The position numbers were made by a program, and so were the translations under genes. From Macrostomum lignano (lineage: Eukaryota), in assembly GCA_002269645.1 (NCBI GenBank), contig NIVC01002158.1, forward strand, positions 62,001 through 126,000: a stretch of DNA of 64,000 nucleotides, read 5' to 3'. Of this stretch, positions 1-64,000 are shown piece after piece. Within the stretch, counting starts at the first letter, position 1. Each line of letters begins with the position of its first letter. The notes below the pieces were generated by a model, which worked only from the letters and a program-made list of their open reading frames with translations, searched no databases and was not told the origin of the DNA.

Positions 1-2
1 CC

Positions 3-519
3 CAGCATGTCAGCATGTCTGTTCCCAGCATGCTGAGAAAATGTCTGTTCTCAGCATGTCTGTTCTCACCATGTCTATTCTCAGCATGTCTGTTCTCAGC
101 ATATCTGTTCTCAGCATGTCTATTCTCAGCATATCTGTTCTCAGCATGTCTATTCTCAGCATGTCTGTTCTCAGCATGTCAGTTCTCAGCATGTCTGTTC
201 TCAGCATGTCTGTTCTCAGCATGTCTGTTCTCAGCATGTCTGTTCTCAGCATGTCTGTTCTCAGCATGTCTGTTCTCAGCATGTCTGTTCTCAGCATGTC
301 TGTTCTCAGCATGTCTGTTCTTAGCATGTCTGTTCTCAGCATGTCTGTTCTCAGCATGTCTGTTCTCAGCATGTCTGTTCTCAGCATGTCTGTTCTCAGC
401 ATGTCTGTTCTCAGCATGTCTGTTCTCAGCATGTCTGTTCTCAGCATGTCTGTTCTCAGCATGTCTATTGTCACCATGTCTAATCTTAGCATGTCTATTC
501 TCACCCTGTCAATTCTCAG
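3..519. repeat. 15-bp minisatellite (TCTCAGCATGTCTGT)n
   Basis: Direct inspection; source of the TDMLR/SACLF pseudo-ORFs. Confidence 0.95.
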
Positions 520-1040
520 TGGGTGTTATAATTCAAAGCCACTAGTACATGTAACTACATGTATATTCACTAGTGCTCAAGCTGCTGCTCAAAAGTCGAG
601 GCGCCAATGCTGTACAAAATTATTTTCCCGAGTACTCACCGTGGCAGTAGAAGACACTCCTTCATCCCAGTTAGCTCGCTTCGGTTTGCTCAAATTCCTA
701 GTTGCGCCCCAATCGTTGAAACGAGCCAATGCATCCTGCAGTCAAGCATTATTGAATTTTCTCCCATAGCAGCCGCTCCAATGAGCACGGGGAGCTCCCG
801 TGCAGAATAGGATGCATGAGCTTAAAAATATCTGCTTTCCATAAGTGCATGTCTCCAGGGACAGCGAAATCTCCCTTCAGTCCAGCCTTACACTCACATT
901 CACCAAAAAGTAAGGAGATATCATCCTGATATCGGAAAGAATCAAATTTCTCACGAATGCACTTGATGCGGTCAGTGCATCTGCCCGCTGTCTGAGTACC
1001 AGCGGTTTGTCCCTGGATAACTGGAATTTATATAGATAAT

Positions 1041-1635
1041 CAGTCTCGCCTCTCTCCCTCTCCCCTGTCCTCTCTCACTCTCCTCTCTCTCTCTCCCTCT
1101 CCCCTGTCCTCTCTCCCCTCTCTCCCTCTCCTCTCTCTCTCTCTCTCCTCTCTCCTTTCCCTTCTCCTCTCTCCCTTCTCCTCTCTCCCTTCTCCCCTCT
1201 CCCTTCTCCTCTTTCCCTTCTCCCCTCTCCCTTCTCCTCTTTCCCTTCTCCTCTTTCCCTTCTCCCCTCTCCCTTCTCCTCTTTCCCTTCTCCTCTTTCC
1301 CTCTCCTCTCTCCCTCTCCTGTCTCCCCTCACCCCTCCCTCTCCTCTCTCCCTTCTCTCTGCCACTCCATTTTGCTCTTCCCAATTTCCCTCTTCCTCTC
1401 CCCTCTCCTCTCTTCATCTTCTCTTTCCCTCTACATCTCTCCTCTCTCCTCCCTCTCCCTCTCTCCCTCTCTTCTCTCCCTCTCCTGTCTCCATTCTCCC
1501 CTCTTCCCTCTTCCCTCTTCCCTCTCCTCTCCCCGTCTCCTCTCTCTCCACTCCTCTCTTTTCCTCTCCCCACTCCCTTTTCCTTCCTATCCCCTTCCTT
1601 CGCCCTTCTACTCAGTTCTCTGTGTCCTTTGTCCA
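1041..1635. repeat. CT-rich polypyrimidine low-complexity tract
   Basis: Almost only C/T, with ctctcccttctc-like units. Confidence 0.95.
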
Positions 1636-1978
1636 CTTTTCCCAGCTTCGAGAAGCCCGCATTTTTACTCTTTTATGGAAAATTTTGTCACATGAAAATT
1701 GAAAAGAATGACTGGAGCATCGTAATGAGAAATACTAAGGATCATCTGTGGGTCACGATCCCCACAATCTGCGCTTCGATGCGTATATGAAAAAGGAAAA
1801 TTAGAAATAAAGCAAGTAGGATGCTTCCTCAGCTCTTCATTATTCATGACTTTCCTCTTTCAAGATGAAGAGCAGACAGGGCTCCGAGTCTGAGGTTATT
1901 ATTTTTATGACTAGTGGCCAGATACCCATACTAATCCGTGCTGGGTATTGAAGTCGGGGCTTTCCGACACCAATGAAG

Positions 1979-2382
1979 GAGTTCATGAGTGACTTCATGA
2001 GTGACTTCATGAGTGAGTTCATGAGTGAGTTCATGAGTGAGTTCATGAGTGAGTTCATGAGTGAGTTCATGAGTGAGTTCATGAGTGAGTTCATGAGTGA
2101 GTTCATGAGTGAGTTCATGAGTGAGTTCATGAGTGAGTTCATGAGTGAGTTCATGAGTGAGTTCATGAGTGAGTTCATGAGTGAGTTCATGAGTGAGTTC
2201 ATGAGTGAGTTCATGAGTGAGTTCATGAGTGAGTTCATGAGTGAGTTCATGAGTGAGTTCATGAGTGAGTTCATGAGTGAGTTCATGAGTGAGTTCATGA
2301 GTGAGTTCATGAGTGAGTTCATGAGTGAGTTCATGAGTGAGTTCATGAGTGAGTTCATGAGTGAGTTCATGAGTGAGTTCAT
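1979..2382. repeat. 12-bp satellite (GAGTTCATGAGT)n, about 33 nearly perfect copies
   Basis: Direct inspection. Confidence 0.97.
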
Positions 2383-3883
2383 CTCAGATCTCAGATCGGG
2401 GGCCCAAAGAACGCTAGCAAATCGCAGCAAAGATCAGATCAAAAGATCCAATTAAGATTTTGTTAAAAGAACTTTCCCAGGCTTGGCTGGCGAGCCCCAT
2501 CAAATGTGGAGGAGGAGTCTGGCATTATTCAAATGAGCAGGACAGGCCATGTGTAATGGGAGGACTCCAGGCCTGTTTGCCAGCGGGATGCGCTCCGCGA
2601 GACTCAAGACAGCAGGGTTTTGAGAGCAGACTTGAATCCCTGAAGCTGGGAGGCCAAAGATGACGAGTGCAGGCAAATATTGACGGGCCCTTACTGCCCC
2701 TCGGGCCTGCTGTTAGCTGCAGGGAATTCAATCCACTGGAAGGCAATCGTTTCCCGATCAAACAATCGAATCTGAGCAAAAACTTATTTGCTGAGAAAGA
2801 TAGACAAAAAACTGCGGACCAAAGGTCTACAGATTCTGTTCACCTTCGAAATTTTATGCTTTTTCGAAATTCCTATTGTATCAATCTGTTCCTGGTTATG
2901 TGCTGTGCAGACTTTCGGATGCAAGAAATTCAAAACTTTTTACTAGCAGTAGGCGATAACGGACATCAATAACGTTTCTGAACAGGCAGACAACACGGAC
3001 GACGCCTCAATGGATTTAGGCTTACATGAACACGTTTCAAAGCATTTGCAGTGAACGCAACAAAGCCGTATTGATTTTGAGCTTGGGTAAAAAATGGCCT
3101 GATGATTGGCCCCATTGTGCCAAATCAAAGTGAGTTCGACTCTCGCGAACTTCTTGCGAACTTGCTAACACAAAGAACTTTGGCGACAGGCTACAGAGCC
3201 GATTGGAAAACTCTGACGGCTCTGTTTGGTTCGCCCTGTACACCAACAGCCACCATCGCAGCCAGACGTAGAGACGTTACCGAGTCTCGCGCTGCTCTGA
3301 GTAACAATCGATAAATTCGGAGCAAGCATCTTCAGCCGAATTGAATCCCGACCAGCCAATATGGATTCGCCGGCCACCCAGCGGTTTGAAGAGGCCAGGG
3401 ACGAATTCAATTCCTTGACTCAGCCATTCTCTGCTCGCTCATCCGTTATTTTACCAAGCAGAATTTTCATCGCATCGGCTTTCTCGTCCTGCCGTTTTGC
3501 TCGGCCTCATCCGGCTAAATCCTGAGTAGAAAGTTGAGAACAAGCCCGAGAATCTTCCGTTGCCTTGGCAGATTATCTGGCAAAAAACAACAAGAAAGCA
3601 ACTTTGCGAGGCCCAAACGATCGGCACTAAAGAATTGAAGGATAATAAGATTGGCAGATTGAGCAGCAATGAGCACGCTCGGCTGCATTCGAACTGAACT
3701 GCTCAGTCATCGCTTCAACCGAGCAGAGCTGTGATTCGCTGAGTCCGAGACTGCCACTCTCTGGGCCTCATCTGCGGTTTCTTCTCTGTGTTTTGCCCGC
3801 ACAAATTTGCACTGCTTTTCTGGCCGCTTTGGCGGCCCCTCAAAGAAGAATCAGCAGCAGGAGATGCTCGGAGGTGATTCGCC

Positions 3884-4309
3884 ATGTCTGTCCACGGCGC
3901 TCCCTCGCCCGAGGCCGGCGCTGCCAGTTGCAAGCGATCCATGCTGGCCGAGGACGTCAACGATGTCGCTGGGGTCAGCGCTGTGGCCGCCATGGGGCTG
4001 CTCTGGCACCGGCGTCGAGAGGTCGAACGTCGACGCCAGTCAATCCTGACTGTCACCATGGAGACACCAAGCTCGAGTGCTCAGATGAAACTGCGACCCA
4101 AACGACTCGAGGAGATCCCCAACGAAGAGTCAGACGCGCCAGGGGCAGCCACCGTCGCTAGCAAAGCAGAGCCGGACTGTGGCCTGTCCTCGCCGAGCTC
4201 CTCGATCATCACGACCACCTCGGAGGGCTTCAGGAAGATCCGGCACACTCGGCCGAAGTGCGTGCTGCGACGGCGCGACTGTCGGGCCACTCCCTGCGAG
4301 TGCGCTGAG
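3884..4309 (+). CDS. MPDZ: Putative first coding exon (exon 1) of the multi-PDZ gene; 142 aa low-complexity N-terminus MSVHGAPSP...CRATPCECAE
   Basis: gccATGt start with an in-frame TGA just upstream (3875). GC3-rich codons. Donor GAG|GTATAT at 4309/4310 is phase 0, matching the phase-0 acceptor at 11446. No recognisable domain, so the link to the PDZ exons is inferred from phase. Confidence 0.6.
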
Positions 4310-4390
4310 GTATATAACCTTTATATAAGAGGTATAAAAAGCAACCCAGTGTCCGCATTGTCGGAATAATGCCGGAATATTATGCCAGCA

Positions 4391-4700
4391 TCATGCCAGA
4401 CTGAATGTCGCGACGAGATCCAGGCATAATGTTAGCATGAAGTGCCAGTGTAATGCTGCTTTTATGCCAACTATATGCGACTAATATGCCTGTTCAATTA
4501 CGTAGTTAACCAATGTACTTCGTAGCATTGTGGCTGCATTGTTGGAATAATGCTGGCATATCATGCCAGACTGAATGTCGCGACGGGATCCAGGCATTAT
4601 GTTAGCATGAAATGCCAGTGTAATGCTGCTTTTATGCCAACTATATGCGACTGATATGCCTGTTCAATTATATAGTAAACCAATGTACGTCGTAGCTTTC
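4391..4700. repeat. Two-copy tandem duplication, period 170 bp
   Basis: tcatgccagactgaatgtcgcgacg... starts at 4391 and 4561 and runs about 140 bp with a few substitutions. Confidence 0.9.
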
Positions 4701-5009
4701 TGTGGCTCATAAATAATGCAATTGTTGTCCAATTATTACAATGAAGCACTTAACCCTTTTTGAACTCCACAAGGCTTTAATTAGGCTTTAGGAAATGGTA
4801 CAAAAGAACTAAATACAAGTGTATTGTAAAAAAGACGGCGCAGAAAAGTATTTTTTTAACATCGAAAACAATGGTAGGAACATGTTTTTAGTTCTTTAAT
4901 TCTTTTATAATTTAACTTAAAAAGTAACTTAAATAGCATGGGAAAACAGAAACATAACAACATAAAAATATAAACAGAATATAGCAACAAAAACAACATA
5001 CAAAAGTTA

Positions 5010-5470
5010 TAAGCAGATACTTCTTTAAAAGATAGGGTCCCAAATACAGCAAAGAGTCTGAATTCTGTTGCCTTAAAATGAGAAAGCTTGGTATCAAATC
5101 GCCTTGGCCGTCACTGAAACTCATTTGGTATAAATTTTGCCAAAGAAATCGACTTTTCAGACAGCTTAGCCAAAGCAGTTGGGTGTAATTTACAACGAAG
5201 ACAAAAACCCTTTACAGTGGAGAAAAAACTTTAACAATTGGCGAACAACTCCCAAACAAACAGAATGTTAGTAATCAACAGGGAAACCAGACTGCAAGTT
5301 TGCATTGTCAATGAGTGGCAAAATCTGCAGTTGGTTATTCTCAAGACCAGATTTGTAGTCCGCATCTGTTCTTTTAATGCCTACAAAAGTTTTGTAAACC
5401 ACCCTATCTTCAGCGAAACTTCTTCAACCTTGACAGAAATTGCATCCCAGCTTCGAAGCATGTGACTTTG
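5010..5470 (-). mobile_element. Decayed EnSpm/CACTA (CMC) transposase fragment in intron 1
   Basis: Minus-strand translation across stops and two frameshifts: SHASKLGCNFCQG*...KRTDADYKS...SGFPVDY*HSVCLGVVRQLL...FIPNEFQ*RPRRFDTKLSHFKATEFRL/LLYLGPYLLKKYL. This matches the EnSpm motifs FPLDYMHLVCLGVVRRLL, IPxEFxRKPRS, and WKATEFRQFLLYxGPxxLK. Confidence 0.8.
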
Positions 5471-5499
5471 AATTTGCATTGTTCAAATTGAATGCTCAT

Positions 5500-7760
5500 C
5501 AGAAATAAGAAATAATGCATGAATTGGACTTTAGATAACATGTTTATTTGGCTTTTAACTCCCACTTACAAACTTTTCTTTTTTTAATTCCCATAGTCTT
5601 CTCCTCTCCTTTCTACCACTTATATAGTTGTCTAATATATATCTATTATTCTTTTCCAATCCCTGTCTTTCCTTCTCTTAGAATCTTAGATAAACTGACT
5701 ATTAAGGAAGAAAATACTTAATACTACTCAATACTTAATATTTAATATTATATACTATAGAATATTTTCCCAATTGGCATAGAATTATGTAGATAATGCT
5801 GCTCCTAGTCCTAGTCTTATCCACATAGTAAACTAATAAAATTGATTGATCCTTGTCAATATATACCATGAAAATAATGTTTCTCTTTAACAATATGCTA
5901 TACTTGCAATATATAAAAATATTAAACTACACATTAACATAATACACTGCATATTAACTGCTTTTGCTATACTTAATATTGTATCAATATATCATATTTA
6001 GACATTTAATCATGAAAATATCATGAACATTACAATATAAAAAATAAAAAATTAGAATTTAAAAAGCCATAATAAAGTCTTAAACTATGATGGAAAAAAT
6101 ATATTTATCACATTTTTAATATTGCTAAAAAATTGATATTCAATTTAAATTTTTTGTTTATAGAATTTGCCTTTATATATTATTATATTATATTTATTTT
6201 TTGTAGGTAACCAAATAAATCCTATTAAATCAAAATAAATTGGCACTTTATAGTTAAATTAATAATTAAATAACAAGAATATAAGATATAATTATAATGC
6301 CAAGGTTTATTTTTTGGCCATATGGGATTTTTTGGCCCTTTGAAAATCTCAATGGCAATTGGATTTTTGGCAACAGAGGCCAATCTAGCAACTTTATTTC
6401 CCTGTGCCAGTTGCCACTTTCAGAAAATGATTTTACAAGTATAATAAAAATGTTATAGGCCTATCAATCTAAGTTGATACAAAAACAAAGTTGCAAAAAT
6501 GGACAATTTCAATGTCAATTTAATACCAAGTCCCAAACTGTCTCATTCACATAGGCCTAGTCATATAGTGCATCCATGTTTTAATGAGCCCTAGAAATAT
6601 CTAGATCCTCAAGAATGTGGGTAGTTGGGTTGCCAGTGGGCAACCAAAAATAGCCATTGGCATTGGCAACTGGATTTCTAACCTTAAAAAAACCTAGGCT
6701 TTATATATATACAGAGTAAATTAAGGGCCTATTTATTAGGCCTAACTTATAAATATAAAAGGTTAAACCTTTTTTTGCCTTATACAATAATATACTATAG
6801 GCCTAGCTATGTCTATAACCTATAATTAGGCCTACAATGGATTATTATTCTGTCTATAGATATTTAGATAAGTACTTTACTATAAGTAGACCTCTTAAAG
6901 GCTTAAGTGTCCCAGTAAATAAAATAGTTAAGAAACTGGAAAAAGCCTATTGTCTGATTTCAACATTTGTTTCATTGATTTAGATAAAACTTAAAATTAG
7001 TTTTATCCTTTTTTGACAACTGAATATGTAATTGTTTGCTATTTGCAATATAAACTACAAGGAACAGTATTATATCATATCATATTTTAACAGCAATTTA
7101 TACAACAAAGCAACTAAAAACTGGTGTATATAAAATATGACAAGTACAATATTTCACATAGGCCTATGCCTATGGCTTATGGCTATAGAGCCTAGGCTAG
7201 TACATTAACATATATAACTTCGTAATATCATATACAGCCTTAGAAAATTGTCAGACTGCACCCACTACTATTGCTAGAAACTAATATACAAATGCCTTGT
7301 TAGAAAAGGTATTTTTCTGCGCATACATATAAAAGCCAGTACAATTGATCGAGACAGACTAGGCCTAAGACAAATGAGTGTAAAAGCATCAATTAAAAAT
7401 GTGCTATATTTTTGTTCAATATTGTTCAATATTTAGTATTATAACAAAAAATAAAAACATGTATAACTACTATAGCCAAAAGATAACATAGCTTAAAATA
7501 AACCATCTAAATATTACTTGTATGACTACTGTTTGTAGTCCATTCAGTATATATAAGAAACATGTACAATTCAAATTATATCAAATCGACGAAATGAACA
7601 AGCATTTGCATGCTAGATATATGCAAAAATTATGAAGACAGTAAAATTTGTCAATGGGTATCTTTGAAGACTATTATACATTTGGGACTATTCAGGAACC
7701 TGCATAAAATCTTTTCCTTCTAAGTTTCTCAAAGTCATATTTTTAGCACTTAATGCCTTA
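5500..7760. other. Very AT-rich ~2.3-kb block adjacent to the EnSpm fragment (probably part of an old DNA transposon)
   Basis: Sharp compositional shift, recurrent taggccta motifs, no ORFs. Termini not identified. Confidence 0.4.
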
Positions 7761-7995
7761 ATTGTGCCGTGGCATGCACAGGCCAAATTTATTCCAGTTT
7801 GATGCTGCGCCTAAAAAAGAAAGAATTGCTGGCAAAACTGAAAGCACTTTCAATAAATATCAAACAGATATCAATGCAACACAAATTTGGAATTTTTTTG
7901 CTTGTCAAAAATATGCTGACGCGTCAGCATAATTACGGCATAATGCTGACATCATGGACACTGGGAACACGACTAAAATAACCGAAACCGAACAA

Positions 7996-8050
7996 GGGAC
8001 GGAGCAGCTCAGCGGGAGACCAGCGGGAGACCCTGGCTCGATTCCGTGGG
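7996..8050 (+). mobile_element. Possible degenerate tRNA-derived SINE head
   Basis: A-box-like GCAGCTCAGCGG and B-box-like GGCTCGATTCC, with an internal 11-bp duplication (cagcgggagac x2). Box spacing is short. Confidence 0.3.
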
Positions 8051-9635
8051 CGGTCACATTCATTTGGAGCTTGGCCGAGAACTGGCCGAGAGGGTCAACT
8101 CCCCAAGGCAGAGAGTCTGTACATACCTGACGATTATAAAGTCAGGGTCATTGTTCACCCTGTGTGAGCGAGTGTGTGAGTGGGTTCCTGCGTACAGTAT
8201 TGGTGCTCAGGAGTCGGCGAAATGGGCAGAATTGCCTCGGCGTTGGTTGTTTCACGATGTTGCTGAATGCGTTGCTTAAGATTCAAGTTTTTCATCACTA
8301 AAATTTAGTACTTTGAGCGGTAACTAGTCAAAAATGTCTGTTCAGATGTCAAGCCGGGAGTCAAATAAGCTGCACTGGGTGTCATTCTATGTATCAAAAA
8401 TGTGTTATGAAACAGTTACTGACTGCTATCTTTTCTGTTGTCAGTGGTGTACGCGCAATCCGTGAGTAGCTCTACAAGCATCGAGGCCTATCCTAGTATG
8501 AATGTATCAGAATTGGTTCATAGCTAGGTCGCAGCTTTCCTATTCGGTTACCGAATAGGCCGGGAGTTCCCTAACGAATTGCCTGCTTTGACTACTTCCG
8601 CGGCACCCCCTCCCCAACCTCAGCTAGAAAGCGAGCCGACGCGCTGATAAACTGGCCGGGCCCATAAAACTGTAGCAATGCTACACTGTAGGCCCGAGCC
8701 AGCCGCGAACTCCAGGAGCAAAAATGTGAGAGCTTCTACGAAATAACGCACCAGAGAGATTATTCCCGTATATCCGTAGTTGCCATGGGCTTGAGTCGGA
8801 AGACACGACTAGCTGAACTAGTGCTCAGGCCCTTCATCTCTCTCTCTCTTTCCTCTGTCTCTGCGCTTCTCAGAAAAATTCGCGGATTAGTGACAATTAG
8901 CGACTTTGCTGAGCTTTCGCGGGGCGGAGGTTGCGAGAATGCTTCGGCAAAAAGTGTATATTATAACTGCAGGGAGAAGCCATTGGATGGATTGCGGGGT
9001 AAAGGCGCTAAGGATGCAGTTATTTATTGCCTCCTTGCTGTGCGAGCTTCCTATTTCATGCTGCCCGTTGGTCTCTAGCTTTTTTAATAAGCAAGTTTCC
9101 TGTCTTTTTAGTTGAAAAAATTAATTAAAGACCCGGCTTGGTTGATAGAAACAGCGCTAATAGTTCCAGTTTAGCACCTCTAGACATCAGCATCCTTCTC
9201 GCCACCCAGCTCTCTCATTTTCCTCTCAATCCTCCAGCCTCGCCCCTCTTCTGTTAAGCCGCATCAATTGGTAATTGAAAACGACAACAGCACTACCTCG
9301 GCTGAGGCTGGAGTGATGAAGACATGGGAAAGATTCTGGGCGAGCAGAGATCCTCGATCTTCCTCATCTCGTTCGCAGGAAGGCGAAATGGAGGGAAGAG
9401 AGAAATGAGGCGGGTGAAAGAAAGCGAGGCCTAAGCCCCTCCCGGATCTCGCCGAATCAATCCCGGAGCGGAAGCGACGGCATTGTGAAAATGAGCTTCC
9501 TTAATATACAGCCTCACAGATGCTCAGTACTATACTGCTCTCCATGTGCTCCTATTGCAGAGCATAATTTCTAATTCTGCTTCGCGCTCTGCATAGAACT
9601 GAAAAATTGCTTTCAATTATGTAAAAAGGTGTTTA

Positions 9636-10363
9636 AGTGAGAGTCCAGGAGTTCAAGTGAGAGTCCAGGAGTTCAAGTGAGAGTCCAGGTATTCCAATGA
9701 GAACCCAGATGCTAACCTGAGAGTCCAGATGCTAAAGTGAGAGCTCAGATGCTAAATTGAGAATCAAGATGCTAAAGTAAGAGTCCAGATGCTAAACTGA
9801 GAGTCCAGATGCTAAACTGAGAGTCCAGATGCTAAAGTGAGAGTCCAGATGCTAAACTGAGAGTCCAGATGCTAAAGTGAGAGTCCAGATGTTAAACTGA
9901 GAGTCCAGATGCTAACCTGAGAGTCCAGATGCTAAAGTGAGAGTCCAGATGCTAAACTGAGAGTCCAGATGTGAAAGTGAGAGTCCAGATGCTAAAGTGA
10001 CAGTCCAAGTGTTCAGGTGAGAGTCCAGGAGTTCAATGGATGGAGTCCATGTGTTCAAGTGAGAGTCCAGATGTTAAACTGAGAGTCCATGTGTTCAAGT
10101 GAGAGTCCAGATGTGAAAGTGAGAGTCCAGATGTTAAACTGAGAGTTTAGATGTTAAAGTGAGAGTCCAGATGCCAAAGTGAGAGTGCAGATGCTAAAGT
10201 GACAGTCCATGTGTTCAGGTTAGAGTCCAGGGGTTCAATGGATAGAGTCCATGTGTTCAAGTGAGAGTCCAGGTGTTACAGTGAGGGTCCATGTGTTCAA
10301 GTGAAAGTCCAGGTGCTACAGTGAGAGTCCAAATGTTAAAGTTAGAGTCCAGATTAGAGTCCA
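9636..10363. repeat. 20-bp minisatellite (GAGAGTCCAGATGCTAAA[G/C]T)n with variants
   Basis: Direct inspection. Confidence 0.93.
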
Positions 10364-11274
10364 GGTGCAAAATTAAATGTCATTCGGTTCTAAAGTGTCT
10401 AAAGTGGCATCAGCTGTTATTGCGCTCTGCACTCTATATGGATCAGAACCTGCTCTAGTAGGACCTATAAGCGAATCCGGTCAATGAATGCACTTTTACT
10501 GACTTAGTTGATTAAATAACTAAAAAGTCGGCATGAAGTGCAGAGCGCGTCAGTCCATCGCAGAGAGCCGCGGTGCGAACAGCGCGGCTCTGTGGAGTCG
10601 CCGGATCGGTTCAAATTTGGCAAGAGAAAAAATTGGCAAGAGTTGAAATTTGCATAAATCGCACGCACGAATTGAGGCTCCGACCTTGGCTGAGCTGCTG
10701 GCTTAGCGTCTCGGGCTTAGGGATCCCTTGTACAGCCGTCCGTGTGCTGCTAATTGTCTTTGGACAAACTGCTGGACGATGCTGAACGGAGTAACTCAAG
10801 CAGAGAGTACAGGCAGGGCCAAAACATGGACAGATACTATAAATCTGCCAGCCTGTCAACTGCAGGCATTTTCAAAGGGCCTGCCCAGTTTTTTTTCACC
10901 GCAAGCACTGATTGACATTTCCAATTAGATTTCTGCTCTTAGACTGGCTAATGGGTGAGCGGCATTCGCTAGTGCGTGATTGGGCATGGGTTCTGTGCTT
11001 TGCCCCTGTTCTCGACTAACAGTATGGCCGGTGCAAAGTTTTACTAACATGAATTATAAAGCAGACAACGGAGGTTAGTAGAGCAATCAAGCTGATTGGA
11101 GCGGATTAGGGGGAGGCAACTTCCGACAGTCATTTTTTGTTGATTGTGTAGTTTGAGTTGCAAACTTGGAAAATGTAGTTTTGTATAGCGAAAAGATTGG
11201 CTGCTAACTTTTTAGACTGAAGACAAATATTGATTGACCTTTGGATTAGTTAGGCTGCGGAGTGACCTTACAAA

Positions 11275-11438
11275 TCAACCAACCAACCAACCAACCAACC
11301 AACCAACCAACCAACCAACCAACCAACCAACCAACCAAACAACCAACCAACCAACCAACCAACCAACCAACCAACCAACCAACGAACCAACCAACCAACC
11401 AACCAACCAACCAACCAACCAACCAACCAACCAACCAA
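11275..11438. repeat. (AACC)n microsatellite ending 7 nt before exon 2
   Basis: Direct inspection. Confidence 0.97.
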
Positions 11439-11445
11439 TTCACAG

Positions 11446-11970
11446 CTGAACACAGACTGGACAGAGATCGAGGTCATCGACCTGATCAGCGACTCCTCCG
11501 GTTTGGGCTTCGGCATCATCGGCAGCAAGAGCACCGGTGTGGTTGTCCGCACGATTCTGTCCGGTGGCGCGGCGGACACGGATGGCCGGCTGCGATCAGG
11601 CGACCACCTGCTGTGCATCGGGCTGGTGAGCGTTCGCGGCATGAACAGCGAGCAGGTTGCCAGCGTGCTGCGCCAGAGCGGCGATCGAGTCAGACTGGTC
11701 GTGGCCAGGGTGATTCACGACCCGGCAGCGGAGAGCACCGTCGGAGTGGACGGCCGTTGCTGCCAGCTGGTGCCAACTGGGGAGCTCGAAGCCCACCTGG
11801 AAGCTCTGGTTGCCGCGCTGGACGCTTGCGCTGCAGCTTCAGCGGAGGAGGAGCAGGAAGAGCAGCAGGCTGAGGCTCCCTCAGTGGACGACTCAGCAGG
11901 AGCGGCAGCTGCGGCTGCGGCTGCGACTGCCCCAGCTGTTGCTGATGTAGGCGCAGTGGATGCAGGACAA
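11446..11970 (+). CDS. MPDZ: Exon 2: PDZ2 of MPDZ/PATJ-like protein plus Ala/Glu-rich linker
   Basis: ttcacag| acceptor, CAA|GTAAGT donor, phase 0-0. Translation [55 protein letters not shown]...[23 protein letters not shown] closely matches MPDZ PDZ2 as I recall it ([25 protein letters not shown]...MSSEQVAQVLRQCGNRVKLMIAR). Confidence 0.95.
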
Positions 11971-12204
11971 GTAAGTTGGACCTGCTTGAGAATTAGGCTG
12001 GCTACCCTATTGCAAAACGGCAGCTTGGTGTTATAAATTAGTCTTCGTCAATATTTCAACGTTAACTACTTACTAGTAGCGTCCAGTAGTATGTGCGCAT
12101 TTTAAGTACACAGGATTGAAAGCTGAAAAGCTTAAAGCATTAAATTTTGTAGCACTGCGTGTTGTTAGATAAGTATTCTACTTCTGGCAGCATCAATTGC
12201 CCCT

Positions 12205-12406
12205 GCATGTCCACGAGTCCGAGAGTCCATGGGTCCATGCGTCCATTACTGTCCATGAGTCCATGCGTCCATTACTGTCCATGAGTCCATGGTCCAGTCC
12301 ATTACTGTCCATGAGTCCATGCGTCCATTACTGTCCATGAGTCCATGGTCCAGTCCATTACTGTCCATGAGTCCATGCGTCCATTACTGTCCATGAGTCC
12401 ATGCGT
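12205..12406. repeat. GTCCAT-based 26/30-bp alternating minisatellite
   Basis: gtccattactgtccatgagtccatgc alternates with ...ccatggtcca. Confidence 0.85.
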
Positions 12407-12651
12407 CCCCTGACGCACACAGATACGCATGCAGTGGCAGATTTTACAACGTTCCTGATTTTCTCATTAACATAAAGTCAAGAAAATTAAATACAATACG
12501 TATTTCTACACTACTAATAGTTAAGGCATAGAAATGGAATAGAAAATTTGTACCTACAATTCCGTAAAAAATAAAACATACTACTTAGAAAAGTAGCAGC
12601 AACCGAACCGAGAAGCTAAAGTACATCATTTTATATCTGATTTTTTTCTAG

Positions 12652-12774
12652 GAAAGCAGCGTGGCCAGCAGCCGGCGGGAGTCAGCCTCGCATCACGGCA
12701 GCAACCACAGAGTCTGCGATGGCTCAGACAGCTCGGCTCAAAATCTGCTGACGGAGGCTGTGCAGCTTCATCAG
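12652..12774 (+). CDS. MPDZ: Exon 3: 41-aa linker ESSVASSRRES...EAVQLHQ
   Basis: tttttttctag| acceptor, CAG|GTACTG donor, phase 0-0, open frame, GC-rich against AT-rich flanks. Confidence 0.75.
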
Positions 12775-12996
12775 GTACTGAGCAAGCAGGCTGCTGCTTT
12801 TTTTCCCATTGTATCTGTCTCGATTCCGTCCCCGGCTCCACAGGTCGCTTGGGAATTGCCGCTTTTTATGAGTAACACAAGGGAGCTGTATAATTCACTG
12901 AGAAGAGATTTACTATTGGAGGCCTTGCTTTATAAAACATATTGCCATCACCGGAAGGCACTTTACTACTGCACCTTCCCAATGCGTCCTTGCCGA

Positions 12997-13329
12997 TACA
13001 CACCTTTCTAATCCACACCTTTCTAATCCACACCTTTCTAATCCACACCTTTCTAATCCACACCTTTCTAATCTACACCTTTCTAATCCACACCTTTCTA
13101 ATCCACACCTTTCTAATCCACACCTTTCTAATCCACACCTTTCTAATCCACACCTTTCTAATCCACACCTTTCTAATCCACACCTTTCTAATCCACACCT
13201 TTCTAATCTACACCTTTCTAATCCACACCTTTCTAATCCACACCTTTCTAATCCACACCTTTCTAATCCACACCTTTCTAATCCACACAGTCCTAATACA
13301 CGCCGTCCTAATACACACCTTTCTAATCC
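12997..13329. repeat. 15-bp minisatellite (CACACCTTTCTAATC)n
   Basis: Direct inspection. Confidence 0.95.
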
Positions 13330-13368
13330 ATCTGTCTTAATCCGACCTTCATTTCTTCATTATCTGCC

Positions 13369-13820
13369 CTATCCAAATCCACACTATCTAAATCCGCCCC
13401 CATCCAAATCCGCCCCCATCCCAATCCGCCCCATCCAAATCCGCCCCCATCCAAATCCACCCCATCCAAATCCGCCCCCATCCAAATCCGCCCCCATCCA
13501 AATCCACCCCCATCCCAATCCGCCCCATCCAAATCCGCCCCCATCCAAATCCACTCTATCTAAATCCGCCCCCATCCAAATCCGCCCCCATCCCAATCCG
13601 CCCCCATCCCAATCCGCCCCATCCAAATCCGCCCCCATCCAAATCCACCCCATCCAAATCCGCCCCCATCCAAATCCACCCCCATCCAAATCCGCCCCCA
13701 TCCAAATCCGCCCCCATCCAAATCTGCCCCCATCCGAATCCGCCCCCATCCAAATCCACCCCCATACAAATCCGCCCCCATCCAATTAAATCCGCTCAAT
13801 CCCCATCCGCCCCATTCAAA
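13369..13820. repeat. 15-bp C-rich minisatellite (CCCCATCCAAATCCG)n; G-rich on the minus strand
   Basis: Direct inspection. Confidence 0.93.
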
Positions 13821-14367
13821 TCTGTGTCATCCAAATGATTTTGATTTATTGATTGCAAACAAAAAGATTAGTTTTAAGCCTGAGTTCTGCTCAGCTGACA
13901 ACAGGCAGGGAAGAAGCATTCGCGGAGCTGCCCAGAGCAAAACTCGGTTCTGATTCAAGCAAAATTGAAAGCTTTTTCTGCTTTTGAACAGTCGAGTCGG
14001 ATGATTTCGAGACAGGGGGTCTGGGGGAAATAGAGGAGAGATGGAGTTGAATTTAAGCGCGAGATGAGGAAGGAAGCTGTGCGGTCTGATTCAGCGGGTC
14101 CGGGGGGGGGAGAAGGCGGAGGCGGGCATCAGACAGTCCCAGAGGAGGACGAAGAGCGGGGAATTATTCAGAGAATCTGGGCCGGGCAAATCTCCATCAT
14201 CTGGCCATCTTGCCATCTTTTCCCGTCAGAGCGTTATAGGACGATCCTTTGACGCATCGAGTATGAATTTGTTGCTTCATCTTATCACCCAAAGTGGTCC
14301 GCAGTAATCTTCCGGTGGCGGCCACTATTGAAGTCGTTTACAAGGACATCGTGTACTCGTATTTCAG

Positions 14368-14578
14368 CCTCCGGAAGACATTCCGGCCAGCTGCTTTGAA
14401 AATCCGGAAGCATCGCCAAGCAACGGTCAGGCTGAAGCAGAAGAGGAACAAGCCGACAGCAAGGAGCAGGAAATGTCCAGACTGTCACCTGATGAGGAGA
14501 TGCTGTGGGTCGACCTGGAGAAGGGCAGTCAGGGTCTGGGCATCACCATCGCTGGATACGTTGGGGAGACGCTGGAAA
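14368..14578 (+). CDS. MPDZ: Exon 4: linker plus N-terminal part of PDZ3
   Basis: atttcag| acceptor (phase 0), GAAA|GTGAGT donor (phase 1). Encodes ...EEMLWVDLEKGSQGLGITIAGYVGETLE, matching MPDZ PDZ3 (VELTKNVQGLGITIAGYIG). Confidence 0.93.
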
Positions 14579-14631
14579 GTGAGTGCGGCTGATGTGGGCT
14601 ACCTGAGTAGATACCTTACTCTCACCTGAAA

Positions 14632-15621
14632 AGCATCAATAAACACACTGAGCACTGTCCCATTGTCACTTAAGCAGCATCAATAAACACACTGAGCACT
14701 GTCCCATTGTCACCTGAGCAGCATCAGTAAACACACTGAGCACTGTCTCATTGTCACCTGAGCAGCATCAATAAACACACTGAGCAGTGTCCCATTGTCA
14801 CCTGAGCAGCATCAATAAACACACTGAGCACTGTCCCATTGTCACTTAAGCAGCATCAATAAACACACTGAGCACTGTCCCATTGTCACCTGAGCAGCAT
14901 CAGTAAACACACTGAGCACTGTCCCATTGTCACCTGAGCAGCATCAATAAACACACTGAGCACTGTCCCATTGTCACCTGAGCAGCATCAGTAAACACAC
15001 TGAGCAGTGTCCCATGGTCACCTGAGGATCATCAATAAACACACTGAGCAGTGTCCCATTGTCACCTGAGGATCATCAATAAACACACTGAGCAGCATCA
15101 ATAAACACACTGAGCAGCATCAGTAAACACACTGAGCACTGTCTCATTGTCACCTGAGGATCATCAATAAACACACTGAGCAGCATCAATAAACACACTG
15201 AGCAGTGTCCCATTGTCACCTGAGCAGCATCAATAAACACACTGAGCACTGTCTCATTGTCACCTGAGCAGCATCAATAAACACACTGAGCACTGTCCCA
15301 TTGTCACTTAAGCAGCATCAATAAACACACTGAGCACTGTCCCATTGTCACCTGAGCAGCATCAGTAAACACACTGAGCACTGTCCCATTGTCACCTGAG
15401 CAGCATCAATAAACACACTGAGCACTGTCTCATTGTCACCTGAGCAGCATCAATAAACACACTGAGCACTGTCCCATTGTCACCTGAGCAGCATCAATAA
15501 ACACACTGAGCACTGTCTCATTGTCACCTGAGCAGCATCAGTAAACACACTGAGCAGTGTCCCATTGTCACCTGAGCAGCATCAATAAACACACTGAGCA
15601 CTGTCCCATTGTCACCTGAGG
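14632..15621. repeat. 44-bp minisatellite AGCAGCATCAATAAACACACTGAGCACTGTCCCATTGTCACCTG filling intron 4
   Basis: Period 44 (14761 to 14805), with some truncated units. Confidence 0.95.
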
Positions 15622-15653
15622 ATCAGCCAGCTCACCCAACCAACTCACTGCAG

Positions 15654-15745
15654 GCAAAGTGAACGGCATTTTTGTGAAGAGTGTCGCAGAGGAGAGCGCA
15701 GCGGGCCGAGACGGGCGACTCAAAGTAAACGACAGAATCGTTGAG
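15654..15745 (+). CDS. MPDZ: Exon 5: middle of PDZ3
   Basis: cactgcag| acceptor (phase 1), GAG|GTGAGC donor (phase 0). (S)KVNGIFVKSVAEESAAGRDGRLKVNDRIVE. Confidence 0.95.
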
Positions 15746-16307
15746 GTGAGCCGAGTTAGTTTTTCTCAAACCAATTTCCATCTAGAAGTCCAAGTTAAGC
15801 AGAGCTGGTCGCGGTTAGTCAAATCAAGCAGAGCTCCACGCGGTAAAAGTGCTACAAGTGTCACGCGCCATTATTTCGGTCAAATGTCTGTTTAATGAAG
15901 TGCTCGGATGAGCTGGGCTAGGATGAGAGTTGACAACAACTGTAGCCAGGGGGGAGAAGGGACAAAGCGCCAGGGATGGGACAAAGGACTGAAGAGGGAT
16001 TTGAGATTGGCGGCCTGAGCAGGGAGTTTGCGCACGCGAAAGCAACAACCGGATCTCATGCGGGCACGCAGGGCCTGCCGTGACTTCAAAAGAAATTTTG
16101 CTATTCGACAGCTACACTAATTTCACACTGGGGAGGCGATTTGAGCTCAGGTAGCAGAGCGATTGAGATTAGCTCGGCAAAAACAGCCCGCGGAGTGTCT
16201 TGCTGATAAACGGAAATTAAAAACAGGCCCTTTATTCAAAGCAAATTCTATCTTATATAGGACACAATTCGATAAATATGGAAAGATGGATTAAAAAGAT
16301 AATTAGG

Positions 16308-16880
<573 letters not shown>

Positions 16881-17971
16881 GAATGGATCCGTCAGTTGCC
16901 ATGGAGACACGCCACGCTCGAATTCCGCTTTGAATGCCAGGCTAATGATGAAGCTGCTCTCGGCAAATATAGAATTCGAGATCCTATACGTGGAGGCCGG
17001 GACTAATTACTCGCAGCAAGGAGAGGCTGCAAAAAAATCTGTAAAAAATGAGACGCCAGGGTAGCAAGAATCCGATCAAAGGGAGAGAGGCGGGCTGACA
17101 GAGATGGAAAAGTCATCCGTATAAATTTTAATTATGATCGAATCTCTGCTAATTCCGCCTCCCAGCCAGCCAGATCCGCTAATTAAGCTTGCCGAGTTTG
17201 AGTAGGAAAAATTTTGCTCAAAAGAAATTATTAGACCCGCACGAGTGCCTGCTATAAAGCGATCTACGATACATATCGTTAGCTTTTTAGTGGCCCAGCT
17301 GGGCAGAATTTTCACAAAGTACATGCATGGACTTCTTCAGCCGTCTTCAGCTCCGAAGTTTCAACTGTTTCCCCAGCCTCTAAGCTACATCAAATATTTG
17401 GGCAAAAGCTTAATGGACAATCTTTCAAGCAAGCAGTTCTTCTTCCAGCAGTCTTCCGAGAGCCCCCAGTTGAAAACTTGAAGAGCGGCGCATCCCGGCT
17501 TAGCAAAAGCATGCCGTGCCGCCGCTGGGCCTCGTCAAGTGGCGGCCCGACCAGGCGGGGAAGACAAACCGAAGGAAGGGGAGGAGGAAGGAAGGAATCG
17601 GCAAGATCGAAAAAGGAATCTGCGCCAAGGAAGCAAGCCGCTTGGCGATCCTATCTTCATCCCAAAATCCCCTCGCCGCCCAAAGCCATGCTGCAAAAGT
17701 CTCGACACTTTGAGAGGCCTCTGCGCCCCCTCCCTTGGCTTGATTCGCCTGCCTGCTGTTGCTGCGTGCACACGCGGAGAAGCTGGGCCCCGCGCTGGGT
17801 CTCTGGGTGCGCCGGACTGCAAACAGATTCACTTCAGGCCTTACACTGTCTGCCCCTCTCACCCATTATTTGATTGGTCTTAGCCAGGGTAGACTGACGT
17901 TAGAAATCTGGACTGTAGGGCGATGTTTTTCAGCTTAAACATTAATTAATGCCCACGAGGTTACTCTAATT

Positions 17972-18785
17972 TAGTGGTGTACGCATAGGCGGGTGGCGCG
18001 AGCGGTCTGCTTCCTCCCACAGTTGCCGTAAAATAAAATTTGCGCAACCAAGTTTGATAAAAGTTAGGAAGGTCAGCTGTTGCCACCTTTTGGACGTGGC
18101 ATCCACCGACGTAGAAGTCAGGGCTAGGGGCGCCAACCAAAAGACAAAGACGCCCAGTACCAATAGACAGGGACGCCCAGTACCAATAGACAGGGACGCC
18201 CAGTACCAATAGACAGGGACGCCCAGTACCAAGAGACAGGGACGCCCAGTACCAATAGACAGGGACGCCCAGTACCAAGAGACAGGGACGCCCAGTAATA
18301 ATAGACAGGGATGCCTAGTACCAATAGACAGGGACGCCTAGTACCAATAGACAGGGACGCCTAGTACCAATAGACAGGGATGCCTAGTACCAATAGACAG
18401 GGACGCCTAGTACCAATAGACAGGGACGCCCAGTACCAAGAGACAGGGACGCCCAGTACCAATAGACAGGGATGCCTAGTACCAATAGACAGGGACGCCT
18501 AGTACCAATAGACAGGGACGCCTAGTACCAATAGACAGGGATGCCTAGTACCAATAGACAGGGACGCCTAGTACCAATAGACAGGGCACCCACCAAGAGA
18601 CAGGGTCGCCAACCAACAGACAGGGTCGCCAACCAACAGACAGGGGCACCCACCAAGAGACAGGGTCGCCAACCAACAGACAGGGTCGCCCACCAAGAGA
18701 CAGTGGAGCACCCACTAAGACACCAAATATTGGCGCCCCTTAAGGGCGCCCCTTCCTCGAATTACAACTCCTTCGTACGCCACAG
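17972..18785. mobile_element. Non-autonomous hAT-type element (MITE) carrying a 23-bp minisatellite
   Basis: Imperfect TIRs TAGTGGTGTACG ... CGTACGCCACAG (CAGTGGCGTA type). Flanking 8-bp TSD CTCTAATT (17964-17971) / CTTTAATT (18786-18793), 7/8 identical. Confidence 0.8.
18147..18712. repeat. 23-bp minisatellite (TACCAATAGACAGGGACGCCCAG)n grading into a shorter variant, inside the hAT MITE
   Basis: Period 23 (18181 to 18204). Confidence 0.93.
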
Positions 18786-19162
18786 CTTTAATTTGTACAT
18801 AGGATATAGTTAAATTCTCAAATGCGTTCGGATCTTAATAACATTTCCAGAAATTTATTTGGTAAAAGCTAGTTGTCAGAGCTCCGCAACCAGTCCAGGC
18901 TCTCTGTTCAAAAATATAGGACTCCCTTGCCCGGCCAATGATGGCGAAGATCGGCAGTTTGCACAGACGGCGAGACAGAACGAAACTTGGGCTGGTGGGA
19001 CGACAGGGTTGGGCCAGATGTGCGCAGGCCACGCTGTGCATGAGCAAAACATACTAAAAAACTGAAGACAGCAGTGCGTTCTTCCCTCGAGATAGACTGC
19101 AGCGGGACTGAAGATTTATTGCGAAACTTTAAGCGCTAACACCCCGGGTTTCCTACGCGCAG

Positions 19163-19298
19163 GTTGACAACCAAAGCCTAGACGGCCTGAGCAATCACGA
19201 GGCGGTTGAATTACTGAAACGCACTGGCAGCACAGTGCGACTGAAGGTACTGCGGTATCGGCGAGGCCCGGTTTTCGACCAGCTGCAGGCCGGCACAG
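19163..19298 (+). CDS. MPDZ: Exon 6: C-terminal part of PDZ3 (not in the ORF track)
   Basis: cgcgcag| acceptor (phase 0), ACAG|GTGCGT donor (phase 1). VDNQSLDGLSNHEAVELLKRTGSTVRLKVLRYRRGPVFDQLQAGT completes the PDZ fold, with His at alphaB1. Confidence 0.95.
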
Positions 19299-19400
19299 GT
19301 GCGTTTTGGGGTTCAGTTTGGTTACTAATACTAATTATAATTATAATACAGAAAGATTATTGAGCAAGGCGATCTGAATAGATATACGCTCGTAGGTAGA

Positions 19401-19815
19401 GAGATGGATGGAGATGGATGGAGATGGATGGAGATGGATGGAGATGGATGGAGATGGATGTAGATGGATGGAGATGGATGGAGATGGATGGAGATGGATG
19501 GAGATGGATGGAGATGGATGGAGATGGATGTAGATGGATGGAGATGGATGGAGATGGATGGAGATGGATGGAGATGGATGGAGATGGATGGAGATGGATG
19601 TAGATGGATGGAGATGGATGGAGATGGATGGAGATGGATGGAGATGGATGGAGATGGATGGAGATGGATGGAGATGGATGAAGATGGATGAAGATGGATG
19701 GTGATGGATGGAGATGTATGGAGATGGATGGAGATGGATGGAGATGGATGGAGATGGATGGAGATGGATGGAGATGGATGGAGATGGATGGAGATGGATG
19801 GAGATGGATGGAGAT
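19401..19815. repeat. 10-bp repeat (GAGATGGATG)n
   Basis: Direct inspection. Confidence 0.97.
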
Positions 19816-20549
19816 ATATTTACGTGGATAGATATGGGATAGATATGGATGGATATAAATATGGATAGTAAGGAATAATCATGTTGACTAGAATAGTGCA
19901 GGCCCAAACAGAACTGACTATTGCACTCAGAGAATAATAAGCAGAAAATATGAGCCCATGGAAAACATCAAAACAGTTCATGCTCTTAATCGAGAAGTCA
20001 CGAATGCTTTTCATTCTCTGACTAAGCATTCAGATTTCCCATATACAGATATTTGAATTTCTGCATATCTTTTGGCTCAGTTTCTTAATCCTTAGACAGC
20101 TAAAAGCGGTTTTAAAATCAGCAGAATCTGTGTTTAAACAGGCCCAGGAAAAGCCTTTTTAATGCTTTTTTGCTCATAAGCAGCTGTTGTGTCTGTTGGG
20201 TAGGAAAATTTAACCTCGCATTGAAAAGATGGGCTGTACGAGATTGTCTAACCTGGCCCATCTGTCACGCAGGACTCATGTATCCCTGCTCGTCCATGCG
20301 AATTAATTAAGCTAATTAATTTATTATAGTTAATCAATATTCCATGAGAGTCTCCTGAGGCGTGGCTCATCTCACGGGATATTCGCGCACATGGGGTGTA
20401 TTGCTGATGTGCTGATAAACTGGCTGGGGATTCAGAGACCCGTGCATATCAGAATGGCTGACTTGATGCAAGCGTTGCCATATGCAGAAAAGTGTCACAT
20501 GAAAGTTGCAAATCACTGAAACTTTTTCGATAGCGGAATGTCTATCTTT

Positions 20550-22766
20550 CTTATGACGTGACTGTCAGTCTCTCTAGTCATGTGTCTGTCTTTCTCATGA
20601 CGTGAGTGTCAGCCTCTTTGGTGATGTGTCTGTCGTTCTCATGACGTGACTGTCAGCCTCTTTGGCGATGTGTCTGTCTTTCTCATGACATAACTGTCAG
20701 ACTGTCCGGCGATGTGTCTGTCTTTCTCATGACGTGACTGTCAGCCTGTCTGGCGATGTATCTGTCTTTCTCATGACGTGACTGTCAGCCTGTCTGGCGA
20801 TGTATCTGTCTTTCTCATGACGTGAGTGTCAGCCTGTCTGGCGATGTGTCTGTCTTTCTCATGACATAACTGTCAGCCTGTCCGGCGATGTCTGTCTTTC
20901 TCATGACGTGACTGTCAGCCTGTCTGGCGATGTGTCTGTCTTTCTCATGACATAACTGTCAGCCTGTCCGGCGATGTCTGTCTTTCTCATGACGTGACTG
21001 TCAGCCTGTCTGGCGATGTGTCTGTCTTTCTCATGACGTGACTGTCAGCCTGTCTGGCGATGTATCTGTCTTTCTCATGACGTGACTGTCAGCCTGTCTG
21101 GCGATGTATCTGTCTTTCTCATGACGTGACTGTCAGCCTCTCTGTCGATGTGTCTGTCTTTCTCATGACATAACTGTCAGCCTCTCTGTCGATGTGTCTG
21201 TCTTTCTCACGACGTGACTGTCAGCCTCTTTGGCGATGTGTCTGTCTTTCTCATGACATAACTGTCAGACTGTCCGGCGATGTGTCTGTCTTTCTCATGA
21301 CGTGACTGTCAGCCTCTTTGGCGATGTATCTGTCTTTCTCATGACGTGACTGTCAGCCTGTCTGGCGATGTATCTGTCTTTCTCATGACGTGAGTGTCAG
21401 CCTGTCTGGCGATGTGTCTGTCTTTCTCATGACATAACTGTCAGCCTGTCCGGCGATGTCTGTCTTTCTCATGACGTGACTGTCAGCCTGTCTGGCGATG
21501 TGTCTGTCTTTCTCATGACGTGACTGTCAGCCTGTCTGGCGATGTATCTGTCTTTCTCATGACGTGACTGTCAGCCTGTCTGGCGATGTATCTGTCTTTC
21601 TCATGACGTGACTGTCAGCCTCTCTGTCGATGTGTCTGTCTTTCTCATGACATAACTGTCAGCCTCTCTGTCGATGTGTCTGTCTTTCTCATGACGTGAC
21701 TGTCAGCCTGTCTGGCGATGTGTCTGTCTTTCTCATGACGTGACTGTCAGCCTGTCTGGCGATGTATCTGTCTTTCTCATGACGTGACTGTCAGCCTGTC
21801 TGGCGATGTATCTGTCTTTCTCATGACGTGACTGTCAGCCTCTCTGTCGATGTGTCTGTCTTTCTCATGACATAACTGTCAGCCTCTCTGTCGATGGATC
21901 TGTCTTTCTCATGACGTGACTGTCAGCCTCTTTGGCGATGTGTCTGTCTTTCTCATGACATAACTGTCAGACTGTCCGGCGATGTGTCTGTCTTTCTCAT
22001 GACGTGACTGTCAGCCTGTCTGGCGATGTATCTGTCTTTCTCATGACGTGACTGTCAGCCTGTCTGGCGATGTATCTGTCTTTCTCATGACGTGAGTGTC
22101 AGCCTGTCTGGCGATGTGTCTGTCTTTCTCATGACATAACTGTCAGCCTGTCCGGCGATGTCTGTCTTTCTCATGACGTGACTGTCAGCCTGTCTGGCGA
22201 TGTGTCTGTCTTTCTCATGACGTGACTGTCAGCCTGTCTGGCGATGTATCTGTCTTTCTCATGACGTGACTGTCAGCCTGTCTGGCGATGTATCTGTCTT
22301 TCTCATGACGTGACTGTCAGCCTGTCTGGCGATGGATCTGTCTTTCTCATGACGTGACTGTCAGCCTGTCTGGCGATGTATCTGTCTTTCTCATGACGTG
22401 ACTGTCAGCCTGTCTGGCGATGTATCTGTCTTTCTCATGACGTGACTGTCAGCCTCTTTGGTGATGTGTCTGTCGTTCTCATGACGTGACTGTCAGCCTG
22501 TCTGGCGATGGATCTGTCTTTCTCATGACGTGACTGTCAGCCTCTTTGGTGATGTGTCTGTCGTTCTCATGACGTGACTGTCAGCCTGTCTGGCGATGGA
22601 TCTGTCTTTCTCATGACGTGACTGTCAGCCTCTTTGGTGATGTGTCTGTCGTTCTCATGACGTGACTGTCAGCCTGTCTGGCGATGTATCTGTCTTTCTC
22701 ATGACGTGACTGTCAGCCTCTTTGGTGATGTGTCTGTCGTTCTCATGACGTGACTGTCAGCCTGTT
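20550..22766. repeat. 2.2-kb, 44-bp minisatellite TCAGCCTGTCTGGCGATGTGTCTGTCTTTCTCATGACGTGACTG (about 50 copies, higher-order variant blocks)
   Basis: Period 44 (21001 to 21045), with occasional 42-bp units. Confidence 0.97.
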
Positions 22767-23769
22767 GCGATGTGTCTGTCTTTTTCATAATAAATCAGTC
22801 TTAATGCGTCATATTTCTATGAGTTTACTTATGTTTTGCGGTTGTTTACCTTTAGTAAAAGGTCACAATTCCTCCAAACTGACGCGTTTAGTTGTCTTTA
22901 TTTGCATTTTGATTGTCTTTGCCGTTCATTTGCCAATTTCGCTGTCAATCAGAGCTCAAAATCGAATGGCTTTGCGGTCCAAAGCTGCTGTGCATATTTA
23001 GGCAAAGTTAATCAACCGGATTTTTATCTAATAGGCAGTTTTCCCACTGCTAGAGTTGGAAAGATTGTGCGGTGCTGAGAAGGGTTGGGTGATAAAATCG
23101 GTTGGAGAAACGAGATTTCCCAGTCCTAGCAGCCAACTGCATCGCACATAGTTGGCAATACCATGAGGGAGCATTGTGGCAGATTTTGGACTGAGTGACG
23201 TACACGAGGGAGTTGCATTTGCTCCGCTTGCCGCAAATAATTGACTGACGCGCGTTTGGGGAAGATTCCCCACCCCGTCACTTCCTTCTCTTTCTCTCCT
23301 CACTTCCCCGTGAGTCGGGAAGTCTTCCCCAGAAGAATTTCCATTCATAAAGTGAGCGCCACTACGCCTAATTTCGAATCCTTCCAAAATCGATTTCTGT
23401 CGTTCGGAATGCTTCTCGGAAAATGAGAATGACAGTTCCACAGGACATGCTTCCTGCATTCGTCTTTTGCTTGCCTGTCAAGCCTGATGTGTCGTATGGG
23501 CTAAGCAAGAAGAAAACTAGAGAAATAAGAATGGATGCTCTATTAAATTACGAAAGACGTAATTGTGGGAAATCCGGAATCTGTCCATAGAGTCGCGTAG
23601 GCTGTAGCGACAGACAGTGACAGTAACAGTTGACACGTGAGTGCAAGGCTGACCAAATAATCTGTGAAATGAAAGATTTTTGAGATTGCAAAACCAGATA
23701 TTCTTGAATCCTGAATGAACTTGGCGAACAAAAATTGTAAATTGTTACTCGAACCCTGCCCTTCCGCAG

Positions 23770-23979
23770 CCAACACTCCGCCGCCCCTGCACCGCTCCGT
23801 CTCAGTGACCGCCGCAACCCGAGGCGGTCAGACCCAGGCGAAGCGGCATCAGCAGCCGTTGCGTCAGGCTCATTCGCTGCAGGCAACCAGCGGAGACGGC
23901 AGCTGCTGCGACGAAAACGACGCCGAGTTCAAGGACAGGCGGGTGACGAACTCGACTGCCGTGTCGGTAGAGGCGCCGA
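23770..23979 (+). CDS. MPDZ: Exon 7: 70-codon linker ANTPPPLHRSVS...AVSVEAP
   Basis: cccttccgcag| acceptor and CCGA|GTGAGT donor, phase 1-1. This is the phase needed between exons 6 and 8. Confidence 0.8.
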
Positions 23980-24732
23980 GTGAGTCTGGTCGATGCCCTG
24001 AACAATACGTGCAGTGGCACTTATTATATAGTTTCTCAGCACTTCAGGTGCACACTAAGCACTAAATCGAAAAATTCTGTGTTTGTAAATTAGAATAATC
24101 TAAGATAAAGTTGTACACAGTAGTCAAATATCATTCGCGCTTGAACCAAAACGATAAGATGAAAGCGTTCACTAGCTACCTTGTCTGTGTTTGTTAGCTG
24201 GCATTTCTGCTTTCCCTGTAATACACTGTTTGCTGTCTGTCAAATCTGGAGGGAACAAAAAATCGAGGCAAATTGGAGTATTCGGTCGCGAAACTGCAGT
24301 GTCATTGATGCTGTGGCTGAGGGCGACATCGTGAACTTCGGCCAGCACGTAACGCAGAAAGATAGGGGTGGGGTAGAGACTGAAGAGCCCGTTCTATAAA
24401 GCCATCGTCAAATAAGATCGTGCTTAGCTCCCATCTCCGCAGTGTAAAAGTTCCGACGTACGATCGAACTTACGCTACGACAGCTTTATAGTACGACCCG
24501 TACATGAGGTTTGTAGACGCTTTTGTACCCTGGATCGGCGGGGCAAATCATTGATCTTATTAGGCTGCTTAACCGAGCTTGTAAATTCATTACGTAGCCA
24601 CGCTGCAGAATCTGAGCAGGATTGAAGCAATGCATCCTATGGAGTTATTTGATTTTCCTGTGGTTAGGCAGGATTTCTCTCTGTTTCTCTATTAAACTGG
24701 AGTATCGAAAATATTAGGGTTTTTTCTAAATA

Positions 24733-24977
24733 CGAGGGCTGTTCTTTAAGTCCTTTTCCGTTTGAGTATAGCTCAGGCTGCAGAGGTCTGATTGCAAGTC
24801 AATCACTTTTGCTATAAAGAATAATGGCATTTTTAAAGGGTATTTTCAAATGATTTTTGTGTCAAAAGAAGCATATAAGAGGTAAAAGTTCTACCGGTTT
24901 TCAAAAACCGGTCTGCAGTCGAACCTCTGCAGCTTGAGCTATACTCAAAAGTAAAAGGACTTACGGAACACTCCTCG
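24733..24977. mobile_element. Tc1/mariner-type MITE, 245 bp
   Basis: TA on both sides (24731-32, 24978-79). 54-bp TIRs starting CGAGG(G/A), 47/54 identical: cgagggctgttctttaagtccttttccgtttgagtatagctcaggctgcagagg versus the reverse complement of 24924-24977. Confidence 0.9.
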
Positions 24978-26215
24978 TAAGACCATAGCACCACATTCCA
25001 AAAGATAGGCACAGCAGTTGTTTGGCACTGGATGAGACTCCGATGAAGCAAACTGATATGCGTCATTCCTAAACAGCAGCAGCCAAGCACCCAGCATTGG
25101 ATCCATGAACTTAGAGGCCGGTAAAAAACTGTAAAATTTGTTGGATTCGAAAAAGCTTGCCTGTCAACTGTGCAAGAGGCATTTCTGACAACTGGGGGGG
25201 GGGCATAGGCATCGGCATGGAGCAATGTGCAGATCAGGAACGCAGATGCAGCAGTGATACTGGACTGTTACTGGGCTGCACGACAGGGAACCCGAAATCC
25301 GAGCGGGCAGCTGCTTCTGCGCATCCCATCCAAAGCGGAAGCATTGCTGCTATAACTGCGCCCGACTCCGTCTGCTTCCGTTGCACCCAGAAAAAATCTG
25401 CGAATTCTCTTTCACTCCCGTTGCCAAAGCTGACATTGTCGCTGTGGGAGTGATTTTCCAGGGTTCAGTTTCATTAGTAATTTTTTCCTCTAATCCCACC
25501 GCTGCCACCATGCAGTGTTGGATGGCTGCATCTTTTCCGGCTCTTAATCTGAGAAATCTGCTTCAGGTCTCCTCCGAGGTCTCGTATTTCCTCTCAGCAA
25601 AAAGATGCTCACCCGATATGGTCCAATGAACCTCTTCGCCTCCGCAGTGTCTGTTTCTCTTCTCTCTCCTTCTCTTTCTCCGCGCGTATTTTCTTTCGCC
25701 TATCAATCTGATCCCGCCCGCTTCTCGAACCGGTCTTGTCATTAAATTCCTTCGCCTCGCTGCACTTCGATAGCTGGCTCTTCGATACGATCGTCCCTCC
25801 TCTTATTTCTCGCATTCCTCATCCGGCTCGGCTCCATCTCGCATGTCCCCCGCAAGGTCTTAGCCTGACTATTTAACTGCAGAATTCTTCAATTCTCGTC
25901 CCCCATTCTGCCTTTCCCTAGCACTTTAGTCCCATTGGGATCTGGTCGCTGCGATTGAACTCTGAGATTGGAAATGCTTTTTAGGACATAAAATGAAATT
26001 AATATGCTTTATGGTTTCATTGACTATTGCCTGCAGGCCTAGTTTAAACTGTTAAAACCGAGAAATATCAGAACATCGGCAGAATCAAAGGCAGTTGAAT
26101 CAAATTCTAAAAGATTCCAATGTCAAAAGCCCCCGGTTTCTTTAAGGAGATTCATACTCACGCGGCTCAATAAAATGAGGTGATAAATAAGACTCATCTC
26201 TCCTCTCCGTTCCAG

Positions 26216-26484
26216 CAGACAAGCCCCTCACAGACGAAGAAGTCGAGGCGGCCAGAGCCCGCTGGTGCAGCCTACTCGCTGAACAGGAGCCCGACTGCGA
26301 GGTCGTAGTCGCTCGGTTGACCAAGTTCAAGGACTGCCCGGGACTCGGCGTCAGCCTTGAAGGCACTGTTGAGCTACTGGCGGACGGCCGGACTCTCCTG
26401 CCGAGGCACTGCATTCGCGCTCTGCTGCCAGACGGACCGGCAGGACGAGAGGGCAGCCTGCGACTGGGCGATGAGCTGCTGGAG
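26216..26484 (+). CDS. MPDZ: Exon 8: N-terminal part of PDZ4
   Basis: Pyrimidine tract plus ttccag| (phase 1), GAG|GTGAGC donor. CEVVVARLTKFKDCPGLGVSLEGTV...HCIRALLPDGPAGREGSLRLGDELLE matches MPDZ PDZ4 (YEIVVAHVSKFSENSGLGISLEATV..HFIRSVLPEGPVG..GDELLE). Confidence 0.95.
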
Positions 26485-26731
26485 GTGAGCACTGCTTATA
26501 CAGAGGTTCAAATGCGAGTAAACTTTGCCGTAGTTACTGGCCTTACAGGCAATGCATGAAAGAAAGAACTGAATGAAAAAAAATTGTAGGAGATACAAAC
26601 ATTTTTACGTGCGAGAATCTGTAAACATACTGAAGTAATAAATGATTTATTTTTATACTGTTTCTGTCCGAAATTATACACGTGATTTGTGTATGTTTAC
26701 AGTTCGCAAAAAATCTTTAAAACCTCTGCAG

Positions 26732-27382
26732 GTGAACGGTCATCGTCTGCACGGTCTGAACCATCTCGAGGTTGTAGAGATCCTCAAATCGCTTCCCCAG
26801 CACGTGTGCGTGATTTGCTCTCGCAAGCGGCCGACACAGCCTAAGCAGAACCTGACAGGCCAACTGAAGAAGCAGACAGGCATGGCTGCCGTATCGGCCA
26901 ACAACTCGGTACCCGGGGCCAAAAGCAGATCGTTTGACAATTTCTCTGGCATGGGCGTCTGGTCCGACTCCCCGACGGTGGTAGAGCTTGAGAAGACCAC
27001 CAGAGGCCTGGGGTTCAGCGTGCTGGACTATCAAGATCCGCTGTGCCCGGAGGACTCCGCCGCGGTGATCATCGTCCGCAGTCTGGTGCCAAACGGAGCT
27101 GCCCATCGGGACGGACGGATCCTGCCAGGCGACCGGCTGCTGTTTGTCAATGACGTCAGCCTAGAGCGCGCCAGCCTGGAGGAGGCGGTCCGCTGTTTAA
27201 AAGCCGCGCCGCTGGGTCGCATTGTGCTGGGCGTGGCCAAACCGTGTCCGCTGCTGGCTCTCGCTGCTGCTGGCAGCGGCACTGCCAGTGGTGGAGGCGG
27301 CGCCGTAGGCAGCAAAGCCGCCGTCAGGGGAGTCAAGAAAGCCGGAGTATCCCCGACGGTTGCATCAGCAGCTGCTCGAAAG
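26732..27382 (+). CDS. MPDZ: Exon 9: end of PDZ4 and complete PDZ5
   Basis: cctctgcag| acceptor, AAG|GTAAAT donor, phase 0-0. VELEKTTRGLGFSVLDYQDP...IIVRSLVPNGAAHRDGRILPGDRLLFVNDVSLERASLEEAVRCLKAAPLGRIVLGVAKP matches the diagnostic MPDZ PDZ5 motif GLGFSILDYQDP. Confidence 0.97.
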
Positions 27383-27436
27383 GTAAATAAAATACTGCCC
27401 GGTTGAAATATTTGAGATTTCAGTTAGAAGATGATT

Positions 27437-27650
27437 GAGATCAGTGAATTGTCGGTAGGGTGAGACGGCTGAGATCAGTGAAGTGTCGGTAGGGTGAGAC
27501 GGCTGAGATCAGTGAATTGTCGGTAGGGTGAGACGGCTGAGATCAGTGAAGTGTCGGTAGGGTGAGACGGCGGAGATCAGTGAATTGTCGGTAGGGTGGG
27601 ACGGCTGAGATCAGTGAATTGTCGGTAGGGTGAGACGGCTGGGATCAGCG
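27437..27650. repeat. 34-bp minisatellite GAGATCAGTGAATTGTCGGTAGGGTGAGACGGCT, about 6 copies
   Basis: Period 34 (27437 to 27471). Confidence 0.93.
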
Positions 27651-28082
27651 AGGCGACGGCAGGTGGGGACAGTGCAATAAGTGAAATCTTAGCATGATAA
27701 AAATGCCAGTCACTCAGACGAGGCAACAAAGCTTCTACTTGGAGCTCAGATTTTCAAAAAAAGTATATTAGACTCTTTTCTTAGTAAAACTATGCCTTGT
27801 CTGTGTTTTTCGTCCTTTATCGTGCTCCTTCTCGTGTCATATCAAAGGGTATCAGATCTTTTGACTTTTCACAAAGGCTTTCGACCAAGCCAAAAGTGCG
27901 CAACTGCCCAGCTTGGCATTTACAAAAACAACTATTTTTTCGACGGAATGTTGCGGTCACTGCGACAGACAGAGCCGCTTGGCTCTGGTGCAGTCAGGTC
28001 TAAGAAATTCCGTTTTAAGGCTAGCATTTTCTAGCTTCTAGTCTGGTCAGTCTAGATAATCTAAAACGTCTGGGTTTTAGTC

Positions 28083-28287
<205 letters not shown>

Positions 28288-28324
28288 CTGAAGTGAAAGT
28301 GCTAACCCGTTTCCAAACCGATAG

Positions 28325-29026
28325 TCCCTGTGCCACGTGTCGACCTCTCAATTGGCTGACATCACGGACGGCAATTGGAGACCAGCAACTGCAGCATCCA
28401 CTCCATCTCCGCCGTCATCATCCTCTTCATCGAGCACGTTCGACCCCCAGCGCGCTGACAATCGGGTCAGCGACGATCCAGAGCAGCTGGACAGCCGTCT
28501 GCGGCTACACAGCATTGAGGAGGATGCGGGAGCGCCAGCAATAACTCCCACTGCTTCTGCTCCGGCAGCCTCCGAATCATCCTTCCCCGTGACGCCACCG
28601 CCCGACGAATCGACAACAAAATCGGACGACACTCAGGCTCGAGTTGACACAATTCAGGACGAGTCGATTGATGGGCAGAGTAGCGCCGCGTCGGCTACCC
28701 CGGATTCCGAGCAGCTGAGCGAGTTTAGCTCGGAGCTGGTCAGAAGGGCGCTGGACAATGTGCTGGCCCAGTGCGCTGAGGAGCGACTCGTCTGCCACCG
28801 CCTGGTGTCAGAGGTGCTGGACGAGGCTCAGAGAAGAATCAACGCCGAGCTTCAACAGCAGCTCGAGATTGTGGTCAACAACGTAAACGGGAGTGTCGAG
28901 TCTTCGTTGAGTTCGAGTGGCTCCGAGCAGAGTTTGATCTCTTCATCGTCCAGCGGCGACATGCTGGGAGATCTGGAGCGACTGAGGGACTGCGGCTCCG
29001 ACACTGATGCACTGTTTAATCACCTG
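28325..29026 (+). CDS. MPDZ: Exon 10: 234-aa Ser/acidic linker between PDZ5 and PDZ6, with a predicted helical segment
   Basis: Long GC3-rich open frame. ccgatag| acceptor (phase 0) and CTG|GTGAGG donor (phase 0). Confidence 0.8.
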
Positions 29027-29543
29027 GTGAGGCTGAGACTAAGACACACTTTGTTGAACGAAGCGTAACGTACGATTCGTAAAGTTTCGCAAGGACCGCT
29101 AGAAGTTATGAGTGTATCAGGACGTAAATATAACCATCACGTTTGATGCATGGTAGTTTTAGGGTCCAACGGCAAATTCACTTAACTCAGTGCAAAACAC
29201 GATTTAATAAAAAAACCAAAATGAACCTTTTGATTCGAACCTTAAAATATAGTTCTCCAGTCATTGAGTGTGATAAGTTGTGACAACCCCGAACACCATA
29301 GCTTCTAATGATCCTTACTTTTATACACTCTTCGCATGTACATGTACGTCTCTTTGTACATGCTTGCTGCGGCGTTGCGAAACTGTAAAAACTAAAAATT
29401 TGTCTGCGATAGATGTCCGTGAACATCTATATGTAGTTTTATGATAAATGGTTGTAATCACAGCCTGAAGAGCTATTAACAGAGGATACAACTGCCAATT
29501 ACTGTACAAGGCTTGAGCCATGTATAATCGATTCTATCCTCAG

Positions 29544-29911
29544 GAGCAAACCACTGATGCAGACGAGCCCGCCGAGTATGACGACTTTGGCGATCAGAAC
29601 TCGGCGATCAGTTTTCAACATCGATGGCTTGACGACACGCCGCCACCCGCGCCAGAAAGTCTGGAGCGGAGCGTCCGGCTGAGCAAGACAACCGACTTCG
29701 AGGACCTTGGCTTGGCGCTGGAGTCTGTTGACAAAGGCGTCAACGGGTGCGTTGTCCGCGACCTCACGCCTGGTGGGCCGGCCGATCGGTGCGGCCAGAT
29801 CCGCCTGGGGGACTTCGTCATCAGCATCAACTCTGAGTGCACTCGGAGAGTGCCAACAGCCCAGGCCAGGGCCATCCTGCGACGGGCGGCACTTGTTAAT
29901 CAGGATGTCAG
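29544..29911 (+). CDS. MPDZ: Exon 11: most of PDZ6
   Basis: tatcctcag| acceptor (phase 0), AG|GTGACT donor (phase 2). SLERSVRLSK...LGLALES...CVVRDLTPGGPADRCGQIRLGDFVISINSE...TAQARAILRRAALV matches MPDZ PDZ6 (SFERTINIAK...TNAQARAMLRRHSLI). Confidence 0.95.
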
Positions 29912-30190
29912 GTGACTGACTGACTGACTGACTGACTGACTAACTGACTGACTGACTGACTGACTGACTGACTGACTGACTGACTGACTTGAGTGAGTGA
30001 GTGGCTGACTGACTGACTGACTGACTTGAGTGAGTGAGTGGCTGACTGACTGACTGACTGACTTGAGTGAGTGAGTGGCTGACTGACTGACTGACTGACT
30101 GACTTGAGTGAGTGAGTGGCTGACTGACTGACTGACTGACTTGAGTGAGTGAGTGGCTGACTGACTGACTGAGTGACTGACTGACTGACT
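29912..30190. repeat. (ACTG)n microsatellite with interspersed GACTTGAGTGAGTGAGTGGCT units, starting at the exon-11 donor
   Basis: Direct inspection. Confidence 0.95.
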
Positions 30191-30291
30191 GTTTTTGCAG
30201 CAAGTTTTAAGCCGTGCCTTATCTCTTGATGCGCGCAGTTTTAGCCAAGTCAACACTGAATGAAACGCCCCGTCCCACCCCACGCGCACAG

Positions 30292-30396
30292 CATCAGCTA
30301 CTTGTCTGCCGACGACGTGGCATCGCATTTAGAATCGGTCCGACGGGCCCAGACGACGGCCCGCCAGCAGGACCCGTCAATCCTAGCGCCAAATAA
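30292..30396 (+). CDS. MPDZ: Exon 12: last strand of PDZ6 (ISYL) plus short linker
   Basis: cgcacag| acceptor, AA|GTGAGT donor, phase 2-2. (S)ISYLSADDVASHLESVRRAQ corresponds to MPDZ DIKITYVP. Confidence 0.88.
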   Translation, partial: HQLLVCRRRGIAFRIGPTGPDDGPPAGPVNPSAK

Positions 30397-33300
30397 GTGA
30401 GTTGTACGACTTATCATTTATTTACCTGCTTTATCTGTATCCGTGAAATCCCTGACAATGCAAGTATATACCCTTAAACTATTTATGTGTGCATACATAC
30501 TCTATGAATACAGTGTCGCTCGCGCGCAATATTAAAAGCCGATACATTCAGGGGATATTATGTGGGTTATATGCTCCATAGTATAGGGGTGTGATAGCTA
30601 ATATTGCAGTAGATAAGCTATTAAATAGTCTTTTTGAAAAGCAATTGATAGCAATTTGACAGTGTGCATTTACGAGCCAAAAGTGACTTTTCAGCTTGCA
30701 CTCGTTATTTACGTGGGACCGAGAGAAGGCAAATTATTTGCGCTACGCTTGTATTTTCACGTAACTTCCAAATTAAAATTAAAATTAAAGTCATTCAAAA
30801 TGAAACTAACTACACGGTAAAAATTAGCCTTAAAAGATCAAATCAGTTCAGAAGGTGCATAACCATTATCATACATAACGTAATTTTTGATCCATTAGTG
30901 AATAATACTAGTCTATATAATTTATTAGCTATAACAATAATATAAACTACTTAATATTGAATTAATATTAAAAAGCTTTAAATTTTATTTTCGCGCTGGA
31001 CCCGAGATTTTGCTTATTTGTTTTTTTTTTATTTTGCAGCGCGGACTTGACGAAATAAACAAAAAACTGGACACTCAATCATTGATGAATATATTCAAAT
31101 TCTGTTAATATCTATAGGATTCAATAGCTTCATATATTTACGGCTGAAAACTAGTATATATATAGTAGACCCTAGTCCCGCGTAAATTTTGTTGTAACGA
31201 TTTTTAAGCCCATTTAAGCCAACTTATAAGCCCCTTTATTTGGTTTCGAGACACTGAAAGCAGCATTGGCTACTTTGCAGTTTGATTCATTTAAATTAAA
31301 CATAAATGTTTTTTGTTTAGTTGCAATGTTTATGATAAAGCTTATGCATTATGATGAGAACGCATTAGCTAATGGTGAAAATTTCTGGTATTCGTGTGAT
31401 TTGTCAATATCTGGAGTAATAGTTTTATAATTATTGTAAGACCGTAGCACGTAATTTGCTCGCAGTTTGAGCGAACAATCAAGTGTTTTGGCACGCATTC
31501 GAAATTTGTCAGCGTTGTGTTTAAGCGTAAAATTTAGACTTGAAGAGTCGAAGAATTACTCGTAAATTTGGGTTTTTTAACCAGATACCATGATTCTGAT
31601 GTTCCAATGCCGGTAGTTGTTTGCTGTGGATTCGCCCCACAATTAGCTGAGGTTCATATCGCTTTGCTAATATTTAACAATCATTTAGCAATTTTGCTTG
31701 GAGGTGTTTTATGTTTGCCGTACAGCTCTCGTAGACTATTTAGAATTCAACAAATATACATACTTTTATTAGTAGCAAGTACGAGTCGTAAAGTACGCCT
31801 TGAATATTTAATCAAATTAACTTGGTTTCAATGAATATTATAGAAAGTGATTTAACCTGCTATTTTGTTTAGAACGTCTTTTCACCCGTCCCTTTCACTC
31901 TTTTTAACCTCCCCCCTCTACTGATGCAGAGTTTTTCCAAAGTATTTTCGGTAAGCTTGGAGATCTGCATACTAATATTGAGTGCTTACTATGAGTAGTA
32001 CACACATGTAATGGTCTCGACTGAATCTAAACCAATTATCCCTAATATCGTTCCTGTTGAGTTGAGCTAGTCCTCTGAGCACCGTTCCTGATTCCTTATT
32101 ATATTAGAACGCTTTAAGTGATTTGAATTGATTCCGAAACTATGCAGAGACATTTCCGACACTGTCGTCGCTAATCGTCACACCGATTTATAACGACGCT
32201 AAATGTCGGTGAAATATAATAGAACTTATTTGTCAGCAACGTCGGTAGACATCGGAACAAGGACTACTTAAGTAGATATATAGCTAGCTACCTCGCAAGT
32301 AGCAAAGCAAGCAAATATGATATTTAAAAGACTTTGGACAGTTCTGCCTGGCTGAAAGCACTAACCGGCTATCAATAATATTGATAATGCAAATATTAAA
32401 CTGGCCTCCACTGCACCGCATTTTTGCTTAGAATTCAGCCCACCGGTATCAGTTATAAATTTATCCATATCGTTTGTTTGTTTGCATACTGCTTCATTAG
32501 AAATTGCATCTGGTGCTTAGGCACTTTTAATAAATAACCTGAACTAGCTATATGTGAGTTAAAAAGTAACTTATTTTGGGAGACCGGGCTCCACATCTTT
32601 GAAAATGAAAGATACGAAAATGACATGAACTAAAATATATTTTTTGAATTTATTCCTTCAACTAATTAGAGAATGCTTTGTACTTTACACGTATTATATA
32701 TTATAATGTTTCGAAAATAAAAAATTATTTAGAACGTGTAGTTTTCCGTGATCTAGCATTTCCGTTGTACAGTCGGTAGTTAATTGCGTAAAGTATAGAA
32801 TTTGTAGAAGCGCACATTCGATCAGCCCCATTCATCATTATAGGATACTGAAACAATTAAACAAGCATTTAATTTTTGTTAGCCATTTTCCTTTGTTAGT
32901 TTATATACTTTTCGATAAAGATTATTTTACCGGTTATCAATTAGTTTGGAGTGATTTTTCTTTATTCTTTAGGACTGTGTTTACACAGCACAGATAGTTA
33001 GTTTAAGTTTTAAGTTTCAACTGGACACACAACAATCTTGTGTTATAAAAATCGTAAAAAACGGTTTGATTTGACTTTTCTAGGTACGAGTACTTTCGGT
33101 GTCTTCTGTAGAATCAGCGTACAAGTGAAATGTGGACACAAAATTAGCTTGTTGTGTTGGGATCCAAGCTTGAGGATTTGCCCTATTTCAACATGTTCCA
33201 CTGGTGGATGTTGGCCTTTAGCGCGCTGGCGATCCCTTAAAAAACGGCGGTCATTTTTTCCTTATTCTTTCTTTGGTCGACGGTGTATCCAGTCCCAGCA

Positions 33301-33403
33301 AATGCACTTTACTGTACATTAGCGCACTGATTTTGTCTGAAAAAGTGAAATTGTCAACTTTTAATCTCATCTGTGTACTCATCTCCACACCAACTCATTG
33401 CAG

Positions 33404-33573
33404 TGTCCGCACATCGCCAGAAAAGCAGCAACAGCCGCAGCACCCGCAGCAGCAGCAGCAGTCTTTGTTGTCGAATAATCTCCCTCCTAAGGAATTGCCA
33501 GTTCCGCACGGCGCACTTAACCATGTTGGAGAGACCCCTCAGCAGCAAGCTCAAAACGATAATGGTGAAACAA
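33404..33573 (+). CDS. MPDZ: Exon 13: Gln/Pro-rich linker
   Basis: cattgcag| acceptor (phase 2), ACAA|GTAAGC donor (phase 1). This bridges exon 12 (phase 2) to exon 14 (phase 1). Confidence 0.8.
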
Positions 33574-34374
33574 GTAAGCCGATATCCTTAACATTAACAC
33601 CTACATATGAAACCAAAATAGTACACAAATCAAGACCAATATTTAATGCAACAGTTGATGAAACATCATACATTTTTGTGTAAATTTGTCTTTGTCTAAA
33701 GACAGAATGAACAAAGAAAAAAAACAATAACCAGGACATAAAATTTTTTGGCAAAAACACGATCAAACCACAAAATAAGGGGCAATGCAGAACAACATAA
33801 AACCCGTTTGACTGTCACGCCACGACCCATGGTTTGCGTCCAATTGCTGGTGGGACAAATAATTAACTGAGGAATGAACCAACACTTGAAGCTATATTTA
33901 GAAACACGCGGTCGTACGCTCGTAAAAGTCGGCGGAGAAAGAAAGTGAATAGAAATGTAATAAAGGTAATAAACCGAGGCAAGGGCCGACTATATATTTA
34001 AAAGTAATAAAAACTGGACCTCTTCGTGCGCCACGCAATTATCGAAATTACCTAAATTACCTAAATTGCCTAAATAATCGATCCTGAACCTAGAATGGGC
34101 AGAATTGCCGTCAGCGCTGGTTGTGGGACGATGGCGTTGCGCCACGGTGACCCCAGCACTCCGGCAATTATTATCATTATATTATTAAGCTGCCGACCAA
34201 AGTTCAAGTCTAAAATTAAGACTACTTGAAGTAGAAACTAACCTAGAACAAAATCAATTCTAGTCAATGTGTCAGCAACCTTGTACATTTACGAGACGAG
34301 CCAGACTACTGACGAGCTTCCTTTTGGTAGTCCAACATTTAAAATGTCCTTCTTCATTATCTCGAATCTGCCAG

Positions 34375-34628
34375 GTCATTCAAATCAGCAGCGCTCGCTC
34401 GCCCAGGACGGCTCGCCGGCCATCCGCAGCCTCAACAGCTGGGGCAGCCCGCGGCTCGTCCGCGTCCGCCGAGACGACCGACGAAATCTCGGCATCAGCA
34501 TCGTCGGAGGCAAGGTGGCCGGCCACGGGCTGCAGCAGTCGGTCTGCGGGATCTTCATCAAGCACGTGTCGGAGGCTGGGGCGGACCGACGAGAGGGCGT
34601 ATTGAGAACTGGAGATCGAATCCTTGAG
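34375..34628 (+). CDS. MPDZ: Exon 14: N-terminal part of PDZ7
   Basis: ctgccag| acceptor (phase 1), GAG|GTTGGT donor. WGSPRLVRVRRDDRRNLGISIVGGKV...GIFIKHVSE...LRTGDRILE matches MPDZ PDZ7 (WNQPRRVELWREPSKSLGISIVGG...GIFIKHVLE). Confidence 0.95.
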
Positions 34629-34692
34629 GTTGGTGCCTTTCAGAAAAAAAATTGCTATATGCTATGATGTCTTCTTTTATATAAAAGTGTCC

Positions 34693-35117
34693 GGTGTGTC
34701 TGCTAAGACTGTGTCCATGTGTGTCTGCTAAGACTGTGTCCATCTGTGTCTGCTAAGATTGTGTCCACGTGTGTCTGCTAAGACTGTGTCCATCTGTGTC
34801 TGCTCAGATTGTGTCCATCTGTTTCTGCTAAGACTGTGTCCACGTGTGTCTGCTAAGACTGTGTCCATCTGTGTCTGCTAAGATTGTGTCCATCTGTGTC
34901 TGCTAAGACTGTGTCCATCTGTGTCTGCTAAGATTGTGTCCACGTGTGTCTGCTAAGACTGTGTCCATCTGTGTCTGCTAAGATTGTGTCCATCTGTGTC
35001 TGCTAAGATTGTGTCCATCTGTGTCTGCTAAGACTGTGTCCATCTGTGTCTGCTAAGATTGTGTCCACGTGTGTCTGCTAAGACTGTGTCCACGTGTGTC
35101 TGCTAAGACTGTGTCCA
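34693..35117. repeat. 25-bp minisatellite GTGTCCATCTGTGTCTGCTAAGA(C/T)T
   Basis: Period 25 (34861 to 34886). Confidence 0.95.
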
Positions 35118-35269
35118 TGCGCCGTCTGTGAATGTATGTGTCTGTTATGACAGTTTTCGTGTGTACTCTTTTGCTGCCTGGCTTTGCACTGAGAAATTTC
35201 TGTAAGAATTTCAGAGAGATTAAGGAAAAAGAGAGTTGAGACGGAAGTAGAAGAGAGAAAGGGAGAGCA

Positions 35270-35600
35270 GGAAAGGAAGAGTAGGGAAGGGAGAGTAGGG
35301 AAGGGAGAGTAGGGACGGGAGAGTAGAGAAGGGAGAGTAGGGAAGGGAGAGTAGGGACGGGAGAGTAGAGAAGGGAGAGTAGAGAAGGGAGAGTAGAGAA
35401 GGGAGAGTAGGGAAGGGAGAGTAGAGAAGGGAGAGTAGAGAAGGGAGAGTAGAGAAGGGAGAGTAGGGACGGGAGAGTAGAGAAGGGAGAGTAGAGAAGG
35501 GAGAGTAGAGAAGGGAGAGTAGGGAAGGGAGAGTAGAGAAGGGAGAGTAGAGAAGGGAGAGTAGAGAAGGGAGAGTAGGGAAGGGAGAGTAGGAAAGGGA
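35270..35600. repeat. 14-bp purine repeat (GGGAGAGTAG[A/G]GAA)n
   Basis: Direct inspection. Confidence 0.93.
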
Positions 35601-36256
35601 GGAGAAAGAGAGCCTGAAAAAAAGTAGGGTGAAACTTGGGGAGTGAGAGCAAGGTACAGAGATGCACTAAAGTGTAAAGATAAATTATAAAGCAGCAATA
35701 AGTATGAATGAAGTGACCAGTGATTTCAGCTTTTGGTCAGAACAGCCTCCCGCAGTGCGAGAAGCGATGCGGATTAGAAGACTTCAAAGCATACAGGACA
35801 GCCTCTGAGCAGTTTAGGCGCTAAAAAGCAGCAGACCAGAAGGTCTCTTATCGATAAAAGGGATAAAAAAGCCGTAGACGTGTGGCTAAGCAGGGCGTGG
35901 CGCCCTCCTCCAGACTCGCGCCCAGCAAAGCTTCATCCATTCTCATTGGAGATCGATGCCTCAATGCTTGGAACTGTGGGATCAGAGGACAGGGCATCAG
36001 TCCGGAAAATTATGCGTGACTGCTCAGGGGAAATTCGACCTGATTCTCACCGAATGCAGTGCTCAGTTCTGCTTGGTTCTGCTCTGCCGTCAGCAAGGGT
36101 TGAAGCTGAACCTGCATGTTAAATGCAATGCTCTGCAAAATTCTGTAGTAAAACAAAATAGACACAAAATGGGACGTTTAAACAATTAATCAACTTCACT
36201 TATTCCGCTGGGAATTGCTCTAAAACACTTTATCATTTAGCAACGGCTGTCTCCGT

Positions 36257-37085
36257 CAACACCCCACTTCTTCAACACCCCACTCTCAGCCAGCACCCGC
36301 CACTTTCCGCCAACACTCCACTCTCAGCCAGCACCCGCCACTTTCCGCCAACACTCCACTCTCAGCCAACACCCGCCACTTTCCGCCAACACTCCACTCT
36401 CAGCCAGCACCCCACTCTCAGCAAACACCCCACTCTCAGCCAACACCCCACTCTCCGCAAACACCCCACTCTCAGCCAACACCCCACTCTCAGCCAACAC
36501 CCGCCACTTTCCGCCAACACTCCACTCTCAGCCAGCACCCCACTCTCAGCAAACACCCCACTCTCAGCCAACACCCCACTCTCCGCAAACACCCCACTCT
36601 CAGCCAACACCCCACTCTCAGCAAACACCCCACTCTCAGCCAACACCCCACTCTCCGCAAACACCCCACTCTCAGCCAGCACCCCACTCTCCGCCAACAC
36701 CTCACTTTCAGGCTTCAGCCAACACCCCACTCTCTGCCAACACCCCACTCTCCGCCAACACCCCACTCTCAGCCAACACCCCACTCTCCGCAAACACCCC
36801 ACTCTCCGCAAACACACCACTCTCCGCCAAGACCTCACTTTCAGGCTTCAGCCAACACCCCACTCTCCGCCAACACACCACTCTCCGCCAACACACCACT
36901 CTCAGCCAACACCCCACTCTCCGCCAACACACCACTCTCCGCAAACACCCCACTCTCCGACAACACACCACTCTGAGCCAGCACCCCAATCTCCGCAAGC
37001 ACCCCACTCTCAGCCAGCACCCCACTCTCAGCCAGCACCCCACTCTCAGCCAGCACCCCACTCTCAGCTAACACCCCACTCTCAG
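36257..37085. repeat. 18-bp minisatellite (ACTCTCAGCCAACACCCC)n ending about 25 nt before exon 15
   Basis: Direct inspection. Confidence 0.93.
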
Positions 37086-37109
37086 CTGTCAACTTAATTC
37101 AAACTTCAG

Positions 37110-37220
37110 GTCGGGGGTCGCGATCTTCGCGATGCAACCCACGACGAGGCCGTCGAGGTGATCCGCGGCGCTCCATCCCCGGTGGAGTTCTGGGTCCAGT
37201 CTCTGGTTAACCCGGCCTGC
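37110..37220 (+). CDS. MPDZ: Exon 15: C-terminal part of PDZ7 (not in the ORF track)
   Basis: aacttcag| acceptor, TGC|GTAAGT donor, phase 0-0. VGGRDLRDATHDEAVEVIRGAPSPVEFWVQSLVNPAC versus MPDZ [36 protein letters not shown]. Confidence 0.95.
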
Positions 37221-37589
37221 GTAAGTTTAACCTACTGTTGCCGGCTACACTGAGTTACTCTAGGAAACCCAGTACAAAGCAAGCTCATAGCATGGTTTGT
37301 AATTAGGCTAGTAGCATGCATAATACAGTCTTGTATTTACATATCTAAAATCTGCTCTTTCAATTCCGATTATAACATAAATATAGTGCAAATACCCACT
37401 ATATAGCGTCCTAATCACTTTAACCTCACTTTCAAGGACTGTGTCGTTCTAGTTACGGTAAGTTACGCTTACCCAGTGGCCAGAAACCCCGCTGACCTGA
37501 CCTGAAAGTCCTTGATCTTAACTGAACTGGTTATTTAGACAGTGGTGAGATTGTCGTTGTCAAGTCCTGAGTTATTTGTGTCTAGAAGC

Positions 37590-38075
37590 CGCCGACCCCT
37601 CTGTCTTCCCACCCCAACACACCTAACCCGGTGTCTTCCCACCCCCAGAACACCTGACCCCCCTGTCTTCCCGCCCCCAGCACACCTGACCCCTCTGTCT
37701 TCCCACCCACAGCACACCTGACCCCCTGTCTTCCCACCCCCAGCACACCTGATCCCTCTGTCTTTCCGCCCCCAGCACACCGGATCCCTCTGTCTTCCCG
37801 CCCCCAGCACACCTGACCCCTCTGTCTTCCCACCCACAGCACACCTGACCCCTGTGTATTTCCACCCACAGCACACCTGACCCCTCTGTCTTTCCAACCC
37901 CAGCACACCTGACCCCGGTGTCTTCCTAACCCCAGCACACCTGACCCCCTGTCTTCCCACCCCAAGTACACCTGACCCGTCTGTCTTCCCACTCCAGTAC
38001 ACCTGACTCCTCTATCTTCCTACCCCCAGCACACCTGACCCCCTGTCTTCCCACCCACAGCACACCTGACCCCAC
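37590..38075. repeat. ~31-33-bp minisatellite CAGCACACCTGACCCCTCTGTCTTCCCACCC(C)
   Basis: Direct inspection. Confidence 0.9.
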
Positions 38076-38671
38076 CACCCAGCTCCTCGGGACCCTTACC
38101 GCAACTATGTTGGTCATGCCTTCAAACACTTATTTAAAGGATTGAGGACTAATAATATTTATTTTTTTTGTTTACAAATTTCCTCATTGTTACCTTAGCC
38201 AGCTGTAGCCGTGACTATTGATATGCATATAATCAATTCCTGACTCTGCGCTACCAATGCTTCAAGTCATGAACGCTTCAGTGGCTTTTGAGACAAAAAA
38301 AGAACTTAAGAGCGGATTAACAAAAACTTCTTTCTTTGAAAACTAATTACCCGTAGCTGTAAAATTCGTTTCGTTAGCATTATTCCGTTAAGCATAATTT
38401 CAGTTTATTTCTATAAAATTCATGTCCTTCCTTATTAATGTAGTTTGCAACCAGTGTGTCTTTGATTCCGTAATTATTAATCCAATACGAACAGCTGTTT
38501 TTATGCTCAGCACAGAACTCTGCGCTCTGTTTCTTTATTGCAGCGAAAGGGCAAAGTTCAGACAGCTCAGTGAGCTGCCAGCCATGCGTTTAAAATTGCT
38601 TGGTAAATTCTTCTGACTTATGTCTGACTAGCAGGTCTTTGCTGTTTGCGCTGGCGATTTCTGACATTAAA

Positions 38672-39316
38672 GGTGGCGCCCTTTCTGACTCCTATGAGGC
38701 GGCGCCCTTTCTGACTCCTATGAGGTGGCGCCCTTTCTGACTCCTATGAGGCGGCGCCCTTTCTGACTCCTATGAGGTGGCGCCCTTTCTGACTCCTATG
38801 AGGCGGCGCCCTTTCTGACTCCTATGAGGTGGCGCCCATTCTGACTCCTATGAGGTGGCGCCCTTTCTGACTCCTATGAGGTGGCGCCCTTTCTGACTCC
38901 TATGAGGTGGCGCCCTTTCTGACTCCTATGAGGTGGCGCCCTTTCTGACTCCTATGAGGTGGCGCCCTTTCTGACTCCTATGAGGTGGCGCCCTTTCTGA
39001 CTCCTATGAGGTGGCGCCCTTTCTGACTCCTATGAGGTGGCGCCCATTCTGACTCCTATGAGGTGGCGCCCTTTCTGACTCCTATGAGGTGGCGCCCTTT
39101 TTAACTCCTATGATGTAGCGCCCTTTCTGATTCCTATGAGGTGGCGCCCTTTCTGACTCCTATGAGGTGGCTCCCTTTCTGACTCCTATGAGGCGGCGCC
39201 CTTTCTGACTCCTATGAGGTGGCGCCCTTTCTGACTCCTATGAGGTGGCTCCCTTTCTGACTCCTATGAGGTGGCGTCCTTTCTGACTCCTAAAAAGTGG
39301 CGCCCTCTCTGACTCT
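38672..39316. repeat. 26-bp homogeneous minisatellite GTGGCGCCCTTTCTGACTCCTATGAG
   Basis: Period 26 (38881 to 38907). Confidence 0.96.
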
Positions 39317-39799
39317 TAAGAACAGCTTCCAGCTGTTCCAGCCTCACGAGCACGATATTTAAACAGTATTTTCTTGTGAAGCAATAAATCATTTACATCA
39401 ATCATCGTTCACCCTACCGTAGCATACCCACCATGGAGCTATCAATTAATTACATAGCACGATATATTTAAATCACAAAGCAGTTCTCAATGCACTTTTG
39501 GAACTCAATTCGTAGTATCTAATATCCGAGTTTCACTAGGATGAACCGGCCACGCCTATCTGTGAATAACACCGGATTTAGCTGAGTTGTACTCTCGGTG
39601 ATTGACTTTAACTAAACAAGGCGTGCTAAATAACTTGAGCACTGATCTCAGGAGGATTCATAATTCTAAGGCCACCCAGCTTTCAATCATCGTGCTACTT
39701 CTTTTTTGGACGTTTTTGTCTCTTAAAATACGATACAAAAAGCTGTGATCAAACAAAATTGCTAATGGATATTGACTTTGAGATGGAAAAGCTGTTTGC

Positions 39800-40360
39800 T
39801 CAAAGTGAGTGAGCTTATGAGCTATTTAATGATTCTTTTTATGAGTGAGTTCATGATTGAGGTTATGAGTCAGTTCATGAGTGAGTTCATAAGTGGGTTC
39901 ATGAGTGAGTTTATGAGTGGGTTCATGATTAAGTTCATTATTGAGTTTATGAGGGAAGTTCATGAGAGAGTTCATGATTGGGTTCATGAGTGAGTTTATG
40001 AGTGGGTTCATGATTGAGTTCATGAGTGAGTTTATGAGTGGGTTCATGATTGAGTTCATTATTGAGTTTATGAGGGAAGTTCATGAGAGAGTTCATGATT
40101 GAGGTTATGAGTGAGTTCATGACTGGGTTTATGATTGAGTTTATGAGTGAGTTCATGACTGGGTTTATGATTGAGCTCATGATTGAGTTCATGATTGAGT
40201 TTATTATTGAGTTTATGAGGGAAGCTCATGAGAGAGTTCATGATTGAGTTCATGAGTGAGTTCATGAGTGAGGTCATGATTGAGGCCATGATTGAGGTCA
40301 TGATTGAATTCTTTATTTAATTCTTGAGCTTTTGAGTGAGTTAATAAATGAGCTCTCAAG
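39800..40360. repeat. Degenerate copy of the GAGTTCATGAGT/GATT 12-bp satellite family
   Basis: Same motif and orientation as 1979-2382. Confidence 0.88.
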
Positions 40361-40560
40361 TGAGTAATTTGTCTGAAATCACTTTCCAACTTAATAATTA
40401 AAACGTATGATTTGTTTAATTAAATTTACACTTCCTACTCCAGTGCGTTCGTCACAAGCATACATAAAGCAAATATTTTACGTCAATAAATCAGCAATTA
40501 ACTGAGATACAAACAAATTTAAGAGAAAAATTGATATCTGCTCGTAAACTGAAATTGCAG

Positions 40561-40647
40561 CCAACCGACACGGAGGCCGCTGGGCGGAGGCCGACACCTG
40601 ACAAGGCGGCTGGGCTACATCGGGACTCGAACAGGGAACCAGCCCAG
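40561..40647 (+). CDS. MPDZ: Candidate cassette exon (29 aa, PTDTEAAGRRPTPDKAAGLHRDSNREPAQ)
   Basis: attgcag| acceptor and strong CAG|GTGAGT donor. Phase 0-0, stop-free, GC-rich island in an AT-rich intron. Confidence 0.5.
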
Positions 40648-41895
40648 GTGAGTGAGCCTCGATGGTTAGCCAATGAAGTGTTTTTGATTTCCCATTTTTC
40701 CCAAAATAGCCCGGGCTTGCTATTTAAAGGGCAGCATTGCTGAGAAATCGTTCGCTTCTCGTGTTAAGAGCTCAAAAAAATTGATTGGTGCTTCGGGATG
40801 ACTGACTGTGTTGGCGAACATCGCAATGCATCTGCAGTAAGTTCGGCCTTCAAATGTTTTTCTTTATTAGAAACGACTGCTTTCCCGATCTGCTCTCAAG
40901 TGAAACTGTTATGGGTCTTGGAAGACACTTACAAAAATATATTGGTATTTTGAGTAAACCCAAAAGACAGACGACTGTCCCTCAAATTTCGACTAATTTG
41001 GTGGACATGTTGTTTCCAGCTGCCCTCGAGAAAATTATGAGAGATGGACATTCTTAGCACCCTAGTGGACATTGTTACTACCATGGTTAATAAATTTGAG
41101 AAACTCCTATAAATTTTCACTTTTATGTCAATTTTCCTTTCGTGATAGACAATTTTAACTCCTGGTGCATATTTTTGACTCCATGTTGACACTTTTTACT
41201 CTAGTGGACATTTTCACGCCTGAAGGAGAATTTTAATTTCGGGTGGACATTTTCTATTCCTAATAGACATTTTTCAAGGGACATTTTTCACTCCTAAAGG
41301 GCATTTTTTACACGTTTAGCCACTTCTACTTGTCTATGAATGTTTCTAAGATATCAATTAAAAAAGGAGAAAAATGCGCTCATGTGACTACTGATTACAG
41401 TTCAAATAAGTAACGTAGAAATGCTTCAAATCAAATTATTCATCAGTAGCAAATCAAATCTAAAATAAAATCTAAATCTCAGGGGCAAATCAGAATTTCT
41501 CTGGCCCGGGTCCAGCGAAGCGAATAATTAACAGGGCTCCAAGGAGGTGGGGTGAATAGAAAATCCCACGATTGGAGAATTTCGATAGGAAATGTGCTGA
41601 TTAAATTTTTATTATCCCACACGGGCAGTCAAAGAGGCGGCCTGAAGGCTACAAAAGGAAATAAAAAATAGAAATCATGGCTGAGAAAACCCTGTTGAGA
41701 ACAGGGAAACAGGATGTGAGGCCCAGAATTTTAACAGAACTTTTCTTGTAGCCGAAATTGGGCTGATTAAATTTGGCAGTTTCTAATCATGCGTTCAGGT
41801 TAACTCATGCCCTACTTTCACGCTGGTGAGCACTTTTACTGAAGTTCAATACTCACAAGGCCAAGGATTTGTTGCGTTAGGGTTTTAGGGTCGAG

Positions 41896-42845
41896 ACTTC
41901 AGTACTTGACATCAGAGTCTTTAGTACTTGACATCAGAGACTTCAGTACTTGACATCAGAGTCTTTAGTACTTGACATCAGAGACTTCAGTACTTGACAT
42001 CAGAGACTTCAGTACTTGACATCAGAGACTTCAGTACTTCACATCAGAGACTTCAGTACTTGACATCAGAGACTTCAGTACTTCACATCAGAGACTTCAG
42101 TACTTGACATCAGAGACTTCAGTACTTGACATCAGAGGCTTCAGTACTTGACATCAGAGACTTCAGTACTTGACATCAGAGACTTCAGTACTTGACATCA
42201 GAGACTTCAGTACTTGACATCAGAGACTTCAGTACTTGACATCAGAGACTTCAGTACTTGACATCAAAGACTTCAGTACTTGACATCAGAGACTTCAGTA
42301 CTTGACATCAGAGTCTTTAGTACTTGACATCAGAGACTTCAGTACTTGACATCAGAGACTTCAGTACTTGACATCAGAGACTTCAGTACTTGACATCAGA
42401 GACTTCAGTACTTGACATCAGAGGCTTCAGTACTTGACATCAGAGACTTCAGTACTTGACATCAGAGACTTCAGTACTTGACATCAGAGACTTCAGTACT
42501 TGACATCAGAGACTTCAGTACTTGACATCAGAGACTTCAGTACTTGACATCAAAGACTTCAGTACTTGACATCAGAGACTTCAGTACTTGACATCAGAGT
42601 CTTTAGTACTTGACATCAGAGACTTCAGTACTTGACATCAGAGACTTCAGTACTTGACATCAGAGACTTCAGTACTTGACATCAGAGACTTCAGTACTTG
42701 ACATCAGAGGCTTCAGTACTTGACATCAGAGACTTCAGTACTTGACATCAGAGACTTCAGTACTTGACATCAGAGACTTCAGTACTTGACATCAGAGACT
42801 TCAGTACTTGACATCAGAGACTTCAGTACTTGACATCAGAGACAT
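41896..42845. repeat. 22-bp minisatellite (AGTACTTGACATCAGAGACTTC)n, about 43 copies
   Basis: Period 22 (42121 to 42143). Confidence 0.97.
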
Positions 42846-43181
42846 CAAAAGTTCTTTCAACTTTCGCACGCTGCAAATTTTGAAAGTATTAGACTCAAAG
42901 CCTGTTTATAAGGCGTCGCTTAAAACTCATTGGCTCACGCCTCGTGTTTCAAAACCAGCAAAGTGCATTGGGGCGGGGAATTCGTAACTGGAAGGGTTGC
43001 TGAGCGAGAGAGAGAGTTCTGGCCATTCACTCCTCACCCCATCCTCTAAAATTCCAAACCCCAAGCCCACTCTCTTGGGGGCTAAGAGACTCAACTGGGG
43101 CGGTGGGTGCTTTTAAGACCTCTTCCGCAGCAGTGCTTTTGATTGCCGAAGCTCTACTTCCAAGCCGAATCTCGGCCTGCC

Positions 43182-43262
43182 ATGTCGACTGCAACAGCAT
43201 CGTCCTGCTGCCTGACTGACGCTTTGCGGAGACTGGTCTATGGCGACCAGCGGGATAAGCAG
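43182..43262 (+). CDS. MPDZ: Candidate alternative first exon MSTATASSCCLTDALRRLVYGDQRDKQ
   Basis: gccATGt with in-frame TGA upstream (43140). CAG|GTGTTT donor is phase 0, compatible with the acceptor at 43969. The donor is weak. Confidence 0.4.
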
Positions 43263-43306
43263 GTGTTTGGAGTGCTGAGTTACTGAGTTACTGAGCTAGT
43301 TACTGA

Positions 43307-43752
43307 GCATGAGTGAGCTCATGAGAGTGTTTATGAGTGAGCTCTTAAGTGAGTTCGTGAGTGAGCTCTCGAGTGAGTTCATGAGTGAGCTCTTGAGTGA
43401 TTTCATGAGTAAGTTAATGGGTAAGTTCATGAGTGAGTTCATGAGTGAGTTCATGATTGAGTTCATGAGTTAGCTCATGAGTGACTTTATATGTGAGTTC
43501 ATGAGTGAGTTCATGAGTGAGTTCATGAGTTAGCTCATGAGTGACTTTATATGTGAGTTCATGAGTGAGTTCATGAGTGAGTTCATGAGTGAGCTCATCA
43601 GTGAGTTCATGAGTGACTTCATGAGTGAGTTCATGAGTGAGTTCATGAGTGATTTCATGAGTGAGTTCATGAGTTAGCTCATGAGTGACTTTATATGTGA
43701 GTTCATGAGTTAGCTCATGAGTGAGCTCTTGAGTGAGTTCATGAGTGAGCTC
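43307..43752. repeat. Third array of the GAGTTCATGAGT 12-bp family
   Basis: Direct inspection. Confidence 0.92.
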
Positions 43753-43968
43753 CGGAATTTAATTCGTGAGTGAAGTATTAGTAAGGGAAGATAGTGACTT
43801 TTCAGCAATGAAAGCATTTTTGTTTCTTTCGTTCACTTTAAACAAACTGAAGCCCCTGACGCTGCTAGCGGAAACATGATGGAATTATTTCTGCTTCTAG
43901 CTCGTACAGTGCCCGAGCTGAAGCCAAACCAAATCTGAATCAATTTCGCAATTTTTTTTCTGCTCCAG

Positions 43969-44239
43969 CCGAGCCAGCAGAGCAGCAGAAACTCACAACA
44001 GCCAGACGGAACTGAGCAACCTCAGCAGCAGCAGCCGCAACCGCAGTCGCCTCCGCAGTCTGAAGCAGCTGGCGCAGCTGATGAGGCGGCAACCATCGAC
44101 TCCAACAGCAGACAGTCAGTCACTGGCGGCGTCACTGCTGCCCCTGACCCGGGAAACGAGGCCGACAATGACGACGAGGAGGATGAATATGATGACGATG
44201 AAGAAGACAGCGACGAGGGAGTAGAGGAGTCTGCGGCTA
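43969..44239 (+). CDS. MPDZ: Exon 16: Gln-rich then acidic (D/E) linker
   Basis: ttttttttctgctccag| acceptor (phase 0), GCTA|GTGAGT donor (phase 1). PSQQSSRNSQQ...DDEEDEYDDDEEDSDEGVEESAA. Confidence 0.85.
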
Positions 44240-44380
44240 GTGAGTTGCAGAACTGCTGAGGTTCTTGTGAATTGTGGTGTAATAAACCAGTCTCTGCGAT
44301 CGTCATCCTTCAAGACTTTATAAAAATCATTTAAGTCTTAACTGCCATGGAACTTTCCCAGAGATAACCATTCTTAATCG

Positions 44381-44750
44381 AAGACTCAATCTTCACTGGA
44401 GACTCTCAATCTTCACCGAAGACTCTCAATCTTCACTGAAGACTCTCAATCTTCACCGAAGACTCTCAATCTTCACTGGAGACTCCCAATCTCCACCGAA
44501 GACTCTCAATCTTCACTGAAGACTCTCAATCTTCACTGAAGACTCTCAATCTTCACTGGAAACTCCCAATCTTCACCGAAGACTCTCAACCTTCTCTGAA
44601 GACTCTCAATCTTCATCGAAGACTCTCAATCTTCACCGAAGGCTCTCGATCCTTCACTAAAGGCTCTCAATCTTTACTGGAGACTCTCAATTCTCACCGA
44701 AGACTCTCAATCCTTCACTGGAGACTCTCAATCTTATCTGAGAACTCTCA
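44381..44750. repeat. 20-bp minisatellite (GACTCTCAATCTTCAC[C/T]GAA)n
   Basis: Period 20 (44401 to 44421). Confidence 0.92.
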
Positions 44751-45906
44751 AAGTATAGATTATGGACTCACAATATTTACTAGAGATTCTGAATCCACTC
44801 GAGAGACTGCCTGTCTCTATAAAAGAACCATAAGTTCTCTTATCTATTAGTACGTGCAACAATCAGAATTAATCTTTAGTACGATCGTCTTCCAATAGGA
44901 TCCCGTTGCCTCAGACTCCGCTTTTATCCCGTCCTGAGTGCTCTATTTTTAGAAACACCCTAAAAACCCTCCAGCATGCGGCTGGGTTTATAAAAATTAG
45001 ATTTTGGAGGCTTCAGATGCTGCCTGCATTTAAAATAACCCGATCAGAATAAATGGAGAGATGACGTCGAAAGGCCTGCAAGGGCGGGACTGCATGGAGG
45101 GAGCGGCAGGCCACGCCCAGATTTCCTGGAGAAAATGGAGAGCAGAGACGGCCAAACGGATGAGGGAAGAAGAGTAGAGACAGGTCGGCAGACGGAGAGT
45201 TTATTGAGCAGTTGGGGCTAGCGAACTTGGGGAATATTTTATTAAACAAAATCCTTTGCTTTCCCTTTGAGAAGCAACGCGTGCTTCGCTGTATCGATTG
45301 CAGCTCGCTCTAGAGGAAGGCTCTTCAAAGCGATAAGATTCAGCAAACCCTAAAGTTATCAGATCGTTAAAGTGACCCGTTGAAAATTTGTGCTTCTCTA
45401 TTGTAAACTTTCAGTCTCTATAGTCTGCTCTGCAATCATACTGAATTAGCATGTCTTTAAGCCGTATCGTTCAGATCTATACATTATTGTCCTCGTGTTT
45501 CTATAGTCGCGTCTGCCCAGCCCGAACCTGATCGGACACGTACACGTTCGGAATGAAGGGGATTCAAAGGAACTTTATTGCCAGTTCTCAGTAAAATTCT
45601 GGCCAGGCAGTTGGTTGCCAGCGAGACCCCCTCCTGGACAGTTCAGGAGACCCCGCCCAAATCAAAAAGAGACTGCCTACCCCGATTTCATCTCTCGCTT
45701 ATAGATTTCCCGTCCAATAACTGGAGGCTTAAAAAAATCCCTAATTCAAACGATCGATGAGATTTTTTACCTGCCTTCCTGTCTAATGATGAAATAGCAA
45801 GTCAGGCTTTTAGATTTTTAGCATAAATTCTGACTCAAAAATGTTAGGATTTGAACTGCGGTCTTGAACTAGAAGCAGAAGTTGCTTTCTCTGGGCTTGA
45901 AATAGA

Positions 45907-45925
45907 ATGCGGCACAAGCATCTTG
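45907..45925 (+). CDS. MPDZ: Candidate alternative first coding micro-exon MRHKHL(E), splicing to the PDZ8 exon
   Basis: agaATG with in-frame TGA at 45898. Perfect G|GTAAGT donor at 45925/45926 in phase 1, which is the phase of the acceptor at 46085. Confidence 0.5.
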
Positions 45926-46084
45926 GTAAGTTTGAATCGGCGCCACATTCGATTAAAAATAATAATTTAAATTGTGAAGTCGATATTGATTAATAGCAAT
46001 TATTGAACATTTGTTTTCGTAATGTCTTATCGATATAAATAAAGACTCTTTGCACCATGATGTCCTCTTTTTCCCTCTCTGTAG

Positions 46085-46284
46085 AGCGCCTCGCCAAGAA
46101 GTACACTGACGCTAATGGCGACATCCTTGTGCTAAATATCGACAAGCGCGGTCAAAAGTCGTTAGGCCTCTCGCTAGCTGGCAACCGGGACCCTTCAGTG
46201 ATGTCCGTGTTTGTCTGCGGCCTCATTCCCGATGGAGCCGCGGTCGAGGATGGCCGGCTGAAAATTGGCGACGAGTTGCTTGAG
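46085..46284 (+). CDS. MPDZ: Exon 17: N-terminal part of PDZ8
   Basis: Long pyrimidine tract plus gtag| (phase 1), GAG|GTACGG donor. KKYTDANGDILVLNIDKRGQKSLGLSLAGNRDPSVMSVFVCGLIPDGAAVEDGRLKIGDELLE matches MPDZ PDZ8 (GLGLSLAGNKDRSRMSVFIVG). Confidence 0.97.
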
Positions 46285-46377
46285 GTACGGTGCTTGAAGA
46301 CCGACGGCTGACGGTATGCTTACAATATTTTCGGAACTATCACTACGAAATTGATATTCTGAATTTCCGAAACGCAG

Positions 46378-46539
46378 GTGAACAACCAGGTACTGCTAGG
46401 CAAGTCTCACCTAAACGCCGCACCTCTGATAAACAGCTGCAAGACTAAGACAGTAAAACTGGTGGTAGTGAGGAGGCCTACAAACATTGACGATATGGCC
46501 GTGAAGCCAGTTAGCCCGCCAAAAAGTGTTCCTATTGAT
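46378..46539 (+). CDS. MPDZ: Exon 18: C-terminal part of PDZ8 (not in the ORF track)
   Basis: aacgcag| acceptor after a 93-nt intron, GAT|GTGAGT donor, phase 0-0. VNNQVLLGKSHLNAAPLINSCKTKTVKLVVVRRPTNIDDMAVKP versus MPDZ INGQILYGRSHQNAS...IRNKDAVNQMAV. Confidence 0.95.
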
Positions 46540-46602
46540 GTGAGTCTACTCTAATGTCATTTTCGTTTGTTTGCAAGGTGGTAGAGTTCTTCATTTGGTT
46601 AT

Positions 46603-46657
46603 TCTTTCGTTCGTTCGTTCGTTCGCTTGTTCGTTGGTTCGTTCGTTCGTTCGTTCG
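46603..46657. repeat. Short (TTCG)n microsatellite
   Basis: Direct inspection. Confidence 0.85.
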
Positions 46658-46948
46658 ATCGTCTTATGTTCTTTTTGCGCTACTTGATAGTAGGCGATTC
46701 CGCATACCCGTGCAGCATATCGGTATATAGGTAGTGACGTTTTGACAAATGGGTACTTTACAGTAAATAGCGTAATCACATGGCGTAATGTACTCATAAA
46801 AAAGACCTATTTACCAGCGACGTACATCAACCTCGGGTACGTCAGCGGACGTCGAAATTTTGCACGGATTATATGCATGTACTCTACCTAAGACTTAGCA
46901 TTGGCAATCAAGCAAAAGTTCTGAAAGCCTATATACGATGTTTCTCAG

Positions 46949-47089
46949 TATAAACCGGCCGACTACAAACAGCCCGACGGCAAGCTATCCCCAGCTGAGT
47001 TGGAAGCGCTGGCAGTGCCTGGGGCCTCTAGCCCAGATGCTGCACCTGTTGGGCCCTACGGAGTGGAGCTGCAATGCATAATTCCGAAA
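46949..47089 (+). CDS. MPDZ: Exon 19: linker plus first strand of PDZ9 (not in the ORF track)
   Basis: tttctcag| acceptor, AAA|GTAAGC donor, phase 0-0. YKPADYKQ...YGVELQCIIPK supplies the betaA/Lys that precedes GKHGLGF. Confidence 0.88.
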
Positions 47090-47178
47090 GTAAGCTGAAC
47101 TGCATTACTCTACTGTTGAACTCAGTAATTATGGATAAAAATGGCTATAAAAATTCACTAGCTCGCTTGATCTCTCAG

Positions 47179-47808
47179 GGCAAGCACGGCCTTGGCTTTG
47201 CTATCATGGAACGCAGCCTGGAGGACGAGCTGGGAATTTACGTGAAGCACATCACTGACGGTGGCCCGGCATCCACCGAGGGAACCCTGCGTACCGGCGA
47301 CCGCATGATCCGAGCCAACGAGTTTGACTTGGCCGAGGCTTCATACGACGATGCGCTGGACAAGCTACGCTCCATGTCTGGCCGCGTGGCCATCACCGTG
47401 GCTAGAAAGACAGCAGTTGCAGGAGATAAGCAGCCGCAGCAGCAACAACAACAGCAGCCGCCGGTCCAGCAGCCCCCTGCCGCAGCTGCCAAGCCAAAGA
47501 AGGAAGTTCGCATCACCACGCCAGCTGAAGAGGCGGCGGCTGCAGCAGCGGCAGTGGCTGTCGTAGTTGCAGACAGCGACGACAAGAAAGCAAGCGAGCC
47601 TACTGCCACCGCTGTAGCGGATGGAAGCGCTGTGGCTGTGGTAGCAGCAGCGGCTAGCACGGAGGAGCCGCCCGAGGAAGACGACAGCGGAGACACGAAT
47701 CCGGCGACGAGGAAAATTCTGCGTGGTCGAGAGACGCTTATTGAACTAGACAAAGGCGATTCTGGCAGTCTTGGCGTTGGCATTGTTGGTGGCAGCGATA
47801 CTGGCTTG
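47179..47808 (+). CDS. MPDZ: Exon 20: PDZ9, Gln/Ala-rich linker and start of PDZ10
   Basis: tctctcag| acceptor, TTG|GTGAGC donor, phase 0-0. GKHGLGFAIMERS...GIYVKHITDGGPASTEGTLRTGDRMI..., then NPATRKILRGRETLIELDKGDSGSLGVGIVGGSDTGL (MPDZ PDZ10: [33 protein letters not shown]). Confidence 0.95.
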
Positions 47809-48172
47809 GTGAGCGTTAAATGAATTGTTAACAGGAATTCACTGGCACGTATAAAAGGTTCGACCCTGTAGCCTAATCGTTTTACGGAAGTCTGACCAGC
47901 GCTTTTGTCTATTCGCACTCTGGAAAATCAACTCTCCAAACGTTCCCATAGCGTTTTACCTTCGCAAAGTAATCAAAGGTAAAGACACCTTTTTTGGACG
48001 AGTTTGTAAAAGTATCTTGTCCCATATAGTGCGTCTCGGGTGTCAGTAGAACAAACTTGTTTGTCACAATAAATTTTGATAGCGACAGTGCTCTGTATAC
48101 TGTAAAACGTAAATAGTTAAATAGTTAACTAAATAAAGCCTGGCGAGCTGCGAATTCATGCATTTTTTCTAG

Positions 48173-48481
48173 AAATCGATCATCGTCCACGAGATCATGG
48201 ACTCAGGAGCGGCCAGTAAAGATGGTCGGCTTGCCGAGGGCGACCAGCTGATAAGTCTCGATGGCAAGGACTTGTCCGCGCTGACACACGAGGAGGCCAA
48301 GGCTGCCCTGCTGCAGGCGGACAAGCGACCCAAGCTTAAAGTGTTCCGCTCCGGCAAAGGCATCTCGGAGGCCCAGCTGTACGACATCGAAACCATCGAG
48401 CTGGCCAAGAAGCCGAGCCGCGGATTGGGCTTCAGCATCATCGGCCGATCTCGCGATCAGGGCGTTCTGGTTTCCGACATT
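48173..48481 (+). CDS. MPDZ: Exon 21: rest of PDZ10 and start of PDZ11
   Basis: ttttttctag| acceptor, ATT|GTGAGT donor, phase 0-0. IIVHEIMDSGAASKDGRLAEGDQL...THEEA...IELAKKPSRGLGFSIIGRSRDQGVLVSDI matches the MPDZ PDZ10-11 tandem ([29 protein letters not shown]). Confidence 0.97.
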
Positions 48482-50098
48482 GTGAGTTTTTTTAAGTTAC
48501 ATCGTGAGAATATACGAGTGCATGTACCTTAAATCTGTAGTGGTTACGTTTAGAGATTGGTGAAACTTAAAAACTTTCGAAGACTGCTGTACTCTCTGAA
48601 CTCATCGATTATTTCAACTCTCAACACTGAGTCAGCCACCCCCTCGCTTGATGTACCCACGGATAGATTTTTTTCCATCTGCGGGGTCTTAGAGTTTCTT
48701 GGCTTCTTATCCTTTTCTGAAAATTTAGCGCAAAATGTTGGAACACAAACGTAATGTGTGCAAGACAACTGATCACGATAGGCTCGTAATTTTAACAGAA
48801 TGATGGCAATAAATTCACCTTACGTGAATACAATGCGTAATCTGATGCGTAAAGAAAACACAAGCATAAAAGAGCCGTCACTTATCGCAGCATCCTAATT
48901 TTTCCAATCGTTGATGCTTGACATTCAGATAACTGATTCATCCAAGACAGGATAGTAACATTTCTGCTAGCCCAAAAAAACTTGGTTTGGGATTGCATTT
49001 ATTGCCACTCGCAGTACGAGCTAGCAAACAGGACGCGGCCCATAAGAGGTAGGATGCGGATCTCCCAGAAGGAAAGTGCCGATATGTGTTATAGTGCAAA
49101 ACAAAGGAATCGCTTCGTGACAACGATGGAAGGGAATTCTCATATCATACCGGTGTAAGCGGTTAAAAATATTAACAAAGCATCCGTTTTTATGCCATTG
49201 CAATTTGCCTCTCTGAGCCTTATTTGTTCCAATGTATTTAACCATCAGCACAGCAAAACAACATCGCTACCTCGAGATAAAAAGAGTTCGTTTCTTGCTA
49301 AAGTCTAAAAGTGACAACTGGAGGCCAAGGTCCTTCAGGCCGTTGATGTCTCTCACATTGTTCGTAAAGTCGACAAAGCAGCCAAGATCGGCGATCTGGA
49401 ACTTCCGGCAGAGAGCGGCGCAGATCAGGCAGGATCGGTGCGCTGAAGAAGATCCTGCAGACAGCCAACATGTCTAACAGTTCTAGCTTTTCAGTGGTAA
49501 AATTGAATTTCCCTGCGTGTTAGCAGGCGGCTTTAATAAAGAGAAATTTTAACAGCTGAAAGCTTTCAGCCTCCGCCACCCTAGCTAATTGATGTGTAGT
49601 CAACCACGAAAAGGAAGTAAATACCTTAATTGAAAACCAACACTATCTTCCATTTTAATGCGCCTTAGGAAAAATAAAAAATTTAGAATATAATTGCTGT
49701 CAATAGGACCAATTTTTCCTGCCTGGGCTAATGGCGTCAACTGCTTTACAGATGCGTCTTGTCATGTGACCTTTGAGGAACGAGCTCCTGTCTGACACGT
49801 CTATGAGACCTGGATTCTCCGGATTTTTTAATCGGTTAAGTGTTTCTAAACACTACTCGCTTCATATTTGTATCCTTGTGTATTCCTTAGAGCATACTTA
49901 TTAATCTTTACTACTTTGAACAGCAACTGTTTTTGTAGCAAAGGCAAATTTTGTAGCAAAGCAAAGTTTGAATTTTCCTACCGCTATCGGAGTTTGACCA
50001 GACCTCCAGTGCAGCTCGATATTTCACACCATGGAAGACAGAAACATTAATACTATCGAAACTCCCTAGAGAACCTTTCACAACTAAGAAACTTTAAA

Positions 50099-50168
50099 GC
50101 GCGGATTAGCTCAGCGGTAAGAGCGTCTGACTCTCGCAATCACTGGTTCGATTTCGTCTGTGGCTGCG
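50099..50168 (+). pseudogene. tRNA-derived remnant / SINE head
   Basis: A box TAGCTCAGCGG, intact D-stem GCTC..GAGC and B-box-like GGTTCGATTTC. The anticodon and acceptor stems do not pair. Confidence 0.5.
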
Positions 50169-50614
50169 TTTATTTAGAGCTTCTGCACAAAGAAGACGTG
50201 AAATGACGTGAAAAACACTCGCTGACGTCCTTGAAAGCGGCTCTCCAGCATCAACAGCCTTTAAAAATGATTCGATTTTCTAAGAAATGCTTCATGCTTG
50301 GGAGTAAATCAGTTAAAAGCCTTCAATAAGCGATTCATTCGACAACTGACAATAGTATATCGATTGACAGCCATGAATTCATCCAGCCTTTGTTTTTCTT
50401 CTTGGTTAATTGTCTAATTTAAACCTTAACTGCGTCACTGTCTAGTGGGTTAAAGATTGGCCTGAATCCCACAATAATGCGACTGTTTTGAGTCAACATC
50501 TGAGAGCCACGACTCCGATTCTTGAAGATAACTATTTAAATTATATTTTTGTGAAATTGTGAAATTTCGACCGACTACTCGTAATTTTTGTTTTATTGAA
50601 CAACAAATTTGCAG

Positions 50615-50810
50615 ATCCGAGGCGGCGCCGCCGAGAGCGACGGTCGTCTGCAGCCTGGCGACAGGCTTCTCGAGATCAACGGCGCCAACGTGCGCACCGT
50701 TTCTCACTCCGACGTGGCCACTAAGCTGAAAGCGGCTCAGGGTCGCGTGACCCTGCTCATCGGGCGGCTCAAACACGTGGGCGCCTCTTCCAAAGTGAAG
50801 CGCAAGACTG
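50615..50810 (+). CDS. MPDZ: Exon 22: rest of PDZ11
   Basis: tttgcag| acceptor (phase 0), ACTG|GTGAGT donor (phase 1). IRGGAAESDGRLQPGDRLLEINGANVRTVSHSDVATKLKAAQGRVTLLIGRLK. Confidence 0.96.
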
Positions 50811-52017
50811 GTGAGTTTGAGATTATTTATGCGCAATGGTTCTTCCCTAACCATGGCGTGTTTCCTCCATCAGTTCCATCGTTTGTTTGTTTTTTTATTT
50901 ATGCACGGATGCATTGATAATGCGCATAAAATGCTTGCCAGTGTGTTATCAGCTACATATAGCTTTTTACGAGCGTAGAATGTTTTTCGAAGTCTTGAAG
51001 TGGCATCAAGTTTGTATTTGTTACATGTAGATTTTATTTAATTAAATCGTTGACTTTTTGTGAAACTGCTATCGAAAAAATGCACGTATATCGTCTCTCT
51101 TCATTTTTCTAATTTTCATAATTTCTCTCTATTTTCAACTGATCTTCATCCTGAAAGTAAAATTCTTCTGACTCTCTTCAACTTCTGATTTGAACAGTTA
51201 AGCTGCACGATTTTCATTTCATTTAAACAAATCAAATATTATTGTAAGCCTGCATGTTTCGCCCCAATACTATATCATTTGAATTTCAGTTTAATTATAC
51301 TTGCCTAATTATTATTAATGAGGTTAAAATAGATCAATAAATTATTCTGAAAAAAAAACATTCTAAAACAGGTAAAATACGCATAGTAAAATGTAAGGAA
51401 CGCCGGAAGAACGGACCGGATGAGAAAATTATTTCATACTTATAAGACGCATCAAATGTATTTAGGCATTCGCAAAACTTAAAGAAGTGCTCCAAATGAA
51501 TAAGTGCTATCAAGCGGGGTCCTTGTTCTTGAATCTGGAAGTTCACGCTTTTTATCGATAGATTTTCAACTGGACTAACAAAAATTACCATATCATGCGA
51601 TATTTTCAGAACTTATCCCTGTTGAAAACGAGAAGATGTGCATCTCTGATTGCTATCTTAGTTTTCTGTCCAAGCTAAGAGTTTAATCTGGTTAATTTAA
51701 AAATGCAAAGTCAAGGCCACTAAATGCACTCTTCGTACACTCAATTTATGACGCGCTTACGCTCAAAATATGATCAATTCTGCACATCCTCACGGAAAAA
51801 TTGTCAAGTTCCAAATTAATTAGCGTTTAGTTCTATAGCCAGTTACGAGTAGAACGATAGTTAGGCTACACCGAATGTAGAAAACTTCAATTAGCTATCT
51901 AAAATTGCCCTACTCATCCCATTATTCTCGTGTGAACCTAATCCCTGCACAAACACTTTTGACTTATGTTCCAAATTTTAATTGTCCAACCTGCTTTCTC
52001 TCACCTTTTTCGAACAG

Positions 52018-52028
52018 GTGGATTCTGA
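52018..52028 (+). CDS. MPDZ: Candidate alternative terminal exon: (G)GF-stop after PDZ11
   Basis: Strong acceptor ctgctttctctcacctttttcgaacag| at 52017. Joined in phase 1 to exon 22 it reads ...KRKT-G-G-F-TGA. Confidence 0.35.
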
Positions 52029-53454
52029 AAATCAGTCCGAAACTTTCGACATGCCCATCAATCAAGCCATCCTAAAATCCATATATTTATACAAGATTAT
52101 ATTAGTAAGCACAGGATTATAAGAATAGCACAGTTGGCGCACTGAGATATCGCAGCTACCTGGATATGCAAATATAGTCAGGCTGAAGAGCGCAGACCAA
52201 CCTGACCGACCCAACGCGATGGTGTAAAACTCACAGGTAGCTACTTACAGTACAACACTTATCAGCTATATTGCCATCACAATGCTTGAGCACAAATTGC
52301 TCAGATTCACACGGATACTCATGCCACAGGTCACAGGCACTCACTGATCCCTCAGATGTTTATTATTTTCCACTTGGTTTTAATTTTATGTTCAAACTCA
52401 GATTACTCACTTCCAGTATCCTTAGCAACTAAATGTACTCTTCTAGCAATTGTCACTTGCAATTATAAACCGTGTAACTCAGTCAGCAGCCCAAATCTTC
52501 AGTGCCGACCAGCTGCGCATAAATATTTATTTTTCTAATGTATCGCATCCTGTTGTCTGAATCTCCTGTTTGCATGCTAACACTTTCTATATCTATCTAA
52601 TCATAATGGAACTTTGATAGTTTAGTTCGGATATTGCAAGTTGTGTATGCAGATGTGTCAATCAAGCTCTGAACTACTGTATCATCGCTTATCGTTTCTG
52701 CTTAGATCATACAGTTGATTAAAATATGCCATTATTAAATCTGACTATCTTGCCTTCAACTGAACACAGCCCTATACATGTAGAGTTCTTATGTAATAAC
52801 AATCTAAATATACTAAATCTCTAAGGTTTGTATGTTTGAATGATGTTTGAAATGAGTTGTCTGTGGGTAGGTAGGTAGGTATGCGATAGATTTCAGAAAA
52901 AATGGCTCAACCGATTTTCTTCAAACTTGCACCATTTGATCAGAAATTTTCCTGGGACGGTACATGCATCTTGGCTAAGAAATTGCTCAATGTTAAAGGG
53001 ATTAAATATTCGAAAAACATGCTTTTTTGCAAAGGTCAAGCCAAATTTTCGACTTGAAATGCATTGTAAGAATGCTAGATAAAAAACTGACTGACTGAAT
53101 TCCGATTGTGATAAAGATTGCATCACAACAAGTTCAAAACAGTGCCGAAGAAAAGCACACACGACTTGATTTAAATTGCGTAACCGTATTGCTAACTTAA
53201 ATTGAGACTGATACTGGCTGACTGAGAAAAATTGATTATGTCATAACTTTTTACTCCAATTGACTTGCTGTAAGAATTGAATTATAAGGGCCACAATTCA
53301 TGTTCTCCAATTGAAAAGAGATAGCCCTGATGCGAACAGACTGGAATGCTAATGTAGCGACCTGGGTTCGAATCTTAGTATTGCAAAAAGATTTTTTTTA
53401 TTAAAACACCCTAAAAACACAACAAAACTGCTAAACATCAAAGAAGCGCAATGT

Positions 53455-56400
53455 CAAACATAGAAGAGCCAACATATCGAACATAAAAGAGTTACCATGT
53501 CAAACATGGAAGAGCCACCATGTCGAACATTAAAGAGCCACCATGTCAAACATAAAAGACCCACCATGTCAAACATAAAAGAGCCACCATGTCAAACATA
53601 AAAGAGCCACCATGTCAAACATAAAAGAGCTACCATTTCGAACATTAAAGAGCCACCATTTTGAACATTAAAGAGCCACCATTTCGAACATTAAAGAGCC
53701 CCCATTTTAAACATTAAAGAGCCACCATGTCAAACAATTAAGAGCCACCATGTCAAACATTTAGGAGCCACCATGTCAAACATTTAAGAGCCACTATGTC
53801 AAACATTTTAGAGCCACCATGTCAAACATATATGTGACGTTATGTCAAACATTAAAGAGCCACCATGTCGAACATTAAAGAGCCACCATGTGTAACATAA
53901 AAGGGCTATATCATGAAGAACATTAAAGAGCTACCATGTCGAACATTAGAGAGCCACCATATAGAATTTTAAAGAGCCACCATGTTAAACATTAAAGAGC
54001 CACCATGTGAAACATTAAAGAGCCACCATGTCAAACATTTAGGAGCCACCATGTCAAACCTAAAAGAGCCACCATGTCGAACATAAAAGAGCCACCATTT
54101 CAAACATTGAAGAGCCACCATTTCGAACATTAAAGAGCCACCATGTCAAACAATTAAGAGCCACCATGTCAAACATATATGTGACGTTATGTCAAACATT
54201 AAAGAGCCACCATTTCAAACATTAAAGAGACACCATGTCTAACATTAAAGTGCCACAATTTCAAACATTAAAGATCCATCATGTCGAACATTAAAGAGCC
54301 ACCATGTCTGACATTAAAGAGCCACAATGTCTAACATTAAAGAGCCACCATGTCCAACATATATGTGACTTCATGTCAAACATTAAAGAGCCACCATGTC
54401 TAACATTAAAGAGCCACCATGTCGAACATTAAAGAGCCACCATGTCAAACATTAAAGAGCCACCATGTCGAACATTAAAGAGCCACCATGTCCAACATAT
54501 ATGTGACTTCATGTCAAACATTAAAGAGCCATCAGGTCGAACATTAAAGAGCCACCATGTCAAATATAAAAGGACCACCATGTCAAACATTAAAGAGGCA
54601 CCATGTCAAAAATTAACAGCCACCATGTCTAACATTAAAGAGCCACCATGTCGAACATTAAAGAGCCACCAAGTCGAACATTATAGAGCCACCATGTCGA
54701 ACATTAAAGAACTACCATTTCGAACATTAAAGAGCCACCATGTCGAAAATAAAAAAGCCACCATGTAGAACATTAAAGAGCCATCATGTCAAACATAAAA
54801 GAGCCACCATTTCAAACATTAAAGAGGCACCATGTCGAACATTAAAAAGCCACCATGTCGAACATTAAAGAGCCACCATGTTAAACATTAAAGAGCCACC
54901 ATGTGAAACATTAAAGAGCCACCATGTCAAACATTAAAGAGCCATCATTACATTAAAGTGCCACCAGGTCAAAAATTAAAGAGCCACCATGTCAAACATT
55001 AACGAGTCACCATGTCAAGTATATTCGTGACTCCATGTCAACCATAAAAGAGCCACCATGTCAAACATAAAAGAGCCACCACGTCAAACATTAAAGAGCC
55101 ACCATGTCAAACATAAAAGAGCCACCATGTCAAACATAAAAGAGCCATCATGTTAAACATTAAAGAGCCACCATGTCAAACATAAAAGAGCCACCATGTC
55201 AAAAATAAAAGAGCAACCATGTCAAACATATATGTGACTCCATGTCAAGCAGTAAAGAGCCACCATGTCAAGCATAAAAAAGCCACCATGTCAAACATTA
55301 AAAAGCCACAATGTCAAACATTAAAGAGACACCATGTCGAACATCATGTCAAACACTAAAGAGCCACCATGTCAAACATAAAAGAGCCACTATGTCAAAC
55401 ATTAAGGAGACACCATGTTAGACATTAAAAAAACCCCGAATCAAACATAAAAGAGCCACCATGTAGAACATAAAAGAGCCATCATGTCAAACATTAAAGA
55501 GGCACCATGTCGAACATTAAAAAGCCACCATGTCAAACATTAAAGAGCCACCATGTCGAACATAAAAAACCACCATGTCGAACATAAAAGAGCCACCATG
55601 TCGAACATTAAAAAGCCACCATGTCGAACATAAAAGAACCACCATGTCGAACATAAAAGAGCCACCATGTCAAACATTAAAGAGGCACCATGTCGAACAT
55701 AAAAAAGCCACCATGTCGAACATTATAGAGCCACCATGTCGAACATAAAAGAACCACCATGTCGAACATAAAAGAGCCACCATGTCAAACATTAAAGAGC
55801 CACCAAGTCGAAAATTATAGAGCCGCCATGTCGAACATAAAAGAAACACCATGTCGAACATAAAAGAGCCACTATGTCAAACATTAAATAGCCATTATGT
55901 CGAACAATAAAGAGCCACCATGTCCAACATATATGTGACTCCATGTTAAACATTAAAGAGCCGTCATGTCAAACATAACAGAGCCAGCATGTCAAACATA
56001 AAAGGACCACCATGTCAAACAATAAAGAGGCACCATGTCGAACATTAAAAAGCCACCATGTTTAACATTTAAGAGCCACCATGTCGAACATTAAAGAGCT
56101 GCCATGTCGAAAATAAAAAAGCCACCATGTAGAACATTAAAGAGCCATCATGTCAAACATAAAAGAGCCACCATTTCAAACATTAAAGATCCATCATTAC
56201 ATTAAGGTGCCACCATGTCAAACATTAAAGAGCCACCATGTCAAACATTAACGAGTCACCATGTCAAGTATATTCGTGACTCCATGTCAACCATAAAAGA
56301 GCCACCATGTCAAACATAAAAGAGCCACCACGTCAAACATTAAAGAGCCACCATGTCAAACATTAAAGAGCCACCATGTCAAACATAAAAGAGCCACCAT

Positions 56401-56800
56401 GTCAAACATAAAAGAGCCATCATGTTAAACATTAAAGAGCCACCATGTCAAACATAAAAGAGCCACCATGTCAAAAATAAAAGAGCAACCATGTCAAACA
56501 TATATGTGACTCCATGTCAAGCAGTAAAGAGCCACCATGTCAAGCATAAAAAAGCCACCATGTCGAACATAAAAGAGCCCCATGTCAAACATTAAAGAGC
56601 CACAATGTCAAACATTAAAGAGACACCATGTCGAACATCATGTCAAACACTAAAGAGCCACCATGTCAAACATAAAAGAGCCACTATGTCAAACAATAAA
56701 GAGACACCATGTTAGACATTAAAAAACCCCGAATCAAACATAAAAGAGCCACCATGTAGAACATAAAAGAGCCACCATGTCAAACATTAAAGAGCCACCA
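53455..56800. repeat. 3.3-kb, 23-bp satellite (GTCAAACATTAAAGAGCCACCAT)n with higher-order block duplication
   Basis: Period 23. The diagnostic variant aacgagtcaccatgtcaagtatattcgtgactcc occurs at 55001 and 56250. Confidence 0.97.
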
Positions 56801-56898
56801 TAAAAGATACACAATTTCAAACGTAAAAGTAAGCGTCATGCCAATTTTAAAGGAACCACTGTAGAGCTTAGGAAATTGTTGCACTAGCTACTTATTGT

Positions 56899-56993
56899 CT
56901 GGGGGATGCTTGCCATTTGGGGGATGCTTGCTATCTGGGGGATGCTTGCTATCTGAGAGATGCTTGCCATCTGGGGGATGCTTGTTGTCTTGG
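56899..56993. repeat. 18-bp repeat GGGGGATGCTTGC(C/T)AT(T/C)T, about 5 copies
   Basis: Direct inspection. Confidence 0.85.
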
Positions 56994-57881
56994 GATAATT
57001 TCTTTTTGCATTACACTTTATTTGAGCAGTTTGTCTGTTGTCTTTGTGAAGGCTTTATTTGGCTGTCTTTTTGTTACTTGAAGAGAACAGAGATTCTATC
57101 CAGATTTCCCCCAACGGGGGGCGAAGATTGCTAGTAATCTATACTATACTTTTATAGCTGTTTTATCGCTTAAAAGTATCCCCCTAATTCTTGCAACCGT
57201 CGCGTAGTCTATCTACAGTTCCCATTGCTTTCATAGAAATCCTATTTAACAGCTATAGGCCTCCTTTGTTTTGTCCAGTCATTTTCAAATTACTAATCCC
57301 TATTGTGGAAGGATTATTTTGCACAAACGCAACAAAAGTGTTGCACAAATTTGTTCACAAGTGAATAACAACTGCGAGAACTCAATGGCTGCACTTGAAA
57401 AACATGCAACCGGTTGTGACTAAAAAAAGACACTAACTCACTACTCCACCGCTATAGCCACATGTGCCGGGAGATGCTTCAAACTGTTCGGTTCTTGCAC
57501 AAGACACCATTAATTGTTTTCAAAACTTCGTTTCAATTTTTGCGTTACTTTTAATGCATACAAAATAATCAGATAGCATTTATTGATGAAGGCTTAGGCT
57601 AAATTCACAATCACCTGGGGCAACGGATTCTGACTGGTTCCTGACAGTCCTGTTTCTTTGAGAACACATTCAGATGAGTATTTTGGCGCTTCATTCGGTC
57701 CATTTGCAAGGAATAAATTCTAGACCAGATCGAACCGGGACTCGAACCCGAGGAGATTGTGAATTCAGCATTTAGTCTCGTGGTAAATACAGCTGAAGAA
57801 AAAGTTAGCATTGGTCCAGAAGCATCAGAATGCTCTCGCACAAACCTGCTTCTCATTCCCACCCGAATCCCATGCGGACAG

Positions 57882-58096
57882 AGTACACCCACTTCCAAGT
57901 CTCTCTGCGCAAGACCGACAAACTGCCGGACAGCTACGGCCTCGCCCTGCAGACCACGCATCCGTGTCACGCGCCCCTTCACTCAGTGGTGGCTCAGCAA
58001 ACTTTCCATTCCGACTGTTGCGGCGACAAAACTTTGGGCATCTTCGTCGCCAGCCTAACGCCTAAAGGTGCCGCCGCGAAGAGCGGCAAGATTCTG
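57882..58096 (+). CDS. MPDZ: Exon 23: N-terminal part of a divergent PDZ12
   Basis: gcggacag| acceptor (phase 1), CTG|GTGAGT donor (phase 0). (E)YTHFQVSLRKTDKLPDSYGLALQ...LGIFVASLTPKGAAAKSGKIL, continuing as PGDELLSING in the next exon. Confidence 0.88.
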
Positions 58097-58327
58097 GTGA
58101 GTTTTCTTTGGCACTTCTTTGGATAATATCCTATAGTTTTAGCTTGTATTGAAACTTCCTAGTGGTTAGAGACGTTGCATACCAAGCATAACATATTACA
58201 GATCTACTGTAGTAAGTTTACCTTGGAGTCAGCGATGCGAAGTGTTGATACGAAACAGAAAAATTTTAACACTGTACTCTGCCATAAACAAAGTCTCCGC
58301 TTGACTCACCATTCCCAATGCCAACAG

Positions 58328-58852
58328 CCGGGAGACGAGCTACTCAGCATCAACGGCAATCAAGTCGACGACAAACTACTGGCCGACGCAGCCAAACAGC
58401 TGCGCGAAGCCAGCTCCCGTTCTGGCACGGCGGTGCTCGTCTTTCGACGCTATCAGCGCACCGTCTGGCTGATGAACGTCACCGTCGTTCGTTCCGCTGG
58501 CCAGCTGCTGGGCTTCAGCATCGTCGGCGGGCGCGACTGCGAGCAGGGCGAGTTCCCCGTCTGCGTCAAGTCCGTCTCGCACGACAGTCCGGCGCGAGGT
58601 CGGCTATTCCGCGGCGACGAGATCTTGTCGGTGAACGGCCGGCCTCTGGCGGGCGTCACCCACGCGGAGGCCGTGTCGGCGCTGAAATGTGCCGTCGGCG
58701 AGACTGTGCTGACGGTTTTACGAACCGAGGAGCCAGCAGGGTCGCCAAATGCCGGCCATGGAGTCTGCGTCGGTTGCGGCAGCGGCGGCCCGGGAGGGAG
58801 CGGCGGCGGCATCGGAGGCAGTGGGGGCGCTACAGATAGCGGCGAGGAATGA
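58328..58852 (+). CDS. MPDZ: Exon 24 (terminal): end of PDZ12, PDZ13 and Gly-rich tail, stop TGA
   Basis: ccaacag| acceptor (phase 0). PGDELLSING..., then VVRSAGQLLGFSIVGGRDCEQGEFPVCVKSVSHDSPARGRLFRGDEILSVNGRPLAGVTHAEAVSALK matches MPDZ PDZ13 (GLGFSIVGGYGSPHGDLPIYVKTV...LEGVTHEEAVAILK). Confidence 0.95.
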   Translation, partial: PGDELLSINGNQVDDKLLADAAKQLREASSRSGTAVLVFRRYQRTVWLMNVTVVRSAGQLLGFSIVGGRDCEQGEFPVCVKSVSHDSPARGRLFRGDEILSVNGRPLAGVTHAEAVSALKCAVGETVLTVLRTEEPAGSPNAGHGVCVGCGSGGPGGSGGGIGGSGGATDSGEE

Positions 58853-60115
58853 AGACTCTCTGCTGCTCCTTGACGCACCGGTTAAGCTGATCAGTTTCTC
58901 ACTGTAGCTGAGTTCAGTCTCTGGGAAAGACTATGAATATGCATCCGGGAAGATCAGCCGATTTAATTACGCTTGTTGTCTGACTGTACTTCTAGGCAAG
59001 CCCCGTTCAGCTAAACAGCTAGAATTAGGCCTCTTGTTCCGCAACTCAGTCCTGTGTAAGAATAATTCAAGTACAATAAGTAAGGTCGCCCATCCCAACG
59101 ATTAGAAGATAGCTTTATAATTCGTTTTTCCCAGTCTATTTTTTGGCACCAAATGACCGCCACTGTACCAGCTTGTTGATCTCCGCTAGCAGATTCTGTC
59201 GGTCCATGCTAATCCTTCCAGCTTCCATTGCGAGATGTTGCAAACTAAATTACATTCAACTTTGACAGACAGGCTTTGTGCCCGACTCATTTGGGAGAAG
59301 TGCGAATATCAGTGCACGGCTAACTCAAGTTTAAAGCTCATTCGCTCTCTCAGGCCTTTGGCTTGCACTTGTCCTGCGCTACGCTCACATGATTCACAGT
59401 TCTTACTCTGCTTGTTACTCATAGCTGTTCTCAATAAATTTATCAGATTGTTTTCTATACTCTGCTCTGGCAAACTCTACTCAAACAGTCACCTTCATCA
59501 GCTTGCTTGGAGTGCTTCTTGCATAGAAATTTGCAAACCAACTAATTCTTGCAGCCTCATTTTGCTATCATTTACGGTTGCTGTTGAAATTTATTGCATA
59601 ATCTTGCTTACTCTCTGCAGAACTTTGTACTCTGAACACATTTTGTATTTTGCATCGTCTACAACCAAGAAGCACAATAACAAAATACAAAATTGCAAAA
59701 ATCACCGTGTTGACTTCTCGAAAACGAAATGAACTCTCACAAACCGCACTGGTCCTGTAGCGGCGCGAATGCATGCAGTTATAAATACAAATATATTATA
59801 GACAAATGTTTCACATAATTTTGTGGCTTACGCATTACCAAACTAATTTGATGGCTTTGTTGATAAGAAATCTAATTTTCAGATTTAGGAAATCTTTTTT
59901 CATTAAATACTGCCTATTTCCCGTGTTTGAACGTGCTGCACATATTTCATATTGAAACGAGTCGCCTTTGCACAAGCTCCAAATTTTAGAATTGTGACTG
60001 GCTAGTATAGCTATCTTCGCGGCTCACGTTAGGAAGGCAACAATTAGAAAGGAGTGGAATTTTTAATAAACTATATGTAGCTTTTGAGTTTGCACCGTCA
60101 CTCCCACTGGGAAAA

Positions 60116-60290
60116 ACGATGTCGAAACGACGTCGTTTTGCGATATCGTTTCGACGTCGTGGTTTGTCCCCGCCCTACTACGTCGTTTCGACATCGTATT
60201 TATATCGTTTCGACGTCGTATGTATGTCGTTTCGATATTGTATCTACGTCGTTTTTACATCGTATGTATGTCGCAATGTCGTATTGATGT
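60116..60290. repeat. CpG-dense quasi-palindromic repeat (cgacgtcg / cgatatcg / tttcga units)
   Basis: Repeated self-complementary 8-mers. Confidence 0.8.
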
Positions 60291-60789
60291 CGTATTCATT
60301 TTCATGTATATTGTTAGTTTCTTAGGGAAAATTGTGTTTAAAGCAAAAAGTGCAGCTACTAGCCGAAGATTACATCATCCCATTTGAGCTTTAGCATCAA
60401 TTCTTCTCCTTAAGCCATGGCTTAACCCCTAACTGTCCCTTCCTATGCTTGGCCTACCAAAAACTACCCATTGACACTTGGCAGCTCGCTATTCCCCTTG
60501 ACATCTTTAGCAGTTTCCCATAAATCATAAAGTGTTGACACAGCAATTCTTTAAAAGTTCAACACGTACCCTCCCTACAGTACTCGTAGCCCTAAGAAAT
60601 TTCTACAGTTCCTCCCGATGAGTCTTTTTTATGATCGGCGTTCATACAATCAAAATTTTCTTAACTGTAAAACCTTAATTACTGCATGGTACCTTTCACT
60701 GCACGCTCATTTGCGCTTGTAAATGAAATTGTGAGTTATGAATGTACATCGTTTGGAAACAATATGCAGTAATCACAAAAAATTACAAC

Positions 60790-60807
60790 AAATAAATACA
60801 TTTATTT
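60790..60807. promoter_or_regulatory. Back-to-back polyadenylation hexamers, AATAAA on + (60791-96) and on - (60801-06)
   Basis: The sequence aaataaat-ac-atttattt lies between two convergent genes. Confidence 0.4.
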
Positions 60808-60914
60808 ATACATTGTCATTATTTTAAACCACAAGCCAAACCAATCAAGTTAAATTGTTCAAACTGTTTTTACTGATTCGTTCCTTCCGTTCGTTTCGTG
60901 ACCTGGAACCTGTA

Positions 60915-61246
60915 AGTCCAACTTAATTCGATCTTCTTACACAAATGTCATTAATTTGACCGGTCAATCTCAAAGACAGGCGAGCCGCCATACTGATAGT
61001 CCAACTCAATTCGATCTTCTTACACAAATGTCATTAATTTGACCGGTCAATTTCAAAGACAGGCGAGCCGCCATACTGATAGTCCAACTTAATTCGATCT
61101 TCTTGCACAAATGTCATTAATTTGACCGGTCAATTTCAAAGACAGGCGAGCCGCCATACTGATAGTCCAACTCAATTCGATCTTCTTACACAAATGTCAT
61201 TAATTTGACCGGTCAATCTCAAAGACAGGCGAGCCGCCATACTGAT
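60915..61246. repeat. 83-bp unit x4, overlapping the 3' end of the minus-strand ORF
   Basis: agtccaact starts at 60915, 60998, 61081 and 61164. Confidence 0.95.
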
Positions 61247-61544
61247 TGCGCACCTGTCTAACAACGTCGTCCGTTCTTGGAGTGTTCAGGTAGGGCCGCA
61301 GAGTGCGCGTGAAGATGATCCGGTCGTTCACCAGCACATCGAACCGGTTGTGCCCGAACCTGTCCCGGTCGACTTCGAACCCCTGGATGGACATGTTGCC
61401 TGTGATTTTCTCAACGTAGATGCCGTGCACTAGCAGGTCGAACTGGTCTCGAAACGCCGGACTAAAGTGGATTTGGACATTCACGAAGAAGTCATCTACT
61501 TGGCTCACTGTTGAACTTTTTGGTTCGGTCTCGACTTTGCTCAT
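61200..61544 (-). CDS. 114-aa protein, probable Rdx-family (SelW/SelT/MIEN1-like) thioredoxin-like fold lacking CxxC/U
   Basis: gccATG, GC3-rich codons and an acceptor (tttctcag) 10 nt upstream of the ATG suggest a real gene with a 5'UTR intron. The pattern VQIHF..AFRDQFDLL...FDVLVNDRIIFTR...P..DDVVRQVR parallels MIEN1/SelW IVVEYCxxCGFEATYLEL...FEIEINGQLVFSK...FP..KDLIEAIR. Family assigned by eye. Confidence 0.55.
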   Translation of the reverse strand: MSKVETEPKSSTVSQVDDFFVNVQIHFSPAFRDQFDLLVHGIYVEKITGNMSIQGFEVDRDRFGHNRFDVLVNDRIIFTRTLRPYLNTPRTDDVVRQVRNQYGGSPVFEIDRSN

Positions 61545-62389
61545 GGCTTTTTATCTGAGAAATAATTGAAAAATCGAAATTATTTTTTTCGATTGGCATG
61601 CAAGTTTTTCATAGAGAAATACTAGATTTTCAGCGCTTCATGCTCATGTACATGTAGATAAATGTCTGGTACGTTTTACCACAAACAAATTATTATACAA
61701 GCAGATTTAGAGTGTGGCATCCATGCCTATTTTTGCTCAAATCCTCAAATTACATGCAGTATATTATTTAGTAAACTCTTTATATTCTTTAGTAAAAGTT
61801 GAATGTCTGCGCTGTAGGGTGGATGGCTAACTTCTTATAAATGTGTTCTCCAGCCAGGAATTCGACCACGTGTCTGGACTTGTCGGCGGGGCGTTGTAAT
61901 AAAGAAGCACACACCGAGCTTGAGTCCTTGGTGGGGGGCTATTGGTGGGAGGGCACATTGCACATGTTTTTTTTTAATTTACGGGCACCCTAACTCCTGC
62001 TGTTATGTCAGTTATGACACTAATTGAGACAACCAGGCCAATATTCAATTCTGTGTTGGAAGTGGCCAAAAGTCTGAAAAATGCACAAATGCACTGTACT
62101 AACAGTTTATTTAGTAAATATCTCAAATGAATAAAATTGCCAGGGCAAGACCAGTAATTTTCTGGATCTCTTGGCTGCCTCCTTCAGTTCCTCTTGGCGC
62201 TGTCTCTTTATTCTTTTATCTGACGCCATTTTTAGTGCTTTTAGTTGCAGCGCCAGAAGCGGTTTAAGTCTTGGGATTTGCGGCGGACACGGAATTTGAT
62301 CAGATATGCCAAAGTAAAAGGGATTGAGTCCTTTGAATCTTCACAATAGCAATCCGGCCCGCTCGATGTTCGTGTCTCTTCTCAGCTCT

Positions 62390-64000
62390 CTTCCCTCATC
62401 TCTCTCTTCTCATATTCTCCTGTCCTCTCCTCTCCTCTCCTCTCCTCTCCTCTCCACTCCTCTCCTCTCCTCTCCTCTCCTCTCCTCTCCTCTCCTCTCC
62501 CTTTTCCTCTCCTCTCCTCTCCTCTCCTCTCCCTTTTCCTCTCCTCTCCTCTCCTCTCCTCTCCTCTCCTCTCCTCTCCTCTCCTCTCCTCTCCTCTCCT
62601 CTCCTCTCCTCTCCTCTCCTCTCCTCTCCTCTCCTCTCCTCTCCTCTCCCTTTTCCTCTCCTCTCCTCTCCTCTCCCTTTTCCTCTCCTCTCCTCTCCTC
62701 TCCCTTTTCCTCTCCTCTCCTCTCCTCTCCTCTCCTCTCCTCTCCTCTCCTCTCCTCTCCTCTCCTCTCCTCTCCTCTCCTCTCCTCTCCTCTCATCTCC
62801 TCTCCTCTCCTCTCCTCTCCCTTTTCCTCTCCTCTCCTCTCCTCTCCTCTCCCTTTCCTCTCCTCTCCTCTCCTCTCCTCTCCTCTCCTCTCCTCTCCTC
62901 TCCTCTCCTCTCCTCTCCTCTCCTCTCCTCTCCTCTCCTCTCCTCTCCCTTTTCCTCTCCTCTCCTCTCCTCTCCTCTCCTCTCCTCTCCTCTCCTCTCC
63001 CTTTTCCTCTCCTCTCCTCTCCTCTCTCTTTTCCTCTCCTCTCCTCTCCCTTTTCCTCTCCTTTCCTCTCCTCTCCCTTTTCCTCTTCTCTCCTCTCCTC
63101 TCCTCTCCTCTCCTCTCCTCTCCCTTTTCCTCTCCTCTCCTCTCCTCTCCTCTCCCTTTTCCTCTCCTCTCCTCTCCTCTCTCCTCTCCTCTCCTCTCCT
63201 CTCCTCTCCTCTCCTCTCCTCTCCTCTCCTCTCCTCTCCTCTCCTCTCCTCTCCTCTCCTCTCCTCTCCCTTTTCCTCTCCTCTCCTCTCCTCTCCCTTT
63301 TCCTCTCCTCTCCTCTCCTCTCCTCTCTCTCTCCTCTCCTCTCCTCTCCTCTCCTCTCCTCTCCTCTCCTCTCTCTCCTCTCCTCTCTCTCCTCTCTCTC
63401 CTCTCCTCTCCTCTCCTCTCCTCTCCTCTCCTCTCCTCTCCTCTCCTCTCCTCTCCTCTCCTCTCCTTTCCTCTCCTCTCCTCTCCTCTCCCTTTTCCTC
63501 TCCTCTCCTCTCCTCCTCTCCTCTCCTCTCCTCTCCTCTCCTCTCCTCTCCTCTCCTTTCCTCTCCTCTCCTCTCCTCTCCTCTCCTCTCCTCTCATCTC
63601 CTCTCCTCTCCCTTTTCCTCTCCTTTCCTCTCCTCTCTCTTTTCCTCTCCTCTCCTCTCCTCTCCCTTTTCCTCTCCTCTCCTCTCCTCTCCCTTTTCCT
63701 CTCCTCTCCTCTCCTCTCCTCTCCACTTCTCTCCTCTCCTCTCCTCTCCTCTCCCTTTTCCTCTCCTCTCCTTTCCTCTCCTCTCCTCTCCTCTCCTCTC
63801 CTCTCCTCTCCTCTCCCTTTTCCTCTCCTCTCCTCTCCTCTCCCTTTTCCTCTCCTCTCCTCTCCTCTCCTCTCCTCTCCTCTCCTCTCCTCTCCTTTCC
63901 TCTCCTCTCCTCTCCTCTCCCTTTTCCTCTCCTCTCCTCTCCTCTCCCTTTTCCTCTCCTCTCCTCTCCTCTCCTCTCCTGTCCTCTCCCTTTTCCTCTT
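62390..64000. repeat. (CTCTC/TCCTC)n pentanucleotide polypyrimidine array, running off the window
   Basis: Direct inspection; source of the 438-aa ERRGE pseudo-ORF. Confidence 0.98.

What the first reader, a model, noticed from the sequence alone, without database searches (positions are those of the whole stretch)
28709..28840. Two tandem AKAP-like (PKA RII-binding) amphipathic helices inside the PDZ5-PDZ6 linker
The otherwise disordered linker contains EQLSEFSSELVRRALDNVLAQCAEERLVCHRLVSEVLDEAQRRI. The first helix, L-S-E-F-S-S-E-L-V-R-R-A-L-D-N-V, fits the AKAP consensus spacing and aligns with the AKAP7/AKAP18 anchor as I recall it ([17 protein letters not shown]). The second, (V)CHRLVSEVLDEA, also fits the xxLVxxVLxxA pattern of Ht31-type anchors. 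I know of no report that MPDZ/PATJ is an AKAP. If real, this polarity scaffold would recruit PKA directly, and only in isoforms that include exon 10 (not the PDZ8-start forms).
Basis: partly seen in the sequence, partly recalled or inferred. Interest (0 to 1): 0.7.

Follow-up and report, generated by a model that had tools for sequence, protein, structure and literature searches.

The report
Candidate PKA-anchoring helices in flatworm Patj
A flatworm (Macrostomum lignano) multi-PDZ polarity scaffold carries, in the linker between two PDZ domains, a confidently helical stretch whose two motifs resemble known PKA-anchoring helices and recur in related proteins, but binding is untested and the feature is lineage-restricted, not shown to be general to MPDZ/PATJ.

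Summary
It lies in a 703-nt coding exon of the Macrostomum lignano 'Patj homolog' (A0A1I8IKU8, 99% identical), between two PDZ domains.

AlphaFold2 predicts one continuous helix of about 68 residues (pLDDT >95) spanning both motifs, not two separate helices.

For an AKAP-like reading:
- Both motifs satisfy the published AKAP rule of hydrophobic or small residues at positions 2, 5, 6, 9, 10, 13, 14 and 17.
- They are acidic and have the 3.8-4.0-residue periodicity of known anchoring peptides, not a heptad.
- The same motif type recurs in 1-3 copies at this linker position in one Macrostomum paralogue and two metagenomic orthologues.
- A profile of these helices finds the AKAP7/AKAP18 RII-binding helix (PDB 4ZP3) as top hit among 177,635 PDB sequences, though at E=0.46.
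- Reciprocal scoring with published anchoring peptides puts each set in the top ~0.03% of background.

Against:
- No Pfam AKAP family matches.
- The window's own helices score below known peptides.
- One paralogue lacks them.
- Nothing similar was detected outside this lineage.
- No docking or binding could be tested.

Verdict: a real, conserved, AKAP-like docking-helix module and a plausible lineage-specific AKAP candidate (about 0.4). It is not evidence that MPDZ/PATJ in general anchors PKA.

The parts
28325..29027 (+). Linker exon (703 nt, 234 codons plus 1 base) of the multi-PDZ 'Patj homolog' gene. It is mostly S/P/A-rich and low-confidence, and it contains the helices and a conserved C-terminal motif.
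   Evidence: ORF and splice signals. tblastn of P0001 gives 98.7% identity over 28319-29026. P0001 is UniProt A0A1I8IKU8, M. lignano.
28706..28909 (+). AF2-predicted single continuous alpha-helix of about 68 residues that includes both AKAP-like motifs and a further amphipathic tail (RRINAELQQQLEIVVNNV).
   Evidence: helix at residues 9-76 of window:28682-29026, with pLDDT 96-98 over residues 11-60; no 3.5-residue periodicity (0.04).
28712..28765 (+). Motif H1, QLSEFSSELVRRALDNVL. Residues at AKAP positions 2, 5, 6, 9, 10, 13, 14, 17 are L, F, S, L, V, A, L, V.
   Evidence: rank 12 of 59,641; shuffle p=3e-4; periodicity peak 3.8-4.0; 25-mer pI 4.18. Position rule from PMC12083921.
28778..28831 (+). 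Motif H2, EERLVCHRLVSEVLDEAQ. Residues at AKAP positions 2, 5, 6, 9, 10, 13, 14, 17 are E, V, C, L, V, V, L, A.
   Evidence: rank 11 of 59,641; shuffle p=3.5e-4; 25-mer pI 5.59. MAFFT independently aligns it in register with helix 2 of P0003 and the helix of P0040.
28943..29026 (+). Conserved acidic, serine-rich motif SSSSGDMLGDLERLRDCGSDTDALFNHL at the end of the linker exon. It is the only part of the linker that HMMER detects in relatives, and it anchors the orthology of the linkers.
   Evidence: hits cover query residues 178-230 only. Alignments show invariant D, L, L, E, D, G, S, D, T, D, A, L, N. AF2 gives a weak helix here, pLDDT about 50.
26981..27208 (+). PDZ domain immediately upstream of the linker ('PDZ5' in MPDZ/PATJ numbering; the numbering is inferred).
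   Evidence: Pfam PF00595, E=3.9e-15. Best PDB match is InaD-like protein 2d92, E=7.7e-26.
29700..29888 (+). PDZ domain immediately downstream of the linker ('PDZ6'; the numbering is inferred).
   Evidence: Pfam PF00595 and PF17820, E about 1e-8. Exon 29517-29909 is mapped by tblastn.

Best explanation
The linker between two PDZ domains of this Macrostomum lignano Patj/MPDZ-type scaffold contains an exposed amphipathic helix. That helix carries two adjacent docking motifs of the kind AKAPs use to bind the docking/dimerisation (D/D) four-helix bundle of PKA regulatory subunits. Proposed mechanism: each motif presents a stripe of paired small and aliphatic residues (F/V-S/C ... L-V ... A/V-L ... 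V/A) that packs into the D/D groove of an R-subunit dimer. The PDZ array would thereby hold one or two PKA holoenzymes next to its PDZ-bound membrane and junction ligands. Shown here: the helix, the motif fit, its recurrence in related proteins, and its reciprocal similarity to published anchoring peptides. Inferred: that the partner is a PKA R subunit, and that binding occurs in vivo. The module is lineage-restricted. It occurs in some Macrostomum paralogues and two unidentified metagenomic eukaryotes, and was not detected as a general MPDZ/PATJ feature.
For: (1) AF2 predicts a helix at pLDDT >95 with no intramolecular packing. The same holds for the three-motif orthologue P0003, which gives one long helix and no bundle. 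(2) Positions 2, 5, 6, 9, 10, 13, 14 and 17, the D/D-contacting face per PMC12083921, are hydrophobic or small in 8 of 8 (H1) and 7 of 8 (H2) cases (direct reading). (3) The same register recurs at the same linker position in P0007 (2 motifs), P0003 (3) and P0040/L002 (1). In L002 the helix lies between PDZ5-like and PDZ6-like exons. MAFFT reproduces the register unaided. The central V is invariant. (4) A profile of the 8 helices searched against 177,635 PDB sequences gives 4zp3_M as top hit. This is the AKAP7/18 helix, named as such in the PDB entry and, from my own knowledge, co-crystallised with the RIIalpha D/D. The match runs full length and in register. (5) A matrix from 7 published anchoring peptides ranks the helices 1, 2, 4, 5, 10-12 and 17 of 59,641 18-mers. 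The reciprocal matrix, built from the flatworm helices, scores AKAP-is, SuperAKAP-is and AKAP7 above all 58,111 background 18-mers. It also places Ht31, Chd8 and RIAD within the top 5. (6) Periodicity peaks at 3.8-4.0 residues, as in known anchoring peptides, and the 25-mer pI values are 4.2 and 5.6. (7) Tandem anchoring helices have precedent in SKIP and AKAP220. RI and RII date to the metazoan ancestor.
Against: No Pfam AKAP-type family hits the exon or the orthologous linkers, even at E<=10. The PDB top hit has E=0.46 at 13.8 bits, which is not significant alone. Single-sequence searches find no AKAP. The window's own motifs score about 11, below the leave-one-out range of known peptides (15.8-35). 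A profile of the non-window helices matches window H1 only weakly, at 5.5 bits. Paralogue P0009 keeps the C-terminal motif but lacks the helices. The scoring background is poor in helical proteins, and any amphipathic helix beats its own shuffles. The AKAP consensus is degenerate. No docking or binding test was possible.
Confidence: 0.4

Rival explanations
1. The helix is a docking or oligomerisation element for something other than a D/D domain. It could self-associate as a non-canonical bundle that clusters the scaffold, or it could bind another junctional or cytoskeletal partner.
For: AF2 gives a very confident, long, isolated helix in both the window protein and P0003, which is common for segments that are stabilised in oligomers or complexes. 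The AKAP pattern is degenerate. No AKAP family profile matches. The window helices score below known anchoring peptides.
Against: There is almost no 3.5-residue (heptad) periodicity over the 59-residue helix (0.04). In P0007 the two motifs are separated by about 45 residues that include prolines, and a proline lies between motifs 1 and 2 of P0003. They therefore behave as separate modules rather than one coiled coil. No talin or IpaA-type vinculin-binding-site chain appeared among the PDB hits at E<=10.
Confidence: 0.3
2. The helices dock a non-PKA protein that carries an RIIa-like or Dpy-30-like four-helix-bundle domain. Such proteins include the ciliary and sperm 'R2D2' class, which radial spoke protein 3 anchors. 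The module would then be AKAP-like in mechanism but would not recruit PKA.
For: The evidence is the same sequence evidence as for the main explanation. From my own knowledge, RIIa-fold proteins bind the same class of amphipathic helix. M. lignano is, also from my own knowledge, densely ciliated. RSP3 is a documented axonemal AKAP (PMC2169452, listed).
Against: Nothing in the window or the relatives points to cilia. The closest solved match is a bona fide PKA RII-binding helix.
Confidence: 0.1
3. The helix is a structural spacer or a fortuitous amphipathic helix in a fast-evolving linker, with no specific partner.
For: The linker is otherwise low-complexity and poorly conserved. Only the C-terminal motif is detectable by HMMER. 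Copy number varies from 0 to 3 among relatives. The simple consensus is expected about once per 450 residues (my estimate).
Against: The specific register, with small residues at fixed positions and an invariant central V, is retained across sequences that are otherwise unalignable. Shuffle tests give p about 3e-4 per motif and P=0.001 for two motifs in the exon. The few differences seen between near-identical copies (S/N in the window versus P0001; T/A in P0007 versus P0008) fall on polar-face positions.
Confidence: 0.15

Closest known systems
AKAP7/AKAP18 RII-binding helix (PDB 4ZP3 chain M, [22 protein letters not shown])
   Same: It is the top PDB match to the helix-family profile, aligned over 22 positions in register. 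It shares the L..LS..LV..AV..AV spacing with window H1 (L..FS..LV..AL..VL). In both cases the anchoring helix sits outside folded domains.
   Different: The match is only E=0.46. No Pfam AKAP family hit was found. The host protein is a multi-PDZ polarity scaffold unrelated to AKAP7. Binding is untested.
Designed or natural anchoring peptides AKAP-is, SuperAKAP-is, Ht31, RIAD and the Chd8 site
   Same: The family consensus ..VA.ELV..AL..AV matches AKAP-is LAKQIVDNAIQQA at every core position. A matrix built from the flatworm helices scores AKAP-is at 19.0 and SuperAKAP-is at 17.9, above all 58,111 background 18-mers. Peptide sequences come from PMC4526808 and PMC3468582.
   Different: The window's two motifs are weaker (about 11) than the orthologues' best motifs (22.2, 16.4) and weaker than known peptides in leave-one-out scoring. 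They lack the F/Y-A dipeptide that marks vertebrate RI-selective helices.
Multi-helix AKAPs (SKIP/SPHKAP, AKAP220)
   Same: They carry two or more anchoring helices in one protein, which allows several PKA holoenzymes per scaffold. Here there are 1-3 motifs per linker.
   Different: Those are vertebrate inventions with widely spaced helices. Here the motifs abut within one predicted continuous helix.
Canonical heptad coiled coil
   Same: A long, confident, isolated helix in the AF2 monomer model.
   Different: Hydrophobic periodicity is 3.8-4.2 per motif, with essentially no power at 3.5 over the whole helix. The motifs are separated by proline-containing spacers in relatives.
MPDZ (MUPP1) / PATJ (INADL) multi-PDZ scaffolds
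   Same: The window holds about 12 PDZ-coding regions on one strand. The best PDB match of the upstream PDZ is InaD-like protein. UniProt names the model 'Patj homolog'.
   Different: The helix plus SSSGD...GSDTDALFNH linker module was not found in arthropod Patj or in other invertebrate MPDZ-like proteins retrieved. It was also not found anywhere else in 1.84 billion representatives. Vertebrate MPDZ/PATJ linkers could not be fetched and scored.

Membership tests
AKAP (functional class: binds the PKA R-subunit D/D domain through an amphipathic helix) | A 14-18-residue segment with hydrophobic or small residues at positions 2, 5, 6, 9, 10, 13, 14 and 17 (PMC12083921) | tested here: met
   H1 has L, F, S, L, V, A, L, V. 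H2 has E, V, C, L, V, V, L, A (7 of 8). Sources. The strict 12-residue pattern, recalled from memory (Hundsrucker-type), matches once, at 28727-28762.
AKAP (functional class: binds the PKA R-subunit D/D domain through an amphipathic helix) | The segment actually forms an exposed alpha-helix | tested here: met
   AF2 gives a helix at residues 9-76 with pLDDT >95 and no packing against other elements. The same is seen in P0003. This is a prediction only.
AKAP (functional class: binds the PKA R-subunit D/D domain through an amphipathic helix) | Direct binding to RI/RII D/D, abolished by a proline substitution and competed by Ht31/RIAD | not testable with these tools
   No multimer docking is offered, and structure prediction accepts only window or retrieved sequences. 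No wet-lab data exist.
AKAP (functional class: binds the PKA R-subunit D/D domain through an amphipathic helix) | Sequence-profile match to a curated AKAP or RII-binding family (Pfam) | tested here: not met
   No AKAP-type family hits the window exon, P0003, P0040 or the P0007 linker, even at E<=10. Short-motif HMMs are insensitive, so this only modestly lowers the 'works like' claim.
AKAP (functional class: binds the PKA R-subunit D/D domain through an amphipathic helix) | Similarity to an anchoring helix solved in complex with a D/D domain | tested here: inconclusive
   The profile of 8 helices gives 4zp3_M (AKAP7/18) as top hit of 177,635 sequences, but at E=0.46. Reciprocal matrix tests are strongly enriched, but against a helix-poor background.
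AKAP (functional class: binds the PKA R-subunit D/D domain through an amphipathic helix) | Conservation of the hydrophobic face in orthologues | tested here: met
   The register is kept in P0007 (2 motifs), P0003 (3) and P0040 (1), with an invariant central V. It is absent from paralogue P0009 and from proteins outside the lineage.
Canonical coiled coil | Heptad (3.5-residue) hydrophobic periodicity over the helix | tested here: not met
   Power at 3.5 residues is 0.04 for the 59-residue helix. The motifs peak at 3.8-4.2, as known anchoring peptides do.
MPDZ/PATJ multi-PDZ scaffold | An array of many PDZ domains whose closest relatives are PATJ/MPDZ | tested here: met
   Pfam PDZ hits occur in exons across 11.4-58.8 kb. 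The best PDB match is InaD-like protein. The UniProt name is 'Patj homolog'.
MPDZ/PATJ multi-PDZ scaffold | N-terminal L27 domain and PDZ1 | not tested
   Model P0001 starts at a PDZ2-like domain at 11446. No PDZ or L27 was identified upstream in the window (one search checked one upstream ORF only).
Vinculin-binding-site helix (talin/IpaA type) | LxxAAxxVAxxVxxLIxxA-type spacing (from memory) and similarity to solved VBS peptides | tested here: not met
   No talin or IpaA chain appears among the PDB hits at E<=10. The helices keep a strict 4-residue pair spacing instead of the VBS spacing (direct reading).

The most novel reading that the evidence does not exclude
A Patj/MPDZ-type polarity scaffold in macrostomid-like flatworms has independently evolved into a multivalent AKAP. 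It would have done so by gaining and tandemly duplicating (0-3 copies) a D/D-docking helix in one inter-PDZ linker, placing one or more PKA holoenzymes directly on the PDZ array. This would be an invertebrate, lineage-specific origin of PKA anchoring, outside the vertebrate AKAP expansion described in the literature.
Probability: 0.3. Interest if true: 0.55.

Novelty: new member of a known kind. Interest (0 to 1): 0.4.

Why it matters
PDZ scaffolds are generally thought to obtain PKA indirectly, through separate AKAPs that bind them (my own knowledge). The documented AKAP repertoire is said to have expanded mainly at the base of vertebrates (PMC12083921). A PATJ/MPDZ-type scaffold with its own anchoring helices would be a compact example of convergent, lineage-specific AKAP evolution. 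It would sit in an experimentally tractable flatworm, which from my own knowledge has RNAi and transgenesis. The variable copy number among paralogues (0, 2) and orthologues (1, 3) gives natural controls. It would not by itself say anything about human MPDZ/PATJ.

Tried and rejected
(1) The search for homologous proteins with the exon alone found nothing at E<=0.01.
(2) The same tool with a PDZ5-linker-PDZ6 query returned mostly arthropod Patj, matching only the PDZ. This was no help for the linker.
(3) The profile of the linker (A1) added only P0040.
(4) A scan of JGI metagenome contigs with A3 gave 348 pattern matches but no relative.
(5) Pfam at permissive thresholds gave no AKAP family. 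The weak GIT_SHD, INTS5_N and ATP-synt_B hits are far below their cut-offs and were dismissed as helix noise.
(6) phmmer of the window 49-mer and of the P0003 helices against the PDB gave nothing relevant.
(7) A small local HMM built from 7 known peptides performed poorly in local mode and was replaced by an ungapped matrix scan.
(8) The literature held no MUPP1/PATJ-AKAP report. Searches for the published consensus pattern and for the THAHIT predictor found nothing usable. Alto 2003 is not held.
(9) The three-helix-bundle idea for P0003 was rejected, because AF2 gives one long helix.
(10) The heptad coiled coil was rejected on periodicity.
(11) The vinculin-binding-site idea was rejected.
(12) Fold search was not run, because a lone helix gives meaningless matches.

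Full report
**What is at the coordinates**

It lies in an open frame bounded by an AG acceptor (28323-4) and a GT donor (29028). This defines a 703-nt exon, 28325-29027.

An exhaustive HMMER search of 1.84 billion representative proteins found a 1195-aa protein that is 99% identical over the whole exon (P0001). That protein is UniProt A0A1I8IKU8, 'Patj homolog', from the free-living flatworm Macrostomum lignano. tblastn of P0001 maps eleven exons between 11.4 and 34.6 kb, and the linker exon is the ninth of this partial model.

Pfam finds PDZ domains in exons from 11.5 to 58.8 kb. These include one just upstream (about 26981-27208) and one just downstream (about 29700-29888) of the linker exon. 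The upstream PDZ's best solved relative is human InaD-like protein (PATJ).

The factual part of the observation therefore holds. The gene is a MPDZ/PATJ-type multi-PDZ scaffold, and the peptide is in an inter-PDZ linker whose remainder is S/P/A-rich. The 'PDZ5/PDZ6' numbering is plausible but inferred. 'Exon 10' and the isoform statement cannot be checked. The exon length is not a multiple of three, which argues against a simple cassette exon.

**Structure**

AlphaFold2 was run on window 28682-29026 with a five-sequence alignment. It predicts one continuous helix (residues 9-76, nt 28706-28909), with pLDDT 96-98 over residues 11-60. Low-confidence sequence follows, and then a weak helix over the C-terminal motif. 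The 'two tandem helices' are thus two motifs on one predicted helix.

The orthologue P0003, which has three motifs, is likewise predicted as one long helix and not as a folded bundle. In both cases the hydrophobic faces are left exposed in the monomer. That points to a partner or to self-association.

**Fit to the AKAP definition**

Falcone et al. 2025 (PMC12083921) define the AKAP determinant as a 14-18-residue amphipathic helix. Its positions 2, 5, 6, 9, 10, 13, 14 and 17 contact the D/D domain.
- H1 (QLSEFSSELVRRALDNVL, 28712-28765) has L, F, S, L, V, A, L, V at these positions.
- H2 (EERLVCHRLVSEVLDEAQ, 28778-28831) has E, V, C, L, V, V, L, A.

The 25-mers are acidic, with pI 4.2 and 5.6. 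The hydrophobic periodicity of each motif peaks at 3.8-4.2 residues, exactly like Ht31, AKAP-is, RIAD, AKAP7 and AKB-RII. The whole 59-residue helix has essentially no power at the 3.5-residue heptad period.

The loose 12-residue consensus is expected about once per 450 residues from amino-acid frequencies (my estimate). Motif fit alone is therefore weak evidence.

**Relatives**

Only the last ~50 residues of the exon (SSSSGDML.DLE..RDCGSDTDALFNH) are detectable by HMMER in other proteins. The proteins that share this motif are:
- two diverged M. lignano paralogue groups, P0002/P0007 (A0A1I8G7P9) and P0004/P0009 (A0A1I8GSX4);
- two sequences from metagenome assemblies, P0003 (L001) and P0040 (L002).

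In L002 the motif lies between a PDZ5-like exon and a PDZ6-like exon, so the linker is orthologous.

Upstream of the motif these proteins carry amphipathic helices in the same register:
- P0007: LNRISTEIVQLTMASVI and LQRISRGLVGDAIAGAK;
- P0003: LQNVAAELVTTALQEAV, YQTVAAHLVSSAVDSAV and HRFVADEIVNQTLVNAV;
- P0040: YQSVASELVNSAMNVAV.

P0009 lacks them. MAFFT aligns window H1 with helix 1 of P0007 and of P0003. It aligns window H2 with helix 2 of P0003 and with P0040, in this register and without guidance. The central valine is invariant. The family consensus..VA.ELV..AL..AV, matches AKAP-is (LAKQIVDNAIQQA) at every core position.

Copy number thus varies from 0 to 3. In P0007 the two motifs are about 45 residues apart with prolines between them. 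They behave as independent modules.

Arthropod Patj and two other invertebrate MPDZ-like proteins (P0010, P0020) have neither the helices nor the motif. A JGI metagenome scan added nothing. The module is lineage-restricted as far as these searches can see.

**Specificity tests**

(a) Pfam gives no AKAP-type family for the window exon or the orthologous linkers, even at E<=10.

(b) A profile of the eight helices was searched against 177,635 distinct PDB sequences. The first hit is 4zp3_M, 'A-kinase anchor protein 7 isoforms alpha and beta', aligned over 22 positions in register with [22 protein letters not shown].
- The E-value (0.46) is not significant on its own.
- A chance best hit would very rarely be an anchoring peptide.
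- No vinculin-binding-site peptide appeared.
- Single-sequence searches found no AKAP.

(c) An ungapped BLOSUM matrix was built from seven published anchoring peptides (PMC4526808 Table 1, plus 4zp3_M). It was scanned over 59,641 unique 18-mers drawn from all 40 retrieved proteins and the six-frame window.
- P0003 H1 ranked first, P0007 H2 second, P0040 fourth and P0003 H2 fifth.
- The window motifs ranked 10th-12th and P0003 H3 ranked 17th.
- The other top entries were low-complexity non-coding frames.

(d) Reciprocally, a matrix from the eight flatworm helices scored the published peptides against 58,111 background 18-mers.
- AKAP-is (19.0), AKAP7 (18.1) and SuperAKAP-is (17.9) scored above every background 18-mer.
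- Ht31, Chd8 and RIAD fell within the top five, although Ht31's best score came in a register shifted from the expected one.
- AKB-RI scored low, at 1.4 with 621 background 18-mers at or above it.

(e) Shuffling gives p about 3e-4 per window motif and P=0.001 for two hits in the exon.

Caveats:
- The background is poor in helical proteins, and any amphipathic helix beats its own shuffles.
- The window's motifs (about 11) score below the leave-one-out range of known peptides, 15.8-35.
- A profile of the non-window helices finds window H1 as best non-training hit, but at only 5.5 bits.

**Interpretation**

The most economical reading is that this linker carries a conserved, modular docking helix of the AKAP type. 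PKA R-subunit D/D domains are the best-precedented partner. RI and RII date to the metazoan ancestor, and multi-helix AKAPs exist (SKIP, AKAP220).

I put about 0.4 on genuine PKA anchoring and about 0.1 on another RIIa/Dpy-30-fold partner. I put about 0.3 on an unrelated partner or self-association, and about 0.15 on no specific partner. No docking or binding could be tested with the tools available.

Literature searches found no report of MUPP1/MPDZ or PATJ as an AKAP. The present evidence concerns a flatworm lineage, not vertebrate MPDZ/PATJ, whose linkers I could not retrieve.

**Verdict**

If true it would be a new member of a known kind. Interest is moderate (0.4).

Noticed in passing
window 28943-29026 (+); also P0007, P0009, P0003, P0040/L002 10250-10375: The most conserved element of the linker is not the helices. 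It is an acidic, serine-rich motif, SSSSGD(M/R)L.DLE..RD(C/T)GSDTDAL(F/L)N(H/Y), at the exon's 3' end. It contains CK2-like S/T-x-x-D/E sites and a [DE]xxxL[LF]-like 'DTDALF/DTDALL' (my reading). Its function is unknown. It always accompanies the helices but persists in the paralogue that lacks them.
   Followed up: partly
P0009 / P0004 (M. lignano A0A1I8GSX4 / A0A1I8IK69): One M. lignano paralogue keeps PDZ5, the C-terminal linker motif and PDZ6, but has no AKAP-like helix. Its best linker window scores poorly, at -18.9 in register. It is a natural negative control for binding tests.
   Followed up: partly
window 28721-28723 (S versus N in P0001); P0007 versus P0008 helix 1 (T versus A): The few differences between near-identical copies or alleles inside the helices fall on predicted polar-face positions (LSEF/LNEF; ISTEIV/ISAEIV). 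None fall on the hydrophobic stripe. There are too few events to test selection.
   Followed up: no
window 28085-28288 and 29913-30191; also 27500-27670: Long tetranucleotide microsatellites flank the exons: (AGAC)51 ends 37 nt before the linker-exon acceptor, and (TGAC)68 starts 4 nt after the mapped end of the PDZ6 exon (29909). A 34/68-nt minisatellite lies in the preceding intron. Many other simple repeats across the window create long spurious ORFs, for example 10-770, 1840-2455, 16248-16910 and 62410-63726.
   Followed up: partly
L002 9870-10010: In the metagenomic orthologue the reading frame upstream of the helix is interrupted by stops or a frame change. The contig name indicates 1.59x coverage, so this may be an assembly indel or an intron. 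More helices upstream cannot be excluded.
   Followed up: partly
window 61200-61544 (-): A 114-aa ORF lies on the opposite strand, downstream of the last PDZ exon. It has non-repetitive sequence and no Pfam match. It may be part of a neighbouring gene.
   Followed up: partly
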